Shown here: piece by piece, positions 1 through 27,390 of the stretch
How positions within the stretch are numbered: the first letter of the stretch is position 1
How the letters are laid out: every line of letters begins with the position of its first letter
From: Desulfurococcaceae archaeon
GTDB lineage: Archaea > Thermoproteota > Thermoprotei_A > Sulfolobales > Desulfurococcaceae
NCBI GenBank assembly: GCA_038824035.1
Contig: JAWBBW010000020.1
Location: 1-27,390, forward strand
Reading direction: 5' to 3'
DNA: 27,390 nucleotides
Made by a program: the position numbers and the translations under genes
Notes under the pieces: model-generated
What the model was told of the DNA's origin: nothing
Databases searched by the model: none
What the model saw: only the letters and a program-made list of their open reading frames with translations

Positions 1-297
1 TTTAGTAAACTAGGATTAACACCTCTCGAGTTCACAATATATAGAACGCTGATAGAGGCAGGGTTTAACAAGACTCTTGCAGTAAGCGTAGCTAGAGAAG
101 TAGTAGAGAAAATAGGGAATAAGGTGAACGTACCAGGCTGGACGCGTAATCCCAAGCTACTCAAAGATGTTGAAAGAGACCTAGCACTTACTATTCTAAA
201 AGGTGCGAAATCAGTGAAGATGGAGCAGGAAAAGCTGAAGGATCTCATAACTAGGTTGATGGAAAGGGTGAAGGATCTTGAGTCAAAACGAGAGTAG
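1..297 (+). CDS. hsdR: 3' end (partial) of probable type I restriction endonuclease R subunit (DUF3387-like C-terminus)
   Basis: Frame 1 is open from the window edge to TAG at 295-297 (FSKLGLTPLEFTIYRTL...VPGWTRNPKLLKDVERDL...ESKRE*). The LGLT..E...Y and W..N motifs resemble HsdR C-termini, and the ORF overlaps a YgjP-like gene, the usual hsdR neighbour. Not in the ORF track. Confidence 0.6.
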   Translation, partial: FSKLGLTPLEFTIYRTLIEAGFNKTLAVSVAREVVEKIGNKVNVPGWTRNPKLLKDVERDLALTILKGAKSVKMEQEKLKDLITRLMERVKDLESKRE

Positions 298-853
298 TAT
301 TCGAACCATATCTATAAAGTACTTGAAGAACTCAGGTATAAGGATAGCTGTCAGCCCCAGCGGTGTCGAAGTACATTTGCCCGAAGGCTATGATGAATCG
401 AAAGTCGTGGAGGTTGTTAATAAACACAAACTGTGGGTAGAGAGAAGAATGCGAGAACTCTCAGAACTAATAGAGCTCTCCAAACAACTAGAGGTAGTTG
501 ACAGAGACGTAGAGGAGCTGAGAGAGGTAGTTAAGAGCCTTGCAGACCAAGCTATGATAGAGTTATTCGGCATATCTAATCCTTGTAAAATCGTAATAAA
601 GGAAATGAGTAGAAAATGGGCAAGCCTCAGCAGTAAGGGAGTTTTAACCGTCAATAAACTAGCTCGTCACCTACCAGACACTTTAATAAAGTACATTGTC
701 TACCATGAAATATGCCACTTCCTTGAGAGAAAGCATAACAATAGGTTCTGGTCATGTATTAAGAGATTCGTTCCTAGCCATAGAGAATTAGAAAGGAAGC
801 TACAGGCGTATGAAGTTAAACTAGCAATAACGTTGGGAAGAAATCAAGGATAA
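278..853 (+). CDS. YgjP/DUF45-like zinc metallohydrolase (HExxH)
   Basis: M..KWAS.S..G.L..N motif and YIVYHEICHFLERKHNNRFW; TTG start overlapping the hsdR end, with GGGTGA upstream. Confidence 0.85.
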   Translation: MSQNESSIRTISIKYLKNSGIRIAVSPSGVEVHLPEGYDESKVVEVVNKHKLWVERRMRELSELIELSKQLEVVDRDVEELREVVKSLADQAMIELFGISNPCKIVIKEMSRKWASLSSKGVLTVNKLARHLPDTLIKYIVYHEICHFLERKHNNRFWSCIKRFVPSHRELERKLQAYEVKLAITLGRNQG

Positions 854-902
854 CCTATCGATACAAAATCCTTCTAAAACTCAGTTTTCATTCCTGAGCT
901 TC

Positions 903-1319
903 TTAGCGATCGACTGCTAGAGTATAGTGATGGGTTTCATTGAGTTCAGTAGTGCTCCACTGTATCTCCCGTTTTAACGTATACGGACGTCTCCTTCTGT
1001 CTAATAGCTTAAGCGTCTCCTCTAATAGTCTTAAGAACAATTCGATTTTTACTTTTCTTTCGATCTCTTCTTCTCTTCTGTGTAGGTACTTTATCAAGAT
1101 TCTTCCCTCCTCTGGTGTGTCTACGTCTATTAGGACGCACGGATACTCCACCCTTGCGGGGACTAGGGTTATTCCGTACTTCTCCAGCGTTGGTCTAAGG
1201 ATCTCTGATGCCCGCTGTGTTAGGTAGACTTTCTCTCCCCTCATGACCATCTCTACTATCTGTTTGGATATCTGTTGGCAGAACTCCTCGTCGTTTCTTA
1301 CTCTGAAGATTCTCTCCAT
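903..1319 (-). CDS. Hypothetical protein (island cargo)
   Basis: 138-aa ORF rich in E/R/K, on the same strand as and downstream of the integrase; no recognisable motif; start uncertain. Confidence 0.55.
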   Translation of the reverse strand: MERIFRVRNDEEFCQQISKQIVEMVMRGEKVYLTQRASEILRPTLEKYGITLVPARVEYPCVLIDVDTPEEGRILIKYLHRREEEIERKVKIELFLRLLEETLKLLDRRRRPYTLKREIQWSTTELNETHHYTLAVDR

Positions 1320-1395
1320 TCTCTCGAGAGTCTCATCTTCTAGTCTGCGGAGGGTACGTGTGCTCGTGTTCTCCCCGTATAGTTGTGGGATCAGT

Positions 1396-2640
1396 TTATA
1401 AGTAGATTAAAATCGTGTTTAGGTAATTTGGGTAGTGTTCGTCTGCCTCTGTTAGTAGGTCTTCGTACCTCGCCTCGCTTATCCTTAATTCTCCGAATCT
1501 TGATTGTATGAATCTCGCTACGTCTCTCGGCATTGTCTGAACCATTATTCTCCACGCTATTTTGCGGATCATCTTTGGTAGAACCATGCTTCTCCTCCTC
1601 ACGTATTCCCATACATCTCCTCTATCTATCTTTCTAGGTGCTACCGCTTTCAGTAGCTCTACAGTCTCCCTGGATACGTATATCCACTCGCACGGTTTCC
1701 GGTGTCCCTTTAGCCCTAGGTAGTACCTGCAGAACTTGTCGAAGCACACCAACCTCTCCGTCTCCAGGTCTATGGACTCTATGAGTACTATTTCTTTGGG
1801 GTTCCACGTCTTCATCATCTCCAGTAAGTGTTCGAACCTTACCCCAGATTCCAGCATCGCTCTGTATACTGTGTAGTATATTCTGTGGTTCTCCTTCAGG
1901 AAGCTCACGGTCTTCCTAACATCTTCTATGGAGATCTGGTATGGTCTTACGTCTAGTTTGTAGCTTCTGCTTGGTACTACCTCCATTATCCAGCCGAAGG
2001 TTTCTGGTGAGACCCTCCTTCTGTGGTATAGGTACTGTACGTAGTGTCTGAACACATTCCTCAACCACCCGTTTCTGTGGTTAGCTACGTACTCCACGAG
2101 CTCCTCCGACAGCTCTCTCCCCTCGAGGTGCTTCTTGAAGAGGCTTCTGTAGTAGCTTATCGTCTCTGGGTCTCTTACCTTCCTACGCTTCTTCCTCTCC
2201 GATAGGAAGTTCTCGAAGTCCTCTGACCACTCGAGCTTTATGCCTGCGAAGCTCATCCCTAGTAGCTTCCTCAGGTCCTCTCTGTATGTGTCTACGACGT
2301 GCCTCAGCACCAGGTTTTTCAGGTACTCGTCTCTTAGTATGAGCTTCACGACCTCTAGTGCTAGCGTGTAGTCTACGTATCCATCTCTGACTAGACCGGC
2401 CGCCTCTAACACCTTCCTAAACTCTTCCTCCGTGATTATGGTGAGGAGAAGCTTTAGCCTCTCGTCGTCCAGCCTAGACTTCCCGTTCAGAAGCCTCCAC
2501 ATAGTGATCCTACTTACCTTGAGAACCTACTGCACCCTCTCCCTACCGTGCTTAACCACAACGTACTGAAGTATCTTAACCCTGTCTACGTCGCTCAAAC
2601 CCCTTAGGTTCAGCCCATCGTACCAAGGCTTCATAACCAT
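1396..2640 (-). pseudogene. Archaeal tyrosine recombinase/integrase with N-terminal HTH, interrupted by an in-frame TAG at 2527-2529
   Basis: Catalytic-type motifs ESGVRFEH, LPKMIRK (KxxR) and FIQSR...SEARY in ORF 1396-2502. The same frame continues upstream as MVMKPWYDGLNLRGLSDVDRVKILQYVVVKHGRERVQ*VLKVSRITMWRLL, with SD GGGGGT at 2646-2641. Lies next to a tRNA 3' end. Confidence 0.8.
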
Positions 2641-2680
2641 ACCCCCAACATTATCTCTTAGTATTATCATACAGCAACAT

Positions 2681-2693
2681 TATTTAATCGTTT
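2681..2693 (-). promoter_or_regulatory. Putative BRE-TATA of the integrase
   Basis: Minus strand AAACGATTAAATA about 40 nt upstream of ATG 2640. Confidence 0.4.
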
Positions 2694-2701
2694 CATGGTG
2701 T

Positions 2702-2746
2702 ATGCGTGGGGTCTGAAACGATGATTTATAAGCCATCACCACGCAT
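2702..2746. repeat. 8-bp inverted repeat flanking the tRNA 3' end
   Basis: ATGCGTGG (2702-2709) and CCACGCAT (2739-2746). Confidence 0.5.
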
Positions 2747-2751
2747 GGGAG

Positions 2752-2842
2752 TGGCGCCGGGGGCGGGATTTGAACCCGCGCGGGGATCGATATCCCCACT
2801 GGCTCTCAAGGCCAGCCCCTTGGACCGCTCGGGCACCCCGGC
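2752..2842 (-). tRNA. tRNA-Ser (anticodon TGA), intronless, CCA encoded
   Basis: Acceptor stem GCCGGGG/CCCCGGC, discriminator G, CCA; anticodon arm CTGGC-CTTGAGA-GCCAG (anticodon 2808-2806); long variable arm GGGGAT/ATCCCC; T arm GCGGG-TTCAAAT-CCCGC. Confidence 0.98.
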
Positions 2843-2851
2843 GCATCTATT

Positions 2852-3430
2852 TTATGGTTTTAAATAGAGGAGGATATAACCTTTTTTACTCATCGTTTCA
2901 ACTACGCTGTATATTTCTCTGGCTTTTTTAGCTAAGTACTCGCCACCTTTAGCTAGTACGAATTGTGCAAAGCCATTGCTTACTAAGTAATTTTTCGCAC
3001 CTAATACTATATCCTCGACTATTTTCATGCCGGCTGAAAGCGGTGGATTCGAGTAAATCGCGTTGAATACCATTTTTTCAACTGGCTTATATCTATCACC
3101 CTTTAAGACCACTACTCTATTTTCTACCTTATTTAGCTTCACATTGATCTCCGAGGCCTTCACAGCAAGCGGGCTTATATCTATCATGTATACAATTAAA
3201 TTGGGATTCATTTTAGCTATTGTTATCCCTATGACACCATAACCACATCCAATATCTAGGACCTTTCCTCTTTCAGGTATTTTTATATTTTCAAGCAACA
3301 ATAACGTGCCCTCATCAATGCTTGAACCCGAGAACAAACTAGTGTATGATATAAACTGTAACGAGAGGCCATGTATGATAAGTGGTATTAAGACCCTTTT
3401 ACCGGGTTTACGTGGCTTATAGTAGTGCAT
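2852..3430 (-). CDS. Class I SAM-dependent methyltransferase, RsmC/MTS-like
   Basis: SLFSGSSIDEGTLLL, VLDIGCGYGVIG and YSNPP motifs. Start placed at ATG 3430 (MHYYKP) because of SD GGGGT; the track ORF extends to 3472. Confidence 0.85.
   Translation of the reverse strand: MHYYKPRKPGKRVLIPLIIHGLSLQFISYTSLFSGSSIDEGTLLLLENIKIPERGKVLDIGCGYGVIGITIAKMNPNLIVYMIDISPLAVKASEINVKLNKVENRVVVLKGDRYKPVEKMVFNAIYSNPPLSAGMKIVEDIVLGAKNYLVSNGFAQFVLAKGGEYLAKKAREIYSVVETMSKKGYILLYLKP
2874..2887 (-). promoter_or_regulatory. Putative BRE-TATA for tRNA-Ser, embedded in the upstream MTase ORF
   Basis: Minus strand AAAAAAGG-TTATAT about 32 nt upstream of the mature tRNA 5' end. Confidence 0.5.
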
Positions 3431-3549
3431 GTCAATACCCCAATATAGCTCAATATGATGAACACATGACACAATGGTTTTTATTCAAAATATGATTTAT
3501 AATAACTAGCCTATAACACTTGTAAAAATATAATGGGAATAAGGGCATT

Positions 3550-4290
3550 GTGATGAAACAACGCCGTGGTAGAGATCCCAGGCTTTTAGTATTTAAAAAC
3601 ATGGCAACCTACGAATTAATATCAAGCGGATACAGGTCATGGAGACAGAAACCGTGGCGGATAATAAAGGTGTTCAACAGATTTTTAGAAAAACATCGTG
3701 GAAATTATGTTTTAGACCTGGGTTCGGGGCCATGTGTAAATGGCATTGACCTTGTGAAGGGAAGAAATAATTACCTGCTATGCCTTGACATATCTTTCTC
3801 GATGAGTAGAATTAGCAAAGAGAACATTGAGAGAAATAACATACTTGGGGATTCCATCGCGGCCGATCTCCTTTATTTACCACTACGTGAAAACTCCATT
3901 GACCTCATATTATCAATAGCTAGTTTACACCACATACCGCCAGAAATGATGAGAAGAGCCTTGATCGAGATTAAGCGAATTATGAAGCCACGCGGTAGAG
4001 CGTTAATAACCATGTGGTCGTGGAGACAGCTAAGGTTCCTGTTAAAACAGGCGATGAACAAGGCACTGGAAATTGCCGGTATCTTGTTTGATTCAAGAGA
4101 GTTTTTCATATCATGGAGAACTAGGAAAGGAACTTATTATAGATATTATCACTTGTACACATTAGAGGAATTAAAAGAACTCTGTATAAGCATGGGCTTT
4201 AAGGTATTAAGTAGTGGTTATACATGTTATTTGAGAAACCGTAGTGATAACATCTATGTGATAATTGATAAGAACAAGGCTTCAAAGTAA
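3550..4290 (+). CDS. Class I SAM-dependent methyltransferase, Trm9/ALKBH8-like tRNA cm5U34 methyltransferase
   Basis: VLDLGSGPC motif I. SIASLHHI and YYRYYHLY..EEL match the IA..HH and RYYH..GEL motifs I recognise from Trm9/ALKBH8. Adjacent to elp3 and trm112. Confidence 0.75.
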   Translation: MMKQRRGRDPRLLVFKNMATYELISSGYRSWRQKPWRIIKVFNRFLEKHRGNYVLDLGSGPCVNGIDLVKGRNNYLLCLDISFSMSRISKENIERNNILGDSIAADLLYLPLRENSIDLILSIASLHHIPPEMMRRALIEIKRIMKPRGRALITMWSWRQLRFLLKQAMNKALEIAGILFDSREFFISWRTRKGTYYRYYHLYTLEELKELCISMGFKVLSSGYTCYLRNRSDNIYVIIDKNKASK

Positions 4291-5739
4291 TTTAACCATG
4301 TATGGGGAATTACTTGGCCTAGTATAGCCCATTTTTCTATAATACTCCCTGGCTCCAACCCCTGAGAGAACCAGTATTTTGTGACAACTAAATTCATGTT
4401 TTGCTAATTCCTCAGCCACTCTAAGTAATTCCTTGCCCCATCCTTGATGTTGCCAAGACATTTCCAAACGCATTCCCACCGGTGTCTGCAATCCATATAC
4501 ATGCAATTCCCTGACAATGGCTGTTCTATTGTCAACTTCAGGTCTATGTGCACGATCTGACGGTATTCTCAATCGAAGTAACCCTACTATAATGTTATTA
4601 CTTATATCTTCTGCTGCAATGAATATTTCTATGCCGTTACTGGCCTCGTAATATTCCTTGGTTATAGTGATCCTCGATGGCCTTACCCCCCTGTAAAATT
4701 CCTGTCTACCTACCTCGCGGAATCTTATTTCATTTATCTCTATGCCTTTTTCCAAGGCAACTTTTTCCACCAGTTCTCTTAAATTGGATTTTCGAGGACC
4801 GGCCACGATCAACTGGGCTGGTATATCTCTTTGTATTCTCATGACCCTGACCCATTTGGGTATGAATCTGTACATCTCTGAGATCAAGTCCACGGCCTCA
4901 TCGTCTGTCAAAGGCATATATAATCCTTTCTTCCATAGTTCATAGAGCTCTGTTCCCTCGATAACGAGTGTTGGATATATCTTCAACATATCGGGCCTGA
5001 AATCAGGATTTTTAAACAACTCTTTGATCATTTCGAGGTCTCTATCGGGATCAGAGCCTGGCAAACCGGGCATGATATGATATGTTACTTTGTACCCAGC
5101 ATCCTTTAAGAGCCTTGTTGATTCAACTACATCTTTTACTGTATGCCCTCTCTTGATAAACCTCAAGACATCGTCATATATGCTTTGAACACCAATTTCA
5201 ACTTTCGTAGCGCCTAAATATAGCATTAGGTTAATTTGCTTCTCCTTGGCCCAATCAGGCCTGGTCTCTAATGTTAATCCCACAACTCTGATGTTTGATG
5301 TCTCGTTTCTGAGTTGGGCTTCTTCGAGACTTGGCAGAGTTTCTGGCTTGTTGCCTGGATAATTATTAAATGCCTCGAATATGTTGGTTATAAACCATAT
5401 CTGGTAATCGATCGGCAGAGCTGTGAATGTTCCACCCATTACTATAACCTCGGCTTTGTTCGGTACATGGCCATTTATCTCGTATTGTTTAAGCCTCATG
5501 TATACTTGATCATATGGATCGTAGTTTACCAGCCTAGCCCTATTCAACGCTGGTTCGTTACCTATATAGCTTTGAGGGGTATTGTACTCTATTCCGCCTG
5601 GACAATAAATACACTTTCCATGAGGGCATGGATAAGGCTTTGTCATGACAGCCACTACTGTAACCCCTGATAATGCTCGTGTAGGCCTCTTAATGCCGAT
5701 CATGGGTTTATTCACGTTAGCGCGCATTAGCGTCCCCAT
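4282..5739 (-). CDS. elp3: tRNA uridine(34) carboxymethyl-transferase Elp3 (radical SAM + GNAT)
   Basis: CPHGKCIYCPGG, MGGTF, ETRPDW, KIYPT, VRELHVYG, QHQGWG and GVGAREYYRKMGY motifs. Confidence 0.97.
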   Translation of the reverse strand: MGTLMRANVNKPMIGIKRPTRALSGVTVVAVMTKPYPCPHGKCIYCPGGIEYNTPQSYIGNEPALNRARLVNYDPYDQVYMRLKQYEINGHVPNKAEVIVMGGTFTALPIDYQIWFITNIFEAFNNYPGNKPETLPSLEEAQLRNETSNIRVVGLTLETRPDWAKEKQINLMLYLGATKVEIGVQSIYDDVLRFIKRGHTVKDVVESTRLLKDAGYKVTYHIMPGLPGSDPDRDLEMIKELFKNPDFRPDMLKIYPTLVIEGTELYELWKKGLYMPLTDDEAVDLISEMYRFIPKWVRVMRIQRDIPAQLIVAGPRKSNLRELVEKVALEKGIEINEIRFREVGRQEFYRGVRPSRITITKEYYEASNGIEIFIAAEDISNNIIVGLLRLRIPSDRAHRPEVDNRTAIVRELHVYGLQTPVGMRLEMSWQHQGWGKELLRVAEELAKHEFSCHKILVLSGVGAREYYRKMGYTRPSNSPYMVKLL

Positions 5740-5773
5740 GTATAATTTATTGCTATGTTAAGGGGTATTTTTT

Positions 5774-6166
5774 CTATGACCTGAGAGGGTCATTAGCTAG
5801 TATTTCGCGAGGTATATGATGTTGATACTTATGTATAAAGCCCTCCTCGATATGCTTGATGAAAGTGTTTTTACGTATGTCATCGGGATATAGTAAAGGT
5901 ATACCGTTAATTACAGGGTACCATCTATGGCATTTATTGCAGTAAAGAATACCCCATAGGATATCTCTGGATAAACACTCTTTACATCTAACTTCGTGTT
6001 TCTCACTTATGAAAACCCCATTATAGCCACAGTAGAGATCGCAGAAAGCAGTCCCGGGCTCGGTTTCAACGTGAATGCCAAGCCTTTTCTCATTAAAAAC
6101 AAATACTTTAAGTGGGAAATGTTTGCACATAGGGCAGATCAGTACATTTAAGAGGGCATATCTCAT
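5774..6166 (-). CDS. trm112: Trm112 family methyltransferase activator
   Basis: LLNVLICPMC N-terminus and G.L.CNKCHRWYPVINGIPLL; SD AGGAG. Confidence 0.9.
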   Translation of the reverse strand: MRYALLNVLICPMCKHFPLKVFVFNEKRLGIHVETEPGTAFCDLYCGYNGVFISEKHEVRCKECLSRDILWGILYCNKCHRWYPVINGIPLLYPDDIRKNTFIKHIEEGFIHKYQHHIPREILANDPLRS

Positions 6167-6203
6167 TATGAACGCTCCTTATTTGATCTTTTCTTTATCA
6201 TCA

Positions 6204-7251
6204 TCAATGCCTCCATGCCGGAGGATAAACATTCGTGGGCATGATAACTCTTTTGGTCTTAGCTACAATCCCTTTCTCCATGCTCTGTATCTCTTTACTA
6301 CTTTTCAATGCCACTGAGAGAGCTACTAATTCACCTTTCAATGTCAATATAGCCACTGGTTTACCTCTTTCCACGTTATCAGTGATCCTGGCTACGCCTG
6401 GAACAGCTAAGTCGGCTCCATGCGCTATGGCGTCGACAGCTGTATCTAGGATCATTATTTTAGGTAAATGTGATATAGATGTTTCAACTGGCAAGATCAC
6501 TTTTCTCAAGTACCTTTCATCATTTTCTTTCCTCCACATATATAAAGCCTCACTCACTTCTTGCAACGAGACAAGTGTATCGTCTTCTCTGTAGGGGCCT
6601 GTACGAGTTCTTCTAAGCTCTCTCATATGTGCTCCTACCCCCAGTAATAACCCAATATCATGTGCTAGCTTCCTCATGTAGGTACCTGGATCACAGAGCA
6701 CTCTCAACAATATATATCTTCCCTGAATATCCAAGATCTCTATATCATGTATTCTTTTAACCCTAATATTCCTCTTAACACTAGATCTCAGTGGTGGCCT
6801 TTGATATATATCTCCTTTAAAATATTCTACAGTTCTTTTAATTTTTTCCCAGGAACTTTCGCCATGAAGCTCCATGACCATTATGTATTCCTTCACGCTG
6901 TGGACAACATTTCCTATGACCTTGGTACTATTAGCTAAACCTATTGGTAGTACCCCCGTTACCTTGGGATCTCCCCGCCCCTTGAAGGGGCTCTAGGGTG
7001 CCTCCATGTCCGGCCTTACTAACGTTAAACATTCTCTTGATCCACGCCACTACCTCGTGACTTGTGGGGCCTGGGGGTTTATCGAGGTTAATAACGCCAT
7101 ATTGAATATGGTCTTCTATTTTCCTTTCGTAGGGTAAAACCCCATGATCTGGACTAGTATCGCTTTCTCTTATAATTATCCAGTTATTTTTATAACCAGA
7201 TCTTTCGGTTATATTGTCTATGAAACGCACGCCTTTTTCAACTAAATTCAT
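6204..7251 (-). CDS. cbf5: H/ACA pseudouridine synthase Cbf5; two exons (7251-6993, 6970-6204), 341 aa after splicing
   Basis: INLDKPPGPTSHEVVAW...AGHGGTL in the first ORF. Removing 22 nt restores GTLDPKVTGVLP in frame with ORF 6204-6896 (QRPP, GTYMRKL, LRRTRTG, PUA domain). Confidence 0.95.
6971..6992 (-). other. 22-nt bulge-helix-bulge pre-mRNA intron in cbf5
   Basis: CCCT-AG^A-GCCCCT-TCA-AGGGGC-GGGG-AG^A-TCCC: a 4-bp central helix, two AGA bulges and a 6-bp intron hairpin, within the catalytic Asp codon. Confidence 0.92.
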
Positions 7252-7272
7252 GAGGTTACACCATGCTAATTA

Positions 7273-7566
7273 TTAAAAAACAGGAGATAGTTTTGGTTTA
7301 ATGACCTCTTTCATGAAATCTATGAGCCCGTTTTCCTCAATGGCTTTTAATACCTCCTCGTCGCTAGCACCTCTCGGTATTTTTATTATTTTTTCAAGTG
7401 GTTCAATGTGCTTTACATTTACCCGTCTTCTCTTAACACCTGTCAATGATTTGGGGCCTGTGACTAACACGAAATTTTCATCTACTATATCCACTATAAC
7501 ACATTTCCTACCAGCTTCTCTCCCAGCCACTTTAACACAGATCCTACCTATTTCTATAGCAGGCAT
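7273..7566 (-). CDS. rpl14e: 50S ribosomal protein eL14
   Basis: [29 protein letters not shown]...GVKRRRVN. Confidence 0.97.
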
Positions 7567-7598
7567 TCAAATCACCCCTTTGCTTGTTCTTTACTATG

Positions 7599-8144
7599 TT
7601 AAGATACATGACTTTTTAAATACATGTCCATAAAATTGCTTATGATCTGAAATGTCTCGTTAACGCCTATGTTTCTAGTATTTATGACTAAATCGAATAT
7701 GGATATATCGTCTACATCTATGCCGTAGTATTCCATGAACCGCGCTTTCTGCGTATATTCCCTTGTAATGGTTTCAACTAAGGCCTTTTCAATAGGTTTG
7801 CCATCCCTTGCGGAGATCCTGAGTATTCTCAAGGACAACGGCGCCGTTATGTAGATCTTTAAATCGACGAGATCTGATACAATCCACGCTGTCAAGTGCC
7901 CATCGATAACTATGTTATCGTGTTTCTTAGCTATTTCGAAAGTCTTCTCATCTATGCTAAGATCTATGCTGGGATCTCTCATTGCTAATAGGCTTAATTC
8001 CTCGATCGAGAGTTTTTTCTTCTCCGCGATCTCCCTGAAAATGGCGCCAGCTGAGAAGTATTTTAAACCATATTTCTCAGCTACTAATTTGGCCTGAGTA
8101 GTCTTACCACTACCAGGTGGTCCGCTTATAACTATTTTCACCAA
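7599..8144 (-). CDS. cmk: Cytidylate kinase (archaeal type)
   Basis: ISGPPGSGKTT, SAG.IFRE and YYGID..D.SIFDLVINT; conserved position between eL34 and eL14. Confidence 0.95.
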   Translation of the reverse strand: MVKIVISGPPGSGKTTQAKLVAEKYGLKYFSAGAIFREIAEKKKLSIEELSLLAMRDPSIDLSIDEKTFEIAKKHDNIVIDGHLTAWIVSDLVDLKIYITAPLSLRILRISARDGKPIEKALVETITREYTQKARFMEYYGIDVDDISIFDLVINTRNIGVNETFQIISNFMDMYLKSHVS

Positions 8145-8160
8145 TATTGATCACCACTTT

Positions 8161-8439
8161 TCAAGAACCAAGCCCAATCCTCACTGCTTCTCGTATGCCC
8201 CTGGCCAGGCACTTTGGGCATATAACTCCGCCATATGGTCTTTCAGGGCGTTTCTCGGTCTTAGCTAGTTTACTTAATTGATAAGGCCTCAAGGCCGGGA
8301 CACCGTTTAGTTCTGCACCGCATATAGAGCACCTGGCCTTGTTTGGCCGTCTTTTTTCATAATGTATAATTGTTCTTCCACTAGGTGTCCTCACCTTTAC
8401 TTTTCTCCAACTACTAGTCCTATACATGGGCCGGGGCAT
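8161..8439 (-). CDS. rpl34e: 50S ribosomal protein eL34
   Basis: MPRPMYR...VRTPSG...CSICG...KRPERPYGGVICPKC; ATG 8439 follows SD GGTGA. Confidence 0.97.
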   Translation of the reverse strand: MPRPMYRTSSWRKVKVRTPSGRTIIHYEKRRPNKARCSICGAELNGVPALRPYQLSKLAKTEKRPERPYGGVICPKCLARGIREAVRIGLGS

Positions 8440-8578
8440 CGTAATCACCAGTTTTAGGTGTTCTATTTATTAATGCTACATAGCTAGATTTGCTTAAAAA
8501 TAATGATGTATTCATTGTTCATTAGTAACCTATTTTCATTGTATTAATGTTATTGCATTATCGGGGCAGATTCGGTAT

Positions 8579-9028
8579 TTACGTTATAGATGGCCTCATG
8601 ATTTTTGATACAAAATACAATGACATAGCGAAAGCAAGTAAAACTACTATGTAAATGCTGGTATATAATTTACCATCTTCCGAGATAATTGTGAAAAAAG
8701 GTATAGATACAGGGACCTCGACTAAATCAGTACCCATTACATTGGCTACGTTGATGGCTAAGAACAATATTATCATATACGTGGCAATAAAAGTCATGGT
8801 CTGCATCAACACGATCAATATGAAACGCCTACGGATGTTCTTAATCAATGGCCTGTATTTTTTCACTCTTCTAATATCGCCTTTCGTCTTGACAACCTCG
8901 GGTGCTCTGATTGCTTTATAAGTTTCTATTATTTCCGTGTAAAACCTAGTTCTTTTAAACAACCTGAGACCATATATGTAGGAAGCTAAAATGGTGAGCG
9001 TCAAAAGCGCGGCGATCGCCAAATACAA
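8579..9028 (-). CDS. Membrane protein, probably DUF106/EMC3-TMCO1 (Oxa1 superfamily)
   Basis: TM1, basic helical linker, TM2 and TM3 layout; syntenic position between secY and eL34. Sequence motifs are weak. Confidence 0.55.
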   Translation of the reverse strand: MYLAIAALLTLTILASYIYGLRLFKRTRFYTEIIETYKAIRAPEVVKTKGDIRRVKKYRPLIKNIRRRFILIVLMQTMTFIATYMIILFLAINVANVMGTDLVEVPVSIPFFTIISEDGKLYTSIYIVVLLAFAMSLYFVSKIMRPSIT

Positions 9029-9033
9029 GCCCT

Positions 9034-10458
9034 TTACTCACCTATAAGCCTCTTTAATAGTGGATAGGCTTCTAGTGTCCTTTCATAGGCTATTAGTCCA
9101 TAATATTGTTGCAATATACCTATGGATAGTAATATGCCGGTGCCAGTTCCATAAACTCCCATTATATCCGCTATTATGGCTACTAAGGCCACTATTATCG
9201 ATGACAAAATGGTTAGTGGATATATATATCTTGCCAGGATCTGCTCGAGTATTCTTGGATTTCTCCTAACACCCGGAACTTCGAAACCACTCTTAATGAG
9301 TTCTTCTGCCTGAGCGGCTGGGTTCAACCCGGCAACCTCAACCCATAGTAACCCAAATATTATTGCGAGAATTATGACTAATACGCTATACACGATCAGG
9401 TGCACGGGATCAGCTATTGCTGATAACAAGCCATTAGGGGATGATAGATAATAAGCAATGCCGCCAATTAATCGCCCATTCTCATCATATTTGGCCAACA
9501 ATTCGGCTAACCATGATGGGATCACATGGCCGAAATAATTTCTCATAATGGTTGCATATACTAATATATTTGCATATAATATACCTATAAATATTATAGG
9601 TATGTTAGTTACATAAAGGAATTGAAGGGGTATCTTAGTTTTAATGGTATAGAGTCTAGGTGAAGTAATCGGTATCTCAATCTTTAAGCTGTTCAGATAA
9701 ATCAATATTATGATTATGGCTACCGTCGCTATTAATCCCACAAGATCCCTTCCTCCATATCTCACCAATATATTCTGTACACCTTGATTATTTACCAAAG
9801 TCTCGATCATATATGGTATGAAGCCCACTGCGACGCCTTCAACCCTCAATGGGCTGAATAAGTTCCAAAATATTGTCGTGGCTACGCCAGCTAAGATAAA
9901 GAGGGAAATACCGGAACCCATACCCCATCCTTTTTGTATCATTTCATCTAAGAGCATAACTATGAACGTAGCAATGAAAAGCTGTAGCCATACAACTAGT
10001 CTAATATCCCACCTTGCACTACAATATGTAATTGGATTTCCATAAAATGTCCAATATCGACACGACAATACATACATGCCTGCTTCGAATCCTGCTAATA
10101 ATATGGCAAGGGTTTTCTGTGCAGAGGTAAATAATTTCCTGTGCTCTGGATCTGTGAGATCTAGATTAATCAACTTAGCACCTACAAGTATTTGCATTAT
10201 TAAGCCCGCTGTGACAATTGGTCCTATTCCAAGCTCCATTAATGTACCCCTATTTGCTGCAAAGATTATTTGTATTAATAGGAATTGTTCTGGACCTTGT
10301 TGACTGATCCCATATAGCGGCGTGTTAGCCATTAGGAGATAAACAAGGAGTGCCATAAAAGTCCAGAATAACCGTGTATATAAAGATGGCTTAACCTGGG
10401 GCTTGGCCACCGTGGGCAATCTCTCAGCTATATTTGCCATTATCCTTAGTACTCCCAT
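9034..10458 (-). CDS. secY: Preprotein translocase subunit SecY
   Basis: GTLMELGIGPIVTAGLIMQ, KGWGMGSGISLFI, YVTNIP and GTGILL motifs. Confidence 0.98.
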   Translation of the reverse strand: MGVLRIMANIAERLPTVAKPQVKPSLYTRLFWTFMALLVYLLMANTPLYGISQQGPEQFLLIQIIFAANRGTLMELGIGPIVTAGLIMQILVGAKLINLDLTDPEHRKLFTSAQKTLAILLAGFEAGMYVLSCRYWTFYGNPITYCSARWDIRLVVWLQLFIATFIVMLLDEMIQKGWGMGSGISLFILAGVATTIFWNLFSPLRVEGVAVGFIPYMIETLVNNQGVQNILVRYGGRDLVGLIATVAIIIILIYLNSLKIEIPITSPRLYTIKTKIPLQFLYVTNIPIIFIGILYANILVYATIMRNYFGHVIPSWLAELLAKYDENGRLIGGIAYYLSSPNGLLSAIADPVHLIVYSVLVIILAIIFGLLWVEVAGLNPAAQAEELIKSGFEVPGVRRNPRILEQILARYIYPLTILSSIIVALVAIIADIMGVYGTGTGILLSIGILQQYYGLIAYERTLEAYPLLKRLIGE

Positions 10459-10541
10459 TTCTCGTGCACACCTTTCAACAAATAATGAGTAATCAGGTTA
10501 TTTAAAACGCAACCAGGTACTTGACCTAGCTCTTTATAGAA

Positions 10542-10988
10542 CTACCCTATGATCACGACTTGGCCTTGCGCGTTTTCTATTTTTTTCCTAGCTTCTTCGG
10601 TGATTTTTTTCACGAGTATCTTTAATGGCAATGACACCTTGCCTTTGCCCAGTACCTTGTCATAGCCCATTTCAACGAGGTTCAGGACTATTAAGTTATT
10701 TTCTTTTACGGCTTTCCCACTTGTTAATAATTTTATTGCTATCTCGTTTAAATCCCCTACATTAATCGATTTGATCTCTTTCTTAACGGCCTTTGGACTG
10801 GTAAAACCATGTTTGCCATACCAGTAAGGAGCATATTTGATCATCCATGTTACTTTATGTTTATGATAACCCACAGCTCCGAATCCACCGCGCGAACCAC
10901 TCTTCCTGTGTTGCCCAATTCTTCCCCAGCCCATTGTTCTTGTCCTTCCTCGTAGTTTTCTGGATTTCTTCCTTTTTCTCGTAGTCAT
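10542..10988 (-). CDS. rpl15: 50S ribosomal protein uL15
   Basis: [35 protein letters not shown]. Confidence 0.97.
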
Positions 10989-11003
10989 TCAGACCACCTT
11001 CCA

Positions 11004-11492
11004 CTAGATCATTCTTTTAATTAAATCGTTGATAAGACTGCCTCGATAACCATATTCTCCGCCTAAATTAAACGGTTTTTTCACTGTGCCTTTGAAACCT
11101 CCCTTCGGTGGGTGAAGACGGAATACTGGTTTTATCACGTTATCTAGTTTATGTAACATCACCTTGCCTTCTAATATAGCATCTGCTAATCCAGGTACAC
11201 CGCCTTTAATATTATATTTTGATAAATATTTGTCAACTAATTCATCTGTAAGCTTCAAGTCTCCTATCAACCTACCTCGTGCATATAATAACCTGATCAG
11301 CGTATCTCTGTCTATTTCCCCCCATGTGATCCAGGCTCTTGTTTTGTAAAGCATGCCACTCAATCCTGGCAGATCTGAAGGGTATAGTATGCAGTGATAT
11401 TTCTTAAGCAACCTCAATAATCTCAATGTATGCTCTACATCATATGGGCAATTAACTTGGCCCCTGATCCTTATTATGGCATATATAGCCAT
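11004..11492 (-). CDS. rpl30: 50S ribosomal protein uL30
   Basis: AIIRIRG, ITWGEID, FRLHPPKGGF, GYRG..IN.LIKRMI; start ATG 11492 follows SD GGTGG. Confidence 0.96.
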   Translation of the reverse strand: MAIYAIIRIRGQVNCPYDVEHTLRLLRLLKKYHCILYPSDLPGLSGMLYKTRAWITWGEIDRDTLIRLLYARGRLIGDLKLTDELVDKYLSKYNIKGGVPGLADAILEGKVMLHKLDNVIKPVFRLHPPKGGFKGTVKKPFNLGGEYGYRGSLINDLIKRMI

Positions 11493-11503
11493 GGTCAAGC
11501 CAC

Positions 11504-12157
11504 CTATGTCTTGGCCCATTCCAATGGTGTCACGAATCTATAAGTATTGTGAAGGGCGTTCACAACTGCTTTGGCGAAATTTAGGGTTGTCCTTGTTTCC
11601 CCAAATGACTGTGTCCAAGCATCTTTTATGCCGGCTAGTCGTAAAACGGTCTTAGCTATATCACCTGCGACTAGCCCTGTACCCTTAGGTGCGGGCTTTA
11701 TCACTATTTTAACACTGCCTGATTTACCACTTACCATGTAGGGAACACTGTGTGGTTCACTACACCTGCATTCCCAGCTTCCACACCCTCTTCTAATAGG
11801 CACTATGTTGAGCTTAGCGTTCCTAAGGGCCTTTAGTAATGATTCGTTGTATTGTCTTGCTTTACCTGTCCCTATACCCACAAAGCCGTTTTCATTACCT
11901 ATTACAACGACGACGAGGAATTTACTTCTCCGGCCGGCATCTGTCATTTTCTGGACAATCTTGGCATCTATTCTAATATACTTGAGGTCTGGGAGCAGAT
12001 AATCGACAATTTCTGGCTCTAGGAGTGGCAGGTTTTTCTCGAACAGCTCCTTTAAACTGGTTATTTTGCCTTCTAAAACCATTTTACCTACACGGGTTCT
12101 GGGTACCCATTTCTCGAGTGCTTCTTTGTCCACGGCACTCATCATGTTGAACGACAC
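11504..12157 (-). CDS. rps5: 30S ribosomal protein uS5
   Basis: WVPRTRVG, EPEIVD.LLP, RRGCGSWEC, PAPKGTGLVAG. Confidence 0.98.
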   Translation of the reverse strand: MSFNMMSAVDKEALEKWVPRTRVGKMVLEGKITSLKELFEKNLPLLEPEIVDYLLPDLKYIRIDAKIVQKMTDAGRRSKFLVVVVIGNENGFVGIGTGKARQYNESLLKALRNAKLNIVPIRRGCGSWECRCSEPHSVPYMVSGKSGSVKIVIKPAPKGTGLVAGDIAKTVLRLAGIKDAWTQSFGETRTTLNFAKAVVNALHNTYRFVTPLEWAKT

Positions 12158-12170
12158 GTGCGATCACCAG

Positions 12171-12764
12171 TTATAGTTTACCATATTCTTTGAGGATAGC
12201 ATTTTTTATTTCTTCAAAATGCTGTGGCAGATTCTCGGGGTTAAGCCCGTTTCTCAGATACTGGGAAAACCTAGTTTCCAGTAACCCCTTTTCTCTCAGT
12301 ATCTTAGCGTATGCTGCTATATGTTCTCCTCTTATCCTCTCTAAGCTGGGCACTATTTCATCACCAACTGGGACCTTCAATCCAACATCATTAGCTGCCT
12401 TGATCGCGGCAAATACTAGGGCACCCTTTCTAGGTGAATGTAGTCCTATATCAGGTATCGCGTAATTAACTCCCTTTTGAAGAGCTCTTAGAGCAGCTAA
12501 TAGGCCTGTTAAATAAGCAGCGGGCGTGTTATGGGTACCACCTTTCCATCCATATTTTTTCCTTAATTCATTTGAATGAGCAACAGCCACCATGTAATCT
12601 CCCTCTGGTTTTCCTACAACGACCTGTACCCATATGTACTTAAGGGTCTTTCTAACTACGAATCTCGGTTTTCCCGATAGAATCATGGTGTATCTTTTAT
12701 AGTAATTTGTTTTGCCTTCTCTACGCCTTCTCCTTGGTACCTTGTATCGGGGTCCATGAGCCAT
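12171..12764 (-). CDS. rpl18: 50S ribosomal protein uL18
   Basis: [30 protein letters not shown]. Confidence 0.98.
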
Positions 12765-12774
12765 TTTTAAACAC

Positions 12775-13233
12775 CTATTTTAGTTCTTTCACTATTCCGT
12801 GTTCTCTTAGATAAGTTTTCAATGAACTCAAAGATGCGAATGCCCCTCCTTTCGCAAGCATGTATAGCCTTCTATATGTCCTCTTATCTATTATTTTCTT
12901 ATTACGTAGATACTTTAGGAAACACCTTATCTTTCTGATCCTATTCATCCATATCTCCTTTTGATCTAGTCTAGCGCCTTTACTCCCTTTCCTTTTTCCA
13001 TGACCTCTTCTACGTCCCTTTATACGTTGAGCGCTTCTCACTTTAGAGCTATATCCTGTAATGCCATGAACCGGCTTCACTCTTATTGCGCCTTCTTTGA
13101 TTAGCCTCTTTATTTCCTCCCTTGTTATGGCTTCACCAACTTCATCGACTCTTCCAGGGTCAATCTTGATCCTAGAAATGCCGACTCCGAGGATTTCCGC
13201 CGCGAGCCTTTTCTGTAGTTTTAAATCACTCAT
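12775..13233 (-). CDS. rpl19e: 50S ribosomal protein eL19
   Basis: [35 protein letters not shown]. Confidence 0.97.
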
Positions 13234-13242
13234 AACTAACAC

Positions 13243-13653
13243 CTAGGTGATTTGTGTTATCCTCGGGGGATTAGCCACTTTGAACCCCTTTTCAATAGCT
13301 TTTCGATATATTTCAATTGATTTCCTTAAACCGACATCGCCTCCTATATATACTATGTATTTGCTTGGATCAAGTTTTTCTAGTTCATCTACATTGTGTA
13401 TGATCACAGGTATTAATCCCGATGGATGTAGGCTCCTTACAATAGCGGGACCTCTATATCCAATTCTAACTATTGGCGGATATCCCTTGAGCTGCAATCG
13501 CATTTTGTTATCTATACCCTTTGGCTTACGCCACTTTGGATTATTCTTAAATTTAGGCTTTTTCCACCACAGATATCTAACAAATTCCGGCCGTCTCTTT
13601 TTCATATCCTCTCTGAGTTTCAAATACCATTCTATGTCCTTTTCCGCCCTCAC
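13243..13653 (-). CDS. rpl32e: 50S ribosomal protein eL32
   Basis: WRKPKGIDNKMR, GYRGP..VRSLHPSG. Confidence 0.97.
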   Translation of the reverse strand: MRAEKDIEWYLKLREDMKKRRPEFVRYLWWKKPKFKNNPKWRKPKGIDNKMRLQLKGYPPIVRIGYRGPAIVRSLHPSGLIPVIIHNVDELEKLDPSKYIVYIGGDVGLRKSIEIYRKAIEKGFKVANPPRITQIT

Positions 13654-14228
13654 TCTACAACACCTCTTTCATAGATATAAATACCATCCACGAAAATACG
13701 TCTATCTAGGTCTTTGATCTTAGTGGCCCTTTCCAGCGAAGCAGCAGTTAACCCAACTTCTTCTATATCGTTGCCCTCTACTATGATATCAGTGCCTTGA
13801 ACAATTACTCTGACATTTCCATAAATCTTAGCTATCCTATCAGCCTTTTCACCTAGAAAGTTCTTTATTCTAACCAGTTTGTTCTTTTCATCGACAACGA
13901 CGGTTATTGGAAAATGTGAATAAATTATTTTCAATTTATATTTGAAGCCCTTAGTAACTCCTATGATCATGTTTCTCACATGTGCCACAACTGATCCCAT
14001 CAACGCCTTGGTCTTCCTATTGACCATATATGCTTCCACAACTATGTTGTTGTCTTCTAGCCTAATGGATATGTTTTTGCCCACATGTGTGAAATCCTTT
14101 GTTAACTCGCCCCGCGGCCCCTTTACTGTTATCTTTAAGTCCTCAACCTTCACTTCAACGCCTTCTGGTATCTTTATTTTCTCCGAGAGATAAACATGCT
14201 TAACCACGAGTGTTCCCCCTAATAACAA
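13650..14228 (-). CDS. rpl6: 50S ribosomal protein uL6 (true start probably GTG near 14207)
   Basis: VKGPRGEL, YSHFPI, NFLGEK, DRRIFVDGIYI. Confidence 0.97.
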   Translation of the reverse strand: MLLGGTLVVKHVYLSEKIKIPEGVEVKVEDLKITVKGPRGELTKDFTHVGKNISIRLEDNNIVVEAYMVNRKTKALMGSVVAHVRNMIIGVTKGFKYKLKIIYSHFPITVVVDEKNKLVRIKNFLGEKADRIAKIYGNVRVIVQGTDIIVEGNDIEEVGLTAASLERATKIKDLDRRIFVDGIYIYERGVVE

Positions 14229-14620
14229 TATGCTAGTAATATACCCCCAGTTTTTCTCTGTATGGCATCTCTATGTGACAAGACGCCATATGGGGTGGAG
14301 ACAACCAATATACCGATGTTATACGCTGGAAGCCTTCTCTTTAACCATTCAGGTGGATTTTCTAATTCCCTCAGTTTCACAGGATATCTTGGCTTGATCA
14401 CGCCGATCTTATTTATACGTCCCAATAATTGGACCTTTATTTTACCCCAGCGACCATCATCTATATATTCGAATTCACCTATATACCCCTCCTTCTGTAG
14501 TACTTTTAACACATTCAATATCAGCCGTGAAGCCGGCCAAACCACTACTTCTTTCTTGGCCCTTAACTCAGCGTTATATATGGCTGAAAGAGCATTAGCA
14601 AGGGGATCTAGGACCACCAT
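14219..14620 (-). CDS. rps8: 30S ribosomal protein uS8
   Basis: DPLANAL, GYIGEFEYIDDGR, INKIGVIKPR, GGILLAYCY. Confidence 0.98.
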   Translation of the reverse strand: MVVLDPLANALSAIYNAELRAKKEVVVWPASRLILNVLKVLQKEGYIGEFEYIDDGRWGKIKVQLLGRINKIGVIKPRYPVKLRELENPPEWLKRRLPAYNIGILVVSTPYGVLSHRDAIQRKTGGILLAYCY

Positions 14621-14629
14621 TTTTATCAC

Positions 14630-14794
14630 CTAGCTGTATTTCTTGAAACCAATTATCTGAGCCACCTCGCGGAAACATTGTCTACAGAGATAAAGCCCAT
14701 ATGCTTGGATAACAGCATCTCGCGAGCCACATCTTCGACATTCCTGTACACCGCGCCCATATTTATCTACTTTAGGTGGTTTGAACTTTGTCAC
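14630..14794 (-). CDS. rps14: 30S ribosomal protein uS14 (54 aa, Zn-binding; below the ORF track cutoff)
   Basis: GTG start, MTKFKPPKVDKYGRGVQECRRCGSRDAVIQAYGLYLCRQCFREVAQIIGFKKYS*; SD AGGTGG. Confidence 0.97.
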   Translation of the reverse strand: MTKFKPPKVDKYGRGVQECRRCGSRDAVIQAYGLYLCRQCFREVAQIIGFKKYS

Positions 14795-14806
14795 TATCCC
14801 ACCTTA

Positions 14807-15367
14807 CTATACTATTTCTACTCCAAAGGTTTGTTTAAGTATGAGCATAGCTTCATATCTGTTTACACGATGTCTCCGTGGAATACGTGATTTACATCTT
14901 TTCCTCCTCATAACCCTGTAACCAGGGCGCTCAATAGTTATCGCTATGTCCATGCCGAATATTCCTATATCAGGATCGTACTTCATGCCAGGTATGTGTA
15001 TGTGTTCTTTTATACCAAAACTGACATTTCCGAAATCATCGAAACTGGAAGCTTTTAGCCTGTATCCAATTGCATCAAAAGCCTTTTTCAAGAACTCTAT
15101 TGCTTTCTCACCTCTCAGTGTGACGATGGCTGCTATGTTATCACCTTTTTTAATACCGAAGTCTTTTATAGTTCTCTTGGCCTTTCTGGGCACTGGTTTT
15201 TGCCCAGTGAGTTCTTCTAGGACTTTAATAGCTTTGGGTAATCTTTCTGTTTCAGCTCCAACACTTATGTTCACAGTTACCTTGGCTATCTTAGGCTTTA
15301 ACATTGGGTTGGTTTCCCATTTCTTCAAGATCTCTTGTTCGATTTGTGGTGTAAGCATCATTACCAT
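14807..15367 (-). CDS. rpl5: 50S ribosomal protein uL5
   Basis: [37 protein letters not shown]. Confidence 0.98.
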
Positions 15368-16128
15368 GCACCTTCAGGCAGGGATATCAAGGGTCTTTCA
15401 ATGCCTATTGGAAACACGTATTGAAGACTTGTCTGGAATTTATTGCCATATTTATCTTCTAATGTAACTACATATTGACGTCTTTTAAGTCCACTTTCAT
15501 GAATACTTAAAACTCTGCCTACCCTGCCAACATTTCTTCCATAAGATATTATGGCAATAACGCCCTCTTTAAGTGGTATGTATTCAATTATCCTTTTATC
15601 TCTCAATGATAGGATCACCGTTCCGAACGTCTCGTATATATCTTCCACAGGGTTTTTCGGATCATTTATATATACCAAGATATTCCTGCCATCATGTAGA
15701 TTTAGTTGTATGTGACCGCCCTTGACTGTTGTCTTGTTCTCGATCCTGCATGGTTTAATATAGCTTTCTTCTTCTGGTATTTTCACGAGTCCAAGTATCT
15801 TTGTCGGTACAGGGATCATTCTGTAAAACTCGTTTGTTTTCACAACTTGTATGATATCCATTATGCCTACTGGGAACTTGTAATCTCTCACAGTTCTACC
15901 ATCAATGGCGAAATGACCTTCAGAGATAAGTCTCCTGGCTTCTTTCCCTGTCTTAGCATACTTTAAAATATCGCGAACCAGTATTAGAAGCGGGATACAC
16001 CTATCTACAGGATGTGGACCGGGGGATGGTTTTACAGTCCATTTATACTCTTTTCTTAATATGGGCCAGAATTCAGGTGCAGCAAGGGCCTTTAAATGTC
16101 TACTTCCACCCATCTTGGCCATGCTCAT
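15361..16128 (-). CDS. rps4e: 30S ribosomal protein eS4
   Basis: [32 protein letters not shown]. Confidence 0.98.
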
Positions 16129-16553
16129 TTCACCTCTTTTGATCTCTCTTCAAGAGTTTTGCCTTCTTCACTCTCAGTTGGGATCTTTCCACGCCGTCTC
16201 TCTATTATCTTGAGCCTCAGTTTATCGCTGAGATCTAGCTTGGTTATCATGACCTTACTTGGATGTATAGGGTAATAAACAGGAGTTCCATCAGATTTCT
16301 TTACCTGCACCCCTTCTACGTATATCCTAACACGTTTTAAATTTATTTTTACAACTTTTCCCTCGTGACCCTTGAAACCGCCTCTCATTATCCTTACAAC
16401 ATCGCCTACACGAACAGGTAGTCTCTTGACATTATATTTCTCTCTCAATTCAGGCGATAATGGTGCGTTGAACAGTTTATGCCTTAAATGAAGCGGCATG
16501 GTATACAGCTGTTTTCTTTGTATACTTGGTTTAACAGAGCTTTTCAAGGGCAT
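16125..16553 (-). CDS. rpl24: 50S ribosomal protein uL24
   Basis: [31 protein letters not shown]. Confidence 0.97.
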
Positions 16554-16567
16554 CTCAACACCTCATT

Positions 16568-16996
16568 TCACACTATTATTGAAGCTAAATTCGCGATCTG
16601 TGGCCATCTCTCGGCAGCTTCTTTTGCCACCGGACCTCTTATCTCTGTCCCCTTAGGTGTTCCTTCAGGGGTCAGTATAACAACAGCGTTGTCTTCGAAT
16701 GATACCCAGGTACCATCAGGTCTTTTATATGGTCTTTTTTGTCTAATTATTATTGCCTTGAATATTTTCTTCCTCATTTCCGGTATCCCCTTTTTCACGC
16801 TGACAACTACGAGGTCCCCTATACCAGCTGGTGGAACTCTTCTTAATTTACCATGATATCCTGGTACGCCTATTATCACCACCTCTTTGGCACCACTATT
16901 ATCGGCTACCTTGACTTTTGACATCACTTGTAGACCAGTGTTTATTCTCCTCCTGGAATAAGCTGGCTTACCCGCTACAGCTCGTTTCGCACCCAT
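16568..16996 (-). CDS. rpl14: 50S ribosomal protein uL14
   Basis: [27 protein letters not shown]. Confidence 0.98.
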
Positions 16997-16998
16997 TC

Positions 16999-17346
16999 CT
17001 ACCCACCTTTTCTCCTCAACACGCCTAACACAATGAAAGAAACTGTCTTAGATAATGGACGAGTTTCCCCAATTAAAACCTCATCGCCCTCGTTCACATC
17101 TATACACGTGGGTAGGCGTGCGTGAATATGTCTTCTCCGTCTTTCATACCTCATGTATTTTCTAACATAGTGTAGATATTCATGTCTCACAACGACAGTT
17201 TTCTGCATTTTCCTCTTAACTACAACACCTCTAAGTAAAATACCACGCACTTTCAAATGCCCATGCCACGGACACAAGGGGTCATTACATGTCTTTTCGG
17301 GCGGGTTTAACCCAGGTATACCGATGTTATTTATCCTTTGGCTCAT
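16999..17346 (-). CDS. rps17: 30S ribosomal protein uS17
   Basis: [30 protein letters not shown]. Confidence 0.98.
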
Positions 17347-17358
17347 GCATATTCACCT

Positions 17359-17643
17359 TTATATCATTTTCAATCGTTCCCATGGTCTACCAACGATGTC
17401 TAACCCTTTAACAACGACCATATCATTTTTATCGGGTATTTTAAATCCAAAAACACCATTTGCTTTAAAGACCCTTATTCTCTTGCCATTTCTTAATTCT
17501 ATTAAAAGCGTTTTCAACGTCTCGTCTATTACCAAGCCTTCTAGGTTAACCAATTTAGGATCACTATATTGTAGGATCCTGACTTCGAGACCGATGATCT
17601 CGTGTCGTAGGATATTTTTACTGGTGACCCTCAACGTGAACAC
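17359..17643 (-). CDS. rnp1: RNase P protein component 1 (Rpp29)
   Basis: NILRHEIIGL, G.VIDET, G..IVGRPWERLK; conserved position between uL29 and uS17. Confidence 0.93.
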   Translation of the reverse strand: MFTLRVTSKNILRHEIIGLEVRILQYSDPKLVNLEGLVIDETLKTLLIELRNGKRIRVFKANGVFGFKIPDKNDMVVVKGLDIVGRPWERLKMI

Positions 17644-17836
17644 CCTTATGTTTCTCCTCGTTCATGATGGTTAATATCCTCGCTATATCTCTCCTTATGT
17701 TACGTATCTTACTGGTGTCTTTTAACAAACCCATTTTCGCTTGTAATCTCAGCTTCACGAGTTCTAGTCTTAATTCATTTAACCTCCTTAACCGCTCTTC
17801 CATATTCATTTTCCTTATTTCACTCGGCTTCATCAC
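17618..17836 (-). CDS. rpl29: 50S ribosomal protein uL29
   Basis: EIRKM...LNELRLEL...IRNIRRDIARILT. Confidence 0.96.
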   Translation of the reverse strand: MMKPSEIRKMNMEERLRRLNELRLELVKLRLQAKMGLLKDTSKIRNIRRDIARILTIMNEEKHKGVHVEGHQ

Positions 17837-18480
17837 TATGACACCTCTTGCTTGATCTTGTCGAGCTCTTCGGGGGATAATTGTCTATATTCAATATGAT
17901 CTGGAAGTTTAATCCCAGGCTTAACTATGACAACCTCAATACCATATATTCCCGGTTTTAACAGTGCCCGCACCACAGCACGATCTATTATATAATCCAC
18001 TGGATCGCCTGACTTATACACCTTGCCTGCTCTTAGTTTTTCATATGTAGCTCTTTCTCCTCTAAGTTTACCACTAACTATTATCTCCGCGCCTATAGCT
18101 CCAGCATCCATTATTCTCCTTAACATGAACATCACTACGCGTCTAAATGGAATCCCTTTTTCCAGTGCTCTGACGATCCTGAATGCTACGACCCGCGCGT
18201 TTAGATCGGGATCTACTACAGGAGATACAGTTATATTCACGTTTTCAAGCCCAAATCTAGTTTGCATAATTGATGCGAGCTTCTTTATTATAGCCCCTCC
18301 TCTCCCTATTAATCTTCCAGGGTATTCCGCGTATATGACCACCCTATGTCCCATGGGCGTGCGATATATTTCAACATCAGTATATCCGGCGTCTTTGAAG
18401 TAATTGGCCAAGAATTCATCGATCATAAGTTTTTTCAATCCATATGAGATAAAATATTGCTTGATCCTAGATCCAACCAT
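17836..18480 (-). CDS. rps3: 30S ribosomal protein uS3
   Basis: PGRLIGRGG KH motif, GAEIIVSGKLRGERA. Confidence 0.98.
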   Translation of the reverse strand: MVGSRIKQYFISYGLKKLMIDEFLANYFKDAGYTDVEIYRTPMGHRVVIYAEYPGRLIGRGGAIIKKLASIMQTRFGLENVNITVSPVVDPDLNARVVAFRIVRALEKGIPFRRVVMFMLRRIMDAGAIGAEIIVSGKLRGERATYEKLRAGKVYKSGDPVDYIIDRAVVRALLKPGIYGIEVVIVKPGIKLPDHIEYRQLSPEELDKIKQEVS

Positions 18481-18954
18481 TTATCCCACCTCTTTGACGA
18501 TAATCTCTACGTGGGTCATTCTTCTGTATTTGGGAGTTGCACGTCCAAAAGCCCTCGGCATATATCTCTTAAGAGTGATACCTTTGTGAGCAGCGATATG
18601 TATTATGACTAATTTGTTCTTATCCAATCCCTTAAACTCTGCATTTGCTAATACGTTTTTCAACAACTCCAATGTATACTTAGCTCCTTTTACAGGATAT
18701 CTCCCTATGGGCCATTTGAACCTATCACTTAATCCTTTTTTATGGCTTAGCTTGCCATGATATCTCCTAAATGGAATAGGTTGTTTAAGCTTAATTACAT
18801 CTTCTAGAAACCTAATAGCATCGAGCAATTTCATGCCTTTAAGCGTATATGCTATTTCGCGCATGTACTTAATAGACACTGGAATATCGAATCTAACTGC
18901 TTTAGCGATTTTTGATTCATCATCTAGTTTTACGGAATATTTCCACACAGGCAT
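18481..18954 (-). CDS. rpl22: 50S ribosomal protein uL22
   Basis: GRYPVK, NAEFKGLD, PRAFGRATP; start at ATG 18954 (track ORF extends to 18966). Confidence 0.97.
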   Translation of the reverse strand: MPVWKYSVKLDDESKIAKAVRFDIPVSIKYMREIAYTLKGMKLLDAIRFLEDVIKLKQPIPFRRYHGKLSHKKGLSDRFKWPIGRYPVKGAKYTLELLKNVLANAEFKGLDKNKLVIIHIAAHKGITLKRYMPRAFGRATPKYRRMTHVEIIVKEVG

Positions 18955-18967
18955 CTCCAACACCACC

Positions 18968-19414
18968 TTATTTCATGGCGATGAACCTACTGCTCTTAGT
19001 AGCTTTCAATCCAGGTTCTCCGTGAACAACCCTCTTCGTGGATGGGCTAAACTCTCCGAGATAATGACCAATCATTTCAGGGGAGATCTTAACTGGAATG
19101 AATTCCTTGCCATTATATATCGCTATAGTGAGGCCAACCATCTCGGGTAATACTATCATGTCCCTTACATGTGTCTTTATAACGGCTTTCTTAGCTAATT
19201 CTGGGTTCCTAATTATCCTTCTTATTTTAGCGAGTAATTTGATCTGTTGTTTTGTGAATCCTCGTGTTAAACTTCGTCTCTGTCTTGCTGGCAGTAACCT
19301 GACAAAATCATCCATTGACATATTTAGTAATTCTTCGAGATTCCTACCTCTGTATTTAAATTTCCTCCACTCCGGTGGCATGTCACGGAGATGTGGCGGT
19401 AAATTAGTGGACAC
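18968..19414 (-). CDS. rps19: 30S ribosomal protein uS19
   Basis: [32 protein letters not shown]; start at GTG 19414 after SD GGGGGT. Confidence 0.97.
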
Positions 19415-19459
19415 GAATACCCCCTGAGATAAGCATTTTCCCCTCAACTGGGTCTTTAT

Positions 19460-21391
19460 TTAAAGATAAATACTCCTTTTTAAAATATTTGGTATATCCT
19501 TAGGATTATCCACCATTGTTACTTTGCAACCAGCTTCCACGAATTTTCTATAAGCCTCTCTATCGTGTTCTCTATGAGTGATCACGAAGACCTTATATCC
19601 CCTGTTCACAGCGTCCTTGGCTATTTCCCATGGTTTCTGGTCTTGTACCGTTTGCTGTAGATCGCTGAATAATACTAGAACTCTGCTACCAGTGATCTTG
19701 GCAATTCTCAGCGCCTCTCTTAGTGCTAGGGAGATATTTGTATATCCTTTAAATCCTTCTGAGAACAAGTTTTCAAGATATTTAGCCAGTAATTTTTGCT
19801 GGAAGATCTTTTTTGGAAACATGAAGACCTTTACATTCTCGGAAAACAGGATTACCGAAGATACTAATTTAACAATTGTTGCCAACGATAATATAGACCA
19901 TAATGAGAACTTGGCCATACTGCCACTGGTATCCACCACGGCTACTACGAGATATTTCTTGTCATAGTTTTTAAAAACCAGTTTGTTGTTTAGCCTCACA
20001 TTGTTATATATGGTCTTCCTGATGTCTAGCCTACCTCTCGCAATGTCCTTCTTCTTATTGAATATCAACGTGCCTTTGAATCCACGCATGTTTTGGAGAA
20101 TTCTCAGCCCAAGAGCTATTGCACGCTTAAGGACATCCGGGTCTATGTATCCTTTTTGATAATAGTTCTCCATCAGCCTCTGTGAAATGATCTCTATCGA
20201 GTCAAACGGGATCACCCTGCCCATAAAAGCTATGAAGGCCTTTTTATCACCCTTGATCATACTGGTATAAATCGGTTTAAACTCGTAGTCAAGTTCATCT
20301 GGGCTAACTCTCTCGAGGAAATACATTGAGTAATTGAGATAAGAGGTGTTTTTCGTTAATAAGTAATCAATATAATGAATGAGGGATTTGCCCAATAACG
20401 CTTTCGCTTTAATATCATCACTATATTTCTCTGGATTGGTGATTCCCGAAAGCGAAATCGGGCTCAGTAATTTAAGTACTTCTTCGCCTCTCTTAGTCCT
20501 CGAGATCGAATTAACAACTTTGAGACGCTCTCTCAGAGGAAGCTGTTCTATTTTATTAGCTAATTTCTTTGGCTCGGCGTTTTCTATAAATGAAGATACT
20601 TCGTTGTGATCTAGGAATGATATTAGATGCGGGTTCTCTACAAGGTCCTGTGGATCAAGTATTTTGTCTAATAATTTCTCAATTTTCCTAGCCTCATTAA
20701 CGCTGGGTTTCCAACCCGTTCTGATCCTATATTTGAACTCATCAATCAACCTATTATCTATGGTGACATTACGTCCCTGATACCTGTTAGCCAATTCAAG
20801 AAGCCCCTCCACATCGAGTTTCCTAAATACTTCCCGGCTAAGGATTTTTGGCCATAAATTGCTCGGGATCTCATTGAGGTACTTAGCGATATCAGAAAAA
20901 CCGATCTTAACTTCCGTGCCCATAATTGATCGAAGCGAATCCAGCTCAACACGTAATGTGCCGTTGCTATGTTTTTTCAAGATACCTGCCTTTCTACAAA
21001 AAATATACCCCAATAAATCCCTTTGAGATGGATGTTTACCTAATACATGTTGAACCGTTAGTTTTCTAGACTTAGATATCCTGTTGAAGAAATCGCGATC
21101 TAGGGATAATTCTATAGTTAACGCGGTATCATGGATCCTGGATTCGCTTTTCCAACCCAGTGATTGTGGTAATAAATTCACTATCTCGTTGAATAACGAT
21201 GGATCATGAGTAATGGATTTAAGTGTTATATATAATTTTGAGAACATTATCAAGTTATCAATTGTTACTCCTTCATAATGTTTTGCCATATCCATGACAT
21301 GTTCAATGATGTTCTCAATATATTTATTTATTTCCTTTCTGATCTCCTCTACATCACTTGAACAATTCCTTGACAAGTTCTTCATCCTCAA
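19460..21391 (-). CDS. Large protein with C-terminal VWA/MIDAS domain (CoxE-like)
   Basis: RLDIRKTI..N motif, DTSGSM (DxSxS), GYTNIS.AL and VLFSD in the last ~200 aa; long helical-looking N-terminus. Overlaps the ATPase stop; start uncertain (TTG 21376 plausible). Confidence 0.88.
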   Translation of the reverse strand: MRMKNLSRNCSSDVEEIRKEINKYIENIIEHVMDMAKHYEGVTIDNLIMFSKLYITLKSITHDPSLFNEIVNLLPQSLGWKSESRIHDTALTIELSLDRDFFNRISKSRKLTVQHVLGKHPSQRDLLGYIFCRKAGILKKHSNGTLRVELDSLRSIMGTEVKIGFSDIAKYLNEIPSNLWPKILSREVFRKLDVEGLLELANRYQGRNVTIDNRLIDEFKYRIRTGWKPSVNEARKIEKLLDKILDPQDLVENPHLISFLDHNEVSSFIENAEPKKLANKIEQLPLRERLKVVNSISRTKRGEEVLKLLSPISLSGITNPEKYSDDIKAKALLGKSLIHYIDYLLTKNTSYLNYSMYFLERVSPDELDYEFKPIYTSMIKGDKKAFIAFMGRVIPFDSIEIISQRLMENYYQKGYIDPDVLKRAIALGLRILQNMRGFKGTLIFNKKKDIARGRLDIRKTIYNNVRLNNKLVFKNYDKKYLVVAVVDTSGSMAKFSLWSILSLATIVKLVSSVILFSENVKVFMFPKKIFQQKLLAKYLENLFSEGFKGYTNISLALREALRIAKITGSRVLVLFSDLQQTVQDQKPWEIAKDAVNRGYKVFVITHREHDREAYRKFVEAGCKVTMVDNPKDIPNILKRSIYL

Positions 21392-22289
21392 TGTTCTTGA
21401 TCAGTACACTTAAACCAGCTGTTTTCAAATCGTCTTCATCCGCCTTGCTCTTATTTTTGATCTCAGCTAGCAATGCTGTCATAGTGAACCACATAACGCT
21501 GTCAGCTATCCCCGGTTTATAGGTAGCCTTTTCCCTTAATTTCCTCATTGTTTCGAGGCCCTTCATCACCAATTCATCACTAAGCTTGTTGAATAGTGAA
21601 CCCAGCCTTAACCTTAAGATCTCATATTCCTCCTGAATACTTGGATACTTAAATTCTATTCTAATGACCCTACGTAGAAATGCATCGCTTAAATCCCGTT
21701 GTGCGATATCATATGGATTACTCGTGAAAATTACCTGGAAGCCGATACCCTCTTGTCGATATACCTTTCGCAACTCGGGTATTATTATTCTACGCTTATC
21801 TATAATATCCAATAACATGTTTTGAAATTCCTCACTACTTCTCCGTATTTCGTCTATTAAAACCCCTGTCTCCATGATCAGGCTTGCCAATAACGGCCTC
21901 GGTATAAAACTTTCCTCGTTAAAGCCCTTTGCAAGTGCCATTGCTGGGTGAAAATCGCCTATTACACGGTATTCATCGTAGTTCTCGCTACAGGGTAGAA
22001 TAAATGGTGATTTACCACTCCATAGAAACAATATTGCTTCCCCAATCTCTGTTTTACCAGTTCCCGGGGGTCCTTCAAATAACACTGGCCTATTGTTGAG
22101 AAACGCGGAGACAGATAAATATATTATATGTGGCTTCACTATTAATTTAAACTCATCTCTCAAAATCCTTAACATCTCTTCGGGATCTCTTACCGGTTTA
22201 CGAGTTTTAATCACTGATCCATATATTTCATATACCTTTTTAACTACAGGATCGTCCACATCTATGGACATGTTAAGACCCATAAGCAT
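21354..22289 (-). CDS. MoxR family AAA+ ATPase (CoxD-like)
   Basis: Walker A EGPPGTGKT, Walker B VLIDEI, FQNMLL, sensor-1 TSNP, LSDAFLRR and KPGIA motifs. Confidence 0.93.
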   Translation of the reverse strand: MLMGLNMSIDVDDPVVKKVYEIYGSVIKTRKPVRDPEEMLRILRDEFKLIVKPHIIYLSVSAFLNNRPVLFEGPPGTGKTEIGEAILFLWSGKSPFILPCSENYDEYRVIGDFHPAMALAKGFNEESFIPRPLLASLIMETGVLIDEIRRSSEEFQNMLLDIIDKRRIIIPELRKVYRQEGIGFQVIFTSNPYDIAQRDLSDAFLRRVIRIEFKYPSIQEEYEILRLRLGSLFNKLSDELVMKGLETMRKLREKATYKPGIADSVMWFTMTALLAEIKNKSKADEDDLKTAGLSVLIKNIEDEELVKELFK

Positions 22290-22318
22290 GTACTATATGT
22301 TTACATGAGTTAAGGAGT

Positions 22319-22325
22319 TATTTAA
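22319..22325 (-). promoter_or_regulatory. Putative TATA box for moxR
   Basis: Minus strand TTAAATA about 30 nt upstream of ATG 22289, compatible with a leaderless or short-leader transcript. Confidence 0.4.
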
Positions 22326-22416
22326 TCCAGTGATGTTGAAGTCTTTCCAGATATCGTGTTCTCTAGGTCGAGGGCTGGGTTATTGCTGGTTTTAAAGAAA
22401 CGAGTTTCGAATGGGC

Positions 22417-23136
22417 CTATCCTTTTCTCCTGCCAGTTCTTTTCGCTGCTATATGCCCAACTTTTCTACCAGGTGGTGTGTTCCTGGCTACTGTTGTAGG
22501 TCTGCCTACATGTTGATGACTACCACCACCATGAGGATGTGACACGGGATTCATGGCAACGCCTCTGACTCTTGGCCACCAATGGCTTTTAGCACGCCAT
22601 TTATAGTAAGACGCTCCTGCTTTTAACAATGGTTTTTCCAGTCTACCGCCTCCCGCTATTACGCCTATCATTGCTCTGGCGTCGTTTGAAACCTCTATTA
22701 CTTTTCCACTTGGCAATTGTATTTTGGTTTTCTCGCCTGTTTTACCCACAACTATGGCATATGTACCACTAGCCCTAGCATAGCGGCCTCCATCGCCCGG
22801 CGTTTTCTCTACATTGGCTATTTGAGTACCCTCTGGTATTTTGCCCACGGGTACTATGTTGCCGTTCTTTATATCTGCAACTGGGCCTATTTGAATCACT
22901 TGTCCAACATACATGCCCTCTACTGCTGGTGTGTAAAAGATCACGCCATTTTCCAGCCTTATCTCCGCTAGAGGCACCCATCTGCCTGGATCGTGGATGA
23001 TGTCTAGAACCACTCCATTGTAGGTTTTATCCAAATCCAATATTGGATATCTAGCTGGCATTATGTGCAAGTGGTCAGGGGTTCTAAAATTCGGTGAACC
23101 CTTTCCACGTCTTTGAACAATAATTCTCTTACCCAT
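22417..23136 (-). CDS. rpl2: 50S ribosomal protein uL2
   Basis: MGKRIIVQRRGKG, HDPGR, WPRVRGVAMNPVSHPHGGG. Confidence 0.98.
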   Translation of the reverse strand: MGKRIIVQRRGKGSPNFRTPDHLHIMPARYPILDLDKTYNGVVLDIIHDPGRWVPLAEIRLENGVIFYTPAVEGMYVGQVIQIGPVADIKNGNIVPVGKIPEGTQIANVEKTPGDGGRYARASGTYAIVVGKTGEKTKIQLPSGKVIEVSNDARAMIGVIAGGGRLEKPLLKAGASYYKWRAKSHWWPRVRGVAMNPVSHPHGGGSHQHVGRPTTVARNTPPGRKVGHIAAKRTGRRKG

Positions 23137-23145
23137 TCAGACCAC

Positions 23146-23421
23146 CTACATCAGGCCCAGCTTAGTCGCGATCTCGCTTGCCTTATATCCCGGCGTAAGC
23201 CTCACGTATGCTTTTTTCTCCCCTCTAGGCGTTATAAGCGTCCTCACGTTATCTACTTTAACGTCGAAAATGGCCTCAACAGCCCTCTTGATATCGTGTT
23301 TAGTTGCATTAATATCCACTATGAAAACTATTGTATTATGTTTATCTATTAATGAAAGGGCCTTTTCACTCTGAACGGGCCTTATTATCACCTTATAAAT
23401 ACGGGATTCTTCCCCGCTCAT
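23146..23421 (-). CDS. rpl23: 50S ribosomal protein uL23
   Basis: [24 protein letters not shown]. Confidence 0.97.
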
Positions 23422-24242
23422 AGTAATAACACCTCATATTTTCTCGATATGTTCTCGAGCGCTGATTGTGAAATGACCATGAGTCTGCCCGGTTCTCCTC
23501 CAGGAGCTAGATGTAGAACACTCAGATTTTCCGGTGTTGCTATGTCTACTCCAGGCAGGTTTCTCACAGCTCTTGATAGTGGTTTATCATAACTACTTAG
23601 TACAAACAATATGCTCCTCGGCTCAACATACTTCCTACCTCTCATCTTGCCTTTGCCAGCTCTAATCCTAGTCTTTTCATAACTCCTCTCAATATCACTC
23701 CACAACCCTATTTTCTGTAAATATAGCTTTGCTTCATTTGTTTTCTGCACTTTATCCTCCACTTCATTTAAAACCACTACCGGTAATTTACTAATACTGA
23801 ACACGTGTCCCCTTTTCTTCACCAATTCTACTCTAGATGTGGCCGCAAGTGCTGATATTATTGCCAATATTCTCTCTTTCTTATTCACATCTTCATGTAT
23901 CTTCCTATCTGGTCTCGGCGGGAAGGCTAGATGCCCCTTTCTAGTACTTACAACAAATCGTGCAGTGCCATTTGGTAATCTAGGAACCCTTGCTAAGCCA
24001 TAGCCAACTCCCCAGTACTTAGCCGTTGTCCTCTTACCGGCCATTGGATCCCTGCCCTTTGGTTGAATCATCGCAGTGAATGCGGAGAGAAACGCTCTTC
24101 TTATGACATCTTTCCTTATCGGGACATAGAACAACTGTGGTAGCTCTATTTCGCCTATGATGTTTCCATCGATACCGTACAGGTAGCTTGTGAGTTTTGA
24201 TTCCACCTTGAAATCTCTTGGTGAGATTAGAGTTAACGTCAT
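23418..24242 (-). CDS. rpl4: 50S ribosomal protein uL4
   Basis: [43 protein letters not shown]. Confidence 0.98.
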
Positions 24243-24250
24243 GTTCCCAC

Positions 24251-25444
24251 CTAAGCTCCTTGCTTACTTTCAAGACTTAGGTAGACAAAACGGGGTGGTT
24301 GGAGAGGTAACCATTCTAGGCTAGGCCTAATTGGATGTCTAAGTATAACTAATCGCTTAGATGGGCCAAACACCGATCCCTTCAACATTATGTATGGCCC
24401 ATATATTAATCCATAACGCAGGAATCCTCCCTTAATAGTTACTTCTAGACCATTTAAACCAATTCTTAGAATCCTCTTGTTGTAATCGGTTCTCCTGTGG
24501 AACCCCATCTGACCTGGCTGAGGTGTCTCACTCATTGAATACGTAAAAGCTGGGCTTCGCGCCCCTATCTTTCTACTACCCTTGCGATGTTTATGCCATC
24601 TGGGTAATTCCTTTACGCCAAATCTCTTGATTACTCCTTGAAAGCCTTTTCCCTTAGTAACACCTATTAAATCTACTAATTGGCCTTCGATAAAGACGTC
24701 CGATGCCTTAACATATGTCCCTAATAACTGTATTGCATATTTAACTCTCTCATCGAGTTTGCCGCCTCCTATCTTTATCTCGAGGATTTCTGGTTTTTTC
24801 TTACCAAAACCAGCTAGTACAGGTATTGTCGACACTATGACCCTTATATCCGCGATATCACCGCTTAGGACTTCTTTTAACTCATTCTCATCGCTTTCCG
24901 CTATGAACTTATATCCATACTCACCACTTGGATCCGGCTTTACGAGTCCATGGTTCAGCTTTCGCAATCCATGGAGATATTTCCTAACAACTTCACGTGG
25001 TGTTATGTTGAATAACGGGTTTGATGAGTATAGATCTTCGTATGCTTTGATCACAGCGTCCACAGGGTTTTTCCATACTTCTCCACGGGTTTTCAAATAA
25101 CCATCAAAAGTAATCTCATAGGCTCTAATACCGAGCACACATACTGGCGGAGCATCCATGATAGTTATTGGTGTGAACACCTCTTTGCCTGTAAAGGGCG
25201 TATTAGGTCGATCTTCTATTATTAGGCCATGCGTCATACCAGCCTTATAGGCTGGAAATGCCAATAGAACCGGCCGTGGAGCTATGCCCTTAGCTATTGC
25301 CTCATCGCCGTATTTATCAATTAATAGCTCAAACCACGTTTTCAAAGGCCATGTCTTTATACGTGGCGTTAGATCCTTGGCTCGTTTCCTAGGTCTTACT
25401 CCAAGGCTTCCATGTCTTGGCGCCTCTAGTTTTCTATGACCCAT
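24251..25444 (-). CDS. rpl3: 50S ribosomal protein uL3 (with insertions)
   Basis: [44 protein letters not shown]. Confidence 0.98.
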
Positions 25445-25580
25445 CCCTTAAACACCCTTACGCTAGTATTAAATACTGGGTTTTAAAACACATTTACCTT
25501 TACCAATATCTGTTCTCACGGTATACCAGGTTGTAGTTTTTAAATCAACAAATAGCCTTTTAAATAATCATGCCCCCGGA

Positions 25581-26417
25581 TCATATGATGTTCAACAACA
25601 TGTTTAAAACCCCTAACGTTATCAATAGCGCTTCCTCAGTCCTAATCGAAACGACCTTTTGCCCTGGTATTGTATTCCATATAAAGTCTACATACTTGTC
25701 AAGATCGAATCCTTCGCCATTAGCTATTTCAAATAGATCATGGCGCGGACTTCCAAATAAAATGTTGATCTCAGCGCTTGGATATCCCCTTATCTTATCG
25801 ATATCCTTGATACTCGGCAATCTACCTTTCCTATCAGTGGCTATCATTAAACCTCTGTTCTTATGTTCCAATATCTCGTCTATTAGTTTTACTGCGAATT
25901 TCAACCGAGGACCTGTATACACATCGTTGCTATTGATACACTCGACTAGTTTTTTATTCACATCCTTCACCACAACCAGGACCAACCCTTCTTCACAATC
26001 AGCATTGACAGCTCTATAGAAATTCTTCCCATCTATATTGATCTTGAAATAACCATCTCTGCTCTTAACCGAGTAGCCAAGTCTATATTCGCCGGTTCTC
26101 GGCACCGGTTCCTTATCATAAATCTCTAGCCTTATTGGTGGCCACAGTCCTACATGTCTCAGTAACGGGTTTATTGGTACAAGAACTTTTCTAAGATATG
26201 GAGGAGTGAAGAAATATTTCCAATGCATCTCTATTATTTCCTTATCTCTGGCAAATTTCTCAATGCTTGTCGAAAATTCCTTATAGAATACAACCTCTTT
26301 GACTCCGAAAATAGAGCACCATCTAGCCACTTGATGTATCCTGTTAGATTTCAATAGAAGAGAGTGTTCTACTTCGAGAATACTAGTTGGTAAGATAACT
26401 CTTAAATAATAATTCAT
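25581..26417 (-). CDS. SPOUT-family putative RNA methyltransferase (DUF171/SPOUT1-like)
   Basis: AR...IFGV.E, TPPYLRK, G..PP, ILFGSP and N.IPGQ.V.SIRTEEA motifs; usual position upstream of uL3. Confidence 0.9.
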   Translation of the reverse strand: MNYYLRVILPTSILEVEHSLLLKSNRIHQVARWCSIFGVKEVVFYKEFSTSIEKFARDKEIIEMHWKYFFTPPYLRKVLVPINPLLRHVGLWPPIRLEIYDKEPVPRTGEYRLGYSVKSRDGYFKINIDGKNFYRAVNADCEEGLVLVVVKDVNKKLVECINSNDVYTGPRLKFAVKLIDEILEHKNRGLMIATDRKGRLPSIKDIDKIRGYPSAEINILFGSPRHDLFEIANGEGFDLDKYVDFIWNTIPGQKVVSIRTEEALLITLGVLNMLLNII

Positions 26418-26440
26418 GTTTTTAGCTGTACCCTTATGGC

Positions 26441-26518
26441 TTATTTTTTCTCCTCTGATTTGCCTTTTTTGCTTCTCTCCTTGATCATGAATATTGTTGT
26501 CCGTTGCCTGCCCCCCAT
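26441..26518 (-). CDS. Putative 25-aa small ORF MGGRQRTTIFMIKERSKKGKSEEKK, or frameshifted N-terminus of the SPOUT gene
   Basis: ATG 26518 is preceded by SD GGGTGGT at normal spacing; TAA at 26443-26441. Confidence 0.35.
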   Translation of the reverse strand: MGGRQRTTIFMIKERSKKGKSEEKK

Positions 26519-26588
26519 TTTAACCACCCATACCTTGGAATCCGATTTATGAATATTCGTGATTAGCCCTAAAATATTATTAATGCTT

Positions 26589-26598
26589 GTTTATAAAC
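26589..26598 (-). promoter_or_regulatory. Putative TATA box for the small ORF/SPOUT unit
   Basis: Palindromic GTTTATAAAC in the intergenic region. Confidence 0.4.
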
Positions 26599-26638
26599 TC
26601 GTGTTTCTCAGTGTTTATGTCAGGATCTCTTCTACTAA

Positions 26639-27390
26639 TTAAACACGAGATCTATCGTTGTATTTCAATGGAGTGTTTATTTCAAATACCAATGGCGTTT
26701 TATTTAGTAGATTCAAAAACACCGCCTCACCAATTGTCAGTTTACTTAGCACCGAGACCATTTGATTAGGTAGACCTAGGATTTTCTTGGCCTTTAAAAG
26801 ATATTCCTCGTTTTTAGACCCAAAAAACACGATGTTATAGATGTTTTCGAGGATTTCTTGTGGAATGTCATCTGGGTTTTGCGTGGATATTATCACTCCC
26901 AGTTTTCTGCTACGGCCTTCTTTAACCATTTCCACAATGGCCCTCATTTTAATTACCCTCCACGCATCATCGATTATGAATAACGTGTTGATAGGGTCTT
27001 TTTCGGCTAGGAATATGTGTTTAGCCATATTCACAAGGAGCGATGCATACGAGTTCTGGAACACTGTGCCATATCCGCTTAAATCTATTAATACACCATT
27101 TCTCAAACTATTGATCAATTTATCGTAATCGGGTTTGCGATTCAATAACTCAATAAATGGTATTAGGATCGAGGCCTCATGTGCTTTAGAGATGGCTGCG
27201 AGATCACCCTCTCTGTAGACAATATCAAATGCCTCTGAGAGCTTTTCGATGGAAATACCGGAGATGAAGGAAAGAGATTCCAGCACTATTAGTTTCCACT
27301 CTACATTATTGAAAAAAGGTGGTTTTTCAAGAATATTTATAGGCATCTCCACTGGATTTACAACATTGATCACGCCTTTACATATATATG
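26639..27390 (-). CDS. HerA/FtsK/VirB4-superfamily ATPase, C-terminal part (5'-partial)
   Basis: LFIIDDAWR (Walker B), KEGRSRKLGVIISTQ.P.DI, N...FG and L..GEA motifs. The frame is open to the window edge, and Walker A is not in the window. Confidence 0.85.
   Translation of the reverse strand, partial: YICKGVINVVNPVEMPINILEKPPFFNNVEWKLIVLESLSFISGISIEKLSEAFDIVYREGDLAAISKAHEASILIPFIELLNRKPDYDKLINSLRNGVLIDLSGYGTVFQNSYASLLVNMAKHIFLAEKDPINTLFIIDDAWRVIKMRAIVEMVKEGRSRKLGVIISTQNPDDIPQEILENIYNIVFFGSKNEEYLLKAKKILGLPNQMVSVLSKLTIGEAVFLNLLNKTPLVFEINTPLKYNDRSRV

What the first reader, a model, noticed from the sequence alone, without database searches (positions are those of the whole stretch)
19460..22289. 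MoxR AAA+ / VWA-MIDAS pair inserted between uL2 and uS19: candidate split midasin-like ribosome remodelling system
Seen: an intact MoxR ATPase and an overlapping ~640-aa protein with a long uncharacterised N-terminus and a C-terminal DTSGS MIDAS domain lie co-oriented between rpl2 and rps19. Established: uL2-uS19 adjacency is widely conserved in prokaryotic S10 clusters; MoxR-VWA pairs are chaperone/remodelling modules often encoded beside their clients; eukaryotic Rea1/midasin joins related AAA domains to a MIDAS domain to strip assembly factors from pre-60S particles. Inference: no metabolic client such as a CO dehydrogenase is nearby, so the pair may act on ribosome assembly or turnover, with the N-terminal ~430 aa as substrate adaptor.
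Basis: partly seen in the sequence, partly recalled or inferred. Interest (0 to 1): 0.8.

Follow-up and report, generated by a model that had tools for sequence, protein, structure and literature searches.

The report
AAA ATPase–MIDAS pair beside ribosomal genes
A conserved two-gene protein-remodelling machine sits among ribosomal protein genes in a group of heat-loving archaea, and its very basic adaptor protein hints, without proving, that it works on ribosomes or RNA.

Summary
On the minus strand, an intact AAA_5 (MoxR-class) ATPase (21354-22289) and an overlapping 643-aa VWA_CoxE protein with an invariant MIDAS motif (19460-21391) lie between uL2 and uS19.

- **Distribution:** a single-copy orthologous pair was found in 115 of 301 genomes of the class. 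Elsewhere in the phylum only 30-35% identical paralogues appear.
- **Linkage:** uS19 lies within 1.7 kb downstream in 50 of 61 informative loci, in three different arrangements. All 16 congeners lack the pair and have uL2 next to uS19.
- **Proteins:** the ATPase is as conserved as ribosomal proteins. The adaptor evolves fast, is extremely basic, and carries a family-restricted alpha-solenoid.
- **Excluded:** no co-occurrence with Mo-hydroxylases, and no special similarity to midasin modules.
- **Against operon insertion:** the pair looks like its own transcription unit at an operon boundary. One metatranscriptome showed the flanking r-protein genes but not the pair.

Verdict: a new variant of CoxD/CoxE-like MoxR-VWA systems. 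A ribosome or RNP client is plausible (about 0.4) but unproven.

The parts
21354..22289 (-). AAA_5 (MoxR-class, CoxD-like) ATPase gene, 311 aa from ATG 22289. The likely true start is ATG 22271 (305 aa).
   Evidence: Pfam AAA_5 64.1 bits. Translation. 73 orthologues show 84 invariant columns and 68% mean column identity.
22050..22073 (-). Walker A motif GPPGTGKT
   Evidence: Read. Invariant in 73 of 73 orthologues.
21849..21854 (-). Walker B residues D-E (LIDEI)
   Evidence: Read. D is invariant and E is at least 90% conserved.
19460..21391 (-). Adaptor gene: 643-aa VWA_CoxE/MIDAS protein, overlapping the 3' end of the ATPase gene
   Evidence: In the 61 related loci where both ORFs and a first start codon could be called, the adaptor ORF (608-713 aa where complete) abuts or overlaps the ATPase stop in all but one, L112, which has a 1191-nt gap to a 249-aa ORF. 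AF2 model mean pLDDT 87.6.
21062..21391 (-). N-terminal helical module of the adaptor (aa 1 to ~110), shared with shorter CoxE-like VWA proteins
   Evidence: Proteins of 406-459 aa that carry VWA_CoxE match only profile positions ~15-120.
20897..21118 (-). Winged-helix-like element (aa 92-165) with conserved Y129, L132, R133, G136, K140 and G144
   Evidence: Order of secondary-structure elements in the models and conservation. No Pfam HTH match even at E <= 10, so the fold assignment is an inference.
20087..20899 (-). Basic alpha-solenoid (aa 165-435)
   Evidence: All-helical with pLDDT > 85. Only generic ARM/HEAT/TPR matches, all below Z 7.
19958..20053 (-). Basic neck (aa 447-478) with conserved R454, R458, R466 and K478
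   Evidence: Its role as the AAA-ring contact is inferred by analogy with NorD (abstract).
19463..19957 (-). VWA domain (aa 479-643)
   Evidence: VIA-align Z 17, rmsd 2.5-2.8 A over ~160 residues, to many VWA domains.
19919..19933 (-). MIDAS motif DTSGS (D487, S489, S491). The further MIDAS residues are T551 and D577.
   Evidence: All five residues are invariant in 72 of 72 orthologues.
22283..22326 (-). Promoter-like region upstream of the ATPase gene: AT-rich box ATTAAATAA (22318-22326) and ATGCTTA (22283-22289)
   Evidence: Function is inferred; no transcription start data.
19430..19464 (-). Promoter-like region of uS19: TTTAAATA (19457-19464) overlapping the adaptor's stop codon, then ATGCTTA (19430-19436) about 26 nt downstream
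   Evidence: The RTGCTTW motif lies upstream of uS19 in 13 of 16 pair-less congeners and in 14 of 48 co-linear pair-bearing loci.
22417..23136 (-). uL2 gene (upstream flank)
   Evidence: Ribosomal_L2_C 152.7 bits.
18968..19447 (-). uS19 gene (downstream flank); likely start GTG 19414
   Evidence: Ribosomal_S19 111 bits. Start inferred.

Best explanation
The two genes encode a dedicated MoxR-class remodelling machine. One is an ATP-driven AAA_5 ring ATPase (CoxD-like). The other is its private adaptor.

The adaptor has an N-terminal CoxE-type helical module, a winged-helix-like element, a strongly basic alpha-solenoid, a basic neck and a MIDAS-bearing VWA domain. By analogy with NorQ/NorD, the adaptor docks on the ATPase ring through the neck and the VWA domain. 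Its MIDAS metal site grips an acidic side chain of the client. ATP hydrolysis then pulls or twists the adaptor to remodel the client.

I take the most likely client to be a nucleic-acid-containing particle: a ribosomal subunit, a ribosome precursor or another rRNA-protein complex. The basic solenoid and winged helix would hold the RNA.

What is shown and what is inferred:
- Shown: the domain make-up, intact catalytic and MIDAS residues, vertical inheritance, and conserved linkage to uS19/uL2.
- Inferred: hexamer formation, the docking mode, RNA binding and the ribosomal client.
For: 1. Identity and intactness. AAA_5 scores 64.1 bits and VWA_CoxE 46.5 bits. Walker A and the Walker B aspartate are invariant, and the Walker B glutamate at least 90% conserved, in 73 orthologues. 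All five MIDAS residues are invariant in 72. In the 61 loci where the gap could be computed, the adaptor ORF abuts or overlaps the ATPase stop in all but one.

2. Ancient, single-copy, vertically inherited. 115 of 301 genomes of the class hold an orthologue at E <= 1e-96 (one further contig-end fragment, in a genome that also holds a full copy, at 1.6e-48), with nothing else up to 1e-30. In the phylum scan the only other matches are 30-35% identical.

3. Linkage to ribosomal genes survives rearrangement. Of 61 informative loci, uS19 follows the adaptor on the same strand in 39 and lies convergent in 11. The arrangements are uL2-AAA-VWA-uS19, X-AAA-VWA-uS19 and AAA-VWA facing uS19-uL2. Where uL2 is not upstream, the neighbours include a class I aminoacyl-tRNA synthetase and GatA-GatB.

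4. The ATPase is as conserved as the ribosomal proteins beside it: 53-78% identity, against 66-81% for uL2 and uS19.

5. The adaptor is built like a nucleic-acid binder. pI is 9.0-10.7 (N-terminal part) and 9.6-11.5 (VWA part) in 72 of 72 orthologues. Its net charge of +29 ranks second among 317 ORFs of at least 400 aa in the genome. The wing residues R133, K140 and position 142 are conserved basic.

6. The classic CoxD/E client is excluded. MoCoBD_1 was not found in this 99.67% complete genome. It is present in 6 of 15 pair-bearing and 17 of 26 pair-less relatives.

7. Foldseek's best whole-protein matches are Ro60/TROVE RNA-binding proteins (E 3e-6 to 2e-4), ahead of VWA-only matches at 2e-4 to 7e-4.

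8. The NorQ/NorD mechanism is taken from the abstract of PMC13036017. The view of vWA as a metal-dependent substrate-binding co-chaperone is from passages of PMC3495828.
Against: 1. Dispensable. The pair was not found in 16 of 16 congeners, where uL2 abuts uS19. It was also not found in whole families of the class: 0 of 44, 0 of 46, 0 of 23, 0 of 12.

2. It sits at what looks like an operon boundary.
- The uL2-AAA gap varies from 59 to 1585 nt and holds opposite-strand ORFs in some genera.
- An AT-rich box plus a leader motif precede uS19 in pair-less congeners too.
- So being trapped between two conserved operons could explain much of the synteny.

3. 11 of 61 informative loci have no uS19 nearby. 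There the neighbours are ATP synthase genes, DUF61, an MFS transporter or a peptide ABC transporter.

4. Expression. In the one metatranscriptome that holds this organism's r-protein transcripts, contigs cover 15 of 30 bins, but none of the 8 bins over the pair. Contigs cannot prove absence.

5. The Ro60 likeness is weak.
- TM-scores are only 0.18-0.24.
- The N-terminal part alone gives only generic solenoid matches below Z 7, and no Ro60 in the top 50.
- Pfam TROVE finds nothing.

6. The loci are related, so the synteny counts are not independent events.

7. No direct evidence of RNA or ribosome binding.
Confidence: 0.4

Rival explanations
1. Hitch-hiker. The pair is an ordinary CoxD/CoxE-like assembly chaperone for a non-ribosomal protein client encoded elsewhere, for example a metalloenzyme. 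It landed in the spacer between two ribosomal operons in an ancestor of these archaea and stayed because that neighbourhood rarely rearranges.
For: - Own promoter-like elements and a variable upstream gap.
- uL2|uS19 is a boundary with its own uS19 leader in pair-less congeners.
- Clean loss in 16 of 16 congeners.
- 11 of 61 loci lie away from ribosomal genes.
- No transcript contigs over the pair while flanking r-protein genes are covered.
- The closest named relatives are CoxD-like MoxR ATPases, and the N-terminal ~100 aa are shared with ordinary short CoxE-like proteins.
Against: - The classic Mo-hydroxylase client is missing from this genome and does not co-occur.
- The adaptor's extreme basicity (second of 317 large ORFs) and its family-restricted 330-aa insert are not expected for a metal-insertion helper.
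- Linkage to uS19 persisted even where the superoperon was broken or inverted.
- The ATPase is unusually conserved.
Confidence: 0.3
2. DNA-directed remodeller or regulator. The winged-helix-like element and the basic surface bind DNA. The pair then remodels a chromatin or transcription complex, possibly one that controls the neighbouring ribosomal operons.
For: - Winged-helix-like order of helices and strands, with a conserved basic wing.
- Strong positive charge.
- Position next to promoter-like sequences.
- VWA domains of TFIIH p44 are among the fold matches.
Against: - No HTH family matches the segment even at E <= 10.
- The VWA matches are generic.
- No known MoxR-VWA pair acts on DNA (my recall, not tested here).
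- A regulator would not be expected to be as conserved as the ATPase while its DNA-binding part evolves fast.
Confidence: 0.12
3. Ro60-like RNA surveillance. The adaptor is a distant functional analogue of Ro60/Rsr, a solenoid plus a MIDAS VWA domain. It captures misfolded rRNA or other non-coding RNA, and the ATPase releases or hands it on.
For: - Ro60/TROVE chains fill the first 11 Foldseek ranks over 512-624 alignment columns.
- The only natural proteins hit by the sequence profile in the PDB are TROVE proteins (E 0.0034, VWA part only).
- Basic charge.
Against: - TM-scores are 0.18-0.24 with rmsd 15-20 A.
- The N-terminal part alone shows no Ro60 in the top 50 and nothing at or above Z 7.
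- Pfam TROVE matches none of the 72 orthologues and nothing in the genome.
- Known Ro60 proteins work without an AAA partner (my recall).
Confidence: 0.1
4. Anti-virus or conflict system of the MoxR-vWA type.
For: MoxR-vWA cores are described in conflict systems (passages of PMC7159879). The adaptor evolves fast.
Against: - No third effector gene is conserved beside the pair.
- It is single-copy and vertically inherited with a very slowly evolving ATPase.
- PADLOC gives only chance-level matches, the best at E 0.0046.
Confidence: 0.03

Closest known systems
CoxD/CoxE-type MoxR-VWA pairs (the APE2220 subfamily of MoxR ATPases, as named in PMC3893208, passages seen)
   Same: - A single-module AAA_5 ATPase followed by a VWA_CoxE protein with a full MIDAS motif.
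- About 30% identity to plasmid-borne MoxR ATPases, one annotated as CO dehydrogenase subunit D.
- The adaptor's first ~100 aa are shared with short CoxE-like proteins.
   Different: - No Mo-hydroxylase in the genome and no co-occurrence.
- The adaptor carries an extra ~330-aa basic winged-helix-like plus solenoid insert, found only in this orthologous group: 115 representatives among 1.84 billion proteins, three of which carry no VWA_CoxE in the Pfam scan.
- Conserved placement beside uS19/uL2.
- Subfamily membership was not tested by phylogeny.
NorQ/NorD and CbbQ/CbbO (CGN subfamily)
   Same: - Best single-module PDB sequence matches for the ATPase: NorQ 29.3 bits, CbbQ 26.3 bits.
- The NorD VWA domain is among the fold matches (9qhe_G).
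- The likely working principle is an adaptor finger in the ring pore with force applied to a linker (abstract of PMC13036017).
   Different: - Scores are far below family cut-offs: GvpN 46.6 against 266.8, MadB 87.7 against 475.
- No nitric oxide reductase or Rubisco context.
- The adaptor's N-terminal region is unrelated.
Midasin/Rea1 (Mdn1)
   Same: - Same AAA clade. MoxR is described as the closest prokaryotic relative of the dynein and midasin modules (passages of PMC3495828 and PMC3791482).
- MIDAS domain with all metal ligands present.
- Rea1 and MDN1 MIDAS domains are among the fold matches, at E 2.3e-4 to 6.3e-4.
- Genomic link to ribosomal genes.
   Different: - One AAA module on its own gene rather than six fused modules with a tail and a fused MIDAS domain.
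- The 62-bit sequence score is a sum over repeated modules of ~13 bits each.
- No UBL-domain substrates are known in these archaea (my recall).
- No evidence of pre-ribosome binding.
Ro60/TROVE (Rsr)
   Same: Helical-repeat region followed by a MIDAS VWA domain. Top whole-protein Foldseek matches.
   Different: - No TROVE sequence signal.
- Poor superposition.
- The solenoid alone is not recognisably Ro60-like.
- The protein is paired with an AAA ATPase.

Membership tests
MoxR-class AAA+ ATPases (AAA_5 type) | AAA_5 domain above the Pfam cut-off | tested here: met
   64.1 bits against a cut-off of 22.
MoxR-class AAA+ ATPases (AAA_5 type) | Intact Walker A and Walker B motifs | tested here: met
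   GPPGTGKT and DE read. Walker A and the Walker B aspartate are invariant, the glutamate at least 90% conserved, in 73 orthologues.
MoxR-class AAA+ ATPases (AAA_5 type) | Adjacent gene for a VWA/MIDAS partner | tested here: met
   Overlapping VWA_CoxE gene. In the 61 related loci where the gap could be computed, it abuts or overlaps the ATPase stop in all but one.
MoxR proper (MRP subfamily, AAA_3) | AAA_3 domain above the cut-off | tested here: not met
   20.3 bits against a cut-off of 27.
CoxD/CoxE (APE2220 subfamily) | VWA_CoxE domain in the partner | tested here: met
   46.5 bits against 26.4. Matches 71 of 72 orthologues.
CoxD/CoxE (APE2220 subfamily) | Grouping with CoxD in a phylogeny of MoxR subfamilies | not tested
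   No named reference sequences could be brought in. The only evidence is ~30% identity to CoxD-like plasmid genes.
CoxD/CoxE (APE2220 subfamily) | Association with a molybdenum hydroxylase client | tested here: not met
   MoCoBD_1 was not found in the 99.67% complete genome. It occurs in 6 of 15 pair-bearing and 17 of 26 pair-less relatives.
CGN subfamily (CbbQ/GvpN/NorQ) and MadB | NCBIfam equivalog score above the cut-off | tested here: not met
   GvpN 46.6 against 266.8. MadB 87.7 against 475.
Midasin/Rea1 | Six tandem AAA modules and a fused C-terminal MIDAS domain in one polypeptide | tested here: not met
   One module of 311 aa, with the MIDAS domain on a separate 643-aa protein.
Midasin/Rea1 | Closer in sequence to midasin modules than to other MoxR ATPases | tested here: not met
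   The best midasin modules score ~13-14 bits each. NorQ scores 29.3 bits.
Midasin/Rea1 | Binding to pre-60S particles and release of assembly factors | not testable with these tools
   Needs biochemistry.
Ro60/TROVE | TROVE sequence family match | tested here: not met
   No match in 72 orthologues at E <= 0.01 or in the genome, while the controls rang in D. radiodurans and B. thetaiotaomicron.
Ro60/TROVE | HEAT-like ring closed by a VWA domain | tested here: inconclusive
   Top Foldseek matches, but with TM 0.18-0.24. The N-terminal part alone is below Z 7, with no Ro60 listed.
VWA domain with functional MIDAS | DxSxS, T and D metal ligands | tested here: met
   D487, S489, S491, T551 and D577 are invariant in 72 of 72. 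The fold scores Z 17.

The most novel reading that the evidence does not exclude
These archaea have an ATP-driven ribosome or rRNP remodeller built from a free-standing MoxR-type ring and a basic, RNA-binding MIDAS adaptor. It would be a prokaryotic working counterpart of eukaryotic midasin/Rea1, encoded next to uS19 and uL2. That would show AAA-MIDAS machines acting on ribosomes before, or independently of, the fused six-module eukaryotic protein.
Probability: 0.2. Interest if true: 0.85.

Novelty: new variant of a known kind. Interest (0 to 1): 0.6.

Why it matters
- **Archaeal ribosome assembly.** Energy-consuming factors in archaeal ribosome assembly are almost unknown. If this pair acts on ribosomes, it would be a rare candidate.
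- **Origin of midasin.** Midasin is thought to derive from MoxR-vWA systems (PMC3495828, passages). No prokaryotic MoxR-vWA pair was linked to ribosomes in the papers my searches found.
- **Testability.** The pair is a compact two-gene system present in cultured hyperthermophiles (record titles name Thermogladius isolates). Pull-downs and gradients could settle the question.
- **If the client is not the ribosome.** The group-restricted basic adaptor, with no known fold match, would still define a new branch of CoxE-like adaptors.

Tried and rejected
**Clients and families tested and rejected**
- Mo-hydroxylase client: no co-occurrence.
- Defence system: PADLOC gave only chance-level matches.
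- TROVE membership: no sequence match.
- A helix-turn-helix family for aa 85-170: no Pfam match at E <= 10 in three orthologues.
- Known fold for the N-terminal 440 aa: best Z 6.8-6.9 on ~57-66-residue helical hairpins, below the tool's own noise level for helical repeats.

**Leader motif**
- RTGCTTA as a mark of a ribosomal regulon was rejected. Of 9 genes with the pattern, only uS19, uS12 and eL15 are ribosomal.
- The motif is not enriched in the window: 6 matches against 7.8 expected.

**Searches that found nothing useful**
- Phage collection with the adaptor: only chance matches.
- Rfam and tRNA scan: nothing in the pair's region. The only match is a tRNA-Ser at 2752-2842.
- Three raw metatranscriptome runs gave no reads at all, so they are no test.

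- Earlier findings were not open.
The pdb_via second look was used instead.
- Complex prediction was not run. The ATPase-adaptor pair is a textbook pairing. For adaptor with uS19 or uL2, my only reason was neighbourhood, and all three proteins are strongly basic.

**Literature**
- Seven searches found no paper describing a MoxR-VWA pair in an archaeal ribosomal gene cluster.
- Snider and Houry 2006, which defines the subfamilies, is not in the library and is cited from recall and through PMC3893208.
- Only the first 300,000 characters of PMC7203096 are held, and its MoxR passages lie beyond that.
- Supplements were not consulted.


Full report
**1. What is in the window**

The window carries an archaeal ribosomal superoperon on the minus strand. 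Its order is SPOUT methyltransferase, uL3, uL4, uL23, uL2, then two non-ribosomal genes, then uS19, uL22, uS3, uL29, RNase P p29, uS17, uL14, uL24, eS4 and uL5.

The first inserted gene (21354-22289) encodes a 311-aa AAA_5 ATPase with Walker A GPPGTGKT and Walker B LIDEI. The second (19460-21391) overlaps it by 32-38 nt. It encodes a 643-aa protein whose last 200 residues are a VWA_CoxE domain with DTSGS.

NCBIfam gives only sub-threshold matches for the ATPase (MadB 87.7 against 475, GvpN 46.6 against 266.8) and nothing for the adaptor.

**2. Distribution**

- *Close relatives.* The adaptor was found in 15 of 41 related genomes. That includes 7 of 8 other genera of the family, but 0 of 16 other species of the same genus.
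- *Congeners.* The ATPase search agreed: congeners have only weak paralogues at E >= 5e-8. In all 16 congeners uL2 lies directly before uS19.
- *Loss.* A FastTree of uL23+uL2+uS19+uL22 used 657 columns, 37 taxa and a midpoint root, with no support values printed. One congener locus, and all loci lacking 80% coverage of any of the four proteins, were left out. The tree puts the window's genome as sister to the 15 pair-less congeners, with a pair-bearing Desulfurococcus record next. One loss inside the genus is therefore the simplest reading.
- *Class.* 115 of 301 genomes hold an ATPase orthologue at E <= 1e-96 (51-76% identity). Apart from one contig-end fragment (1.6e-48) in a genome that also holds a full copy, nothing lies between that and 1e-30. 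Whole families are negative: 0 of 44, 0 of 46, 0 of 23, 0 of 12.
- *Phylum.* Among 301 genomes, the only matches outside the class are 30-35% identical.
- *Named records.* Holders include Desulfurococcaceae, Thermogladius, Staphylothermus, Pyrodictium, Hyperthermus, Aeropyrum and Acidilobaceae.

**3. Synteny**

77 loci were fetched with the ATPase.

| Arrangement | Loci |
|---|---|
| uL4-uL23-uL2-AAA-VWA-uS19-uL22 | 23 |
| AAA-VWA-uS19-uL22 without uL2 upstream | 14 |
| Other arrangements, including the pair convergent with uS19-uL2 | |

Counting only the 65 loci that hold the adaptor's 3' end:

| uS19 relative to the adaptor | Loci |
|---|---|
| Same strand, downstream (16-202 nt to the start of the tblastn match; one at 791 nt) | 39 |
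| Opposite strand, within 6-1693 nt | 11 |
| None, with at least 1500 nt of flank | 11 |
| None, flank too short to judge | 4 |

Where uL2 is not upstream, the neighbours are a class I aminoacyl-tRNA synthetase plus a Cas4-like nuclease, or GatA-GatB, or ATP synthase A/B/D plus DUF61, or a peptide ABC transporter. These loci are related to one another, so the counts are not independent events.

**4. Is it inside an operon?**

Probably not.

- The uL2-to-AAA distance ranges from 59 to 1585 nt.
- One locus has a TnpB-like ORF on the other strand in that gap. Others have 123-126-aa opposite-strand ORFs there.
- In the window, an AT-rich box and the heptamer ATGCTTA precede the ATPase gene.
- A TTTAAATA box overlaps the adaptor's stop codon, and ATGCTTA lies about 26 nt further on, ahead of a Shine-Dalgarno-like GGGGGT and the GTG of uS19.
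- The same leader motif precedes uS19 in 13 of 16 pair-less congeners and in 14 of 48 co-linear pair-bearing loci.
- The motif is general, not ribosome-specific. It also precedes genes for topoisomerase VI B, an ABC permease and others.

I therefore read the uL2|uS19 junction as a boundary between two transcription units, and the pair as its own unit placed there. All of this is sequence inference without transcription start data.

**5. Expression**

One public metatranscriptome, available only as assembled contigs, holds near-identical r-protein transcripts. For example, a 219-nt contig in uS19 has no mismatch. It covers 15 of 30 bins of 16000-26500, but none of the 8 bins over the pair. Three further raw-read runs gave no reads at all and are no test.

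This hints that the pair is expressed far below its ribosomal neighbours. However, four r-protein bins are also empty, and contigs cannot show absence.

**6. The two proteins evolve very differently**

- *ATPase.* 84 columns are invariant and mean column identity is 68% over 73 orthologues. That is comparable to uL2 and uS19 in the same loci.
- *Adaptor.* Mean column identity is 28%, and 24% in its N-terminal 440 aa. All five MIDAS ligands stay invariant: D487, S489, S491, T551 and D577.

**7. The adaptor's structure**

The AlphaFold2 model built from 72 orthologues is confident (mean pLDDT 87.6). The N-terminal part modelled alone reaches 90.8. It shows, in order:

1. A helical N-terminal module (aa 1-77).
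2. A stretch whose helices and strands follow a winged-helix order (aa 92-165), with conserved Y129, L132, R133, G136, K140 and G144.
3. An all-helical solenoid (aa 165-435).
4. A low-confidence linker (aa 438-446).
5. A basic neck (aa 447-478) with conserved R454, R458, R466 and K478.
6. The VWA domain.

The VWA domain matches many VWA structures at Z 17.

For the whole protein, Foldseek ranks Ro60/TROVE chains first (E 3.4e-6 to 1.6e-4, 512-624 alignment columns). These come ahead of VWA-only matches such as integrin I domains, the MDN1/Rea1 MIDAS domains and NorD (2e-4 to 7e-4). The TM-scores are only 0.18-0.24.

The N-terminal part alone finds nothing at or above Z 7, only generic ARM/HEAT/TPR hairpins, and no Ro60 in the top 50. 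Pfam TROVE matches neither the 72 orthologues nor anything in the genome. The likeness to Ro60 is therefore one of architecture, not membership. The winged-helix call rests on the order of secondary-structure elements only, since no HTH family matches.

**8. The N-terminal region is restricted to this group**

A profile of the N-terminal region was searched against 1.84 billion representative proteins. It finds 115 proteins. Most have the same 610-715-aa architecture. Fifteen of the more distant ones scanned (406-577 aa) are also VWA_CoxE proteins, and those of 406-459 aa share only the first ~100 positions. The remaining weak matches include an Ig/CARD protein, a 308-aa protein without a Pfam family and an intein-bearing MoxR ATPase. 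The adaptor is thus a CoxE-like protein that gained a ~330-aa insert peculiar to this group.

**9. Charge**

- Every one of the 72 adaptors is strongly basic in both halves: pI 9.0-10.7 and 9.6-11.5, with median net charges of +22 and +16.
- The window's adaptor, at +29, ranks second among 317 ORFs of at least 400 aa in its genome. It resembles its ribosomal neighbours.
- The ATPase is acidic, with a median pI of 5.8 over 68 orthologues.

This is the main protein-level argument for a nucleic-acid-containing client.

**10. Which known family?**

- The ATPase's best PDB sequence match is midasin at 62 bits. That is a sum over repeated modules of ~13 bits each. Single-module NorQ (29.3 bits) and CbbQ (26.3 bits) score higher per domain.
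- Against plasmids, the best matches are ~30% identical MoxR ATPases, one annotated as CO dehydrogenase subunit D.
- Together with VWA_CoxE, this points to the CoxD/CoxE-like branch. PMC3893208 calls this the APE2220 subfamily (passages).
- The Mo-hydroxylase client does not fit. MoCoBD_1 was not found in this 99.67% complete genome. It occurs in 6 of 15 pair-bearing and 17 of 26 pair-less relatives.
- No defence-system family matches.

**11. Mechanism**

The NorQ/NorD cryo-EM work shows a finger from the VWA domain entering the ring pore. [quoted passage not shown]

I infer the same principle here. The ring holds the adaptor through the basic neck and the VWA domain. The MIDAS site grips an acidic residue of the client. 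The basic solenoid and wing hold nucleic acid. ATP hydrolysis remodels the particle.

**12. Verdict**

I am confident (about 0.9) that this is a working MoxR-VWA remodeller. That its client is a ribosomal particle or rRNP is the best single guess (0.4).

- *For:* conserved linkage to uS19/uL2 through rearrangements, translation-related alternative neighbours, r-protein-like conservation of the ATPase, and the adaptor's charge.
- *Against:* the operon-boundary position, repeated loss, loci away from ribosomal genes, and the lack of transcript contigs.

Seven literature searches found no description of this arrangement. I rate it a new variant of a known kind, of moderate to high interest. It offers a compact, testable candidate for an archaeal AAA-MIDAS machine acting on ribosomes.

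Noticed in passing
L024-L039 (congeners), compared with window 19460-22289: All 16 other species of the genus lack the pair cleanly, with uL2 directly before uS19. The window's genome branches as sister to them, so they form a natural loss series for phenotype or profile comparison.
   Followed up: yes
window 19430-19436 and 22283-22289; genome loci L117-L123: A TATA-like box, then RTGCTTA, then a GGTG-like Shine-Dalgarno, then the start codon. This pattern precedes nine genes in the genome, including uS12, eL15, uS19, the ATPase and topoisomerase VI B. It is probably a common transcript-start or leader element of this lineage.
   Followed up: partly
L044:2438-3652 (minus strand): In a Desulfurococcus record, a 405-aa ORF with a Cas12f1-like TNB domain (TnpB-like, IS200/605-type) sits between uL2 and the ATPase gene.
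   Followed up: no
L069:288-2597: The ATP synthase A subunit upstream of the pair in one lineage carries an intein with a LAGLIDADG endonuclease domain.
   Followed up: no
P0117 (747 aa): A weak hit of the N-terminal profile is itself a MoxR ATPase (bpMoxR, AAA_5, AAA_lid_8) interrupted by an intein. The match lies on its lid region.
   Followed up: no
window 25581-26417; L072, L090, L097, L113: A SPOUT RNA methyltransferase (Methyltrn_RNA_3) gene precedes uL3 in the window. It also does so in the rearranged Pyrodictiaceae-type loci.
   Followed up: no
G029:C2:17891-20864 and C2:51009-53982: One genome shows two identical copies of the pair in opposite orientation on one contig. This is either a large inverted duplication or an assembly artefact.
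   Followed up: no
G042, G051, G110: The ATPase match contains a single in-frame stop (TGA or TAA) in three genomes. These may be pseudogenes or sequencing errors.
   Followed up: no
window 18968-19447: The listed uS19 ORF is probably over-extended at its 5' end. The true start is likely GTG 19414. The bZIP_Maf hit on it is most likely spurious.
   Followed up: partly
window 26639-27373: A partial ORF at the window's edge resembles the C-terminal part of HerA/CedB/CedD-type DNA-translocating ATPases, with weak scores far below the cut-offs.
   Followed up: no
L095, L103, L085 (upstream of the ATPase gene): In Acidilobaceae-type loci, a Cas4-like PD-(D/E)XK nuclease gene lies between a class I aminoacyl-tRNA synthetase gene and the pair.
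   Followed up: no
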